A stretch of DNA of 64,000 bases. Origin: a phage. This document shows positions 1 through 64,000 of the stretch, in pieces (positions within the stretch are counted from its first letter, which is position 1; every line of letters starts with the position of its first letter). The stretch lies in sequence record MZ956761.1. One strand, written 5' to 3'. The position numbers and the translations under genes were made by a program. The notes under the pieces were generated by a model. That model searched no databases and was not told the origin of the DNA. It saw only the letters and a list, made by a program, of their open reading frames with translations.

Positions 1-94
1 TACAAAAACTGAAGATGATTTTATGAGCTCAAGCTCTGGCAGTTCATCTAGTGCTGATGACACGGACCTGGATGACCTTTTGAATGACCTTTAA
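1..94 (+). CDS. 32: ssDNA-binding protein gp32, C-terminal fragment (gene continues upstream of window)
   Basis: Frame 2 reads ...[30 protein letters not shown] with TAA at 92-94; matches the acidic C-terminal tail of T4 gp32 as recalled. Confidence 0.85.
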
Positions 95-116
95 TAGATT
101 ATATTACTAATTAATT

Positions 117-141
117 GGGGACCTCTAGGGTCCCCTTTTTT
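117..141 (+). terminator. Rho-independent terminator after gene 32
   Basis: GGGGACC-TCTA-GGGTCCCC hairpin followed by T-run. Confidence 0.7.
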
Positions 142-238
142 NTTTCAAAATTTTTTNANAAAANANTTTNNATANNACAAGGACNGTGGTNCTATNNAAC
201 NATNGGCNANANTGCTGATNATTAAANAGGAAAACAAN

Positions 239-466
239 ANGGCTAAAGTTNATATTGACATCGTNGATNNTGAATATATTNAAGAAATNATTCGTAATCG
301 TTATCCTNAACTTAGTATCACAAGCGTACAAGATTCTAAGTTTTGGAGTATTCAAATTGTTATTGAAGGTCCTCTTGAAGACCTCACTCGCTTTATGGCT
401 AATGAATATTGTGATGGCATGGATTCTGAAGACGCAGAATTTTACATGGGACTGATTGAACAATAA
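239..466 (+). CDS. Hypothetical small acidic protein; N-terminus lies in N-masked sequence
   Basis: Frame 2 open from a possible aNg(ATG?) at 239 preceded by AGGAAA, clean translation ...[50 protein letters not shown] ending TAA 464-466; the ORF-track calls here (255..455 with TTG start, 125..463 minus) look like artefacts. Confidence 0.4.
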
Positions 467-513
467 TTATCAAGGGGGCTATTTGATAGCCCCGTTAAAA
501 TGAGGAAATCAAA

Positions 514-900
514 ATGGAAGTTGGAAAAACTTATATCATTAACCCTTTATTTAAAAATGACTTTGCTAACGAGTGCCGTTGCAATGTGATGATGCTAAAT
601 TTAATAGAGAAGCACGGACCTAGTTTTGTTGTAGATGAAATGGAAAGTGATGATTGTGCTGGTGAATGTGTGGTACGTGTAACTATGGAAGATGGCACTG
701 AATACATGGCGGGTGGCCCACTTGAGACGTATTTTGAGATTTACTCTGAAGAATTCAAATACTTTACTGAGGTAACTTTAGAAAAGCCTCAATCCGCTAA
801 TGAAGGTATAGTTTCTGGCGTAACAAAAATTCACTGCATTGTTGACGAAAACAATGTAGATGAAATCATTGAACTTTTGCGAAAAACTTTTAAGGCCTAA
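514..900 (+). CDS. Hypothetical protein (128 aa), Cys-containing
   Basis: ATG with GAGGAA RBS; compact early-gene block between gene 32 and frd. Confidence 0.6.
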   Translation: MEVGKTYIINPLFKNDFANECRCNVMMLNLIEKHGPSFVVDEMESDDCAGECVVRVTMEDGTEYMAGGPLETYFEIYSEEFKYFTEVTLEKPQSANEGIVSGVTKIHCIVDENNVDEIIELLRKTFKA

Positions 901-901
901 T

Positions 902-1162
902 ATGACTAAAGATGATTTCCTGGATGCGGTAGAAAAAGCTAGTGAGAAATTTGAAGTGATGGGTGTACGGGTCCATAAAGACAGAAATTACGGGCTCGAT
1001 ATTCAAACGTATTCGTTATGGCTTGTGGGTGAACACAGTCTTGTAACCAGTTTAGTTATGGGTGTCGATACCTATCCTCTATTGGTTAAGTTCAGAAGTA
1101 TGGAAAAGGCTACTAAAGAAATGATTAAGCTTGGTAAGTGGCTCGATAAAATTCAAAAATAA
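902..1162 (+). CDS. Hypothetical protein (about 86 aa)
   Basis: In-frame ATG immediately after stop of the preceding ORF (TAATATG); the ORF-track start at 860 overlaps the upstream gene. Confidence 0.5.
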   Translation: MTKDDFLDAVEKASEKFEVMGVRVHKDRNYGLDIQTYSLWLVGEHSLVTSLVMGVDTYPLLVKFRSMEKATKEMIKLGKWLDKIQK

Positions 1163-1164
1163 TT

Positions 1165-1200
1165 GTTTACAACAGGGTAGTAGTGTGATACTATTACCCT
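1165..1200 (+). promoter_or_regulatory. T4-type early promoter candidate embedded in imperfect dyad symmetry
   Basis: GTTTAC at 1165-1170, about 18-nt spacer, gTGaTACTAT -10-like; GGGTAGTA / TACTATTACCC inverted repeat; followed by GAGGAGAATAAAATG. Confidence 0.5.
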
Positions 1201-1222
1201 ATCAACTACTGAGGAGAATAAA

Positions 1223-1465
1223 ATGAGATTACAACGCCAGAGCATCAAAGATTCAGAAGTTAGAGGTAAATGGTATTTTAATATCATCGGTAAAGATTCT
1301 GAGCTTGTTGAAAAAGCTGAACACCTTTTACGTGATATGGGGTGGGAAGATGAATGTGATGGATGTCCTCTTTATGAAGATGGAGAAAGCGCGGGATTTT
1401 GGATTTACCATTCTGACGTTGAACAGTTTAAAGCTGATTGGAAAATTGTGAAAAAGTCTGTTTAA
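1223..1465 (+). CDS. Hypothetical protein (80 aa)
   Basis: ATG with GAGGAG RBS. Confidence 0.6.
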   Translation: MRLQRQSIKDSEVRGKWYFNIIGKDSELVEKAEHLLRDMGWEDECDGCPLYEDGESAGFWIYHSDVEQFKADWKIVKKSV

Positions 1466-1475
1466 GGAAAATAAT

Positions 1476-2302
<827 letters not shown>

Positions 2303-2321
2303 AATAACACTGGCGGAAAAT

Positions 2322-2669
2322 ATGAATTTTAATTATTACCCTATTCTATTAGAAAAAGACGCGAAACAACCAAAATGGCAGGGTCCTCAGTTTATTAAAG
2401 GTGTCTATCAATTAGTAGTTCCTAAAGACAAAATTTATAGTAGTTGTTTCACTGAATCCGCTTGCAGTATTTTTGGTAATAGTTCTCCATATTGGAATTT
2501 TGATATAAAGCTTGACAGAAATATCGATATTTGGTTGAAAGCTATGGATATTGGCAATATCACGTTTGATGAGAATAATTATCATATTATTGGTCGCTTT
2601 TCCAAGCGTGGTAAAGAATTATATTTTACGCCTGAAATTGAAAGAAAATTTGATGCTAAACCGTATTGA
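2322..2669 (+). CDS. Hypothetical protein (115 aa) inserted between frd and td
   Basis: Intact ORF with ATG; no recognisable motif; frd and td overlap directly in T4 as I recall. Confidence 0.6.
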   Translation: MNFNYYPILLEKDAKQPKWQGPQFIKGVYQLVVPKDKIYSSCFTESACSIFGNSSPYWNFDIKLDRNIDIWLKAMDIGNITFDENNYHIIGRFSKRGKELYFTPEIERKFDAKPY

Positions 2670-2713
2670 TTATTAGCTTCATAAAATGTATTATAATTTA
2701 TATAAGGTACTAA

Positions 2714-3574
2714 ATGAAACAATACCAAGATTTAATTAAAGACATTTTTGAAAACGGCTATGAAACCGATGACCGAACAGGCACAGGAACAATTGCTTTG
2801 TTCGGTACTAAATTACGCTGGGATTTAACTAAAGGTTTTCCTGCAGTAACGACTAAGAAGCTCGCCTGGAATGCATGTATTTCTGAATTATTGTGGTTCT
2901 TATCAGGAAGTACTAACGTAAATGATTTACGTCAACGTACTCATGGATCTTTAATTGCAGGAAAAACAATTTGGGATGAAAACTACGAAAATCAGGCCAA
3001 AGACTTAGGTTATCATAGCGGTGAACTTGGTCCAATTTACGGAAAACAGTGGCGTGATTTTGGTGGTGTAGATCAAATTGTAGAAGTTGTTAATCGTATT
3101 AAAACATTTCCCAATGATAGACGTCAAATTGTGTCGGCATGGAATCCAGCTGAACTCAAGCAGATGGCATTACCTCCTTGTCATATGTTCTATCAGTTTA
3201 ATGTGCGTAACGGATACCTTGACCTCCAATGGTATCAACGTTCGGTAGATGTTTTCCTCGGTCTTCCATTTAACATCGCGAGTTATGCTGCTCTTTTACA
3301 TATTGTTGCTGACATGTGTGAACTAGTTCCGGGCGATTTGGTATTCTCGGGTGGTAATACACACATTTATTCTAACCATATTGAGCAATGCAAAGAGATA
3401 TTAAATAGAACTCCTATGGATCTATGCAAACTCAGTATTAATTGGCCTAATGGATTCAGTCAATGCGATACTGAAACTCAAATGTATTGGTTAACTGAAT
3501 ATATGACAGCACGGGATTTCGTTCTCAAAGATTATCAGTCCCACGGTGTTTTGAAAGGAAAGATGGCGGTGTAA
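2714..3574 (+). CDS. td: Thymidylate synthase, uninterrupted (no group I intron)
   Basis: 286 aa continuous ORF, MKQYQDLIKDIFENGYETDDRTGTGT...PPCH..; same length as spliced T4 Td. Confidence 0.95.
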   Translation: MKQYQDLIKDIFENGYETDDRTGTGTIALFGTKLRWDLTKGFPAVTTKKLAWNACISELLWFLSGSTNVNDLRQRTHGSLIAGKTIWDENYENQAKDLGYHSGELGPIYGKQWRDFGGVDQIVEVVNRIKTFPNDRRQIVSAWNPAELKQMALPPCHMFYQFNVRNGYLDLQWYQRSVDVFLGLPFNIASYAALLHIVADMCELVPGDLVFSGGNTHIYSNHIEQCKEILNRTPMDLCKLSINWPNGFSQCDTETQMYWLTEYMTARDFVLKDYQSHGVLKGKMAV

Positions 3575-3597
3575 TTTTAATTTAATTGAGAGGATAT

Positions 3598-3861
3598 ATG
3601 ATTTTACGATTTAAGGATACTTCTGGTGTCGTTCTTTTTACACTTCCTAATCCAAGCGAGTTAGAAGTTCCAGGACCAGAACAGCCTATTATCATTTATG
3701 GTAAAAAGTATTATACTCATAAAATGACTCGTGAGTATTTTGATAATAAAATTTCCACAGTTAAAACTTCTTCTGATTGTTATTATGATATTACTGTTTT
3801 AACGGAACAACAATATGACGAATTATTACCGCGCGGGCCGTCTATGCCGGGTAGTGAATAA
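3598..3861 (+). CDS. Hypothetical protein (about 87 aa)
   Basis: ATG at 3598 preceded by GAGAGGA; the track ORF begins at an upstream TTG. Confidence 0.5.
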
Positions 3862-4141
3862 ATATAAATCCGACTTTGATGTTAATATTCACCGCGGTAC
3901 ATTTTGGGGAAATTACGTCGGTAAAGATGCTGGCAGCCGGGAGGCTGCCATTGAATTATTCAAAAAAGATTTTATACGTCGAATTAAATCCGGAGAAATA
4001 ACTAAAGCACATTTAGAGCCTTTACGTGGAATGAGGCTAGGATGCACATGTAAACCAAAGCCGTGTCATGGTGATATAATAGCTCATATAGTTAACCGAT
4101 TGTTTAAAGACGATTTTCAAGTTGAGGACTTATGCAATTAA
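3815..4141 (+). CDS. Small conserved protein with Cys/His cluster (DUF4326-like motif [13 protein letters not shown])
   Basis: 108 aa; IHRG..WGN..CxCxPxPCHGD pattern resembles a phage-associated domain of unknown function (recalled, not searched). Confidence 0.55.
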
Positions 4142-6396
4142 TTAATGTTATCAAAAGTAGTGGTGTTTCTCAGAGCTTTGACCCGCAAAAAATTATTAAA
4201 GTTTTATCTTGGGCAGCTGAAGGAACATCTGTAGATCCTTATGAATTATATGAAAATATTAAATCATATCTCCGTGATGGAATGACAACTGATGACATTC
4301 AGACTATTGTCATTAAGGCTGCTGCGAATTCTATTTCAGTTGAAGAGCCTGATTACCAATATGTAGCTGCACGCTGTTTAATGTTCGCTCTTCGTAAACA
4401 TGTTTACGGGCAGTATGAACCACGTTCATTTATTGACCATATTTCTTACTGTGTAAATGAAGGTAAATATGACCCTGAACTGTTGTCAAAATATTCTGCC
4501 GAAGAAATTACATTTTTAGAATCAAAAATTAAGCATGAGCGGGATATGGAATTTACTTATTCCGGGGCGATGCAATTAAAAGAAAAATATCTAGTTAAAG
4601 ATAAAACCACTGGTCAAATTTATGAAACTCCACAGTTTGCATTTATGACTATTGGAATGGCATTGCATCAAGATGAACCTGTTGATAGATTAAAACACGT
4701 TATCCGTTTTTATGAAGCAGTATCTACTCGACAGATTTCACTGCCAACTCCTATTATGGCTGGTTGCCGTACTCCAACTCGGCAGTTTAGTTCATGCGTT
4801 GTTATTGAAGCAGGTGATTCATTAAAGTCTATCAATAAGGCTTCTGCTTCAATTGTTGAATATATCTCCAAACGCGCTGGAATTGGTATTAACGTTGGTA
4901 TGATTCGTGCCGAAGGTTCTAAGATTGGCACAGGTGAAGTACGCCATACTGGTGTTATTCCTTTTTGGAAACATTTTCAGACTGCAGTTAAATCATGCTC
5001 ACAGGGTGGAATTCGTGGCGGCGCTGCTACTGCTTATTATCCTATTTGGCATTTGGAAGTTGAAAATCTTCTCGTTTTGAAAAATAACAAAGGCGTAGAA
5101 GAAAACCGTATCCGTCATATGGATTATGGCGTTCAACTGAATGACCTAATGATGGAACGATTCGGAAAGAATGATTACATTACTTTGTTCAGTCCGCATG
5201 AAATGGGTGGCGAACTTTATTATTCTTATTTTAAAGACCAAGACCGTTTCCGTGAATTATACGAAGCCGCAGAAAAAGACCCTAATATTCGTAAAAAGCG
5301 TATTAAAGCCCGTGAACTGTTTGAATTGCTCATGACTGAACGCTCAGGAACAGCAAGGATTTATGTACAGTTCATAGATAATACGAATAACTATACTCCG
5401 TTTATTCGTGAAAAGGCACCTATTCGTCAGAGCAACTTGTGCTGTGAAATTGCTATTCCAACAAATGATGTTAATAGCCCTGATGCCGAAATTGGATTGT
5501 GTACGTTATCTGCATTTGTGTTAGATAACTTCGATTGGCAAGACCAAGATAAAATTAATGAATTGGCAGAAGTCCAAGTTCGTGCTCTTGATAATCTTTT
5601 GGACTACCAAGGATATCCAGTTCCTGAAGCAGAAAAAGCTAAAAAGCGTCGAAATCTTGGTGTAGGTGTTACTAACTATGCAGCTTGGCTGGCAAGTAAT
5701 TTTGCTTCTTATGAAGATGCTAACGATTTAACACATGAACTATTTGAGAGATTGCAGTATGGACTCATTAAAGCATCCATTAAGCTCGCCAAAGAAAAAG
5801 GACCTTGCGAATATTATTCAGACACTCGTTGGTCTCGAGGCGAATTACCTATCGACTGGTACAATAAAAAGATTGACCAAATCGCAGCTCCAAAATACGT
5901 TTGTGACTGGTCGTCGCTGCGGGAAGACCTTAAGCTCTTTGGCATCCGTAATAGCACATTATCAGCACTTATGCCATGTGAGTCATCTTCCCAAGTTTCT
6001 AACAGTACAAACGGTATCGAGCCTCCACGTGGACCAGTCTCTGTTAAAGAATCAAAAGAGGGTTCCTTTAATCAAGTCGTGCCCAATATTGAGCATAACA
6101 TAGACCTCTATGATTATACGTGGAAATTAGCTAAGAAAGGTAATAAACCTTATCTTACGCAAGTAGCTATTATGTTGAAATGGGTATGTCAATCAGCTTC
6201 AGCGAATACATATTATGACCCGCAGATTTTTCCAAAAGGAAAGGTTCCAATGTCAATAATGATTGATGACCTTTTATATTTTTGGTATTTTGGCGGAAAA
6301 AATTTCTATTATCATAATACACGCGACGGTTCTGGTACTGATGATTATGAAATAGAAACTCCAAAAGCTGAAGATTGTTCATCCTGTAAATTATGA
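4132..6396 (+). CDS. nrdA: Ribonucleotide reductase large subunit (aerobic class I)
   Basis: 754 aa; ATP-cone N-terminus and catalytic-core motifs; length as T4 NrdA. Confidence 0.95.
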   Translation: MQLINVIKSSGVSQSFDPQKIIKVLSWAAEGTSVDPYELYENIKSYLRDGMTTDDIQTIVIKAAANSISVEEPDYQYVAARCLMFALRKHVYGQYEPRSFIDHISYCVNEGKYDPELLSKYSAEEITFLESKIKHERDMEFTYSGAMQLKEKYLVKDKTTGQIYETPQFAFMTIGMALHQDEPVDRLKHVIRFYEAVSTRQISLPTPIMAGCRTPTRQFSSCVVIEAGDSLKSINKASASIVEYISKRAGIGINVGMIRAEGSKIGTGEVRHTGVIPFWKHFQTAVKSCSQGGIRGGAATAYYPIWHLEVENLLVLKNNKGVEENRIRHMDYGVQLNDLMMERFGKNDYITLFSPHEMGGELYYSYFKDQDRFRELYEAAEKDPNIRKKRIKARELFELLMTERSGTARIYVQFIDNTNNYTPFIREKAPIRQSNLCCEIAIPTNDVNSPDAEIGLCTLSAFVLDNFDWQDQDKINELAEVQVRALDNLLDYQGYPVPEAEKAKKRRNLGVGVTNYAAWLASNFASYEDANDLTHELFERLQYGLIKASIKLAKEKGPCEYYSDTRWSRGELPIDWYNKKIDQIAAPKYVCDWSSLREDLKLFGIRNSTLSALMPCESSSQVSNSTNGIEPPRGPVSVKESKEGSFNQVVPNIEHNIDLYDYTWKLAKKGNKPYLTQVAIMLKWVCQSASANTYYDPQIFPKGKVPMSIMIDDLLYFWYFGGKNFYYHNTRDGSGTDDYEIETPKAEDCSSCKL

Positions 6397-6447
6397 TATA
6401 ATTTGACTCACGGACGAGTCACTATCTATTAACTAAGCGGAAAATTT

Positions 6448-7617
6448 ATGAGCACAGTTTTTAATACAAATCCAGTTGATGTTTTAAAAGAACCTATGTT
6501 CTTCGGTTCAGGTCTTGGTATTGCGCGTTATGATATTCAACGCCATAAAGTTTTTGAAGATTTAACCGAAAAGCAATTATCATTTTTCTGGCGTCCTGAA
6601 GAAGTAAACTTGATGATGGATGCTGCACAATTTAACAAGCTTCCTCAGTATCAACAAGATATTTTTACTAATAACCTGAAGTATCAATCACTTTTGGATA
6701 GCATTCAGGGTCGTGCACCGTCTGCTGTACTTATGTCATTAATTTCAGATCCAAGCCTTGATACATGGGTTGCTACATGGACTTTTAGTGAAACTATTCA
6801 CAGTCGTTCATATACTCATATCATGCGAAATCTTTATACTGATCCGTCAAAGGTGTTTGATGAGATTGTATTAGATAAAGCTATTATGAAACGTGCCGAG
6901 TCCATTGGTCGCTATTACGATGATGTTCTAGTTAAGACTCGTGAATACCAGAACGCGGTTGAAGATTATGAAGGAATTTTATCAGAAGGATTTCGTAAAG
7001 AAGAGCTAGGCAAAGTTGTTGAATGTACTAAACGAGCACTAATGAAATCTCTTTACCTCTGCCTGCACGTAATCAACGCCTTGGAAGCTATTCGTTTTTA
7101 TGTATCTTTCGCATGTACCTTTAACTTCCATAAAAACATGGAAATCATGGAAGGTAATGCCAAGATTATGAAGTTCATTGCACGTGATGAGCAGCTTCAC
7201 CTTAAAGGCACCCAATATATTATTCGTCAACTTCAACTTGGCACTGATGGTGATGAATGGGTTAAAATTGCCCAAGAGTGTGAACAAGAAGCAGTTGATA
7301 TTTTCATGGAAGTTAACCGTCAAGAAAAAGATTGGGCAGTTCATTTATTTAAAGATGGCGATGTTCCTGGATTAAATACAAATAGCATGTGGAGCTTTAT
7401 TGATTACTTAACTGTATCTCGTATGAAACAGTGCGGTCTTCCATGCCCAATTACCGATGCTCCGGTTAAACATCCGTATCCTTGGATTCGTGAATATCTT
7501 AATTCTGATAATGTTCAATCCGCGCCGCAAGAAGTAGAACTGTCATCTTATCTTGTAGCACAGATTGATAATGATGTTGATGATAAAGTTATGATGAGTT
7601 TTAAAAAATATTTTTAA
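6448..7617 (+). CDS. nrdB: Ribonucleotide reductase small subunit, uninterrupted (no intron)
   Basis: 389 aa continuous ORF; T4 nrdB carries a group I intron, absent here. Confidence 0.95.
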   Translation: MSTVFNTNPVDVLKEPMFFGSGLGIARYDIQRHKVFEDLTEKQLSFFWRPEEVNLMMDAAQFNKLPQYQQDIFTNNLKYQSLLDSIQGRAPSAVLMSLISDPSLDTWVATWTFSETIHSRSYTHIMRNLYTDPSKVFDEIVLDKAIMKRAESIGRYYDDVLVKTREYQNAVEDYEGILSEGFRKEELGKVVECTKRALMKSLYLCLHVINALEAIRFYVSFACTFNFHKNMEIMEGNAKIMKFIARDEQLHLKGTQYIIRQLQLGTDGDEWVKIAQECEQEAVDIFMEVNRQEKDWAVHLFKDGDVPGLNTNSMWSFIDYLTVSRMKQCGLPCPITDAPVKHPYPWIREYLNSDNVQSAPQEVELSSYLVAQIDNDVDDKVMMSFKKYF

Positions 7618-7621
7618 GGAG

Positions 7622-7644
7622 TGGGCCGCAAGGCCCATTTTATT
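7622..7644 (+). terminator. GC hairpin plus T-run between nrdB and denA
   Basis: TGGGCC-GCAA-GGCCCA followed by TTTTATT, directly abutting the denA ATG. Confidence 0.55.
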
Positions 7645-9232
<1,588 letters not shown>

Positions 9233-9235
9233 GCT

Positions 9236-9289
9236 GTTTACAAGTCCCTCGTGTTGTGTTATAGTAGTCTTACTGACATAACATGAGGA
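9236..9289 (+). promoter_or_regulatory. Early promoter/5'UTR cassette, copy 1 (54 bp, identical to 24489-24542)
   Basis: GTTTAC, about 18-nt spacer, TGtTATAGT, then RBS GAGGA; arms GTCCCTCGTGTTGTG / CATAACATGAGGAC form an imperfect dyad; starts 3 nt after rnlA stop. Confidence 0.7.
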
Positions 9290-9293
9290 CTTT

Positions 9294-9800
9294 ATGATGG
9301 ATTTGCAGCTTATTACTACTGAAATGGTCGTTGAAGCATACGGTGATACTACAGATGGGATTTCTGTATTCAAAGGAAATCGTCGAGTTGGATATATCAC
9401 CGATCTTAAGAAAGATTTAGCTAAGCAAGTTAAGCGGAAAACGACCGTTAAAGAATATCGAAATCGTCGTCTTGAGCAAGCCCGTGATATGCTTCCTGAT
9501 GCGGTTGAAGAGATGAAAGTCTTTTTAGAAAATCAACTCGCTAAGTATGATTGTGAAGTGTTCATTAATCAGACTCAACCTAATGTTCATATCAATAGCT
9601 GTAAATGCTATATCATCGTTAATCCTTTAACGGGAAAACATCGTCTTGGAATTAGTAATCCAAATCGTAGTGCATCGGATATGGCAGAAGATGTTGAGGC
9701 ATGCTTTAAAATTTCTAAATCTCCGGCGGAACATCATATTTTAATTAACGGTCTTTCTCAAGACGATATTGTAGAGGTTATTAAAACTTTATGCATGTAA
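9294..9800 (+). CDS. alc: Alc, inhibitor of host transcription on cytosine-containing DNA
   Basis: 168 aa MMDLQLITTEMVVEAYGD...; length and position as in T4. Confidence 0.85.
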   Translation: MMDLQLITTEMVVEAYGDTTDGISVFKGNRRVGYITDLKKDLAKQVKRKTTVKEYRNRRLEQARDMLPDAVEEMKVFLENQLAKYDCEVFINQTQPNVHINSCKCYIIVNPLTGKHRLGISNPNRSASDMAEDVEACFKISKSPAEHHILINGLSQDDIVEVIKTLCM

Positions 9801-10144
9801 GTAATTTTACAGCTGGATTGCTATTACTTGTAATAGCATTTGGCGGAACATCTATTATTTTAAAAAATAAGGTAGAAAGATTAGAAACATCAGTTACTGA
9901 AATTACAAAAACAGCCAATGAAAACGCCTTAGCATTAAATAATTTGCGAATTCAGTATAATTATATTGATGCGATGAATAATAAAAATCGTGAGGCAATT
10001 GCTGCTATTGAGCGTGAAAATGAAAAACTGCGCAAAGACGCAAAGAAGGCGGATGTGGTGGCTCATAAGCCAGGATTGGTTGAAAAACAAATCAACAACT
10101 CCTTCAGCAAGTTCGCAGAAGACATCCAGGACCTTTCTAAATGA
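9791..10144 (+). CDS. i-spanin (inner-membrane spanin subunit)
   Basis: 117 aa; N-terminal TMD FTAGLLLLVIAFGGTSIIL then coiled-coil-like charged region; immediately upstream of a lipoprotein ORF. Confidence 0.75.
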   Translation: MHVSNFTAGLLLLVIAFGGTSIILKNKVERLETSVTEITKTANENALALNNLRIQYNYIDAMNNKNREAIAAIERENEKLRKDAKKADVVAHKPGLVEKQINNSFSKFAEDIQDLSK

Positions 10145-10440
10145 TTAAACTATCAGCAGTAATATTATCTATTGGTCTTCTAGTTGGTTGTTCGACAAAG
10201 CCTCTAGAAGTAAAGAAAGAAACAGTTCATCCTAATTGGCCTGTGCAAATAAAGTCATATGACGAAGCTAAACTATCTTGGCAAGTTAAAGTTATCGATG
10301 GTAGAGCTTGGGTCGGTATGCCATTTGAAGATTCCCAGGAATTTCGTATTTGGCTTAATGATGTAAAACGATATGTACATGACCAGAAAACTATGATATG
10401 TTATTATCGTCAAGAGCTAAAAGAGGATAAATGTAAATGA
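10141..10440 (+). CDS. o-spanin (outer-membrane lipoprotein spanin subunit)
   Basis: 99 aa; signal peptide with lipobox LLVG-C; C-terminal Cys residues; ATGA overlap with the i-spanin. Confidence 0.75.
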   Translation: MIKLSAVILSIGLLVGCSTKPLEVKKETVHPNWPVQIKSYDEAKLSWQVKVIDGRAWVGMPFEDSQEFRIWLNDVKRYVHDQKTMICYYRQELKEDKCK

Positions 10441-10663
10441 TTTCATGGCATCAATTTGAACATCTCAAAGGATTGATTTATGAATCCGAGATGGCTGCAA
10501 TGATTTATGGACGCCAGATTCAGCGGTTAGAATCTTTACCTCCAACTAATGATGTTTTATTAGCTCAATCACGTGCTAATCTTAAAAATGAATATCAAAA
10601 TAAGTGGGGCAAAGCATCTAAAGACCTGCATGATTATATTCAATCATTGGTTGAGAAAAATAA

Positions 10664-10667
<4 letters not shown>
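10437..10667 (+). CDS. Hypothetical protein (76 aa)
   Basis: ATG ORF with overlapping stop/start junctions typical of T4 early operons. Confidence 0.55.
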
Positions 10668-11870
<1,203 letters not shown>

Positions 11871-11871
<1 letters not shown>

Positions 11872-12068
11872 TGGCGTGGCATCATGAAACTTGGGCTATT
11901 ATTATTGTAAATAGTGGTTTAGTCGGTACTAGTAATGGGCAATTTTGTGTATTCACTAGTGAAATCAGAGCTTGGGAGGAATGTCTTAAATTAAGAGAAA
12001 AGAATCCCGATGTTGAACTAACAGTAAAGAAAACTAAACTGCCTTTACCATGGAAAACTTATGAATAA
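11871..12068 (+). CDS. cd.5: Hypothetical protein (65 aa)
   Basis: ATG overlapping pseT stop (TAATG); symbol assigned by synteny only (5 ORFs between pseT and cd). Confidence 0.5.
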
Positions 12069-12261
12069 CATAGAAAAGATTTATCAACTTTGTGATAAAA
12101 TTGAAAAAGAAAAGAAATATTTATTTTGTTTATGGCCTATTGTTAATGGAAGAGTAGGCTTAGATGTTCTTGATTATGAAACAGAAGACAAAGTAGATGG
12201 TTCAACTTTTGATAATGCGTTGGATGTTATTGATTGGCTTGAAGAAAATTATGTGAGGTAA
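12061..12261 (+). CDS. cd.4: Hypothetical protein (66 aa)
   Basis: ATG ORF; symbol by synteny. Confidence 0.5.
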   Translation: MNNIEKIYQLCDKIEKEKKYLFCLWPIVNGRVGLDVLDYETEDKVDGSTFDNALDVIDWLEENYVR

Positions 12262-12263
12262 AT

Positions 12264-12539
12264 ATGTTTCCGACTTATTCTAAAATCGTAGAAGTAGTGT
12301 TTAGCCAAATTATTGCTAATAATATGTTTGAAAAGCTTGATAACGCAGCCGAGCTTCGAATTCATGCTCAAGTGACTCATGTATTGAATACTTTGCTTCC
12401 AGACCAGGTGGATTCTATTGCCATTACGCTGTATCCAGGTTCCGCGCATATCATTGTCGTATTCGGTCTTGATGCTGAGCTAGTCATCAAAGGTGATATT
12501 CGTTTTGAATCGCAGACATCAGAATTCAAAGCAATTTAA
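12264..12539 (+). CDS. cd.3: Hypothetical protein (91 aa)
   Basis: ATG ORF; symbol by synteny. Confidence 0.5.
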   Translation: MFPTYSKIVEVVFSQIIANNMFEKLDNAAELRIHAQVTHVLNTLLPDQVDSIAITLYPGSAHIIVVFGLDAELVIKGDIRFESQTSEFKAI

Positions 12540-12541
12540 TA

Positions 12542-12580
12542 GTTTACTTTATGGTAGAGTTGTGATATTATAGCTCTACC
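12542..12580 (+). promoter_or_regulatory. T4-type early promoter embedded in dyad symmetry
   Basis: GTTTAC 12542-12547, 18-nt spacer, gTGaTATTAT; GGTAGAG / CTCTACC inverted repeat flanks the -10; GAGGAAAACAAAATG follows. Confidence 0.6.
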
Positions 12581-12601
12581 AAAACAAATGAGGAAAACAA
12601 A

Positions 12602-12838
12602 ATGCTAAGTGAAAAACCAATTACTGTTAAAGAATTCCAAGAAAAAGTTAAACTATTTGCTCAGGAATTGGTAAATAAGGTTTCTGAACGATTTCCAGAA
12701 ACATCGGTTCGCGTTATTACCGAAACTCCTCGTTCAGTATTAGTAATTGTGAATCCAGGTGATGGTGATCAAATAACACATCTCAAACTGGATTTTGATG
12801 GATTAGTTGAAGCACAAAGGGTGTATGGCGTACTATGA
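12602..12838 (+). CDS. cd.2: Hypothetical protein (78 aa)
   Basis: ATG ORF with GAGGAAA RBS; symbol by synteny. Confidence 0.55.
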   Translation: MLSEKPITVKEFQEKVKLFAQELVNKVSERFPETSVRVITETPRSVLVIVNPGDGDQITHLKLDFDGLVEAQRVYGVL

Positions 12839-13173
12839 TGAATTTAACTGATATAATTGATAATTGTCTTGAAAATGATACTGGCGATCATAGAGCGCTT
12901 GACTCTGAAACAGCACAGTTCATTAGAATAACTTTAATGAATGACACTCTAGTGAATAGTATTCATCCTTCTGTGTATGATGCTATTATTGTGACGAAGT
13001 ATCCAGTTGAGCTTCACAAAAAGATTGTTGGCGCAATTTTTATTGATAAGAAAAACCGCTTTAAAGATGGGCAGAATATAATTAGTTCTGTTATTAAAAG
13101 TATAACTAAACTTCGTCACGAAATTTATCGTGTTGAAACTGCTAAATCTGCTTATCTGGTGATTATGAAATGA
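12835..13173 (+). CDS. cd.1: Hypothetical protein (112 aa)
   Basis: ATG ORF, ATGA overlaps on both sides; symbol by synteny. Confidence 0.55.
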   Translation: MMNLTDIIDNCLENDTGDHRALDSETAQFIRITLMNDTLVNSIHPSVYDAIIVTKYPVELHKKIVGAIFIDKKNRFKDGQNIISSVIKSITKLRHEIYRVETAKSAYLVIMK

Positions 13174-13751
13174 AAGCGAGTACAGTACTTCAAATTGCAT
13201 ATTTAGTATCACAAGAATCAAAATGTTGCTCCTGGAAGGTAGGAGCAGTAATTGAAAAGAATGGACGTATTATTTCTACCGGATATAATGGTTCACCTGC
13301 CGGGGGTGTGAACTGTTGTGATTATGCTGCTGAGCAAGGTTGGTTGCTGAATAAGCCTAAACATACTATCATTCAAGGTCATAAACCCGAATGCGTATCA
13401 TTTGGTTCAACTGATCGTTTTGTCTTGGCGAAAGAACACCGTAGCGCTCACTCTGAATGGTCGTCTAAAAATGAAATTCATGCTGAACTAAATGCGATTT
13501 TGTTTGCTGCACGAAATGGTTCTTCAATTGAAGGTGCTACTATGTATGTAACACTTTCTCCTTGCCCAGATTGCGCAAAAGCGATAGCTCAATCTGGTAT
13601 TAAAAAGCTGGTTTATTGTGAAACATACGATAAAAATAAACCTGGCTGGGATGATATTCTGCGAAATGCAGGTATTGAAGTGTTTAATGTTCCTAAGAAA
13701 AACTTGAATAAGTTAAACTGGGAAAATATCAACGAATTCTGTGGTGAATAA
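13170..13751 (+). CDS. cd: dCMP deaminase
   Basis: 193 aa; zinc-dependent deaminase motifs HAE and PCxxC (SPCPDCAKAI). Confidence 0.9.
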   Translation: MKASTVLQIAYLVSQESKCCSWKVGAVIEKNGRIISTGYNGSPAGGVNCCDYAAEQGWLLNKPKHTIIQGHKPECVSFGSTDRFVLAKEHRSAHSEWSSKNEIHAELNAILFAARNGSSIEGATMYVTLSPCPDCAKAIAQSGIKKLVYCETYDKNKPGWDDILRNAGIEVFNVPKKNLNKLNWENINEFCGE

Positions 13752-13987
13752 TGAAATTTCGTTTGGTACAGCTCACAGCAATTAGTTCTTATTCTAACGA
13801 GAATATTTCATTTGCTGTAGAGTATAAGAAATATTTTTTCTCTAAATGGAAGCAGTATTATAAGTCAGAATGGGTTTGTATTGATAGACCGTATAGTTGG
13901 AAATCTGATTTAGAAAAATGCCAAAAATTGCTTTCCACTCTTAAAGAACGTGGAACAACCCATATTAAAACTGTAATAGGTAAATAA
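13751..13987 (+). CDS. 31.2: Hypothetical protein (78 aa)
   Basis: ATG ORF; symbol by synteny. Confidence 0.5.
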   Translation: MKFRLVQLTAISSYSNENISFAVEYKKYFFSKWKQYYKSEWVCIDRPYSWKSDLEKCQKLLSTLKERGTTHIKTVIGK

Positions 13988-14296
13988 ATGAAACTGACAA
14001 CTGAACAGAAAGTAGCAATTCGTGAAATTTTGAAAACTAAATTGTCCATGGGGGTTTCAAACGTAGTTTTTGAAAAGTCTGATGGTACTATTCGTACTAT
14101 GAAAGGCACTCGTGATGCGGACTTTATGCCAACCATGCAAACTGGTAAATTGACTGAATCTGCTCGGAAAGAATCTACTGATATGATTCCAGTATTTGAT
14201 GTTGAGCTTGGCGAGTGGCGAGGTTTTTCTATTGACAAATTGATTTCCGTTAATGGTATGAAAGTTGAGCATTTGCTCCAATTTATTGGTAAATAA
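13988..14296 (+). CDS. 31.1: Hypothetical protein (102 aa)
   Basis: ATG ORF; symbol by synteny. Confidence 0.55.
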   Translation: MKLTTEQKVAIREILKTKLSMGVSNVVFEKSDGTIRTMKGTRDADFMPTMQTGKLTESARKESTDMIPVFDVELGEWRGFSIDKLISVNGMKVEHLLQFIGK

Positions 14297-14297
14297 A

Positions 14298-14322
14298 TGC
14301 TTTAAGAATTATTTGTTATTAT
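14298..14322 (+). promoter_or_regulatory. Middle promoter candidate for gene 31 (MotA box TGCTTTA plus TATTAT)
   Basis: aaaTGCTTTA, 12-nt spacer, TATTAT. Confidence 0.5.
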
Positions 14323-14352
14323 TAATTCATCTGTTAACAAAAAGGAAAAACG

Positions 14353-14688
14353 ATGTCTGAAGTACAACAGCTACCAATTCGTGCTGTCGGTGAATATGTT
14401 ATTTTAGTTTCTGAACCTGCACAAGCCGGTGATGAAGAAGTTACAGAATCAGGACTTATTATCGGTAAACGTGTTCAAGGTGAAGTTCCTGAACTGTGTG
14501 TAGTTCACTCTGTTGGTCCTGATGTTCCTGAAGGTTTCTGTGAAGTTGGTGATTTGACTTCTCTTCCAGTTGGTCAAATTCGAAACGTTCCACACCCTTT
14601 TGTAGCTCTGGGTCTTAAGCAGCCAAAAGAAATTAAACAAAAATTCGTTACCTGTCACTATAAAGCTATTCCGTGTCTTTATAAGTGA
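14353..14688 (+). CDS. 31: Co-chaperonin gp31 (GroES functional homologue)
   Basis: 111 aa [19 protein letters not shown]...; length and sequence as recalled for T4 gp31. Confidence 0.9.
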
Positions 14689-14696
14689 TATAAATA
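14689..14696 (+). promoter_or_regulatory. Late promoter TATAAATA
   Basis: Exact TATAAATA directly after gene 31 stop, upstream of rIII leader. Confidence 0.5.
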
Positions 14697-14835
14697 ATAA
14701 TATGAATTGGGTGTCGGAATAATAAGTTAACCGAACAATTCTACGTGGTAGTCTACAACTGAGAGATCTGTCGAAAGAAGATGAAATTCAGAAGAACGTG
14801 ACTACCGAATTTTAATCTCTAACGAGAATTTTTAA

Positions 14836-15084
14836 ATGATTAAACAATTACAACACGCTCTTGAACTGCAACGAAACGCATGGAATAATGGTCACGAAAA
14901 CTATGGCGCATCTATTGATGTTGAAGCCGAAGCTCTTGAAATCCTGCGTTATTTCAAACATCTGAATCCTGCTCAAACTGCATTAGCTGCTGAGCTTCAG
15001 GAAAAAGATGAACTTAAATATGCTAAGCCTCTGGCTTCTGCCGCACGAAAAGCAGTTCGTCACTTTGTGGTAACACTGAAGTAA
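14836..15084 (+). CDS. rIII: rIII lysis-inhibition accessory protein
   Basis: 82 aa MIKQLQHALELQRNAWNNGHENYG...; length as T4 RIII. Confidence 0.85.
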   Translation: MIKQLQHALELQRNAWNNGHENYGASIDVEAEALEILRYFKHLNPAQTALAAELQEKDELKYAKPLASAARKAVRHFVVTLK

Positions 15085-15279
15085 TTTATTGGAGAGTCAC
15101 TGCCTTAGTGTGAAGTTAAAACGAGGAGCCGTCGAACTTTGTTTTACGGTGTACCTCTTGAATGTTGACGAGGTTTATGGTTATCCTGTCGGTAAATATT
15201 CAAAACCTAAGTACCCCCTTGAGGGCTTGCGCAGGCAATGCCAATAAGTCCTGCATTTTCATTTAAAAGAGAATTTATA

Positions 15280-15456
15280 ATGGCAAAACAAGCTAAAGCA
15301 AAGAAAGCAGTTGAAAAGAAAGTTGGTGATTCTAAACGCGCTGGTTACAAGCGTGGGTCGAACTCTCGTATCAATCAAACTGTTGAGAAGATCATGCGCC
15401 GAGCACGTGCGGTTCTTCGAGATGATGCTTCTCGTTTTGGTAAGCAGAAAGTATAA
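15280..15456 (+). CDS. 30.9: Small highly basic protein (about 58 aa)
   Basis: MAKQAKAKKAVEKKVGDSKRAGYKRG...; the upstream ATG at 15238 has no RBS; symbol by synteny (9 ORFs between rIII and gene 30). Confidence 0.55.
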   Translation: MAKQAKAKKAVEKKVGDSKRAGYKRGSNSRINQTVEKIMRRARAVLRDDASRFGKQKV

Positions 15457-15462
15457 GTTGAG

Positions 15463-15490
15463 GACTCCTTCGGGAGTCCTTTTTATTTTC
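15463..15490 (+). terminator. Rho-independent terminator
   Basis: GGACTCC-TTCG-GGAGTCC hairpin followed by TTTTTATTTT. Confidence 0.75.
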
Positions 15491-15508
15491 CAAAGATTGC
15501 ACAAAGTT

Positions 15509-15545
15509 GTTTACAGTATGGTTCCTTTGTGATAGTATTATCTTA
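15509..15545 (+). promoter_or_regulatory. T4-type early promoter
   Basis: GTTTAC 15509-15514, 18-nt spacer, gTGaTAGTAT; followed by AAAGGAGAATAAAATG. Confidence 0.6.
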
Positions 15546-15565
15546 CACAAACAAAGGAGAATAAA

Positions 15566-15898
15566 ATGAAAACGATTAATCTGAACGCTGCAGTTAAAAC
15601 TAAATGCTTCAATGGTAAATATGATGAAACTATGTGGTTCTTAATGGCAGTTGAAGGTGATATTATTGAAGTAGAAACAACAGAAGGTATGGGAACAGAT
15701 TTCACCTTTACAATTCAAGTTCATAATTTCTTTACTGGTTGGATTTATGAATTGAATACAGTAATCGTTGGAAAAATTGAACAAAATGAATTAGGTGAAT
15801 GGCATTATGTTACAGCTCGCCAACGCGCAGAACGCTTAATTGAGAAGATGAAAAAAGTTGGTAAACTTGACATGCAGCACTGGAAAGTAGTAAAATAA
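15566..15898 (+). CDS. 30.8: Hypothetical protein (110 aa)
   Basis: ATG with AAGGAGA RBS; symbol by synteny. Confidence 0.6.
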   Translation: MKTINLNAAVKTKCFNGKYDETMWFLMAVEGDIIEVETTEGMGTDFTFTIQVHNFFTGWIYELNTVIVGKIEQNELGEWHYVTARQRAERLIEKMKKVGKLDMQHWKVVK

Positions 15899-15901
15899 TT
15901 G

Positions 15902-15942
15902 TTTACTTTGGTACAGGATATGATATTATATACCTGTACCGC
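15902..15942 (+). promoter_or_regulatory. T4-type early promoter embedded in dyad symmetry
   Basis: GTTTAC 15902-15907, 17-nt spacer, TATTAT; GGTACAGG / CCTGTACC inverted repeat flanks the -10. Confidence 0.6.
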
Positions 15943-15965
15943 AATTAAACATCTTGGAGAATAAA

Positions 15966-16331
15966 ATGAACTACATCAACTTTGAACGTAAATATGTTTC
16001 TAATGGTATTGCAGGTTCTATTGATACTATTTGCCTCTGGAAACATCAAAACGGATCAGTATGCGAAATTGAACAGTATATGACTCCTAACTACGTTTAT
16101 ATGCGATTTGAAAATGGCATCACGGTTTCAATCACAATGGAAGGTTCCAACTTCAAAATCGCTCTGGATGATGATTTTCGTCAACGTGATTTAGGGACTC
16201 ATCCTTGCTGGAATGGCGTTAATCGCAAGCTTCTGGTTAAAACTTGGATTCGTCATATTCTGAGTAACAGAGCTAAACCTGAGCATCTTGAAGCGATCTT
16301 TGATGTAGTTCTTAATGAATTTGATATTTAA
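15966..16331 (+). CDS. 30.7: Hypothetical protein (121 aa)
   Basis: ATG at 15966 with GGAGAATAAA RBS (track ORF starts at an upstream TTG); symbol by synteny. Confidence 0.6.
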   Translation: MNYINFERKYVSNGIAGSIDTICLWKHQNGSVCEIEQYMTPNYVYMRFENGITVSITMEGSNFKIALDDDFRQRDLGTHPCWNGVNRKLLVKTWIRHILSNRAKPEHLEAIFDVVLNEFDI

Positions 16332-16342
16332 AATAAAATGAG

Positions 16343-16356
16343 GGGCTTCGGCCCCT
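16343..16356 (+). terminator. GC hairpin without clear U-tract (attenuator or processing/stability element)
   Basis: GGGGC-TTCG-GCCCC between 30.7 and 30.6, followed by TTACTGAGGAAAA. Confidence 0.35.
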
Positions 16357-16372
16357 TACTGAGGAAAATATA

Positions 16373-16660
16373 ATGTTTATGACTACTTATTTTGATACTC
16401 GTAAAAACTTCTGCGAAGTGGTTTTCTCTAAGGCGCCTAAAGACCTTCCTGCTCATTTGCAACCTACCAGCGAATCGATTAAAAACTACGTTAATGTAGT
16501 ATGTCCTTTAGAGTTCCGTACTGTAAATGGGCGCGATACTTTAGCTATCACTAAACTTAATCGTGAAATTGACATTGACCCTTCAATTGCGCGTGAAATT
16601 AATATTTCTGATATTGGCGGTGGTAATGTTAAATCACACGGCTTTCAGATGAGGTTCTAA
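16373..16660 (+). CDS. 30.6: Hypothetical protein (95 aa)
   Basis: ATG with GAGGAAAA RBS; symbol by synteny. Confidence 0.55.
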   Translation: MFMTTYFDTRKNFCEVVFSKAPKDLPAHLQPTSESIKNYVNVVCPLEFRTVNGRDTLAITKLNREIDIDPSIAREINISDIGGGNVKSHGFQMRF

Positions 16661-16857
16661 TGAAATTCTTTTTAGGTCAAACTGTTGAATTAAAGGGAGT
16701 TGGTATACCTGGATTAATTTCTAAGGTTCTACCTCCATTTAAATGGAGTGGTATTCAAATAAAAGAGGCTTATATTGTTTCCTGGGTAGATGGAAATGAA
16801 GACCTTCGTATGGGTGATGAATTATCTCCTATTTACGGATTAAAGGAATTAGTATGA
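16660..16857 (+). CDS. 30.5: Hypothetical protein (65 aa)
   Basis: ATG ORF with overlapping junctions; symbol by synteny. Confidence 0.5.
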   Translation: MKFFLGQTVELKGVGIPGLISKVLPPFKWSGIQIKEAYIVSWVDGNEDLRMGDELSPIYGLKELV

Positions 16858-17060
16858 ATATAATTAATAAGATTTTTGGAATTCAGTACATTAAGGTCAC
16901 ATATAAAGTAACAGATAAAAATCCGTATACTGATGAACACGAAGAACCGAAAGTTGAGTCTATTATATTAGAAAAGGACCCTAACTGGCCAGTTGAATTT
17001 CGTCTTCCTTGCTATGGTCATTGGGCTGATGTTGAAATTATAAGCATTGAAAATGTCTGA
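16854..17060 (+). CDS. 30.4: Hypothetical protein (68 aa)
   Basis: ATG ORF; symbol by synteny. Confidence 0.5.
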   Translation: MNIINKIFGIQYIKVTYKVTDKNPYTDEHEEPKVESIILEKDPNWPVEFRLPCYGHWADVEIISIENV

Positions 17061-17511
17061 GATAGAGATTAGAAGTAATTTTAGATGGCCATCATGCGCA
17101 TTAAGTAATTTCGCCCATTGGCCTTTCGTTATGGATGGTATTCAATTTGGAGGTCTCGAAGGATTCCTCCAAGGGTGCAAGGTGAAAAATGTTGAACAAC
17201 AACGTCGTATATTTGGGTTATCCGGGCTTGCCGCCCAACAAGCTGGAAGGTCTTATGCAAGAGCTCAGGACCGCGGGACCCTCTTCTGGCTTGGAGTTCC
17301 GTTTTCAAGATACTCCCCGGCGTGGAAAGAATTATACACAAATGCATATTTTGAAGCAGCGATCCAAAACAAGGGCTTTCGTGATGCATTACAAGCCTCA
17401 AAAGGAAAAGTTTTGAAGCACAGCATGGCTAGTGGTCTAACAAAAGATGATACAATACTAACCGAAGCTGAATTTATTGATGTGTTAAACCTATTAAGAG
17501 ACTCTCTATGA
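17053..17511 (+). CDS. 30.3: NADAR-domain protein (YbiA-like; candidate ADP-ribose N-glycosidase)
   Basis: About 152 aa from ATG 17053; LSNFAHWPFVMDGIQF..EGFLQGCK pattern resembles the NADAR/DUF1768 family (recalled). Confidence 0.65.
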   Translation: MSEIEIRSNFRWPSCALSNFAHWPFVMDGIQFGGLEGFLQGCKVKNVEQQRRIFGLSGLAAQQAGRSYARAQDRGTLFWLGVPFSRYSPAWKELYTNAYFEAAIQNKGFRDALQASKGKVLKHSMASGLTKDDTILTEAEFIDVLNLLRDSL

Positions 17512-18368
17512 AGCCTACTATTTTGACTGATATTGATGGTGTATGTTTAAGCTGGCAATCAGGTCTTCCTTATTTTGCTCAGAAATATAATCTTCCGTTA
17601 GAACATATTTTAAAAATGATCCAAGATGAGAAATTTATTTCTCCTGGTAAACTCTTTAATTGTGATGAAGAACTTGGCGTCAAGTTAATTGAAAAATACA
17701 ATCGTTCAGATTTTATTCGTTACTTGTCTCCATATAAAGATGCCCTGTGTGTAATTAACAAGTTAAAAGAAGATTATAATTTTGTTGCTGTTACAGCATT
17801 GGGTGATTCTATTGACGCTCTGCTGAATCGTCAATTTAATTTGAATGCTCTTTTTCCTGGTGCCTTCTCAGAAGTATTGATGTGTGGTCATGATTCTTCA
17901 AAAGAAGAGTTGTTCAAAAAGGCAAAAGAGAAATATAACGTAATTTGTTATATCGACGATCTCGCTCACCACTGCGATCATGCGAGTGAAATATTAAGTG
18001 TTCCTGTTTATTGGATGGCTCGAGGGGAGCGTGACAATATTCCAAAAACTGCACAGCGAGTTTATACATGGAATGATGTCGAGAATAAGCTTTTTCCATC
18101 GAAGGAAAATAAAGAAAGTTTTGATAGTGAAAAAGCTATAAAAGATGTAATTGAAAAGATGATTAAAAACGATTCTTTTCGTTGGAACACTACTTGGAGA
18201 ACTCCTGGATTTAATCCTTATAATCCATATCATCCATATTATACACACTCATATCAGAATCCATTCCATCCATTCCATACATGGAGTTATATTAAGCCTG
18301 GCGATGCAGGGTATTTTAATAGACTTACTAGTGGTAGTGGTGATAATATTTTCCAAGGAGCATTCTAA
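17508..18368 (+). CDS. 30.2: HAD-superfamily 5'(3')-deoxyribonucleotidase-like protein with low-complexity C-terminal tail
   Basis: 286 aa; N-terminal ILTDIDGV (DxDG HAD motif I); C-terminal P/Y/H/N-rich tail GFNPYNPYHPYYTHSYQNPFHPFHTWSY. Confidence 0.6.
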   Translation: MKPTILTDIDGVCLSWQSGLPYFAQKYNLPLEHILKMIQDEKFISPGKLFNCDEELGVKLIEKYNRSDFIRYLSPYKDALCVINKLKEDYNFVAVTALGDSIDALLNRQFNLNALFPGAFSEVLMCGHDSSKEELFKKAKEKYNVICYIDDLAHHCDHASEILSVPVYWMARGERDNIPKTAQRVYTWNDVENKLFPSKENKESFDSEKAIKDVIEKMIKNDSFRWNTTWRTPGFNPYNPYHPYYTHSYQNPFHPFHTWSYIKPGDAGYFNRLTSGSGDNIFQGAF

Positions 18369-18637
18369 TGTTTGTTGTTCACACTATTTATGAAAATGAA
18401 GGTAATACTACTCGTGATTACGGTCACGTAAATCAATTTTTTAGATGCAATCCAGAATTTCGAGCTCAAAAAGACGAACGAATTTTTAAAAAATGTGTAG
18501 AGCAAGGTTTCATTTACGTCAAGCATTGGATGCAAGGAAATAAAGTTAGAACCACGTACCATAGGTCTTTGACTGAGCTTAATGATGAATTGATTTATAA
18601 TAGAGCTGTAAACCAAACTCTAAAGGATGAACAATGA
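18368..18637 (+). CDS. 30.1: Hypothetical protein (89 aa)
   Basis: ATG ORF, ATGA overlaps with neighbours; symbol by synteny. Confidence 0.5.
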   Translation: MFVVHTIYENEGNTTRDYGHVNQFFRCNPEFRAQKDERIFKKCVEQGFIYVKHWMQGNKVRTTYHRSLTELNDELIYNRAVNQTLKDEQ

Positions 18638-20097
18638 TTCTTAAAATTCTGAACGAAATAGCATCTATTGGTTCAACTAAGCAGAAGCAAGCAATTCTTG
18701 AAAAGAATAAAGATAATGAATTGCTTAAACGAGTATATCGTCTGACTTATTCTCGTGGGTTGCAGTATTATATCAAGAAATGGCCTAAATCTGGTATTGC
18801 TACCCAGAGTTTTGGAATGTTGACTCTTACCGATATGCTTGACTTCATTGAATTTACATTAGCTACTCGGAAATTGACCGGAAATGCGGCAATTGAGGAA
18901 TTAGTAGGTTATATTACTGACGGTAAAAAAGATGATGTTGAAGTTTTGCGTCGAGTGATGATGCGAGACCTTGAATGTGGTGCTTCAGTATCTATTGCAA
19001 ACAAAGTTTGGCCAGGTTTAATTCCTGAACAACCTCAAATGCTCGCAAGTTCTTATGATGAAAAAGGCATTAGTAAGAATATCAAATTTCCAGCCTTTGC
19101 ACAATTAAAAGCAGATGGAGCTCGGTGTTTTGCTGAAGTCCGAGGTGATGAATTAGATGATGTTCGTCTTTTATCACGAGCTGGTAATGAATATCTAGGA
19201 TTAGATCTTCTTAAGGAAGAGTTAATCAAAATGACTGCTGAAGCCCGCCAGATTCATCCAGAAGGTGTGTTAATCGATGGCGAATTGGTATACCATGAGC
19301 AAGTTAAAAAGGAACCAGAAGGCCTAGATTTTCTTTTTGATGCTTATCCTGAAATTAGTAAAGCTAAAGAATTCGCCGAAGTAGCGGAATCTCGTACTAC
19401 TTCTAATGGAATCGCTAATAAATCTTTAAAGGGAACTATTTCAGAAAAAGAAGCTCAATGCATGAAGTTTCAGGTCTGGGATTATGTTCCGTTGGTAGAA
19501 ATATACGGTCTTCCAGCATTTCGTTTAAAATATGATGTACGTTTTTCTAAATTAGAACAAATGACATCAGGATATGATAAAGTAATTTTAATTGAAAACC
19601 AAGTAGTAAATAACCTAGATGAAGCTAAGGTAATTTATAAAAAGTATATTGACCAAGGTCTTGAAGGTATTATTCTCAAAAATATCGATGGATTATGGGA
19701 AAATGCTCGTTCAAAAAATCTCTATAAATTTAAAGAAGTAATTGATGTTGATTTAAAAATTGTAGGAATTTATCCTCACCGTAAAGACCCTACTAAAGCA
19801 GGTGGATTTATTCTTGAGTCAGAGTGTGGAAAAATTAAGGTAAATGCTGGTTCAGGCTTAAAAGATAAAGCCGGCGTAAAATCGCATGAACTTGACCGTA
19901 CTCGCATTATGGAAAACCAAAATTATTATATTGGAAAAATTCTAGAGTGCGAATGCAACGGTTGGTTAAAATCTGATGGCCGCACTGATTACGTTAAATT
20001 ATTTCTTCCGATTGCGATTCGTTTGCGTGAAGATAAAACTAAAGCTAATACATTCGAAGATGTATTTGGTGATTTTCATGAGGTAACTGGTTTATGA
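18634..20097 (+). CDS. 30: ATP-dependent DNA ligase
   Basis: 487 aa; adenylation motif KADGAR (FAQLKADGARCFAEV); length as T4 ligase. Confidence 0.95.
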   Translation: MILKILNEIASIGSTKQKQAILEKNKDNELLKRVYRLTYSRGLQYYIKKWPKSGIATQSFGMLTLTDMLDFIEFTLATRKLTGNAAIEELVGYITDGKKDDVEVLRRVMMRDLECGASVSIANKVWPGLIPEQPQMLASSYDEKGISKNIKFPAFAQLKADGARCFAEVRGDELDDVRLLSRAGNEYLGLDLLKEELIKMTAEARQIHPEGVLIDGELVYHEQVKKEPEGLDFLFDAYPEISKAKEFAEVAESRTTSNGIANKSLKGTISEKEAQCMKFQVWDYVPLVEIYGLPAFRLKYDVRFSKLEQMTSGYDKVILIENQVVNNLDEAKVIYKKYIDQGLEGIILKNIDGLWENARSKNLYKFKEVIDVDLKIVGIYPHRKDPTKAGGFILESECGKIKVNAGSGLKDKAGVKSHELDRTRIMENQNYYIGKILECECNGWLKSDGRTDYVKLFLPIAIRLREDKTKANTFEDVFGDFHEVTGL

Positions 20098-20282
20098 AAG
20101 CTTACTTAGAAACAATTGTTGTGGCTCAAAAAGAAGGCGGAGATGTTTCTACTTCTGTATCACAAATCATGATTGAATTTATAGATGCATATGCTTATAA
20201 TAAATTCACAGAAACTTTTGATGCTTATGAAAAAGGTCCAAAGTTTGAAATATATCGTACTCTCTTACCAATAGATTATTAA
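20094..20282 (+). CDS. Hypothetical protein (62 aa)
   Basis: ATG overlapping ligase stop; followed by terminator. Confidence 0.5.
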   Translation: MKAYLETIVVAQKEGGDVSTSVSQIMIEFIDAYAYNKFTETFDAYEKGPKFEIYRTLLPIDY

Positions 20283-20303
20283 AGGCCTTCGGGCCTTTAA
20301 TTT
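20281..20303 (+). terminator. Rho-independent terminator
   Basis: AAAGGCC-TTCG-GGCCTTT followed by AATTTT. Confidence 0.65.
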
Positions 20304-20311
20304 TATAAATA
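20304..20311 (+). promoter_or_regulatory. Late promoter TATAAATA upstream of first alt gene
   Basis: Exact TATAAATA about 20 nt upstream of the alt ATG. Confidence 0.6.
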
Positions 20312-20331
20312 GAATAAACACTAGAGAGGAT

Positions 20332-22428
20332 ATGATGGAACTCATTACAGAATTATTTGACGAAGATACTACTCTTCCGATTACAAACTTAAACCCAAAG
20401 AAGAAAATACCACAAATTTTTTCAGTTCATGTTGATGATGCAATTGAACAACCAGGCTTTCGTTTATGTACCTATACATCTGGAGGTGATACTAATCGCG
20501 ATTTAAAGATGGGCGATAAAATGATGCATATTGTTCCTTTTACATTAACTGCTAAAGGTTCAATTGCTAAATTAAAAGGTCTCGGTCCAAGCCCAATTAA
20601 CTACATCAATTCAGTTTTTACCGTTGCAATGCAGACGATGCGTCAGTATAAAATTGATGCCTGTATGCTCCGTATTCTTAAGTCTAAAACTGCTGGTCAA
20701 GCTCGACAAATTCAAGTTATTGCTGATAGACTTATCCGTAGTCGTTCAGGTGGCAGATACGTCCTTCTTAAGGAACTCTGGGATTACGATAAAAAGTATG
20801 CATATATTCTTATACATCGCAAAAATGTATCACTAGAAGACATTCCAGGAGTTCCGGAAATTAGTACCGAGCTCTTTACTAAAGTTGAATCGAAGGTCGG
20901 TGATGTTTATATCAATAAAGATACCGGAGCTCAAGTAACTAAAAATGAGGCAATTGCAGCATCTATTGCGCAAGAAAACGATAAACGTTCTGACCAAGCT
21001 GTAATCGTTAAAGTTAAAATTTCCCGTAGAGCAATTGCACAAAGTCAATCATTAGAATCTTCTAGATTTGAAAGTGAATTATTCCAGAAGTATGAATCTA
21101 CCGCAGCTAATTTCAATAAACCTGCTACCGCTCCTTTAATTCCCGAAGCAGAAGAAATGAAACTTGGAATTAATTCAATAGCTTCTAAAACTAAGGCAGC
21201 AAAAATCATTGCCGAAGGAACTGCAGATGAACTTCACTATGATTATAAATTCTTTTCAAAAAGTGAGGTTAATGAAGTTTCTGAAAAGATAAAAGATGTA
21301 ATTCTTAATGCGATTAAAAATGAACCAACTACTTCAATAAAATGTTTAGAGAAATACGCAGCAGCTGTTAATCAACTCTTTGAAGAATATAAAGATAATT
21401 GGCTTGATAAACATAATAAAACTCGTAAAGGGCAGCCAGATGAAGTCTGGGAAGAAATGACTAAAAATTCCTGGAACGCAGCAAAAACTAAATTCCTCAA
21501 AAGAATGATTTATAGTTTTTCTGGAATTGGTGCAGGTCCAATGATTGATATTACTATTGCCCGTGATGGTTCTAAATATACTCCATCACAAAAGCGCGGC
21601 ATTAGAGAGTATTGTGGTTCAGGATATACAGACATTAATAATCTTCTTTTAGGTCGTTACAATCCAGAACGGTATGAAATAATGAGTGAAAAAGAAATTG
21701 AATCTGCTATAAATAATTTAGATTCAGCTTTTGAAAATGGCGACCGTATACCGGAAGGCATTACAGTTTATCGTGCTCAAAGTATGACTGCTCCTATATA
21801 CGAAGCACTAGTTAAAAATAAAGTGTTCTATTTCAGAAATTTTGTATCTACTTCTTTAACTCCTATCATTTTTGGACGTTTTGGAATTACACATGCTGGT
21901 ATTGGTCTTTTAGAACCAGAAGCTCGTAACGAATTAACAGTTGATAAAAATGAAGAAGGAATAACTATTAATCCAAACGAAATAAGAGCGTATAAAGAAA
22001 ATCCTGAATACGTTAAAGTTCAAATAGGATGGGCAATTGATGGAGCTCATAAAGTTAATGTTGTATATCCAGGAAGTCTCGGAATAGCAACAGAAGCTGA
22101 AGTTATTCTACCGCGCGGATTGATGGTCAAAGTTAATAAAATAACTGATGCTTCTAATAATGACGGAACAACATCTAATAATACAAAACTCATTCAAGCT
22201 GAAGTTATGACCACAGAAGAACTCACCGAATCGGTAATCTATGACGGAGACCGTTTAATGGAAACCGGCGAAGTAGTTGCAATGACTGGTGATATTGAAA
22301 TAGAAGATAGAGTTGACTTTGCATCATTTGTTTCATCAAATGTTAAACAGAAAGTAGAATCATCTCTTGGAATTATTGCGTCTTGCATAGATATTACAAA
22401 CATGCCTTACAAGTTCGTTCAAGGATAA
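20332..22428 (+). CDS. alt: Alt-family NAD-protein ADP-ribosyltransferase (packaged internal head protein), paralog 1
   Basis: 698 aa; N-terminus MELITELFDE...; C-terminal domain carries R (VYRAQ), STS (FVSTSL) and E-x-E (TEAEVILPRG) motifs. Confidence 0.85.
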   Translation: MMELITELFDEDTTLPITNLNPKKKIPQIFSVHVDDAIEQPGFRLCTYTSGGDTNRDLKMGDKMMHIVPFTLTAKGSIAKLKGLGPSPINYINSVFTVAMQTMRQYKIDACMLRILKSKTAGQARQIQVIADRLIRSRSGGRYVLLKELWDYDKKYAYILIHRKNVSLEDIPGVPEISTELFTKVESKVGDVYINKDTGAQVTKNEAIAASIAQENDKRSDQAVIVKVKISRRAIAQSQSLESSRFESELFQKYESTAANFNKPATAPLIPEAEEMKLGINSIASKTKAAKIIAEGTADELHYDYKFFSKSEVNEVSEKIKDVILNAIKNEPTTSIKCLEKYAAAVNQLFEEYKDNWLDKHNKTRKGQPDEVWEEMTKNSWNAAKTKFLKRMIYSFSGIGAGPMIDITIARDGSKYTPSQKRGIREYCGSGYTDINNLLLGRYNPERYEIMSEKEIESAINNLDSAFENGDRIPEGITVYRAQSMTAPIYEALVKNKVFYFRNFVSTSLTPIIFGRFGITHAGIGLLEPEARNELTVDKNEEGITINPNEIRAYKENPEYVKVQIGWAIDGAHKVNVVYPGSLGIATEAEVILPRGLMVKVNKITDASNNDGTTSNNTKLIQAEVMTTEELTESVIYDGDRLMETGEVVAMTGDIEIEDRVDFASFVSSNVKQKVESSLGIIASCIDITNMPYKFVQG

Positions 22429-22431
22429 ATC

Positions 22432-24489
22432 ATGGAACTTATTACAGAATTATTTGACGGCGCTTCGGCGCCGGTTGTTAACTTAAATCCTAAGCATAAA
22501 ATACCTCAAATTTTTGCTATTCAAGCCGGTGAAGAAAGTGTTCTCCCTGGATTTAGATTTTGTACATACACCTCTGGTGGTGATACAAATAAAAACGTTA
22601 AGCCAGGCGATAAAATGATGCATATCGTAATGATAGGTGTCAATGAGAAACTATCATTAGTTAAGCTTAAAAACTTGGGTGGAAATCCAATTGGTGTCAT
22701 TAATGCCGTTTTTGATACTGCTCTTCAAACAATGAAACAGTATAAAATCGACGCATGCCTATTCCGCGTACTAAAAAGTAAAACAAATGGCGCAGCTCGT
22801 CAAATGCAAGTTATTGCTGACCGTTTAGTACGTACTAAGGGAGCAGGTCGATATGTTCTTTTAAAGGAAATCTGGGACTATGATAAAAAATATGCATATA
22901 TTATGGTTTACCGTAAAAATGCCAATTTAGAAGACATTCCAGGTGTACCTCCTATTTCAACTGAGTTATTCACAAAAGTTGAATCAAAGGTTGGTGATGT
23001 TTATGTAGATGTTAAAACAGGTAATGCTGTTCCTAAAGCTGTTGCTGTTGCTGCTTCTATTGCTTTAGAAAATGATAAGCGCACGGATCAAGCTGTTATT
23101 CAGAAAACTAAAATTAGTCGTCGATTAGCAGCACAAGCTCAATATTCTACTGTTGATGCTTCACTTCAGGGTGATAGCTTCGCCGCTAAGAAATATCAAG
23201 AGTTTGAATCTAAAGTTCCGGTATATAAAGCAGAAGGACCAATGAACTCTGGCGTTATTCAGATTGGTTCCAACTTCGGCAAAGGAGCTATCGGTGGTAT
23301 GAGAAGTGCTTCTCGTTTTAAATCTAACGATTATGAACTAGAAAGCTTTCGAAATCATATTGCATTGGCCCATGCACGTTTACGTGATCCGTCTATCAGA
23401 CTGCAGAGCGATATAACACATCAAGGTTCTCAAGAATATTTAAAGAATAAAGAATTTTTTGATTATAAAACCGATAAAATTTTGAGCGATCTCGCTGACA
23501 TTAATATTTCTAATAGCTTTGATGTTATTAAGAAAATTATCAATGATTTAGTTAAAGGTTCTAAAGCCACGCCAGACGAAAAGGTAGCTATTATTCAATT
23601 TGTCATGAATAGCATTTATAAATTGATTAATGAATCTGCTGCCCAGGCATATGAATACGCAAGCACCGAAGTAACTCCAAAAGGACTGACTCAGGCTGAA
23701 TCTGATGTAATTGAAGATTATTGTGCAGATTCATATGTTGAAATGAACTCGTTCCTTTTGGGTAAACCAGATTCTACCCGTGAAGAATACATGGAACGAG
23801 CTATTAAACACATCGAGACGTTGGATTCTGCATTCGCCAAAGGATCAGTTCTTCCTCCAGGAACTACGCTTTATCGTGGACAAGAAGTTACTTTTAAAAC
23901 TTTACGCCATAATATTGAAAATAAAATGTTCTATTTCAAGAACTTCGTATCAACATCGCTTAAACCAAATATCTTCGGTGAGCATGGTAAAAACTATATG
24001 GCTCTAGATGATTCTGGCGCAGTATTTTCTGGCGAAGGAGAAGGTTCTGTTGATGCAGAAGATTTGATGCATATGGGTAGTCATTCTACATATGCCAATG
24101 AAGATGCTGAAACTAGCGTAGGTATGGTAATTAAAGGGGCTGAGCGAATCAAAGTTATCGTTCCAGGTCATTTATCAGGATTTCCATCAGAAGCTGAAGT
24201 TATTCTACCACGTGGAATTTTGTTGAAGATTAATAAAGTAAGCACGTACATGATGAAAGAAACTGCTTATAACAAGTATCTAATCGAAGGTACAATCGTT
24301 CCTCCTTCTGAACAATTAGAAGAATCAGTATATGATGGAGACCATCTAATGGAAACTGGTGAAGTTCGTCCAATGGCTGGATTTAATCAATTCCTTGTAG
24401 AAGAATCAAAAGAAGAGGAAAACGAAGTTTCTCAAATCTTGGCTTCTTTGGTTAACATCAACGGAATGTCTAAAAAGTTCAAGATGTAG
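22432..24489 (+). CDS. Alt-family ADP-ribosyltransferase, paralog 2
   Basis: 685 aa; N-terminal about 230 aa closely similar to paralog 1, divergent middle region, R (LYRGQ), STS (FVSTSL) and E-x-E (SEAEVILPRG) motifs retained. Confidence 0.85.
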   Translation: MELITELFDGASAPVVNLNPKHKIPQIFAIQAGEESVLPGFRFCTYTSGGDTNKNVKPGDKMMHIVMIGVNEKLSLVKLKNLGGNPIGVINAVFDTALQTMKQYKIDACLFRVLKSKTNGAARQMQVIADRLVRTKGAGRYVLLKEIWDYDKKYAYIMVYRKNANLEDIPGVPPISTELFTKVESKVGDVYVDVKTGNAVPKAVAVAASIALENDKRTDQAVIQKTKISRRLAAQAQYSTVDASLQGDSFAAKKYQEFESKVPVYKAEGPMNSGVIQIGSNFGKGAIGGMRSASRFKSNDYELESFRNHIALAHARLRDPSIRLQSDITHQGSQEYLKNKEFFDYKTDKILSDLADINISNSFDVIKKIINDLVKGSKATPDEKVAIIQFVMNSIYKLINESAAQAYEYASTEVTPKGLTQAESDVIEDYCADSYVEMNSFLLGKPDSTREEYMERAIKHIETLDSAFAKGSVLPPGTTLYRGQEVTFKTLRHNIENKMFYFKNFVSTSLKPNIFGEHGKNYMALDDSGAVFSGEGEGSVDAEDLMHMGSHSTYANEDAETSVGMVIKGAERIKVIVPGHLSGFPSEAEVILPRGILLKINKVSTYMMKETAYNKYLIEGTIVPPSEQLEESVYDGDHLMETGEVRPMAGFNQFLVEESKEEENEVSQILASLVNINGMSKKFKM

Positions 24490-24542
24490 TTTACAAGTCC
24501 CTCGTGTTGTGTTATAGTAGTCTTACTGACATAACATGAGGA
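24489..24542 (+). promoter_or_regulatory. Early promoter/5'UTR cassette, copy 2 (54 bp, identical to 9236-9289)
   Basis: Exact 54-nt identity with the cassette upstream of alc; begins at the last base of the alt paralog 2 stop codon. Confidence 0.7.
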
Positions 24543-24549
24543 ACACAAA

Positions 24550-24840
24550 ATGAAATCTTCTTTACGCTTTTTAGGTCAAGAACTTGTAGTTGAAGGCGTT
24601 ATTCCTGCTGATAACGCTTTTAATGAAGCAGTTTACGATGAATTTATCAAAATTTTTGGAACAGATAAAAAGTTCGGAATTTTTCCTTCTGAAAATTTTT
24701 CAAAGCCAGAACAGACTGAAAGCATTTTCCAAGGTGTAGTAACAGGTAAATTTGAGTCAGAAGCTCCGGTAAAAATTGAAGTTTATATTGAAGACAGTTT
24801 AGTTGCTTCAGTTGCTGCTTTTATTTCATTCCGTAAATAA
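24550..24840 (+). CDS. Hypothetical protein (96 aa)
   Basis: ATG with GAGGA RBS supplied by the repeated cassette; followed by bidirectional terminator. Confidence 0.55.
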   Translation: MKSSLRFLGQELVVEGVIPADNAFNEAVYDEFIKIFGTDKKFGIFPSENFSKPEQTESIFQGVVTGKFESEAPVKIEVYIEDSLVASVAAFISFRK

Positions 24841-24846
24841 AAATAT

Positions 24847-24864
24847 GGGGACCGAAAGGTCCCC
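24847..24864. terminator. Bidirectional terminator hairpin between convergent genes
   Basis: GGGGACC-GAAA-GGTCCCC; A/T-rich flanks on both sides. Confidence 0.65.
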
Positions 24865-24868
24865 ATTG

Positions 24869-25834
24869 TTATATTGCTCCTAATATTTTACTCTGCGAAT
24901 TAACAATCCCTGTCATAGTATTAATGTTTGAAATGCTTCCTGCAGTTCCACCTAATCTACTGAGTCGTGAAAGCGAATTAGATAGTCCAGTAACACCTCC
25001 ACTATTTCCGAGAACGCTTTGAATACCATTTATAGCAGCAGATTCAAGCCATTCAAGCGCAGCTTGCCTATCAACCGCTCCAGCCTGCATCACTCTGTAC
25101 GCAAAAGTAACATCAAATGTAGTTATTTGGTTATCTCCATCATATGATAACTCAGGAGCGCTCACTGATATTGGAATGCATCCGGTGAACATCACCGCAG
25201 TATGAGGCAATCCATTACGAGAATGAAGATTAACCTGAATATCTGCCTCGACATCTTGCGGCAAAGCACGTAATCCAGTTACTGGGTCTTGAACAGAGTT
25301 AACCCAGTCTTGCATTGCACGATAGTTACAAGCTTCTGAGTCCATTCTAAATGAAATAACCAAAGGGTCTAATTCTCTCCCAGTTATACGAATATTAGGA
25401 GAATTATAGTTCCAGTCAGTTTCATATGATAATCTATTCTCTGGCATTTTTACAGAGTATATCATCAATCCAGATGAGTTATATGCCATGTTAAAGAAGT
25501 CAATTAAATATGTACCAACTGTAAATGAGCCCAATAAACTTTGAACTGTACGTTGACTCATGGCACCAATAAGATATTTACTAACCCCTGATTTTCTTAT
25601 CAGTTTTTGTGTGCCAGCTGTAATTAGCGTGGTAATTCCCTGATTAATATCACCTTGAGTTAATCCTAGCCAATCTGAATTTAGGCCCAAGTTATTATAA
25701 GAAAAGTTGCTAATTGAACTTATCAACGAAGAGCTTTTAGTTGATGGAGTTGTTGCAAAAACGCAGCTAAACATATTATTACGTTGGAAATCTGCGTTTA
25801 TTGCTTGATTATTAAATTCCTCTAAAGAATACAT
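24869..25834 (-). CDS. 54: Baseplate tail tube initiator
   Basis: 321 aa; position and length as T4 gp54; TAATG overlap with gene 48. Confidence 0.9.
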   Translation of the reverse strand: MYSLEEFNNQAINADFQRNNMFSCVFATTPSTKSSSLISSISNFSYNNLGLNSDWLGLTQGDINQGITTLITAGTQKLIRKSGVSKYLIGAMSQRTVQSLLGSFTVGTYLIDFFNMAYNSSGLMIYSVKMPENRLSYETDWNYNSPNIRITGRELDPLVISFRMDSEACNYRAMQDWVNSVQDPVTGLRALPQDVEADIQVNLHSRNGLPHTAVMFTGCIPISVSAPELSYDGDNQITTFDVTFAYRVMQAGAVDRQAALEWLESAAINGIQSVLGNSGGVTGLSNSLSRLSRLGGTAGSISNINTMTGIVNSQSKILGAI

Positions 25835-26928
25835 TAAAAAGTCCCCGCATATAAAGAAGCACGGTTTAACGTGATAATTTCTCTCATAGTAATCTCAAGA
25901 GTAAATGTACTAGGGAGGTTTGGAGCAATAGCTAATCCGTTAAAGTTACCATTAGGTGTTTTATCAAATCTGATGCTCTGTATTTGACATGGGCCAAATA
26001 TTTCCGTTTTTCCATCAAACTTAGATGTTGCACCAAAGTTTTTCACCATCCAAATTGTCGGGTTTGAAACTACTAGAACGTTAGTTAAACTCGATGTCAT
26101 TTTCTCAAATAGTGTTTTATTTTTAGCTGCGTCTTCCGGAGATAAAGGTTCAATTAACGTAGAACGATACCAATCATCTAAATACCCCTTTATTTCAGCA
26201 GCATATTGAGATTTACCCGTTTCACCATAAGAAAAATAGTTAAAATATTGATAGATATTAATAATAGCCATTAAATCTTCTGTTGAACGTGGCGTCAAAT
26301 CCCATGTAAACACTTTAGTTCTATTCTCAGCACCGCCATACATACTTCTGGCTGTCGTATAAATCTGTTCATTATTATCAGCCATTATACCTTGCGTTAT
26401 ACTTTCCAGTGCCCCAAATACTGCAGTTGAAGCAATATTACTTAACACACCAGTAGCAGTACCTCCGCCTCTGCTGATAAGACTTTCTTGAACATCATTA
26501 AATCTATGTGATGACGTATCAACGTCAGATTTAGATCTCGGTAAAAGAATGTTTGCGACAGGAGCTTTACTTATTGTTCCTGAATTATTGTTTGATATTA
26601 ATCCATTTGATAGTTTTGATACTGTACTACTAATAGTGTTTCTAGCTGTACTTAAAATACTCGAAGATGAAGAAGAGTAGTTAGATCTCATCGATCTAAG
26701 ACTTCCAGAATCCCTAGATGACATATTGTATGCAGTAAATAATAATCCATTCTTATATAGATCTGTTACCTGGAAGTCCCCTGTAGTGTCATTACCACTA
26801 GCACGCCCAGTTGGAAACTGGGCAGTGTATGTTTTAGTTGCTACTTCTGATTTAGTACTCTGTCCGGCTGAAATTTTCTCACCGGACTTTTTAATTAAAT
26901 CAGCAGTTATTTCTTTAACAATTGCCAT
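25834..26928 (-). CDS. 48: Baseplate tail tube cap/junction protein
   Basis: 364 aa MAIVKEITADLIKK...; length as T4 gp48. Confidence 0.9.
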   Translation of the reverse strand: MAIVKEITADLIKKSGEKISAGQSTKSEVATKTYTAQFPTGRASGNDTTGDFQVTDLYKNGLLFTAYNMSSRDSGSLRSMRSNYSSSSSSILSTARNTISSTVSKLSNGLISNNNSGTISKAPVANILLPRSKSDVDTSSHRFNDVQESLISRGGGTATGVLSNIASTAVFGALESITQGIMADNNEQIYTTARSMYGGAENRTKVFTWDLTPRSTEDLMAIINIYQYFNYFSYGETGKSQYAAEIKGYLDDWYRSTLIEPLSPEDAAKNKTLFEKMTSSLTNVLVVSNPTIWMVKNFGATSKFDGKTEIFGPCQIQSIRFDKTPNGNFNGLAIAPNLPSTFTLEITMREIITLNRASLYAGTF

Positions 26929-26936
26929 ATTATTCC

Positions 26937-28709
26937 TTAATTAACTCCAGTCGCATCAAATACACCAGGAGCAGTCGTGCTCGTTACAGGTGTCATATTA
27001 TGAACGACAGTATTTTTCTTAATAACATTATTAGTATTATTGATCGAAGGAGATGCTTGTTGAACAGGAGCTTGCTGTGCTTTGTTCTTTTCTATTACCT
27101 GGACTTGTTTTGCTTCCGGTGATTTAGCAGAAGTTTCAGGTTTGGCATTAGGCTGATTTTTCTTGAGCTCTTGATAAGTAGCATCAATTTTAGAAAATCT
27201 AGCAGCAAGTTCTTTTTTAACTGCCGGTGAATTATTTAAATCCGGGTCATCCATTCGTTTTTTAAGGTCTTCATAGGCAGCTTCAACTGATTTAACCGTT
27301 GAGTCTTTACTCATATCAGCCGAATCAGCGTATTTTTCAAAACGAATCATCGCGGCACGAGCTTCATTAGCTTTCATTAAAGCATTTTTTCTTTCTTCTG
27401 GTGAAAGTTGCTTTAATTTTTCTTCTTCTGCTGCGCGTTCTTCATCGGTTGTCAATGCTTCTTTATTATCAACACCACGAATCCAGTTAGATGCACGGGT
27501 TTTCCAATTAGCAATTTTATCTAATCCTTTTGCTATTGGACCAAGATCGTCATTCATTCGTTTATCTTGATAATTTGCTACTTTTTCCTGGTCTTCTTTA
27601 TTGAGAGATGCTCCAGTAGAATTTTGGAAATTTTCTAGTGCTCTTCCTTCTACTTCATCAGCGGTATCCTTCATGCCAGGAATGACTCGAAGAATTGCAG
27701 CAGATAATTTAGCCATTCCAAGCTGAATAAGTTCTCCTAAATTATAAAGAACCTTTCCAAGCCCTTCTACAATAGCTACCGTCAAACCGCCCCAATCTCC
27801 CTCTTCCCAGAATTTTTTAATTTCATCAATAGAACTAAAGATGCTCTGTAATAAAGGACCCCATGTTCCCGTTTCACTAGAGAATTTAGTAAAGTCTGTA
27901 CTAAATAAATCCCATGCCTGTGAAAATTTATCTGACCAATATTTGAAATGAACCATCAACAGGTCTATTCCAACAACAACAGCCAATATCATTGCAGTCA
28001 TTTTAGCGGCTTCAATAGCAGCACTGACAGTATACTTAAATAGCATGCTTGATATTTTATCAGTAATTGAAATGGATTTCTTAAATCCGAAATCAACAGT
28101 CTTTGTTAATTTATCTAAAGCTTGAGATAATTTTAAGTTAAATGCTTCTTTTTTCTGTTTTTCTTCTGGCGATTCTTGTTTGGGTTCAACTGGTTGAGGG
28201 GTAGGGAAAAAATCAGCATCAGGATCATTATTAACTGCTTCAGGAGCTGGTAATAAAGGACCCACAGATTCAGCTGTATCGTCCTCAACAACTTTAACAG
28301 GAATAGCGCTTTCAACCGTAGCTAAACTAGTTCCTGTTTGTTGAATTCCGGCTGTCTGGATTTTTTGCTCGAGTAAACTCGTTAATTTATCTAATTTACT
28401 TCCGAGCGATTCACCGATTTCTTTATTAATATTATTGCCAATTTCGACAGTTTCAGCAATTAACTCAGAACCAGCAGTAGTATCACTCACTGCGCTTTCT
28501 ACATTGTCAATTGCTCCAATTATTTCATTCGATTTTTCTTCGACAGTTTGAGCAATTAATTCAGAAGCAGCTTGAGCATCATCCAATTTCGTAGATATAT
28601 CGTTAAGTCCAGATAGAGTATTGGAAGCGGATTTAGCCGCTTCCTGTGTTGGTTTATTATCTGAAATAACTTTTCTACGCATCGTTTGCATTTCTTGTGG
28701 CTTTTTCAT
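26937..28709 (-). CDS. 29: Tail tube length determinant (tape measure) / baseplate hub subunit
   Basis: 590 aa; length and synteny as T4 gp29. Confidence 0.9.
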   Translation of the reverse strand: MKKPQEMQTMRRKVISDNKPTQEAAKSASNTLSGLNDISTKLDDAQAASELIAQTVEEKSNEIIGAIDNVESAVSDTTAGSELIAETVEIGNNINKEIGESLGSKLDKLTSLLEQKIQTAGIQQTGTSLATVESAIPVKVVEDDTAESVGPLLPAPEAVNNDPDADFFPTPQPVEPKQESPEEKQKKEAFNLKLSQALDKLTKTVDFGFKKSISITDKISSMLFKYTVSAAIEAAKMTAMILAVVVGIDLLMVHFKYWSDKFSQAWDLFSTDFTKFSSETGTWGPLLQSIFSSIDEIKKFWEEGDWGGLTVAIVEGLGKVLYNLGELIQLGMAKLSAAILRVIPGMKDTADEVEGRALENFQNSTGASLNKEDQEKVANYQDKRMNDDLGPIAKGLDKIANWKTRASNWIRGVDNKEALTTDEERAAEEEKLKQLSPEERKNALMKANEARAAMIRFEKYADSADMSKDSTVKSVEAAYEDLKKRMDDPDLNNSPAVKKELAARFSKIDATYQELKKNQPNAKPETSAKSPEAKQVQVIEKNKAQQAPVQQASPSINNTNNVIKKNTVVHNMTPVTSTTAPGVFDATGVN

Positions 28710-29239
28710 TCAAATAATCCAATAATATTACCAATTCCAGTTATTGGACCATTAGGGCCAGGAATTGCTAAAGTTGTAAAAATATCATTTGCCCATTTTA
28801 AAACGAATGCTGGCATCTCAAGAAAATTAATTTCTTTAACTTCATCATTGACCTTAAGCAAGCATTTGGATAACATATCGCTCACTGTTAAAAATTGTTC
28901 AAATTTTCCAGGAGGTCTAAAATAAAATGTATTTCCTTGGTATTGAAATTCTAATCTTTGGCACACATAAACATCATTAATGTCATAAGTATAACCATTT
29001 ATTTCTTTACGAGATTTAATCTTTCCATTAAATTCCAATAAATGAATAGAAACAAAATCAACTTCTGCTGGTGATAAATTCGGACAAATAGAATCAATAA
29101 GAAGTTTTAAATTTTCATCAGGACCTTTAACATCTTTTAAAATGTTATAATGTTTAAGACCCATTTTAGGAATAGAAACTTCTTTATTGCTTATTGGAAG
29201 AACTACTTTCTTCAGTGGTAGTATCAGATTTAAATTCAT
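28706..29239 (-). CDS. 28: Baseplate distal hub subunit
   Basis: 177 aa; overlaps gene 27 3' end by 56 nt. Confidence 0.85.
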
Positions 29240-30359
29240 TTTTAACCTTAACTGGGTCTATTGTTTCCAGTTTCGTTGCATTAGTGAACATATATAGATG
29301 AGTTACTGAATTATTATTGGATAATTCATGGATAACTTCATCAACGTAAAATTCTGTTTTAAATTGGTTTTTACTATCATTAAAAATAATTTTAACGCCA
29401 GGAGTCAAGTTAAAATTACCGACAGTAGAACATTTAGCATAGCCGTCATATTGCGCCATAGTTTGAAGACGAATAGCTTCTTCATAGCCATTCCTATAAG
29501 TCATTTCAGAATAAGCACCTGACCTTGACACTACAATAGAGTTTTCGCCCTTTCCTGTAGTAATCATTGGCAATGAAGAATCTAAAAATGAATGAGCATA
29601 AATAGTAGCATTTTTCATTGGGTCGCGTTTGTGAGGATTCGATTTAGTCAACCAAACGAAATCATATGCTAATGGATATTTTAATTCTTGGATGAATTGA
29701 CCTATTAAAGATGGCTCACCGACAATCATTGGATACGGTTCTTGATTTATCATCATATCATAGTCCATCATGTTAACTCCCATGATGTCTTGCCACACAA
29801 ATACAAATTTGTCACTTCCTACAGCTAGAGCAACTTCCCTGACATACGACAAATAGTTTTCAAATGTGCTAGTCCATGGAATATCAGGAACATAAGCATT
29901 TATAGCATTTATTGCTGGAGTTAATAACGTGCGATCCTGATAAATGACGCCAAGCATTTCCTTTATAGATTCACCTGCATCAGAGAAAAACGGTCTGCCA
30001 AATTTAAGATTTTCTATGGAATGAATAGTTCCCAATTCAATAGCAATGATGTTATCACCTTTTGAATCTACAGATACAGAAAAATGCTTACATCCATAAA
30101 TTCGTGTTTTAACATTATTAATATCGTTTGCATTAGCTACAGAAATCTGAATTATTTCATTTCCATCCATTTTTGTATGGATATTTTTAGAATCATAAAA
30201 CTGCAGCATTCCTTCATTTCGGCCATAAAGAGAATCCCGCATAGTTAATGTGGTAATAGTAGCAGCTAATTCAACAAATCTATTATTACTCCAAGCGTCG
30301 TAGCTATCAAATAATTTAACGCTGAGATTTGGATATCCTGGGCGTTGCAACATACTCAT
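29184..30359 (-). CDS. 27: Baseplate hub subunit
   Basis: 391 aa [18 protein letters not shown]...; length as T4 gp27. Confidence 0.9.
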
Positions 30360-31108
30360 TATTGTTTATCCTTCTCAATCAGTTTTAATACGAATCCGCG
30401 CTCAGCAGGAATCATTTTCATTATTGAATTTAAGCTATAATTACTTTTTACGAGCGTGTGATTGATTTGATAAAAAGTAAATATTTCATCTGGGTTAACT
30501 AATAGCTTAAACACATCTACTATATCAGTGTATTTTTTTACATACTTATTACAACATGACATATGCAATGTTAAATTAATAGGATTCATTGCATCGAGAA
30601 TTTTTTCTAATGTTTCTATCTCGATGGCATCAACAAGTTCTATTTGACTCGATTCGCTAATTTCCTTCCAATCATACCATATTTCATCTACTTGAACAGA
30701 ATGAATATTTTCAGTAATCATCTTTGCTTTATTTTCATAAAACTCAGAAGGAAACTTTAATTTAATTTTAACATTAGCTACATCAAAAACAGGTTCCTTT
30801 AATTCTTTTTGATATATTTCAAATGGAACTGTCTTTTCTTTTTTACATTTTGGACACACAAATGTGACCGGTACTTTAGTTTTACCTATTGACCCTACAA
30901 ATACCTGCAAAAATATAAATGGTTGCCAAGTCTTCGGATAGTCTCCAAAATAATCAGCAATTAAATCAGCAATTATTTCTTTTTGTTCTTGTGGTGACCG
31001 ATGTTCTATATCGTTTCGAACTAACAAAAAATCTCGATAATCTTCTACCGTAAATGGTTTAAAACGATGAACACCATCTGGTAATTTACAACGAATAATG
31101 TTTGCCAT
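30359..31108 (-). CDS. 51: Baseplate hub assembly catalyst
   Basis: 249 aa; AAGGAG RBS; late promoter upstream. Confidence 0.85.
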
Positions 31109-31125
31109 AGATGCTCCTTTTATTC

Positions 31126-31133
31126 TATTTATA
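31126..31133 (-). promoter_or_regulatory. Late promoter TATAAATA (minus strand) for gene 51 operon
   Basis: TATTTATA on the plus strand, 18 nt upstream of gene 51 ATG; overlaps the plus-strand late promoter for gene 26. Confidence 0.65.
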
Positions 31134-31137
31134 AATA
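31130..31137 (+). promoter_or_regulatory. Late promoter TATAAATA for gene 26
   Basis: Exact TATAAATA 22 nt upstream of gene 26 ATG. Confidence 0.65.
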
Positions 31138-31158
31138 TGATAAATAAAGGAGCTAAAT

Positions 31159-31785
31159 ATGTATGAATACAAATTTGATGTGAGAGTTGGTTCTAAAATA
31201 ATCAACTGTCGCGCATTTACTCTTAAAGAATATCTAGAACTTATTACTGCTAAAAAGAACGGTTCAGTAGAAGAGATCGTTAAAAAGCTAATCAAAGACT
31301 GTACAAATGCAAAAGATTTAAACCGTCAAGAATCAGAACTACTGCTGATTCATTTATGGGCGCATTCTCTTGGAGAAGTTAATCACGAAAACTCCTGGAA
31401 GTGCATCTGTGGAACTGAAATACCATCCCATATAAATCTATTACATACACAAATAGATGCACCAGAAGACCTCTGGTATACACTGGGTGACATTAAAATT
31501 AAGTTCCATTACCCTAAAATTTTTGATGATAAAAATATAGCCCACATGATAGTATCATGTATAGAAACGATTCATGCTAACGGTGAAAGCATTCCAATTG
31601 AAGACTTAAATGAAAAAGAGTTGGAAGATTTATATTCTATCATCACAGAGTCAGATATTGTAGCTATAAAAGATATGCTTTTAAAGCCTACTGTTTATTT
31701 GGCTGTTCCAATTAAGTGTCCAGAGTGTGGAAAAACTCACGCTCATGTAATAAGAGGACTCAAAGAATTCTTTGAGCTATTGTAA
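31159..31785 (+). CDS. 26: Baseplate hub subunit
   Basis: 208 aa; AAAGGAG RBS; length as T4 gp26. Confidence 0.85.
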
Positions 31786-32183
31786 TGGCAAATATTAATA
31801 AGCTTTATTCTGACATTGACCCAGAAATGAAAATGGATTGGGACAAAGATGTTTCAAGATCTCTTGGATTAAGGTCAATTAAAAATAGCCTTTTAGGAAT
31901 TATTACAACCAGGAAAGGGTCAAGGCCATTTGACCCAGAATTTGGATGCGATTTATCTGATCAGCTTTTTGAGAATATGACTCCTCTTACTGCTGATACT
32001 GTTGAGCGTAACATTGAAAGCGCAGTAAGAAACTACGAGCCACGTATTGATAAATTAGCAGTTAATGTAATACCAGTTTATGATGATTATACTCTGATAG
32101 TAGAAATACGCTTTTCAGTCATCGATAATCCTGATGATATTGAGCAGATAAAACTACAACTGGCTTCCAGTAACAGAGTATAA
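31785..32183 (+). CDS. 25: Baseplate wedge subunit / sheath initiator (LysM-like fold family)
   Basis: 132 aa [22 protein letters not shown]...; length as T4 gp25. Confidence 0.9.
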   Translation: MANINKLYSDIDPEMKMDWDKDVSRSLGLRSIKNSLLGIITTRKGSRPFDPEFGCDLSDQLFENMTPLTADTVERNIESAVRNYEPRIDKLAVNVIPVYDDYTLIVEIRFSVIDNPDDIEQIKLQLASSNRV

Positions 32184-32209
32184 TGCTTCACGTATAAACG
32201 TGGTATAAT
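32184..32209 (+). promoter_or_regulatory. Middle promoter for uvsY (MotA box TGCTTCA plus TATAAT)
   Basis: aaTGCTTCA, 13-nt spacer, TATAAT; late-like GTATAAACG in the spacer. Confidence 0.6.
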
Positions 32210-32249
32210 GAATCTAAGTCCATCCAATAACAATTGAATAGAGAACAAT

Positions 32250-32663
32250 ATGAAATTAGAAGATCTTCAAGAAGAATTGAAGAAAGATGTGTTTATAGAT
32301 TCGACTAAATTACAGTATGAAGCAGCTAATAATGTGATGTTATATAGTAAATGGCTCAATAAGCATTCAAGTATTAAAAAGGAAATGCTTAGAATTGATG
32401 CGCAGAAAAAAGTTGCTCTTAAAGCTAAATTAGACTACTACTCGGGACGAGGAGATGGTGATGAATTTAGTATGGACCGTTATGAGAAATCAGAAATGAA
32501 GACAGTTCTATCAGCTGATAAGGATGTTTTAAAAGTTGATACTTCATTACAATATTGGGGAATTTTATTGGATTTCTGTAGCGGAGCTCTTGATGCTATT
32601 AAATCACGCGGATTTGCTATTAAGCATATTCAAGACATGCGAGCATTTGAGGCTGGAAAATAA
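32250..32663 (+). CDS. uvsY: Recombination mediator UvsY
   Basis: 137 aa; length and position as T4 UvsY. Confidence 0.9.
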   Translation: MKLEDLQEELKKDVFIDSTKLQYEAANNVMLYSKWLNKHSSIKKEMLRIDAQKKVALKAKLDYYSGRGDGDEFSMDRYEKSEMKTVLSADKDVLKVDTSLQYWGILLDFCSGALDAIKSRGFAIKHIQDMRAFEAGK

Positions 32664-32887
32664 TGAAATATAGCATTGATGATGCTTTTAATTATGAAGA
32701 AGAATTCGAAACGGAAATTCAATTCTTAATGAAAAAGTATAATCTCAAGCGTCAGGATATTCGTATCCTGGCCGACCACCCATGCGGTGAAGATGTACTT
32801 TATGTTAAAGGAAAATTTGCTGGATATCTTGATGAATATTTTTATTCTAAAGATATGGGCATTGATATGCATATGAGAGTTATATAA
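32663..32887 (+). CDS. uvsY.-1: Hypothetical protein (74 aa)
   Basis: ATGA overlap with uvsY; symbol by synteny. Confidence 0.5.
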   Translation: MKYSIDDAFNYEEEFETEIQFLMKKYNLKRQDIRILADHPCGEDVLYVKGKFAGYLDEYFYSKDMGIDMHMRVI

Positions 32888-32890
32888 ATA
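32883..32890 (+). promoter_or_regulatory. Late promoter TATAAATA
   Basis: Exact TATAAATA overlapping the stop of the preceding ORF, upstream of the small Zn-ribbon ORF. Confidence 0.5.
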
Positions 32891-32915
32891 GATATATAAT
32901 TTAGAGGAGACAATC

Positions 32916-33083
32916 ATGTCAGATAAGATTTGCGTTGTCTGTAAAACTCCAATCGATTCTGCATTGGTTGTTGAAACAGACAAAGGTCCTGTACATCCTG
33001 GGCCTTGTTATAATTACATTAAAGAACTACCAGTTTCAGAAAGTTCGGAAGAACAATTAAATGAAACACAACTTTTGCTATAG
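32916..33083 (+). CDS. uvsY.-2: Small Cys-rich protein (55 aa, CxxC...C, possible zinc ribbon)
   Basis: ATG with GGAGA RBS; MSDKICVVCKTPIDS...GPCYNY; below the 60-aa ORF-track cutoff. Confidence 0.45.
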   Translation: MSDKICVVCKTPIDSALVVETDKGPVHPGPCYNYIKELPVSESSEEQLNETQLLL

Positions 33084-33106
33084 TGTGACCTTTAGTCTAT
33101 AGTTTT

Positions 33107-33135
33107 GGCCCTTCCTTTTTGGTTGGGCCTTTTTT
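33107..33135 (+). terminator. Rho-independent terminator after uvsY operon
   Basis: GGCCC...GGGCC hairpin followed by TTTTTT. Confidence 0.5.
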
Positions 33136-33138
33136 AAT

Positions 33139-33369
33139 TTAAAAGCTTTCTTCTACTTCATCGTCTGAATCTTCTAATTCAGCTCTTTTTCCTGCCAAAG
33201 CATCTCTCACAGAGATGTCATCAGTATCTTTTAATTCAGTTTCTTTAACTCTTTTCTTATAATAAGCTTCAAGTTCTTCTAGACCTTCTATCGTTTGACA
33301 AGAGGCAATTTTACCCATAAATTCATCAATAGAAGCTTCATAAAGAAATTGTTTAAATTCTAGTAACAT
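33139..33369 (-). CDS. uvsW.1: UvsW.1 (small helicase-associated protein)
   Basis: About 76 aa from internal ATG (track ORF starts at TTG); acidic C-terminus; immediately downstream of uvsW. Confidence 0.6.
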   Translation of the reverse strand: MLLEFKQFLYEASIDEFMGKIASCQTIEGLEELEAYYKKRVKETELKDTDDISVRDALAGKRAELEDSDDEVEESF

Positions 33370-33394
33370 CTTTTTCTCCAAAGGGCCGAAGCCC

Positions 33395-34906
33395 TTATAA
33401 ATTAACTGTTTTCATTACGTAATTAAATTTTTCATCTGCGTAGCGCTGAATACGATCAATGCCGTGTTTTAAAAGATAGTTCAAATGAACGTATTTCTTT
33501 TTCGTATTAGCAGATTTTGGCTTAACACCGCAATCATCTATGAGGTCCCAGACTGTTGCGATTGTTTTGGAACCATGCTTACGTAATACGCGACCTATTG
33601 TTTGCAATACAATAATTTTAGATTTAACACCGTGTGCTAAAACAACGTGATGCAGATTTTTAACTGAAATACCGGTAGAAAATACACCATAACTAGCTAC
33701 TATAATTATTCCTTTACCGTTTTCAGCTAAGGTTTTCATTATATTGCGGGTTTCGGTATCAACTTCCCCTGATACGTAATAAACTTTATCGTATTCATTT
33801 TTAATTAAATCGAAAATAGCTTTACCGTGCGATACGTGTTTAAACATGACAAAAGCGTTTTCATCTTTTTGTGCAAGCTTAATAGCTAATTTAGCGATCC
33901 ATTTATTTCTTTTACTGAGTCCAGTGATAATTTTTATTTCTTCTTGGTAAGTTTTTCCCTTTAATTTAGTAGTGAACTCATCGGGATAGCGAAGAAAAAT
34001 ACTATTAATTTTTAGCTCAGTTACTTGTCCATCTTCCATTAATTTAGAAGTCGTTACTGGCTTAAATATTTCGCCAAACATTCCAACATACTGCATGATA
34101 TTAGCTTTGCCATCACGTAATGAACCAGACAAACCAAATTTAAACATACAGTTATTTAAACCTGATATGATAGATGAAATACTTTTTCCTGTAGCAAGAT
34201 GACATTCATCATTCATCATCATTCCAAACTGTGAGAACCATTCTTTCGGTTGTTTTACTACAGTTTGCCATGTACCAACAACGACTGGTGCATCATTTTT
34301 ATATTTATCATCTTTTGATGCTCCGCCGCCAATTTTCTTTATCATTGCATGACTGAATAAACGATAGTCGACGAAGTCATCAGCCATCTGAGTTGTCAGA
34401 GCAGTTGTTGGAACAATGATAAGAATTTTACCTTCATAATTTTCCAAATAATACCGCGCAAGCAAAGCTTGAATTAAAGATTTACCTGCGGATGTTGGAA
34501 GATTAAGAATTCTACGACGATTAACTAATCCTTCGAACACTGCATCTTTTTGATACCAGTGTGGTTCAATTCTTTTATTTCCTGAATAGATTTCTAATTT
34601 AGAAAGCCATTCATCAAAATCTTTTCTTGATAATTCTTCTTTTTCGTTAATCTGTGGGTCAATCCAGGCTTTATAGCCAAAGTTATCACAGAACTTTTTA
34701 ATTTGCCCGACTAAGCCGAATGGAAGAAGACGATTATAATCTAAAAGACGGATTCGTCCATCCCAGTGACCATATTTGTACTTCGGATTAAAACGATACC
34801 CATCAGCTTCAAAGCTAAAGAAATCACGGAGTTCATGAAATGTACTTTCTTCACAATCAATTCTCACGTGACTAAAATCATAAAAATGTACTTTAATGTC
34901 AGTCAT
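33395..34906 (-). CDS. uvsW: UvsW DNA/RNA helicase (SF2)
   Basis: 503 aa; helicase motifs (GKS-type Walker A, DECH box NDECHLATG). Confidence 0.9.
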   Translation of the reverse strand: MTDIKVHFYDFSHVRIDCEESTFHELRDFFSFEADGYRFNPKYKYGHWDGRIRLLDYNRLLPFGLVGQIKKFCDNFGYKAWIDPQINEKEELSRKDFDEWLSKLEIYSGNKRIEPHWYQKDAVFEGLVNRRRILNLPTSAGKSLIQALLARYYLENYEGKILIIVPTTALTTQMADDFVDYRLFSHAMIKKIGGGASKDDKYKNDAPVVVGTWQTVVKQPKEWFSQFGMMMNDECHLATGKSISSIISGLNNCMFKFGLSGSLRDGKANIMQYVGMFGEIFKPVTTSKLMEDGQVTELKINSIFLRYPDEFTTKLKGKTYQEEIKIITGLSKRNKWIAKLAIKLAQKDENAFVMFKHVSHGKAIFDLIKNEYDKVYYVSGEVDTETRNIMKTLAENGKGIIIVASYGVFSTGISVKNLHHVVLAHGVKSKIIVLQTIGRVLRKHGSKTIATVWDLIDDCGVKPKSANTKKKYVHLNYLLKHGIDRIQRYADEKFNYVMKTVNL

Positions 34907-34935
34907 GTCTAAATACCATGTAATAAATATATCTA

Positions 34936-34943
34936 TATTTATA
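34936..34943 (-). promoter_or_regulatory. Late promoter TATAAATA (minus strand) for uvsW
   Basis: TATTTATA on the plus strand, 30 nt upstream of uvsW ATG. Confidence 0.6.
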
Positions 34944-34956
34944 CTGAGGAAATATT

Positions 34957-35637
34957 ATGATAGATAAAGATTATATTGCAGAGCTGAAGGCTCTTGATGA
35001 TAATAAAGAAGCTAAAGCTAAATTAGCTGAATATGCTGAACAGTTTGGTATAAAGGTCAAAAAGAATAAATCTTTTGATAATATCGTTAATGATATTGAA
35101 GAAGCCCTCCAGAAGCTCGCTAGTGAACCTATGCCAGAGACTGATGGGTTATCTATTAAAGACTTAATTGATGCTGCTGATGCTGCAGACGGATTAAAAT
35201 ATGACGATGAAGAAGTCAATCCAGAGGCAGCACTTCTGATTGATTCTCCGGTTAAATCTGACATTAAAATTGAAGTAGTAGAAACGGATAAAATTCTTGA
35301 AAATACCGATGTTTTGATTGAAGATACTCCTTTTGTTGAAGAAAAATTCGAGCAGGCTGTAGCTGAGATTATTGAATCTGAAAAGCCGTCTGTATTTACT
35401 CTTCCGGAAAACTTTAGTCCGAATCTTCAGCTGATTGGAAAAAATCCAGGATTCTGCACTGTTCCTTGGTGGATTTACCAGTGGATTGCTGAAACTCCGG
35501 ATTGGAAATCTCACCCAACTAGTTTTGAACATGCGTCGGCACACCAAACTTTATTTAGCTTAATTTACTACATTAATCGTGACGGATCAGTTCTAATTCG
35601 TGAAACACGTAATTCTTCTTTCGTAACATTAAAATAA
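34957..35637 (+). CDS. inh: Inhibitor of prohead protease
   Basis: 226 aa; position between uvsW and hoc as in T4. Confidence 0.8.
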   Translation: MIDKDYIAELKALDDNKEAKAKLAEYAEQFGIKVKKNKSFDNIVNDIEEALQKLASEPMPETDGLSIKDLIDAADAADGLKYDDEEVNPEAALLIDSPVKSDIKIEVVETDKILENTDVLIEDTPFVEEKFEQAVAEIIESEKPSVFTLPENFSPNLQLIGKNPGFCTVPWWIYQWIAETPDWKSHPTSFEHASAHQTLFSLIYYINRDGSVLIRETRNSSFVTLK

Positions 35638-35646
35638 GGATAACTT

Positions 35647-36777
35647 ATGGCTTTTACAGTTGATATAACTCCTAAAACACCTACTGGAGTTATAGATCAG
35701 ACTCAGCAGTTTACTGCTACACCCAGTGGTCAAACTGGAGATGGACCTATTACATATGCTTGGACTGTAGACGACGCTCCGCAGGAAGAAACGTCAGCAA
35801 CTTTTAGTTATGTACTAAAAGGACCTGCCGGTCAAAAGACTATTAAAGTCGTTGCAACCAATCAAGTTGCAGAATCTGAACCTGAAACAGCTGAAATTAG
35901 TACAACTATCACGGTTCAAAATAAAACACAGACAACTACCTTAGCAGTAACTCCTGATAGTCCTTCAGCTGGAGTAATTGGAACCCCAGTTCAATTTACT
36001 GCTGCCTTAGCTTCACAGCCGCCAGGTGCATCTGCTACGTATCAATGGCACGTTGACGGTTCTCCTGTAAGCGAAGCAACTGACGCTACATTCAATTACA
36101 CTCCTGACACAAGCGGAGTTAAAACAATTAAGTGTGTAGCTCAAGTAACCGCGACAGATTATGATACAAAGGAAGTTACTTCCAATGAAGTGTCACTGAC
36201 TGTTAATAAGAAGACAATGAATCCACAAGTTACATTGACTCCTCCTTCTATTAACGTTCAGCAAGATGCTTCGGCTACATTTACTGCTAATGTTACGGAT
36301 GCTCCAGAAGAAGCACAAATCGAATATTCATGGAAGAAAGATTCTTCTCCAGTAGAAGGGTCAACTAATGTATACACGGTTGATACATCATCTATTGGAA
36401 GTCAAACTATTGAAGTTACTGCAACTGTTACTGCTACTGATTATGATAGCAAAACTATCACAGCAGAAGGTCAAGTTCAGGTAACTGATAAAGTTGCTCC
36501 AGAACCAGAAGGTGAATTGCCTTATGTTCATCCTCTTCCACATCGTACTTCAGCTTATATCTGGTGCGGTTGGTGGGTTATGGATGAAATCCAAAAAATG
36601 ACCGAAGAAGGTAAAGATTGGAAAACTGAAGATCCAGATAGTAAATACTACCTGCATCGTTACACCCTTCAGAAGATGATGAAAGACTATCCAGAAGTTG
36701 ATGTTCAAGAATCACGTAATGGATACATCATTCATAAAACTGCTTTAGAAACTGGTATCATCTATACCTATCCATAA
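35647..36777 (+). CDS. hoc: Highly immunogenic outer capsid protein Hoc (tandem Ig-like domains)
   Basis: 376 aa; three to four internal repeats of an Ig-like module (e.g. ..ITYAWTVDDAPQEETSATFSYV.., ..ATYQWHVDGSPVSEATDATFNYT.., ..EYSWKKDSSPVEGSTNVYTV..). Confidence 0.9.
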   Translation: MAFTVDITPKTPTGVIDQTQQFTATPSGQTGDGPITYAWTVDDAPQEETSATFSYVLKGPAGQKTIKVVATNQVAESEPETAEISTTITVQNKTQTTTLAVTPDSPSAGVIGTPVQFTAALASQPPGASATYQWHVDGSPVSEATDATFNYTPDTSGVKTIKCVAQVTATDYDTKEVTSNEVSLTVNKKTMNPQVTLTPPSINVQQDASATFTANVTDAPEEAQIEYSWKKDSSPVEGSTNVYTVDTSSIGSQTIEVTATVTATDYDSKTITAEGQVQVTDKVAPEPEGELPYVHPLPHRTSAYIWCGWWVMDEIQKMTEEGKDWKTEDPDSKYYLHRYTLQKMMKDYPEVDVQESRNGYIIHKTALETGIIYTYP

Positions 36778-36782
36778 TCATA

Positions 36783-36809
36783 AGGGGCTTCGGCCCCTTT
36801 CTTCATTTT
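36783..36809 (+). terminator. Rho-independent terminator after hoc
   Basis: AGGGGC-TTCG-GCCCCT hairpin followed by T-rich tract. Confidence 0.7.
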
Positions 36810-36866
36810 GAAAGCACACAAAACACACTCAGAAAATGATGTATATAATGGCACCAACTCGATAAC

Positions 36867-37082
36867 ATGAGATTGATTATGAGAACTGAGGTTGTGGTGT
36901 TTACTCTTCATGAGTCTGGAAAGTCATTCATTGAAATTGCTCGTGAATTGAACTTACAGGCAAAGGAAGTGGCTGTATTATGGGCTCGAGCTATGACTGC
37001 TAAGAATAAATTTGAAACTCGAGAAAAAGTTGTCTATAGAAAAAGGCATATTAATAAAAAGGTGAAAAATGGAACAGTATGA
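36867..37082 (+). CDS. 24.3: Hypothetical protein (71 aa)
   Basis: ATG ORF; symbol by synteny. Confidence 0.5.
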   Translation: MRLIMRTEVVVFTLHESGKSFIEIARELNLQAKEVAVLWARAMTAKNKFETREKVVYRKRHINKKVKNGTV

Positions 37083-37347
37083 TCTTTATGAAAATGAATC
37101 TTTTGCTAATCAATTACGTGAAAAAGCACTTAAAAGTAAACAGTTTAAACTAGAGTGTTTTATTAAAGATTTTTCGGAACTTGCTAATAAAGCAGCTGAA
37201 CAAGGTAAAACATATTTTAGTTATTATTGTACTGCTCGCGATAAATTGATTACTGAAGAAATTGGTGATTGGCTGAGAAAAGAAGGATTTAGCTTTAAAG
37301 TCAATAGTGATCAGCGTGATGGTGATTGGTTAGAAATTACATTTTGA
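37069..37347 (+). CDS. 24.2: Hypothetical protein (92 aa)
   Basis: ATG ORF; symbol by synteny. Confidence 0.5.
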   Translation: MEQYDLYENESFANQLREKALKSKQFKLECFIKDFSELANKAAEQGKTYFSYYCTARDKLITEEIGDWLRKEGFSFKVNSDQRDGDWLEITF

Positions 37348-37356
37348 GGATTAATT

Positions 37357-38361
37357 ATGTTTAAAAAGTATAGCAGTCTTGAAAATCATTACAACTCTAA
37401 ATTTATTGAAAAACTTTACAGTTTAGGATTGACTGGCGGCGAATGGGTAGCTCGTGAAAAGATTCATGGTACAAATTTCTCGCTAATTATTGAGCGTGAT
37501 AAAGTAACTTGTGCTAAACGTACTGGTCCTATTCTTCCTGCTGAAGATTTCTTTGGGTATGAAATTATTTTGAAGAATTACGCTGATTCCATTAAAGCAG
37601 TACAAGAAATTATGGAAACTTCAGCGGTTGTATCTTATCAAGTCTTTGGTGAATTCGCCGGACCTGGCATTCAGAAGAATGTCGATTATGGTGATAAAGA
37701 TTTTTATGTATTTGACATTATTGTTACTACCGAAAGTGGTGATGTGACTTATGTCGATGATTATATGATGGAATCATTCTGTAATAAATTTAAATTTAAA
37801 ATGGCTCCACTTTTAGGTCGCGGTAAATTTGAAGAGCTGATTAAATTGCCAAATGATTTAGATTCTGTCGTACAGGATTATAATTTTACGGTAGACAATG
37901 CTGGATTAGTTGATGCAAATAAATGCATTTGGAATGCCGAAGCAAAAGGCGAAGTATTTACCGCTGAAGGATATGTATTGAAACCTTGCTATCCTTCTTG
38001 GATGCCTAATGGTAATCGCGTAGCTATCAAATGCAAGAACTCTAAATTCAGTGAAAAGAAAAAGTCTGATAAGCCTATTAAAGCTAAAGTTGAGTTGTCA
38101 GAAGCTGATAATAAATTGCTGGGAATTTTAGCTTGTTACGTTACACTGAACCGAGTAAATAACGTTATTTCTAAAATTGGCGAAATTGGTCCAAAAGATT
38201 TTGGAAAGGTGATGGGACTAACGGTTCAAGATATTTTGGAAGAAACTTCTCGTGAAGGTATTACTCTAACTCAAGCGGATAATCCTTCTTTGATTAAGAA
38301 GGAATTAGTTAAAATGGTACAAGATGTACTTCGTCCGGCTTGGATTGAATTGGTAAGTTAA
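37357..38361 (+). CDS. rnlB: RNA ligase 2
   Basis: 334 aa [20 protein letters not shown]..; nucleotidyltransferase lysine motif KIHGTN (EKIHGTNFS). Confidence 0.9.
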
Positions 38362-38367
38362 ATAAAA

Positions 38368-38394
38368 AGGGACCTTTCGGTCCCTTTGTTTTAT
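38368..38394. terminator. Bidirectional terminator between rnlB and gene 24
   Basis: AGGGACC-TTTC-GGTCCCT hairpin with flanking T/A runs. Confidence 0.65.
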
Positions 38395-39674
38395 TCATCA
38401 ATGATAATTTTTGGTAGTTTAACACCTAATAAAACAGACAAATCTGAACGACCCGCCATTTTATCCATGTCTCCACCGTCAATTACTCTTGCTTCTTTTT
38501 CATCTTTTGCTACAGTGTAAGGATTTGCAGATAAAGCATATCTAACTAATAAACCGATAGATGGCTGCAAACTTTCTGGATCGACTACAACTTTAAATGC
38601 ACCTACATGTTCAGGGTCATCTAAGTCAAGACCTTCTGTATACGGAGCATAGAAAATTGACCCAACAATTTCTTTTTCACCGATATTTTCTACTACGCCA
38701 ACGATTACATAATCTAATGGGCTGTTGGTATCGCAATAAAGTGGTAAACCATTAGCTAAGAACCCGTAGGCATTTTGTGAAAGATATTTGTCATCTTCTG
38801 GTTTATGTTTTAACCAACCTGATGCAGCAAGAATCGCAGCAGCACGAGCTGAAGCAACACAGAACGTTGCAGTATAAGTTGATTCTTTTTGGATATGCGA
38901 AACCATTTCACATACCATTCGGTATAATGAACGACCAGCTTCAGGCGCAGATGCATAACTCAAATCAATGAATCCAGTATCAGTAATTCCTGTAACTTTA
39001 TAGCGTTTTGACACTGTAATCAAAGACTGCAGAATATCTTTATTGATTTCATCTGCCATTTCGGTTGCAAGCAAATCTTCCAAGAAATTAGGAGCATCGA
39101 ATCCGTTTGCTTCTAAATCTTGTGCTAATTCAACTGTGATGCCAGTTTTAAGTTTACGAGATTTAACTGCGGTTTGCCATTTATTAATCTGGAATCTAGC
39201 ATCCGCAATTTCACTATCAGAGCTTTCAAATTTGCTTGTTACTGCAGCATCAGAAAATAGACGAACCTTTAAAAGAACAATTGCAATCTGAAGAGCTAAT
39301 TCTAAATCACTTTCTTCAATATCAGCAAATGGTGTATCTTCTAATACTTTATAAACGATATTATTATATTTGAATAAATCGCCTTTATTGAGAGTTAATT
39401 TAGACTCTTCTGTTAATTCTGTGATTTGTTCTCGGTCTACGTATCCAGCTTCGCCGGCGTAAGTAGCACCAGTTTTAAATGTAAATTCGTTATCTGGGTT
39501 AAGGTATTTGATACCATAAAAAGCAGCAACAGGTTGATTAGTTCTTTGCGTTGCTACAATGTCAGAATATATTAATTTAGTGGTAGCGCGAGTCAAAGCA
39601 ACGAGATTTGGGCGACCGATTGAGTTGCTATTCGTTGTGGTTGATTCGCGCAGAAGTTCGTTGATTTTAGCCAT
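38391..39674 (-). CDS. 24: Head vertex protein
   Basis: 427 aa; paralog of the major capsid protein; length as T4 gp24. Confidence 0.95.
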   Translation of the reverse strand: MAKINELLRESTTTNSNSIGRPNLVALTRATTKLIYSDIVATQRTNQPVAAFYGIKYLNPDNEFTFKTGATYAGEAGYVDREQITELTEESKLTLNKGDLFKYNNIVYKVLEDTPFADIEESDLELALQIAIVLLKVRLFSDAAVTSKFESSDSEIADARFQINKWQTAVKSRKLKTGITVELAQDLEANGFDAPNFLEDLLATEMADEINKDILQSLITVSKRYKVTGITDTGFIDLSYASAPEAGRSLYRMVCEMVSHIQKESTYTATFCVASARAAAILAASGWLKHKPEDDKYLSQNAYGFLANGLPLYCDTNSPLDYVIVGVVENIGEKEIVGSIFYAPYTEGLDLDDPEHVGAFKVVVDPESLQPSIGLLVRYALSANPYTVAKDEKEARVIDGGDMDKMAGRSDLSVLLGVKLPKIIIDE

Positions 39675-39701
39675 TGCGCTTTCCTTTTGGTTTATATGAT
39701 T

Positions 39702-39709
39702 TATTTATA
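39702..39709 (-). promoter_or_regulatory. Late promoter TATAAATA (minus strand) for gene 24
   Basis: TATTTATA on the plus strand, about 28 nt upstream of gene 24 ATG. Confidence 0.65.
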
Positions 39710-39725
39710 CCATAAAAACAACTAA

Positions 39726-39743
39726 AGGGACCCGAAGGTCCCT
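39726..39743 (-). terminator. Terminator hairpin after gene 23
   Basis: GGGACC-TTCG-GGTCCC on the minus strand followed by TTTAGTTGTTTTT. Confidence 0.7.
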
Positions 39744-39757
39744 TAAATCGTCAAAGA

Positions 39758-41323
39758 TTAGATACCTTTAACATATACACGGCGGAAGTAAGCGTTTTTA
39801 CCAAGGCTATTCAGAATAGAAGGCATACCGCTCTGGATGCGAGAAGCCGGAGCCTGAGCAGCGGATTCTGCAAATGGGTTGATACCGATACCGTAACGAG
39901 TTTTGAATCCCATTACTGGTTGGAAGTTCTTCGGATCGGAACCACGCAGCGGAGTCAGAGCTACATATGGAGCGTAGTAAATACCAGCATCCATTTCGTT
40001 CGGACCTTTATAACCTACAGTGAAATAATCCTGTTTAGCATACTGGTCGATATATACACGGTATTTACCACCCAGAACACCAGCAAATACTGACTTGGTA
40101 GTATCAGTGTTAAAGCCGGTAGCCAGACCCTGTGCAGCATAAGAAATGCCAGTATCAACTGAAGCCAGAACGTTAACTACGTTACGGGAAGCGATAATGA
40201 AGTTACCTTCACCACGACCGGTCTGACGAGCAATTTCAACTGCTTCTTTGTCAATCTGGAACAACAGAGCTTTAAAGGATTCACCCGCCCAGCGAGCACC
40301 ACGAATATCAATCGGATCCTGGAAGTCAAATACACCAGCTTTAGAACCCGGAGTCAGGGTCATACCAGATTTACCAACCTGAGCTGAGTAGTTAATCCAA
40401 TCAACAACTTCACGGTTGATTTCCAGCATGATTTCGGTAGCCAGAATACCAGACAGTTCAGCATCAGCATCCATACCGTGAACAGCGCGGAGGTCTTGTG
40501 CTAATTCGATAGAGTAAGCAGCTTTCAGCTGACGAGATTTAGCTTCGATAACTTGTTTATCAATACGGAAGCCCATTTCATTCCATGGGTTATCGGTAGA
40601 ACCGTTGAAACCTTCCTGAAGTTCAGCGATAGAAGTAGCCATACCTTCAGCGATTTCTACCAGTACACCAGCTTCCATTTGTTTCTTAATTTCAGCATCT
40701 AATTTAGCTGCGTCATCTGCAGTAGAACTAATTGTTACTTGAGCAGAAGCTTGCAGATACACAGTACCAGTGTCCTGGAAGAAGTGAGTATAGATATCAC
40801 CTACTGTAGTTTGCGTGCTAGCAGCCAGAGCTGGGAATTTCTTAGCAGCACCCTGACCAGAGAACATTGCATCTGGACCATACATTGGGTGGAATGCTTC
40901 TTTAGCACCGGCAGCGATTGGGTCTTTACCATATACTGCGCGCAGTGCGAATACCTGGCCAGTCGGGCTGTTCATCGGCTGAACACCGCAAATATCGAAA
41001 GCAATCAGGTTAGGAATAGCACGACGTACCATACCCATAACAGCTGGGCCAATCTGAGTTACTGCGCCAGAAGTCTGACCAGCAGCGATGTTAGTAGCGT
41101 TGTAACCGTGGTCACCACCGATTTCAGCTTCTGTTAAGAAAGAACCAAACGCCTGAGCGATTTTTTCGTCTTTGTATTCTGGAGCTGTCTGGAAATCTTT
41201 TTCCTGGTTTTCAAAGATTTTAGCGATAATCGCTTGTTTGCTATTAGCAATTTCCGGTAAACCTTCACCTTCCAGTAATGGCTTCCATTTGTTCAAAAGT
41301 TCAGCTTTAGTTTTGATAGTCAT
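39758..41323 (-). CDS. 23: Major capsid protein
   Basis: 521 aa MTIKTKAELLNKWKPLLEGEGLPE...; length and sequence as recalled for T4 gp23. Confidence 0.97.
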   Translation of the reverse strand: MTIKTKAELLNKWKPLLEGEGLPEIANSKQAIIAKIFENQEKDFQTAPEYKDEKIAQAFGSFLTEAEIGGDHGYNATNIAAGQTSGAVTQIGPAVMGMVRRAIPNLIAFDICGVQPMNSPTGQVFALRAVYGKDPIAAGAKEAFHPMYGPDAMFSGQGAAKKFPALAASTQTTVGDIYTHFFQDTGTVYLQASAQVTISSTADDAAKLDAEIKKQMEAGVLVEIAEGMATSIAELQEGFNGSTDNPWNEMGFRIDKQVIEAKSRQLKAAYSIELAQDLRAVHGMDADAELSGILATEIMLEINREVVDWINYSAQVGKSGMTLTPGSKAGVFDFQDPIDIRGARWAGESFKALLFQIDKEAVEIARQTGRGEGNFIIASRNVVNVLASVDTGISYAAQGLATGFNTDTTKSVFAGVLGGKYRVYIDQYAKQDYFTVGYKGPNEMDAGIYYAPYVALTPLRGSDPKNFQPVMGFKTRYGIGINPFAESAAQAPASRIQSGMPSILNSLGKNAYFRRVYVKGI

Positions 41324-41341
41324 TTGTGTTAACCTTTAAAA

Positions 41342-42151
41342 TTAGAAACGAGATGCGACTTTCGCATATACACTTACAATATCTTCTGCACCAGGTGCAG
41401 CTTTATCTTCTACAGCTTCAGTGACGAAATTCAGTCCGGCTGCTTCAGTATCAGGAGTATTTATACCCTCAGTAATAGTGCTTTCATCTTTATTAGACTT
41501 CTTCACCATTTCTACGATGGCACTCAATTTACTTGAGAATGCATCTGAATAATCCATACCTTCGACCAGAGCAGAGACTTTTTCTTTTTGAGACTCAGTC
41601 AGATCTTTAGTACTTTCGCTCAATGCCACTTCACGCTGCACATAATTGATATATGCGTCGCGCATATTGAGTTCTTCGAACAGACGAGCTGATTCTTCTT
41701 TATGTTCTTGCAGCTCTTCTTCCATTTCAGCTACAACATCAACTGATTCTTCTGGAACAACAACGTTGTGTTCAACAAAGAGCTCTTTTAATCCACCAAG
41801 CATGGATTCAAACAGTTCGGCTTTGATGCCTTTATCAACTGCTAATTTATTTTCAGCGAGCCATTCTTTCGCAAGATGGTCGATGAATTTAGAAGCTTGC
41901 TCAGCGATTTTCTTCTCAGCTTTTTCTTCGGCTTCTTCTTTATTTTTTTCTACTTCTTCTTCTGCTTTTTCAGCAATTTTAGCGATATGAGATTCAGCTA
42001 ATTTAACGGCGTGCTGCTTGACGGTAGCTTCGAATACAGTGCCGAAAGTTTCTTTTGCTTCCGGAGAAATATTAACTGATTCGAAAATACTATCAAGAGC
42101 AACGGAAGCATCAATTTTTTGCGCTTCAGCAATCAGTTGTTCTTTAAGCAT
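41342..42151 (-). CDS. 22: Prohead core scaffold protein
   Basis: 269 aa, highly charged coiled-coil-like; length as T4 gp22. Confidence 0.9.
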   Translation of the reverse strand: MLKEQLIAEAQKIDASVALDSIFESVNISPEAKETFGTVFEATVKQHAVKLAESHIAKIAEKAEEEVEKNKEEAEEKAEKKIAEQASKFIDHLAKEWLAENKLAVDKGIKAELFESMLGGLKELFVEHNVVVPEESVDVVAEMEEELQEHKEESARLFEELNMRDAYINYVQREVALSESTKDLTESQKEKVSALVEGMDYSDAFSSKLSAIVEMVKKSNKDESTITEGINTPDTEAAGLNFVTEAVEDKAAPGAEDIVSVYAKVASRF

Positions 42152-42178
42152 TTTGTAGTCCTGTTGTTTAGATAATAA

Positions 42179-42186
42179 TATTTATA
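42179..42186 (-). promoter_or_regulatory. Late promoter TATAAATA (minus strand) for gene 22
   Basis: TATTTATA on the plus strand overlapping gene 21 stop, about 28 nt upstream of gene 22 ATG. Confidence 0.6.
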
Positions 42187-42820
42187 ACGCTTTTTTCATG
42201 GCCTCTGCGAGAGCCATATAGGCGTCATCGGCACTTGTATCGGCTTCCGCCGTCTGTGATTCGGTAATTTCCTTAGGAGTTACCCATGCATCTGGAGCAC
42301 TTGGACCCCATACTGCATCAACACCTACAGTTAATTTGAATCCTTCGTTTACGATACGATAACCTTTATTTGTGTCAGTCAATGAACCTAATCCACGAGA
42401 AGAAACTCCTGGAATCCATCCGGCACGAATATTAGCTGCTAATTTATCTCCAGGACCATGGTCACCTTCAATAACACGAGCTCGTCCGTATACGTCATTT
42501 CCTTTCCACCACATATCTTCTATAATGATAGCGGCTTGCATCGGGTCAACATTAGCGCGTGGAGGATGATTTAATTCTCCGAGAGCTTGTTTAGTTAAAA
42601 CTTGCTCATTGATATAGTCTTTTACCGCTTTTTCTAATATGCGTTTTGGATAAAGACGTTTATTTCTATTGACGACTTCCGCTTGCATGAATATTCCTTC
42701 GATGTATAAACCAGGTTTTAAACCTAGGTCTTTTCCATCATGAGATTCAAGCATTGGCACGCCATCAATAATTTCGCCAGGTTGACCCCAAGTTTCAATT
42801 AGTAATTGGGGTTCATTCAT
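42182..42820 (-). CDS. 21: Prohead core protease
   Basis: 212 aa [18 protein letters not shown]...; length as T4 gp21. Confidence 0.9.
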   Translation of the reverse strand: MNEPQLLIETWGQPGEIIDGVPMLESHDGKDLGLKPGLYIEGIFMQAEVVNRNKRLYPKRILEKAVKDYINEQVLTKQALGELNHPPRANVDPMQAAIIIEDMWWKGNDVYGRARVIEGDHGPGDKLAANIRAGWIPGVSSRGLGSLTDTNKGYRIVNEGFKLTVGVDAVWGPSAPDAWVTPKEITESQTAEADTSADDAYMALAEAMKKAL

Positions 42821-43245
42821 TAGCTTAATCCTAATGCTTTACGGCGTTTAAGAGCTTTTTTACGCTTACGCTGAGCACGAGATTGACCTGCTGGGTTGGC
42901 AATCTTCGTTTTGGTAGCTTTGCGAGCAATTTGTCTACGTTTTGCTTTAGACAGCCCGGTGGTTTGAAATGCATTACGTTCACGCGTTTTGCGGTCTTTG
43001 GTACGTGTAATTTCACCACGAGCAGAAACATGTTTAACGATGAATTCGTTTAGCGGCATATCTTCATTAATAGAAGCTAATGCAATTGCTAAATCAGTTT
43101 CATCATCAAGCATATTCTCGACAATTGTATTTATATCGTCTTTATTTAAAGCAGAAGACAATTCGTCAAAGCGACCCTGTGCTTCAGGAATAAGTGCTTC
43201 GACATTCTCGAGAACTAATTCATGAGTTTCAGGGATCAGAAGCAT
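42820..43245 (-). CDS. 68: Prohead core protein
   Basis: 141 aa; basic C-terminus; synteny between 67 and 21. Confidence 0.75.
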
Positions 43246-43501
43246 TATTCATCATCCTCGTCTTCGTCATCTTCGTCAGAGTCTTTGTCTTTTTTGTCGT
43301 CTTTATCATCGCTATCTTCGTCATCATCCTCGTCTTCATCATCCTCATCATCGGGTTCTTCACCTTCGATTAAGAAATTACGAGCGATAGCGATTTTTTC
43401 TTCTTTAATTAAATCAATCGTTCTTGCAGCCATGGCTTCAGCAAAGAATTTACGAGCGGCTACGAGGTCGTTTGATTTAATAGCTTCAATTAAACCTTCC
43501 A

Positions 43502-43502
<1 letters not shown>
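43245..43502 (-). CDS. 67: Prohead core protein with poly-acidic C-terminal tail
   Basis: 85 aa; C-terminal D/E run [38 protein letters not shown]. Confidence 0.75.
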
Positions 43503-45154
<1,652 letters not shown>

Positions 45155-45159
45155 TCATT

Positions 45160-45651
45160 TTATTCCCAATAATCGAGAGCAAGAGTTACTTCAAATGTTT
45201 GGATTTCATTGTTTGAATCCCAATCTAATTGAAGTTCACCCACGTTAGTAGGCCACAGGCCTTTAATTTCGACTTCTTTTGTTACAGTTTTAGCGTCACG
45301 AGCATATTGGCGAACAACAGCGCTCTTTTTATATTCTGCTGGTTTTCCACCAGTAATTTCGTTCCCTTGCCCAGCAGCAATGCTTTGCCAATCAACAAAC
45401 TTCTGGCGAGCATCATGTGCCTCATCGTTCATTACTGTAACAGTCCAGTCATCGAATGTACGATCGCCTGCTACGTTAATTTTACGGTTCATGAATCCGA
45501 CTGGAATTTTTTCTACAATACCAGCTGGTAAAGCAGTGGCTTTACATTGAAACGTAAAATTTTGTCCAAGATAAGAAATTTCTACTTGGAATAAGTTAGG
45601 TCGAGCAAAATCACCAGATTCAAACGCTCGTGTTACATCATCTACAAACAT
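45160..45651 (-). CDS. 19: Tail tube protein
   Basis: 163 aa MFVDDVTRAFESGDFARPNLFQVEISYLG...; length as T4 gp19. Confidence 0.9.
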   Translation of the reverse strand: MFVDDVTRAFESGDFARPNLFQVEISYLGQNFTFQCKATALPAGIVEKIPVGFMNRKINVAGDRTFDDWTVTVMNDEAHDARQKFVDWQSIAAGQGNEITGGKPAEYKKSAVVRQYARDAKTVTKEVEIKGLWPTNVGELQLDWDSNNEIQTFEVTLALDYWE

Positions 45652-45665
45652 ATTAGCCTCTGTAG

Positions 45666-45673
45666 TATTTATA
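45666..45673 (-). promoter_or_regulatory. Late promoter TATAAATA (minus strand), proximal to gene 19
   Basis: TATTTATA on the plus strand about 15 nt upstream of gene 19 ATG. Confidence 0.5.
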
Positions 45674-45724
45674 TCCCTATGTTTAACCTAGGGCATATAG
45701 AATTAAAGAATTAAGGATATAGTG

Positions 45725-45732
45725 TATTTATA
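45725..45732 (-). promoter_or_regulatory. Late promoter TATAAATA (minus strand), distal, just downstream of the HNH gene hairpin
   Basis: Second exact TATTTATA on the plus strand in the HNH-19 intergenic region. Confidence 0.5.
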
Positions 45733-45734
45733 TG

Positions 45735-45752
45735 GCCTGCCGAAACAGGCCT
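45735..45752 (-). terminator. Hairpin after HNH endonuclease gene
   Basis: GGCCTG-tttcgg-CAGGCC on the minus strand immediately after the HNH stop. Confidence 0.45.
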
Positions 45753-45758
45753 TTAGAA

Positions 45759-46376
45759 TCATTCTAGTAAATCCCAAAGATCTACACTATTTCTTTTTGA
45801 TTTTTCTCGGTTAGATTCCCAAGTGATTATTTCTAAATTATTAATACCACCAATTATTTTAGCAGGAATTAAATTATCAAAACCGTATTTGATAGATACC
45901 TTATGATCAAGTTGGTAAGCACCTTTTGTACCGCACACTCCTATTTTATCAGCATTTGGCCATTTTGACCAAATTTTCTTATGCTTACGAGTTTCTTTAT
46001 ATACCAATGAAATATATTCACGCATTTCAGATTTATTTGGGTTCCATCTTGGATGATTTACGCCATGCATACATTCTACTGTTTTTCCTTTATTCGCGGA
46101 ACCATATGAATTATTGCGCATTTTATCTTTATGACGGCAATCACGACAAATATCAGTGTTTCTTCCAATGCGTTGGTTATATTCAATTCCACATTTATCG
46201 CAACGGCATTTTACATACGCGGTACTACCTTTAATGTCTTCAACTTTAACATCAATTTCATAATACCTAAATCCATGTTTAACCGCTCCAAGAGGTGTTA
46301 ATTTATAACCCTTTGATTGATAATGTTTAAAATTTGATGGTACAATTTTCACTTTAACAAACTTAGAAATAATCAC
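45759..46376 (-). CDS. HNH endonuclease-like protein (possible freestanding homing endonuclease) inserted between genes 18 and 19
   Basis: C-terminal YQLDHKVSIKYGF...GGINNLEIITWESNREKS fits an HNH motif; central CxxC...CxxC cluster; start set at GTG 46376 with GAGGAA RBS just after the gene 18 hairpin (alternative ATG at 46409 lies inside the hairpin). Confidence 0.6.
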   Translation of the reverse strand: MIISKFVKVKIVPSNFKHYQSKGYKLTPLGAVKHGFRYYEIDVKVEDIKGSTAYVKCRCDKCGIEYNQRIGRNTDICRDCRHKDKMRNNSYGSANKGKTVECMHGVNHPRWNPNKSEMREYISLVYKETRKHKKIWSKWPNADKIGVCGTKGAYQLDHKVSIKYGFDNLIPAKIIGGINNLEIITWESNREKSKRNSVDLWDLLE

Positions 46377-46393
46377 TTGTTTCCTCGAGAATA

Positions 46394-46407
46394 GGGGCCG
46401 AAGCCCC
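46394..46407 (-). terminator. Hairpin immediately after gene 18 stop
   Basis: GGGGC-TTCG-GCCCC on the minus strand 8 nt after the gene 18 TAA. Confidence 0.5.
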
Positions 46408-46415
46408 ATAATCAA

Positions 46416-48395
46416 TTAACCTGCAAGACCAGTTAACTCATCGAAATCTGCACCAGTAGCAGTTGCGACGAAATTCAAAGTAATATAATTTATACTGCGC
46501 GCCGGTTGGATGTAGAATGTTGCAACAAACTCATTTCTATCAATTACTGACGGAGTGTTATTTGTTGTATCGCAAACTACACGATATTCATAAATTCCAC
46601 CGAGAGCTTTAATTCCCTGCAAGTACTGGGAAGTTTCTGTGCGGAATGATGAACGAGTAAACGCGTTGTTTAATTCGAACAAACGATATTTTGAACTACG
46701 TCCAATATTCGTTTTCAACATATTAAACAGACGACGAACGTTAATACGATCAAATGGAGAAGGAACAGAAGTAGCTGTTTTATCACCATACAATACGTAA
46801 CCATCACCACCTGTACCAGTTACTGGGTTGATAGCTTCTTGGTATAAACGATCGCGCTGCGCCTGGCGAGTTTCAATAGCAAGTTTAATAACGTTCAAAA
46901 TTTGGCCACGATTATAACCAGCTGGGGACATCCAAGTCTGAGAAACGTTATCTGTTCTCGCGCATAAACCAGCAATATCAGCTGCTAATGGAACCCAACG
47001 ATTCACATCATTATATTTGTCATACTGATACTTGTAGTTACCATCAATTGCTGCGTAGGTTGAACTGATATTAAAGTTATTATCAGTGTATGAACCTGCT
47101 GCAGTTCTCCAATTGACTAAGTTATCAACAGCACGAGTTACAGGAATTCCAACTACAGTTTCACGCGGTGGTGAGCACAGTACTAAGCAATCTTGGCGAG
47201 CATCCCCAATTGAAACGACGTGTTTTTGGACAGTAGATGCTGTTTCTAAAGATTCACCGGCACAAGAACCCGCAATAAACAACTGAACATCAACAGATTC
47301 ACGGTCAGCAAAGAAGTCCCAAGCTTCCATCAAATCTCCTGCTGTCACTTCAGCATTTGATGATAAACCACCAGACAGAGTTAAAATTCCAGAGAAGCCT
47401 TCTGGCCAGTTTTGTGCAGTTGCGAAAATATATTCTGAACCACCTTTTGCGAAAAAGTCATCAATATAGATGTTACTATCGTAAATATCTTTTTCACCAC
47501 GCTTTGTTGAAAGAACAACGCTTTGAACAATAGCATCATTGCGACGAACTATAATAGCGTATTGTGAATCAGTTTGTGGTCCATATCCAAACACTGCTTT
47601 GGCAGTAGATGCGCGTGTGCCGCCGCCTGGATAAATTGGAAGTAATGCAGAAGCACCTTTTGCGTAGTCAGCTTTAGATACGATTTCAATTTCGATTTTA
47701 TCGCCCAACTCGCCTGGATAAAGAGCTACTACTCCTGGAATTCCATATTTTTCGAGATTTGCTTGAAAGTCAACAGCTGTCATGGCAGCTTCGGCATTTT
47801 CAATTTCAGCTAATAAAATACCAGAATCGGTAATAATTTTTCCAAGAGTTATTACTGCAGCTAAACCAGAGGAAGACGAAGAAATTTCCGCGGTCCAGTT
47901 AGAACCTAATTCTGGATATTCGCCTACTTCTTTCGCTTTAGCGATAATTTTTGCGGTAGGAATATTAATTTTCTTAATTTTTCCATCAGCATCTACTTCG
48001 GTAACTTTACATTCTGTTTCAACATCTTCTGAAACATACTTAACCGTGATTTTATCTCCAACCGCGTAGTTACTACCTGGGGTAGAAATAGTGTATTCAA
48101 TATTACCGGCAATCGGAGATGAGTTTTTAGCGGTATCTCTATCGACAACACGCACAACTCGCAAATCATTTCCGTATTGTAAGAAATTCATTGCAGACAT
48201 AAAATAGTCAGCAGTTTCAGCTGTAGGTTGACCAAAAGTATTAACTAAATCTACTTCATTCGTAACCTGTTTAATTTGAAAAGCAGGACCCCACTGGAAT
48301 TTACCGGCCAAAGCTGCTGTACCAGTAGAGTTATTAACCACGGTGCTTTGAACCGTAGTTTCTTTGAGCTCAATGCCCGGAGATAATAAAGTCAT
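46416..48395 (-). CDS. 18: Contractile tail sheath protein
   Basis: 659 aa MTLLSPGIELKETTVQSTVV...; length as T4 gp18. Confidence 0.95.
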   Translation of the reverse strand: MTLLSPGIELKETTVQSTVVNNSTGTAALAGKFQWGPAFQIKQVTNEVDLVNTFGQPTAETADYFMSAMNFLQYGNDLRVVRVVDRDTAKNSSPIAGNIEYTISTPGSNYAVGDKITVKYVSEDVETECKVTEVDADGKIKKINIPTAKIIAKAKEVGEYPELGSNWTAEISSSSSGLAAVITLGKIITDSGILLAEIENAEAAMTAVDFQANLEKYGIPGVVALYPGELGDKIEIEIVSKADYAKGASALLPIYPGGGTRASTAKAVFGYGPQTDSQYAIIVRRNDAIVQSVVLSTKRGEKDIYDSNIYIDDFFAKGGSEYIFATAQNWPEGFSGILTLSGGLSSNAEVTAGDLMEAWDFFADRESVDVQLFIAGSCAGESLETASTVQKHVVSIGDARQDCLVLCSPPRETVVGIPVTRAVDNLVNWRTAAGSYTDNNFNISSTYAAIDGNYKYQYDKYNDVNRWVPLAADIAGLCARTDNVSQTWMSPAGYNRGQILNVIKLAIETRQAQRDRLYQEAINPVTGTGGDGYVLYGDKTATSVPSPFDRINVRRLFNMLKTNIGRSSKYRLFELNNAFTRSSFRTETSQYLQGIKALGGIYEYRVVCDTTNNTPSVIDRNEFVATFYIQPARSINYITLNFVATATGADFDELTGLAG

Positions 48396-48423
48396 TTTTA
48401 ATCCTCTTTAATATGCTTTAATA

Positions 48424-51564
<3,141 letters not shown>

Positions 51565-51605
51565 GATTTCTCCTAATCTGGGCTTTAATTAGTTTATAAT
51601 ATTTA

Positions 51606-53307
<1,702 letters not shown>

Positions 53308-53319
53308 TTAAAATCCTTT

Positions 53320-53335
53320 GGGGCCTTGCGGCCCC
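53320..53335 (-). terminator. GC hairpin between wac and gene 13
   Basis: GGGGCC-GCAA-GGCCCC on the minus strand 4 nt after wac stop, followed by AAAGGATTTTAAATG (gene 13 RBS/start). Confidence 0.5.
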
Positions 53336-53338
53336 ATG

Positions 53339-54802
53339 TTATGCTGGTGATAAAAAGGTAGAAAGCAATACCCATTCGCCGTCTTTACGAACGTAAGCTT
53401 GCCCATCTCTTGGAGCTTCAGGAATATAACCGGCTTCTTGGAGAGCTTGAACATCACCTTGTAAAGAAGATATATTGCCTTTGGCTGTATTCACTTCTTG
53501 TGTAACTGATGCAATGTTGGTTTCGTTAGCTTTTATTGAATTGGTTAATCCGCGTTCTTCAACAGTTGAGCCGTTTGGATTAGTTCCATTTACTAAAGTA
53601 TTTAACGCTACAACTTGCCCTTTAATTCCTGTGCTGTTATTACCAATCTCTACTTGTAGGTTTTGAACATCATTATTCAAGCCTGAAACAGAAGTTTCAA
53701 TTGCAGAAACTCGGTTTAAAAGAGACCCAGGAGGAGAAGGTTGTCCACCGCTAGAATCAGTTCCAACAATTTGGTTTAACCATGAAACATTCGCTCTTAA
53801 ACCAGATGAAGTGTTTTCACCGACGATTCCATTTAGAGATTCGATTGAAGTTGTATTATCTTTGATTTGACCTTTAATACTCGAAGGAATATCATCTGAT
53901 CCAATAGAAGTTTCAATAACGGTTAAACGCTGTTTAATACCTCCACTTTGATTTAGTTCTAAATTAATAGATGCAATATTATCAGTGTTTGTATTAACAC
54001 TCGTGATAATCGAATTATTTCCTGGATATCCTATTGAGGTCTTAATAGCACTAATGTCAGACTCAACTGTTGTCTGTTTAGTGTCAATTTCATTTAAACG
54101 ACTGTAAACGTTCTGCGAAAATGACGGCGGTTTTGGTCCAAGCTCTTCGCGAAGATTACCAACTTCAATAGTCAAAGAACCTACATCAGATTCAATAAAT
54201 TTTGTTTCTAATTCGCTTAAACGTATTCCCTGTGAAGTAATGACATCAGTATTATTAATAATGCGATGCTTCATTCCACTACTAGGATTTCCTACAACAG
54301 GAAGACCATTAATATCTTGACCTGTGTATTGTCCAAGTTCACGCTTTATCCATAGTAAATCATTTCTGATCGTTCTGTATACAGAGTTGGCCTCGGAGTT
54401 AAATGGACCAATATCAGCAAGAATGCTGTCAACTGTACTATTAGTCCCATTTAATATTTCTGTATGTTCACTGGTTAGCGTTTTAAGGTCAGAAATATCA
54501 TTTTTATTGATACTTATTTGGGCCAAAGCTTCAATATCACCAGATACATCTAAGATGCCCTGAATTGTTTTAATATCACTATTTGCGGTTTCTAAAGATG
54601 TTTTAAGTATTCCAATGTTTTTATCAAGAACTTCAACATTTCTTAGTACAGAAACTGTAGGTCTATTCATTGAACCTTCACTTCCATACTGTGTGTCAGC
54701 TCCTAATATTTCTTCGCCGTTTTTAATCCAGGAAATGCGGCTCTGGCCCTCTGCAGGAGGGCCGTCAACGAATGGTAAGTCATTCAGTACAATATCTGTC
54801 AT
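53339..54802 (-). CDS. wac: Fibritin (whisker) protein
   Basis: 487 aa; long heptad-repeat coiled coil and C-terminal foldon [27 protein letters not shown]. Confidence 0.9.
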
Positions 54803-56382
54803 TCTTTTACCTTAATTATGTAGTTTAAAGAAATGTTCCATGGACGTGTTTCATTTCCAATTAATTCAGGACGATTTAGTGTATATTTGGAATTTCGTTG
54901 TGATGCCGGGTCAATTTCATATCCGTCATTGGTGAAGTATGAACGGTTATCCCAGTCAAGTCCTTTACGTGTACCAACAAAATTTGATCTGCGGGTATTA
55001 CCGAATGCTCCAGAATCATCATGCTCACCAAATCCGCCAGCGTGTTTATGATAAGACATCTGCTGTTTTTGTACTTCGCCAACATATCCACCGGTACAAC
55101 CTACGCCTAATCTAGGCTTACCAAATTGGTCATTACCATTAACATTTGGATTTGTTAAGTGAGAGCCACGACCAGAGCCACGAACAAAAAGGCCACGCAT
55201 ATCAGGTAATCCAGGATTTGATGAACTTCCGCCGTATCTTGTTCCAATTCTAGAAGCATATAATGGACAATCTGATGCTGAAACAGTTCCGCCATGACAG
55301 AAGCGCCAAGCATCACTAGGAAGGCTATCAGCCGCCCACATCATAATAGCTCCGACAGGAATAGTTCTATCTATTTCATTCTGCGTTACAACACGCTTAC
55401 CTTGAATATAACCACCGGTCATGTTAACTGTTCCGGTAATGTTTGCTCCGCCTGAAGCTATTGTGAGCGTATTATTAATGCGAAGTGTTCCATTAATCGT
55501 TTGACCACCTCTTTGGTGGATAACGTCAGCATTCCAAGCTAGTGCTGATGAAGCATCGCCTCCACTCTGTGAGCCGGCGGTTGTAGTTAATTTAACTACG
55601 CCTCTCATTGACGTTGTAGAACCACGACCATTAAGAGTTGCGCCAGTAACCGCAACAGAAGCATTATTCGAGTTAACTTCTGATTGTGTTCCTAATTTAA
55701 TTACGCCTTTATATTCTTCAGTAGCAGTAGAATTCATTAGCGTATAAGGAGAAATTGCATAGCCTTCTCTTAAGGTTCCTTGACGAACTTGAGCTACTGT
55801 CGCCAATTGAACAACACCTTGGTCCGATTCGGTAGCTGTGGTTTCAGAAGGAGCGATTTGCGCAATTAATTTAATAGCTAACTGCTGTGTTTTTAACGGA
55901 GTCATTGCAGTAGTATCATCTGCGCCAGCTAATGCTTGCGGTAGAGATGAAATTTTAATAACTCCATTTGATGATTCAGTTGAAACACGAGTTTCAAAGG
56001 CATTATTAAGGGCAACAGTAAATTTAGCGGGAGTTATAGAAGATTCATTATTAACTCCGGCAATTGCTTCATCATTGGTTGAATATCTTGTTAATCCGTA
56101 AACAGTTTCAGTTGCGTTTGGATAAGATAATCTTGTTGCCAACGTTGCTGGTGTAACTGCTTTGGTATTATCAGTTCCGTCGATAACTTCCTGTTCAGTG
56201 GCAAGAAACAAAATTCCCTTTGTTGTTGATGATGCGTCAGGAACTCCATTTACGCCAGCAGGAGAAATGGCTGCTATAGCAGCCTGAACATCAGTAATCT
56301 CTGCCGGAAAATTTGTACCAGTTGGATCAAATTTTACATAACGAGATTCATTAGAAACGTGTTGATATGTATTATTACTCAT
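54799..56382 (-). CDS. 12: Short tail fibre protein
   Basis: 527 aa; length as T4 gp12; ATGA overlap with wac. Confidence 0.9.
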
Positions 56383-57038
56383 GCTGTTCTCTCAAAATGA
56401 TAAAATACTGTAGGAGTCTGCTGATTATCTAAAGTTACAGTTTGTGCGCCTAATAAATTCCATGTACCATAGCCAGGTTTAGACTCAGAAATAATTTCCT
56501 GCGAAATAGTTATTCCATATGTAGAATATGTGCTTAATACATGTTTTTGATTATCTAAATAAGTAACTTCTAATTTACTACCATCTGTTGGATGGTCTTT
56601 ATATGAATTGATAGCAGTAAATGACGCAATAGCTTCTTGTAGTGCAACACGAACTTTGGCAACAAACTCGATAGCTGTCATTCCGGTTGTTGCTGAAACT
56701 GGAAGACCAAATACTAATACCGTAACAGGAGAACCAGGAGGAAGAGAATCGTCTGTTACAGTTCCAGAAAATGCCCAATAATCAGTTTGAGAAACGCCCT
56801 CAGGAGAAACACCAGTTTTATTAGTAATAATTGTACCAACGTCTTTTATAGAAAAATTATGAACATCATTAATAGCTGATTCTACGTTTGGTTCATAAAA
56901 TCCTTTCGCTAATTGAGAAATTGTCACTGACCCAACTGATTGACGATTCATTACATCTATATTACCAGCTTTAGGTCTAAAACCAAGAAAATCGGCTAAG
57001 CGGGAAATAACTCCCGCTTTATTATTAAGTAAACTCAT
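56379..57038 (-). CDS. 11: Baseplate wedge / short tail fibre connector
   Basis: 219 aa from [20 protein letters not shown] (track ORF begins at an upstream TTG). Confidence 0.9.
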
Positions 57039-58846
57039 TATGCAATCCTTATCCAACGATAAACTGTAATATATGGTTGAATGTTAGTTATTGATGTTGG
57101 CGGAGTGTGAGCAGAGTTAGTAGATGCTTTAGCTTCACGGTATTTCGTGTAAATTGGACCAGATTCATCTGGATCGTATTGACATCCACCAACAATGACT
57201 GATCCATTTTCATCAACTATTAGAACTTCTTCATCTGTCTCAGTTGCAGGAAGATTAGCATTTTCCAGTGTAACAGAAGTAGAACCACCTGTTCCACCTG
57301 CAGTATGTGAAGGATTTCCACCCGAATCTAAATCGTTGTTATTTAGAGCAAAGTTAGGGTCTGAAATATCTTCATTCCATCCAACTAAAACTTTTCCTTG
57401 CCCAAATAATTTCCATGAGCCGAATCCCATATATGTAACAGGGTTATTTGGATTAACGGCGTTTTCATATATAGTTCCAATAGGATAAATCGTATCAAAG
57501 ATATTTGAAACAGCATTAAATTCGCGTTGATAAGATTGAACTGCTTCTACATTTGGCCAACCAATTTTATCGAAGTCTGTTAAATTTACATCACCGGAAA
57601 TATCTACTCCTGGTCCTTGTGATACATAGAGATTATCAGTTTCATCAATAATCTCATCTTTTGTTAATAATGTACCCAAATCATTATTAAACCAGGTGAT
57701 ATTGATAATGTCACCATGCTCAAATACTCTATCGAAATGTAAAATTTCCGGTATGCCGTTTTCATCAGTTTCAACTGAATAATCGGTATGAGATTGTTCC
57801 CAAGTTCCACCTAAAACAGAGCATTCTACTTCATCGTCTGAATCAGCACCAACACAATGAAATAATGGCATTCCAACTGTTCCAGCCAATTCCTGCAAAA
57901 TCCCGTTAAAACGAACCTCAAGAGAATTAGGATTAATAGGTTCTCCTGGAATTAATCCAAAAGCAGAAAATGGAATTGATTTCATTGTTGATAAATCAGC
58001 AACGTAAATACTTCCTTCTAGAGAAGTTTTTGACGTTAATTTTGAATCTAACAATCTAATTTGACGTCTTGTATATGAACTTCTCCACTGCGATACACCA
58101 TCCATAAATGTTTCAATTTGAACAGTGTCACCAATATTACAAGGCTGTCTTAATCGAATATTAAATCCATCAAGAGGAACTAGTTCTCCTTCATTTTCGC
58201 CCGGAGAGCCAAAATCGCTGTTTTCGCTAAATACATCACCGTAATACAATTCGTTACCACGATGTTTTACTCTGATGTTATTTACATTATAACTAGTTCC
58301 ACGGAAAACATCTAAAAAGTCTGTTTGCCCTTGGACTTCGACTAAAAATTCTTTACGAGCTACATTACTAATGTCTGAACTGGTAATTTTGTCAATTTGT
58401 TTATTTTTGACATATTCCCAACGTCCTGGGGCACAATACACTAGTTCTAAATCGCTGAATTGAACATTAATTTCAACTGGTACTGCAGATCCTTTAATCG
58501 TATCGCCGGAAGCAGCTACTAGTGTAACTGGGTTGACGTTCCATGTAGCAAATACGTCTCTAGCTCTAATTACCTTGTTGTAATCATTAACTGTACCCTT
58601 TGGAAGATTTATAGTCACTCTTCCAGAAGATGTATTAATAGCGTATGATTTTCCCCATTCTGCTGTTAATGTTTGTCCTGATGAAGCATTATAAGTTTTC
58701 CAGGCACCGGCTGAATATGGAACATCACCATCACCGAGTTCATAATAAAGCTCATCAAAGTTTTCATTTATTTTTATACCACCTTTACGCAGGTAGTCAC
58801 CGGTACCATCATCTACAACATTACCGATATTAATATTTTGTTTCAT
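57038..58846 (-). CDS. 10: Baseplate wedge tail pin protein
   Basis: 602 aa; length as T4 gp10. Confidence 0.9.
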
Positions 58847-59712
58847 TATTGAGCCACCCCGATTTTCTGCGTAGCGATAACTTTAACTGCTGCTCTCATA
58901 CCGACAGTTGAAGAACTTATAGTCGCCGTTACATAATTTTCTTTAATACTAAATGCAATATTAGCGATTTCGTCTTCTTCGGTTTCATTCCCAACTCGCA
59001 TGACAGCATATTCAGAAGAAATTACCTCTGAATTAACAGTATCCACAAGAATATTTATTTCTGCTGTTTTAATTTTTCTTCCATCTACCGATTGGCACGT
59101 AACTAGCAATTTAGCCATATTATATTCAGTGCGATGAAATAGTGGAATATCAACTGATCCGGATGTAGAAATATTCCATGTACCTTCAGCTGGTGATTCC
59201 TTTTGTCCAAACATACTTTCAATAGAATAATTCCAAACCGAAGTAGAATTATCAGATGAAATACAGCGTAAAGTAACTTTACTATATGGGCTAGTTACTA
59301 CTAAATTACCCGAAACACCTTTAATTGAATCAATAGCTTGAATTGTTAAAGGATTAGTAACTGATATTGATCCATTTGAGTTAATGAATTCAACACAATC
59401 GCCGAGTTCGCCTCTTTCAATGATAACTTTAACACCTACAGTAGAGGTATCAATATCATGCCTAGTGCCAACTTTCACTGGAGTTGCATACTCTGTAATA
59501 GAGTGTTTTTGATAATATCCAGTAGCATGGATAATTTGACCATCTGCTCCAGTGCCATTTGCTACTGCCATTTTACGCTGATCGCCAAACGCATTATAAA
59601 TTGCGTTAAAATCACTATTAATTTTATTACCACCGTCGAATAAGATATCACCAGTAGAAGCGTTACCAATTTCGCCGGTATCAATCAATTTCTTTGGTTC
59701 TTGAATGAACAT
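58846..59712 (-). CDS. 9: Baseplate wedge long-tail-fibre socket protein
   Basis: 288 aa; length as T4 gp9. Confidence 0.9.
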   Translation of the reverse strand: MFIQEPKKLIDTGEIGNASTGDILFDGGNKINSDFNAIYNAFGDQRKMAVANGTGADGQIIHATGYYQKHSITEYATPVKVGTRHDIDTSTVGVKVIIERGELGDCVEFINSNGSISVTNPLTIQAIDSIKGVSGNLVVTSPYSKVTLRCISSDNSTSVWNYSIESMFGQKESPAEGTWNISTSGSVDIPLFHRTEYNMAKLLVTCQSVDGRKIKTAEINILVDTVNSEVISSEYAVMRVGNETEEDEIANIAFSIKENYVTATISSSTVGMRAAVKVIATQKIGVAQ

Positions 59713-59736
59713 AGCGGTTTCCTTATGAGTTTATAG

Positions 59737-59744
59737 TATTTATA
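59737..59744 (-). promoter_or_regulatory. Late promoter TATAAATA (minus strand) for gene 9
   Basis: TATTTATA on the plus strand about 25 nt upstream of gene 9 ATG. Confidence 0.6.
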
Positions 59745-59752
59745 AAGAAAAA

Positions 59753-59770
59753 GGGAGCCCATGGGCTCCC
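59753..59770 (-). terminator. Terminator after gene 8
   Basis: Perfect 18-nt palindrome GGGAGCCCATGGGCTCCC followed on the minus strand by TTTTTCTTT. Confidence 0.65.
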
Positions 59771-59775
59771 TTAAT

Positions 59776-60780
59776 TTAAAATGTAAACAGAATATTGATT
59801 TCTTCTGTTTGATCCATTGCCATAATAATAGGTGGCCTATTTTCCATATAAATCATTTCACCCGAATGCCTCATTAAATCTTCTGGGTCATAATAATCCT
59901 TTTCAGCTTTAACGTTTGGGTCATTTGGATGAGCTTTAGCTTCAAGAGGATTCGTGATTATTGATATTTGTCTAAATCCTTTATTTCCTGGCAATGCAGC
60001 TTCAGGAAAATAAACTGAATCTAAATATGCTTTAAAACGGATAGTATTTGCCTTAACACGGTAAATTAATCCAAAATCATCTTGTTGCCAAGTGAGATTA
60101 TCTTCATACCCCCATCTGGTCGGGTCTTCTTTTAATTCCTCAGGCCAAGGAACCACGATATATTCATTCGTGCATCTATTTATAGATACATCAGGCGGAA
60201 TCTCAAATAGATATTCCCACACATACCCGTCTCCGGGTTCAATTGTTCCTTCAGCATCTCCTCGACCTTCAGGCGGAGTCATTGACCTAGCAGAAGGAGT
60301 CCATTTTCCACCTAACTTAAGGCATTCATCTTTATCAGTTAAAGATGCTATTGAACACATTCCGGTATCAGGAACATCTAAACAACGATACACTAACCAA
60401 CCAGCGCCTGATTCAGTAGCGTTGTAAGGAGCTGAGTTACACACTACAATATCGTTAATTCTAAATGTGTATGGATCAGGATATCTAGTATCTCCCCAAT
60501 CTCGACGAGGAATAACTGCGTCAAGCATTGATGGAAGAACTTTTACCGTTCCCATCATATGCGTCCACATGTCAGTTACGCCTAATACAGAATCGGTTGG
60601 ATAAGGTGGGGCAAAGCCCACCTCATTTTCATTTGATGACCACGGTTCTGATCTTCCAAATGTGATAAAGATAGTGTTTTTATCCGGACCACTTCCAATT
60701 GAATTATAAAAATTCAACATTTTTTCTGTTCTAAATTTTGAAGTAACTATCGCACGATAGATAACACTTGAATCATTCAT
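59776..60780 (-). CDS. 8: Baseplate wedge subunit
   Basis: 334 aa; length as T4 gp8. Confidence 0.9.
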   Translation of the reverse strand: MNDSSVIYRAIVTSKFRTEKMLNFYNSIGSGPDKNTIFITFGRSEPWSSNENEVGFAPPYPTDSVLGVTDMWTHMMGTVKVLPSMLDAVIPRRDWGDTRYPDPYTFRINDIVVCNSAPYNATESGAGWLVYRCLDVPDTGMCSIASLTDKDECLKLGGKWTPSARSMTPPEGRGDAEGTIEPGDGYVWEYLFEIPPDVSINRCTNEYIVVPWPEELKEDPTRWGYEDNLTWQQDDFGLIYRVKANTIRFKAYLDSVYFPEAALPGNKGFRQISIITNPLEAKAHPNDPNVKAEKDYYDPEDLMRHSGEMIYMENRPPIIMAMDQTEEINILFTF

Positions 60781-63700
60781 CTATTTTAACCTGTGTTGGA
60801 TTTTCAGGGTCTCTTGGATTTCCTATATTATCTTTTAGACGTTTATCAACTAAATCTCTAAATTGCGCAAATGTTGTTCCAGATGCATCAAATAAAGGAC
60901 TCATTAATTTACGTCGTTCAGACGGCAATTGACCTTGAAATATTGAATTATTATTTTCAGCATTATAGTCATCAGGAAGAGGATATTTTACACCAGCCAT
61001 TGGGCCAGGCTCATAAATTGCTTCGCCTGTTACTGAATCATGCTCAATTTCACCAGTTGGAGTTAATTTAGCTACTCTATCAGCATATTCAGTAGGCAAT
61101 CCAGAATCCCATTTATAGTTTTTGTATTTATTAATTATAGTCTCTGTATGTTTAAGAGTTAAACCAACATTAATAAACATCGTTAAAAGAGTAATTGCTA
61201 TAAATCCAAATCCTACTGGATGAACAAAACGAATAACGTCAGATTTCCAACGAGAAGAAGGTAAATTGGATTTAATTTTCATTACATAGTATGATCTACT
61301 TCTATTAATATAGTCTATATTGTTTTGAAGCAAATCCTTTCCTTTAACGCCACGAATAATTTCGCCTTCAAAACTAGGGAGTCTTTCTGCTTTAACTTCT
61401 TGACCAGCAATTAATCTTCCCAAAAGATTATGAATAGTTACGGTCCATTGCAATTTACCATTAGAATAGCTTCTTTCTATATAAGTAACATTACATCTTC
61501 CTGTGGCTGTATAAATCGTTTGTCCTACTAAGTCTTCAGTCAAAGAATCAGATTGAACGATTATATCATATTCAGTACCAGCCCCAGATTCAATTTCAAT
61601 TTCAACTTCTTCATTATAAAGAACTTTAAAAAGAAATTTGTATGATGCTTCAATTCCTTTAGTAGAATAAAAATCATAGCTACGCGATTCAAAGAATCTC
61701 GCAACAGCATCACGTTTATCAGCATTTAAATAAATGTTTCTTTTATATATCTCTGACCACAAATATTCCCATGCATGCTCTTCTCGTGGATATTGGTTAC
61801 GAATTAAATTTCGTAAATTGTTATACTGAGTTCCATATCCATCAGAAAGATATTGAATATATGCTTCGCAAAATGCCTCAAAATTCGAATCCTGTAACAA
61901 ATAAGAATCAGGCATCATTGTGCCAATTAATGGTCTTAAATCAGGGTCAGCTAATCCACGCTCTTCTTCTGGTGACCAAGGAGTCTCATGCTCTTGGTTT
62001 TGTAAAAATGCTTTTAAAAATACTTCAGTTGGCTTCCAAATAATTTCTACTGTATCTCTCACACGATAGTTAAAATCATAGTAAGAAATTATTTCACCGG
62101 AGGCTTTATAGAAAAGCATTCCTGATGCGTATTTTTTAAATCCAGTGAATTTAACATTTGGCATTACTATAGTACAATCGCCATCATCCCAATATTCATG
62201 AACTAATCTATCTGGTGATGTTTCCGGAATATTTTCTATAACTTTAGTGTATTTTAAATCAGCATAAACTACTACAGCTCTATCAGAGTTGTTTATCCAA
62301 CAACGTGTGTTAGATTTTTTAGACCAGTTAAAGAACGGTTCTGCGTAGTATTTCATTGGTTGAGGAGTAAAAGTCTCCCAATCAGATTTTTCATCCGCTA
62401 TAAATGCCATCATATGATAATGCTTATCAGCTAACCATTCACGAGGAAATTCATATTTAACAGCGCCAATTAACTGATATTTTGCTGCAGTTTCAGGGTC
62501 ATTAACAACATTATCACTTAAAAATTTAAAATTACTCGAAGACAGAGAAACTAATTTACCGTCAGTTGACATATTCGCATATCCGGGTTGAATACGTCTT
62601 CTTTCTTCTTCGGTATTACCAAAAACTCTTTTCCATGTTTTTTCGTCATGATTTAAAACATATATTCCTTTATCAGCGGAATCAATTATTTTTGATGTTC
62701 TCGGATTGGCATTTAATGTTTCAACTTCTCCAATAATAAGAGCAAAAACTTTATCACCGATAGAATCCATTTTATAGCATACTGCTTTAGGATTTCCGGT
62801 TATAGTCATAGTATCAGGTTCAAAAAGTCTTTCCGAATATGTTGGAGATAATGGATCAGAATCTATAGGTGCATTACTCGTTTTTATGTATCTAACTTTG
62901 TCTCTGGCGACAACGTAAATGTAATCATCGGTGCAAGTAATAGCTTCTGCAATGCGGTATACATTCGCTGGCAAAGTCGCGTAAGTGGCAAAAATTTCTA
63001 CATCAAATCCTAGATGTAATTGGTCGCCAAGTTTAGCAAATGTTATATCCTGAGAACTAAATCTGACATCATCGGCTGACCATCTAACATCAGTAGATTT
63101 GCGGCCATAGAAAATCTTGTCGTATCCTAGAACGTATGTTGTGTTCGCAGATTGGTAATATACTGTCTTAGATAAAGGATATCCTACACGGTCATTGAAG
63201 AGCTTCACAGCTTTCCAGGTTTGTCCTTTATCATTAGATACTTTAACTACGGGTTGATAGCGCTCAAAAAGATATAGAATCCCTTCTGATTCCATCAAAT
63301 AAACACGGTTAATATCCTTACATACTTGCTGAATAGAACCTTGTATTTCATGATATTCATTTTCACCAATAATAAAATTACTTATTGATGAAACATCAAC
63401 ATATGATGGGCTGAATTGGAACGATTCATTCATCAATGCAGCCATTATAGTGTCATTATTAAAATTAACATAATCAGAATTATTAAGAGTAAATTTTTCC
63501 TGAATGAATTTATTGGCTAATTGCATTTCAATCATGTTTTGAAATGTATAAGCATTTGTAGCAAAAGTTTCAAACTCTTCAGTATAAATCCAATCAGACT
63601 GCTCAAAATCTTGCGCAGCTGTAGCTACCCTAATAATGTATGATGTCAATGGATCAGCATCATCAAAAAAGAAGCTGTTATTTGCAGTATATCCTAAGTT

Positions 63701-63871
63701 AATCCATCTGTATTGATTACTCGGGAGATTTTCCCCCGAGTTTGTTTTTGTCTCAGCGATTTCTACAAAATAGTAGAAATTAGCACCAACGTCATCCCAG
63801 CGTACTTGCACCTGATTTGCGGATAACTTGGAAATTCTGAGACTAGTGACTGAAGGTGCTTTTACTGTCAT
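60773..63871 (-). CDS. 7: Baseplate wedge initiator
   Basis: 1032 aa; length as T4 gp7; 8-nt overlap with gene 8. Confidence 0.9.
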   Translation of the reverse strand: MTVKAPSVTSLRISKLSANQVQVRWDDVGANFYYFVEIAETKTNSGENLPSNQYRWINLGYTANNSFFFDDADPLTSYIIRVATAAQDFEQSDWIYTEEFETFATNAYTFQNMIEMQLANKFIQEKFTLNNSDYVNFNNDTIMAALMNESFQFSPSYVDVSSISNFIIGENEYHEIQGSIQQVCKDINRVYLMESEGILYLFERYQPVVKVSNDKGQTWKAVKLFNDRVGYPLSKTVYYQSANTTYVLGYDKIFYGRKSTDVRWSADDVRFSSQDITFAKLGDQLHLGFDVEIFATYATLPANVYRIAEAITCTDDYIYVVARDKVRYIKTSNAPIDSDPLSPTYSERLFEPDTMTITGNPKAVCYKMDSIGDKVFALIIGEVETLNANPRTSKIIDSADKGIYVLNHDEKTWKRVFGNTEEERRRIQPGYANMSTDGKLVSLSSSNFKFLSDNVVNDPETAAKYQLIGAVKYEFPREWLADKHYHMMAFIADEKSDWETFTPQPMKYYAEPFFNWSKKSNTRCWINNSDRAVVVYADLKYTKVIENIPETSPDRLVHEYWDDGDCTIVMPNVKFTGFKKYASGMLFYKASGEIISYYDFNYRVRDTVEIIWKPTEVFLKAFLQNQEHETPWSPEEERGLADPDLRPLIGTMMPDSYLLQDSNFEAFCEAYIQYLSDGYGTQYNNLRNLIRNQYPREEHAWEYLWSEIYKRNIYLNADKRDAVARFFESRSYDFYSTKGIEASYKFLFKVLYNEEVEIEIESGAGTEYDIIVQSDSLTEDLVGQTIYTATGRCNVTYIERSYSNGKLQWTVTIHNLLGRLIAGQEVKAERLPSFEGEIIRGVKGKDLLQNNIDYINRSRSYYVMKIKSNLPSSRWKSDVIRFVHPVGFGFIAITLLTMFINVGLTLKHTETIINKYKNYKWDSGLPTEYADRVAKLTPTGEIEHDSVTGEAIYEPGPMAGVKYPLPDDYNAENNNSIFQGQLPSERRKLMSPLFDASGTTFAQFRDLVDKRLKDNIGNPRDPENPTQVKIDE

Positions 63872-64000
63872 TGTGATATAGGCTCCAAATCGATAGTTAA
63901 GTATTGCGGACGTAAGTCATTTTCAAATACAATCAGTGAACCATCGCGAGTAAAGATAACATCATCGGTTGGGTCAGAATATAATTCAATAGTCTGAACT
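63868..64000 (-). CDS. 6: Baseplate wedge subunit gp6, C-terminal fragment (gene continues beyond window)
   Basis: Open frame through window edge, ...DLRPQYLTIDLEPISQ* with TGA overlapping gene 7 ATG (ATGA). Confidence 0.6.
   Translation of the reverse strand, partial: VQTIELYSDPTDDVIFTRDGSLIVFENDLRPQYLTIDLEPISQ

Follow-up and report, generated by a model that had tools for sequence, protein, structure and literature searches.

The main outcome of this study is that a 54-bp sequence, identical at two loci of Escherichia phage ADUt (a Tequatrovirus), is a T4-type early promoter cassette of the PeSL class, which probably also governs translation of the gene that follows it. We consider it somewhat probable that this early cassette, with a hairpin that blocks translation from read-through RNA, was ancestral to alc, was copied to alt.-3, and has since been subject to gene conversion between the two sites. 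T4 serves as the reference model for gene regulation in phages, and the cassette refines what is known of its biology without being a new kind of element. Below, the window is the whole 64,000-nt stretch of DNA that was analysed, copies A and B are the cassettes upstream of alc and alt.-3, respectively, and element positions count from the first base of the 54-mer (Table 1).

The repeat itself is exact and confined to two sites. An exact search places the 54-mer twice in the window, both times on the + strand and at the positions given in a preliminary description of this DNA, with no third copy in the window at ≤3 mismatches; none of 100 dinucleotide-preserving shuffles contained a match, and a separate repeat search recovers the identical pair (family D6, 100%, spacing 15253). 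Identity between copies A and B ends abruptly at both edges of the 54-mer; it is complete over 54 bp, and 0.91 once the differing spacers between the Shine-Dalgarno (SD) and ATG are counted. Copy A starts 3 nt past the rnlA stop (TAA, 9230-9232) and ends 4 nt before the annotated alc start (ATG 9294) and 7 nt before a second ATG (9297), while the first G of copy B is the final base of the TAG stop of a 685-aa alt paralogue (ORF 22432-24489) and its end lies 7 nt before the ATG of a 96-aa ORF at 24550. Both copies thus fit the earlier claim of an upstream stop within 3 nt and a GAGGA 4-7 nt before an ATG. A literature search with the sequence itself returned no relevant match. Among phage records, 500 contain the element at 999 places, or about two per record (one record has a single copy), and several independent T4 sequences are among those with both copies. 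The loci are the same in about 500 relatives including T4, namely rnlA/alc and alt-paralogue/alt.-3; the two-copy layout is therefore genus-wide in Tequatrovirus, being found in T4 and nearly all close relatives. Because about 500 relatives hold two copies at the same loci, neither a collapsed-repeat assembly artefact nor a recent duplication, both entertained in the preliminary description, accounts for the pair, and the search for extra copies in this genome and its relatives yielded none beyond the roughly two places per genome. Scans for further variants gave eight stretches in IMG/VR and nine in metagenomes.

Table 1. Coordinates of the two cassette copies, their predicted signals and the neighbouring genes in the window
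Feature	Position	Strand	Basis or remark
Cassette copy A	9236..9289	+	rnlA/alc intergenic; exact 54-mer
Copy A -35, GTTTACA	9236..9242	+	consensus scan; invariant in Tequatrovirus copies examined
Copy A extended -10, TGT-TATAGT	9257..9265	+	TG present, 17-bp spacer
Copy A predicted transcription start	9272, element position 37 (A)	+	7th nt past -10 hexamer
Copy A predicted hairpin, read-through RNA	9242..9292	+	pairs 7-12/52-57, 14-25/40-51, 28-31/36-39 (element numbering)
Copy A anti-SD CCUC, in promoter spacer	9247..9250	+	SD-paired in MFE and centroid folds
Copy A Shine-Dalgarno GAGGA	9285..9289	+	sequence; paired in every variant
Cassette copy B	24489..24542	+	alt paralogue/alt.-3 intergenic; exact 54-mer
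Copy B -35, GTTTACA	24489..24495	+	consensus scan
Copy B extended -10, TGT-TATAGT	24510..24518	+	consensus scan
Copy B predicted transcription start	24525, element position 37	+	inferred
Copy B predicted hairpin, read-through RNA	24497..24544	+	pairs 9-10/55-56, 12-25/40-53, 28-31/36-39 (element numbering)
Copy B Shine-Dalgarno GAGGA	24538..24542	+	sequence
rnlA, RNA ligase 1	8108..9232	+	annotation; source of read-through into copy A
alc, inhibitor of host transcription	9294..9800	+	annotation; PHROG 1253, E 3e-82
T4-type late promoter box TATAAATA	20304..20311	+	just 5' of alt; late read-through source for copy B
alt and full-length paralogue	20335..24489	+	annotation; read-through source for copy B
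alt.-3 homologue, 96 aa	24550..24840	+	PHROG 1739; unknown function
Bidirectional terminator hairpin	24845..24866		closes alt.-3 unit, facing gene 54; 9-bp stem, 6 GC pairs, both strands

The assignment as a T4-type early promoter, already made in the preliminary description, is upheld by the consensus match, an invariant core and the expression class of the downstream genes. Both copies read TTTACA-17-TATAGT with a TG, matching the sigma-70 consensus at 10/12 positions. Across 23 genomes the -35 box (with a draft variant of copy A in ECO95 set aside), the TG and -10 element positions -12 (T), -11 (A) and -7 (T) never vary, and positions -10 and -8 of the hexamer are polymorphic. Against the T4/PST early consensus used in PeSL work, TTTACW..N17..TAYWAT (PMC2839356), TATAGT departs once, with a G at position 5, and TATAAT variants occur in other Tequatroviruses. 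In the 45 nt upstream, the AT content is 78% for copy A and, as a weaker signal, 69% for copy B, compared with 63.8% for the whole window. The predicted starts correspond to positions 136300 (copy A) and 123057 (copy B) of NC_000866, minus strand, and would give an 18-nt leader, with the GAGGA SD at element positions 50-54; a public dRNA-seq dataset for T4 is available (GEO GSE255091; bioRxiv 10.1101/2024.04.04.588121). In T4 omics data, the RNA and the protein of both alc and alt.-3 fall in the early class, with alt, immediately upstream of the copy B region, late and alt.-1/-2 middle; Alc is likewise an early product in the T4 early-promoter literature (Hinton 2010, PMC2988021), and the GenBank annotation of phage Lutter already labels both sites promoters. 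The cassette shares GTTTAC, TGn, AT-rich upstream sequence and early genes with T4 early promoters of the UP/-35/TGn/-10 'uber' type (Hinton 2010, PMC2988021). The difference is that ordinary early-cassette pairs within one genome are only about 0.68-0.70 identical (0.75-0.81 for the top pairs), whereas this pair is identical over its 54 bp; the other GTTTAC promoters of the window have the consensus alone in common with it.

Placement in the PeSL class rests on architecture. PeSLs were defined in 2010 by a stem-loop that overlaps the -10 or sits between it and the -35, in a unit bounded by a stop codon on one side and an SD with its ATG on the other (PMC2839356). Like them (Arbiol et al. 2010, PMC2839356; Comeau et al. 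2014, PMC4122927), the cassette is a stop-to-ATG intergenic unit with an AT-rich stretch, -35/N17/-10, stem-loop and SD, is repeated within the genome, and offers short patches of homology for recombination. The preliminary comparison with PeSLs stands for the boundaries, promoter, AT-rich upstream region, stem-loop, SD/ATG and signature of exchange. The differences concern the stem, which is AU- and GU-rich, spans nearly the whole unit and buries the SD; the mode of mobility, since it is the cassette itself that would have moved to a conserved locus 15 kb away rather than an ORF between neighbouring cassettes; and the location, as the alc and alt.-3 loci belong to no classic hyperplastic region. 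The two PeSL papers (PMC2839356, PMC4122927) are silent on translation and ribosome sites and regard the stem as a terminator.

The second important finding is the extent of the predicted secondary structure. An imperfect dyad at the -10 had been pointed out before; the dyad is real, but its small extent is not, as nearly the whole cassette folds into one predicted hairpin of 19-22 bp (element positions 7/9 to 56/57) that includes the SD and has the -10 (element positions 25-30) and the predicted start at its apex. Because it covers nearly the whole cassette and buries the SD, its likely function changes. Predicted stabilities are -24.4 kcal/mol for copy A (z -5.3) and -23.0 kcal/mol for copy B (z -4.7), in each case reached by 0/200 shuffles. 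Since the predicted start is 3' of the entire 5' arm, the cassette's own transcript is predicted to be unstructured, and opening the region from SD to AUG would cost 9.8-9.9 kcal/mol on read-through RNA versus 2.1 on the own transcript at copy A, and 12.2-12.4 versus 2.0 at copy B. A hairpin with a paired SD is predicted for 30/30 copies (16 variants), at -16.8 to -26.9 kcal/mol, and in every variant the sense strand is more stable than the antisense, as expected from G-U pairs in RNA. Variants that break the main stem are all singletons (7/7), while 9/11 non-breaking ones recur (Fisher p 0.005), and there is one compensatory path, C15-G50 to U-G to U-A; G29A, a common variant, disrupts one pair of the apical helix. 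Covariation among the 16 variants within the genus is not significant, 87/500 shuffles reaching the observed score, and Rfam 15 gives 0 matches over the whole window at gathering score. The idea of a RegB target was dropped, since the GAGGA of the SD contains neither of the motifs, GGAG and GGAU, reported for RegB. In all six early cassettes of the window a hairpin covers the spacer and -10, and in three (alc, alt.-3, and one before a gene 30.8 homologue) it extends to the SD. Hairpins in early cassettes may thus have a broader role, and inclusion of the SD could partly be a by-product of short leaders.

These predictions suggest the following mechanism. The cassette promoter, a strong one of the sigma-70 type, would drive immediate-early transcription of alc and, in Tequatrovirus, alt.-3. 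On RNAs arriving from upstream—from rnlA at copy A, and from alt, including late transcripts, at copy B—the promoter spacer with its anti-SD CCUC would pair with the leader and SD, and the resulting 19-22-bp hairpin would hide the ribosome-binding site. RNA begun at the +1 of the cassette itself, which lies at the apex of the hairpin, would be missing the 5' arm and leave the site open, so that downstream translation would depend on this early promoter and be shielded from transcription arriving from upstream. A terminator scan found no terminator-like site between rnlA and copy A, and none on the + strand from the late box to copy B. The closest known parallels are T4 e, soc, 49 and I-TevI, which have hairpin-gated initiation regions (Uzan and Miller 2010, PMC3014915). 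There too, RNAs made from upstream promoters fold the SD and/or AUG into a helix, as is predicted for the cassette, and an internal promoter in the region of the 5' strand gives transcripts without that strand, which in the T4 cases are translated. However, the promoter in those genes is late (TATAAATA) and the block postpones expression to the late period, while the cassette promoter is of the early sigma-70 type, and its block would limit translation to the early promoter's own RNA. A scan for the late box found none in or near copies A and B.

Comparison with other genera points to gating as a recurrent property of alc. At least six sequence-distinct alc cassettes have a spacer that, beside the -35, pairs with its own SD, and for the gated alc cassettes across genera the predicted opening cost is 9-14 kcal/mol on read-through RNA versus 1-3 on the own transcript. 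When arms were swapped, cognate combinations averaged 12.0 kcal/mol, compared with 5.4 ± 2.7 for chimeras between families, and in 7/8 columns the cognate arm was best. From these folding models, the arms appear to co-vary across at least six diverged lineages at alc, where the gating hairpin would recur. The gate is not indispensable, since some lineages are without a gated alc cassette (Mosigvirus-like L055, L051/L062 and L053). Outside Tequatrovirus, alt.-3 cassettes are ungated and 0.69-0.74 identical to the alc cassette of the same genome, which is background level; alc/alt.-3 pairs in Mosigvirus and Dhakavirus are no closer than other early cassettes.

The strongest competing account of the hairpin, although we regard it as unlikely, is that it serves chiefly as a terminator or attenuator against upstream transcription, with burial of the SD incidental. 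Isolation from upstream transcription is the role that the PeSL authors themselves gave to the stem-loop, RB49 PeSL stem-loops lowered downstream lacZ expression and were termed effective terminators (PMC2839356), the annotation of phage SA20RB lists the copy B region as a rho-independent terminator (WebGeSTer), and a hairpin is present in 6/6 early cassettes of the window when only half reach the SD. However, the GC-rich stem and U-run of an intrinsic terminator are absent: the stem is rich in A-U and G-U pairs, unlike the polyG/polyC PeSL stems, no U-run follows it—ACACAAAAUG is found 3' of copy B, and at copy A the tail is CUUUAUGAUG, partly in the helix, with its UUU paired—and neither copy scored as terminator-like in the scan. 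Moreover, the arm that co-varies across genera is the SD-bearing one, which argues against a terminator and fits the gating mechanism.

The history of the two copies is another notable aspect of this study. Within Tequatrovirus there are no fixed differences between A and B, diversities are about equal (A-A 1.83, B-B 2.50, A-B 2.28), and at least six polymorphisms (seven in one tabulation) are shared with the same derived base, with a G29A+G32A haplotype found at both loci. Identical A/B pairs occur in 6/23 genomes (permutation p 0.018), permutation support for similarity within genomes being modest overall (p 0.018-0.043) in a set of genomes that are non-independent and partly picked for divergence. 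In a Dhakavirus-like contig, the alc and alt.-3 loci have independently exchanged 32 nt, compared with ≤10 nt in five sister genomes. Shared polymorphisms, the lack of fixed differences and this second exchange in another genus together indicate recurrent ectopic gene conversion between copies A and B, as had been proposed from the ADUt pair. A direction from alc to alt.-3 in Tequatrovirus can be inferred because gating is seen at alc in at least six lineages and is absent at alt.-3 outside this genus. The gated design would thus be ancestral to alc in several T4-like genera, the alt.-3 cassette would have been overwritten by the alc cassette in the Tequatrovirus ancestor, and short patches would later have been traded between the copies. 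Copy A sits between conserved genes, and copy B adjoins the variable alt-paralogue region, the paralogue being full length in ADUt and reduced to the remnants alt.-1/-2 in T4. The 15 kb between the copies carries DNA ligase, gene 31, cd and pseT. Gene 30 is essential, and excision of a mini-circle would be lethal because the intervening 15 kb holds this gene.

Purifying selection on a single optimum, with no exchange and with shared variants arising as recurrent mutations, is a distinctly improbable explanation of the likeness of the copies. It would account for the 41/54 columns that are invariant among the 16 variants, every shared variant is a transition and so able to recur, and the extra similarity of copies from one genome is modest (p 0.02-0.04). 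Yet the element is no less polymorphic than its flanks (pi 0.038-0.051 versus 0.026-0.043), the two-site haplotype at both loci speaks against recurrent mutation, and fixed A/B differences are lacking although the layout is as old as the genus. There is no single optimal cassette either, because other genera keep functional yet different cassettes at alc and alt.-3, and the independent exchange in the Dhakavirus-like contig also counts against selection acting alone.

Two further roles for the hairpin deserve consideration. Translational coupling, in which ribosomes finishing rnlA or the alt paralogue would melt the base of the hairpin and make alc or alt.-3 expression proportional to the upstream gene, is suggested by the position of the stop codons, which at both copies, despite unrelated upstream genes, are separated from the cassette by 0-3 nt and from the first paired base by 6-10 nt. 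We give it little credence, as a terminating ribosome would reach the outermost pairs only, especially at copy A, leaving at least 14 pairs including those of G50-A51, and promoters directly behind stop codons are a general feature of this compact genome; at copy B, coupling is further disfavoured because the T4 alt.-3 protein belongs to the early class and alt to the late one. Least credible of all is processing of the helix, for instance by host RNase III, whereby cleavage between the upstream mRNA and alc or alt.-3 would activate or inactivate the downstream message: a 19-22-bp intercistronic helix at both copies, with few interruptions and about two helical turns, would suit the enzyme, but it has an internal loop and G-U pairs, no such site here is listed in the review of T4 post-transcriptional control (PMC3014915), and an anti-SD beside the -35 in many lineages would be left unexplained.

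If the gating mechanism is correct, alc, whose product shuts off host transcription, and alt.-3 would be translated solely from their own immediate-early transcripts, and a promoter, a translational gate and a recombination substrate would be united in one small unit. For translational control by a promoter inside a hairpin, the reviews consulted give late promoters only (e, soc, 49 and I-TevI; PMC3014915). The two loci also appear to be a viral example of concerted evolution, with a regulatory cassette shared by sites 15 kb apart and a second exchange in another genus. More tentatively, a subclass of T-even early cassettes may be self-insulating through an anti-SD in the spacer and act as a portable module that overwrites other cassettes by short-patch conversion, a generalization that we consider possible and less likely than the account for alc and alt.-3. 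Were it to hold, it would offer a physical basis for some T4 early proteins arising only from proximal immediate-early transcripts, and PeSLs would gain a translational function. Half of the early cassettes of the window (3/6) fit the self-insulating design, as do the alc cassettes of at least six lineages, and the portable module would fit the overwriting at alt.-3, which is partial in the Dhakavirus-like phage.

Our analysis supports and sharpens the preliminary description of the 54-mer GTTTACAAGTCCCTCGTGTTGTGTTATAGTAGTCTTACTGACATAACATGAGGA as a unit combining an early promoter with a Shine-Dalgarno (SD) sequence. Its exact identity at two loci, between rnlA and alc (copy A) and between an alt paralogue and alt.-3 (copy B), was confirmed by exact matching and recovered by an independent repeat search (family D6), with no third match in the window at up to three mismatches and none in 100 shuffles. 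The described flanks, an upstream stop codon, SD and a downstream ATG, are right at both copies. At copy A, 3 nt separate the element from the rnlA stop and 4 nt from the annotated alc ATG (a second ATG is 7 nt away). Copy B overlaps by one base the TAG of the 685-aa alt paralogue, with a 7-nt gap to the ATG of a 96-aa ORF, the homologue of T4 alt.-3, whose PHROG has function unknown. The window matches the Tequatrovirus Escherichia phage ADUt (OQ466432.1) at 100% identity, and the window's + strand corresponds to the strand transcribed early in the T4 map. A search for further copies, suggested earlier, found the 54-mer at 999 places in 500 phage records, all at 90% identity or more and about two per record (one record has one), including T4 (NC_000866), in which copy A is identical to that of ADUt and copy B differs by one base. 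It follows that the repeat is fixed in the genus, and the collapsed-repeat assembly artefact allowed for earlier is excluded. ADUt and most relatives compared carry two full-length tandem alt genes upstream of copy B, with stretches about 72-78% identical (families D1, D4, D5 and D9); in T4 and Lutter the second is reduced to the remnants alt.-1/alt.-2, and the T4 alt.-2 ORF is annotated into the cassette, as far as the TAG within TATAGT. Elsewhere in the window, family D2 consists of imperfect repeats in a 9-nt phase (TCATCATCCTCGTCTTCGTCATC...), whose - strand would encode an Asp/Glu-rich tract.

Features of the window discussed in the text
Feature	Position	Strand	Remark
Cassette	1165-1225		strong hairpin, ungated
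Copy A of the 54-mer	9236-9289	+	rnlA|alc
Cassette	12542-12604		strong hairpin, ungated
Gene 30.8 homologue cassette	15509-15568		gated
Cassette	15901-15968		strong hairpin, ungated
Late promoter box	20304	+	just upstream of alt
Tandem alt genes	20335-24489		
Copy B of the 54-mer	24489-24542	+	alt paralogue|alt.-3
Bidirectional terminator	24845-24866	both	perfect 9-bp GC-rich hairpin, ATGGGGACC GAAA GGTCCCCAT
Family D2 repeats	43249-43365		

The T4-type early promoter proposed for both copies is well supported. Both match TTTACA-17-TATAGT with an upstream TG and also fit the stricter T4 early pattern GTTTAC-N15-TGnTAnnnT, to which only three further sites in the window, all of them + strand, conform exactly. 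The -35 region and the TG are invariant among 23 Tequatrovirus genomes, as are -10 positions -12, -11 and -7, while positions -10 and -8 vary, which is the footprint expected from a working sigma-70 promoter; copy A of the ECO95 draft (L041), in which one extra T behind element position 10, possibly a sequencing error, gives an 18-bp spacer, was excluded from the counts. In T4 time-course data, alc and alt.-3 are early as both RNA and protein, and Alc has been described as an early product (PMC2988021). The same data class alt, the upstream neighbor of alt.-3, as late and alt.-1/-2 as middle, and thus require an early promoter directly in front of alt.-3. Public annotations of the element disagree: in Lutter it is a promoter at both copies (L005:18001-18030), whereas in SA20RB copy B is a rho-independent terminator (L019:32292-32341) and neither copy is annotated as a promoter.

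The second finding is that the element is predicted to gate translation, i.e. to bury the SD in a hairpin on read-through RNA and leave it open in its own transcript. The imperfect dyad noted earlier across the -10 region is real, but its extent was underestimated: each copy folds as a single long hairpin reaching the SD, in which element positions 11/12-25 pair with 40-53/54 and a 4-bp apical helix forms between 28-31 and 36-39. The hairpin has an energy of -24.4 kcal/mol in copy A (z -5.3) and -23.0 kcal/mol in copy B (z -4.7); 0 of 200 shuffles fold as well, and it is maintained in 115-nt contexts. Its 5' arm is the promoter spacer, whose CCUC is predicted to pair with the GAGG of the SD, and the apex holds the -10 hexamer and the predicted +1 (position 37); on folding, RNA beginning at positions 36-38 shows no significant structure. 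In ensemble calculations on read-through RNA, the cost of exposing the SD through the AUG is 9.8-9.9 kcal/mol for copy A and 12.2-12.4 for copy B; in the own transcript it is about 2. A hairpin with a paired SD is kept in all 30 copies examined (16 sequence variants), and in each the sense strand is more stable than the antisense, as expected when a structure with G-U pairs acts as RNA. A hairpin spanning the -10 seems to be usual among early promoters of the window. A third gated cassette, which has no sequence relationship with the 54-mer, precedes the gene 30.8 homologue: its spacer CCUU(UGUG) pairs with its own AAGG(AG) SD, and opening costs 10.2 kcal/mol in read-through RNA versus 0.4 in its own transcript. 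Three other cassettes have strong hairpins (-15 to -21 kcal/mol) that reach from the promoter spacer (5' arm) to just past the -10 (3' arm), short of the SD, and they show no gating.

Evidence for selection on the hairpin comes from several levels, the strongest being between genera. Formal covariation within the genus is weak, with one compensatory path (C15-G50 to U-G to U-A), three one-sided pair-preserving changes and a score matched by 87 of 500 shuffles. More can be read from the frequency spectrum: each of the seven variants breaking the main stem is a singleton, whereas 9 of the 11 that lie in loops, preserve pairing or are compensated recur (Fisher p 0.005). Two rare variants of copy B are T14C+T19C in LF73P3 (L040), with two pairs broken, and C12A in L066, which disrupts an anti-SD pair. 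When 24 alc loci were pulled from IMG/VR by Alc alignment, the stretch directly after the -35 was predicted to pair with its own leader and SD in at least six sequence-distinct non-Tequatrovirus lineages (e.g. UCCUCAUUUUGUUG/CAACAAAAUGAGGA, UCUCCGUUU/AAACGGAGA, UCUCCUCAG/CUGAGGAGA and ACCUCUCAUUUUU/AAAAUGAGAGGU), with opening costs of 9-14 kcal/mol in read-through RNA versus 1-3 in the own transcript. When arms were swapped, ribosome-site sequestration was 12.0 kcal/mol for cognate halves versus 5.4 ± 2.7 for between-family chimeras (n = 48), the cognate being best in 7 of 8 cases. The gated cassette is absent in some lineages, namely a Mosigvirus-like contig, L051/L062 and L053. The alc loci of three IMG/VR contigs of about 170-171 kb (L048, L049 and L064) have no GTTTAC-type promoter; about 100 nt upstream of alc, they have a GC-rich hairpin (GGGGTGTACAAGCCCC) followed by T-rich sequence that looks like a terminator before the gene.

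Elements of these kinds are already known, and the present case is a variant of them. The suggested resemblance to the promoter-early stem-loop (PeSL) cassettes of T4-type phages is borne out for all their defining sequence features: stop codon, AT-rich stretch, -35/N17/-10, stem-loop overlapping the -10, SD and ATG. However, the PeSL papers (PMC2839356, PMC4122927) take the stem as a terminator and nowhere mention translation, whereas here no U-run follows the stem and neither copy scores as a terminator. In mechanism, the cassette resembles the initiation regions of T4 e, soc, 49 and I-TevI, which are gated by a hairpin, although their internal promoter is late rather than early (PMC3014915). 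There is no TATAAATA near either copy and no match in Rfam, and hairpin gating of alc or alt.-3 is absent from two reviews (PMC3014915, PMC2988021).

What might such gating achieve? With a late promoter box before alt and no terminator scored between it and copy B, late alt transcripts should cross alt.-3 as far as the bidirectional terminator between the convergent alt.-3 and gene 54. On this read-through RNA the hairpin would bury the SD and block translation, while a transcript from the predicted +1 would leave it open; we infer the start site from the promoter consensus and the block from the modeled folds. The hairpin would thereby hold alt.-3 to early-only protein despite late read-through, in agreement with the early alt.-3 protein in the T4 proteome. 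Alternatively, it could attenuate transcription, be an RNase III processing site or couple translation through terminating ribosomes.

The third finding concerns the origin of the two copies. Early-promoter cassettes in one genome are typically 0.68-0.70 identical because they share a consensus, and the top unrelated pairs reach 0.75-0.81. The Tequatrovirus alc/alt.-3 pair is an outlier, at 0.91 with the differing SD-ATG spacers included and identical over 54 bp; the pair is unremarkable in Mosigvirus (0.79-0.81) and Dhakavirus (0.74). As alc is gated in several lineages and alt.-3 cassettes outside Tequatrovirus are ungated (opening 3.5-5.5 versus 2.4-3.2 kcal/mol), alc is the ancestral site of the gated cassette, which in the Tequatrovirus lineage was copied onto alt.-3. 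Of the recent copying or gene conversion proposed earlier, conversion stands and recency does not: the two-copy layout is genus-wide, which rejects a recent event in this phage, and both copies belong to one shared variant pool. No fixed A/B difference exists among the 23 genomes. Element polymorphism is on a par with that of the flanks, and mean differences are 1.83 (A-A), 2.50 (B-B), 2.28 (A-B between genomes) and 2.00 (A-B within a genome; permutation p 0.043), with an identical pair in 6 of 23 genomes (p 0.018). Both loci share at least six polymorphisms in which the derived base is identical (C15T, G16A, T27C, G29A, G32A and C34T; one table adds T33A), among them the two-site haplotype G29A+G32A. 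In a Dhakavirus-like contig (IMG/VR 2706795356), the alc (L054:1177-1208) and alt.-3 (L071:574-605) cassettes have in common an exact 32-nt leader-SD-ATG stretch, while five sister genomes share at most 10 nt; these two loci have thus undergone a further, independent exchange there. Together with the shared variant pool, this indicates recurrent short-patch ectopic exchange between copies; T4 recombination has been reported to require <50 bp of homology (cited in PMC2839356). Crossing over between the copies would cause the loss or duplication of 15 kb that carries DNA ligase, gene 31, cd and pseT. Since gene 30, at least, is essential, conversion without crossover should be the only outcome to survive.
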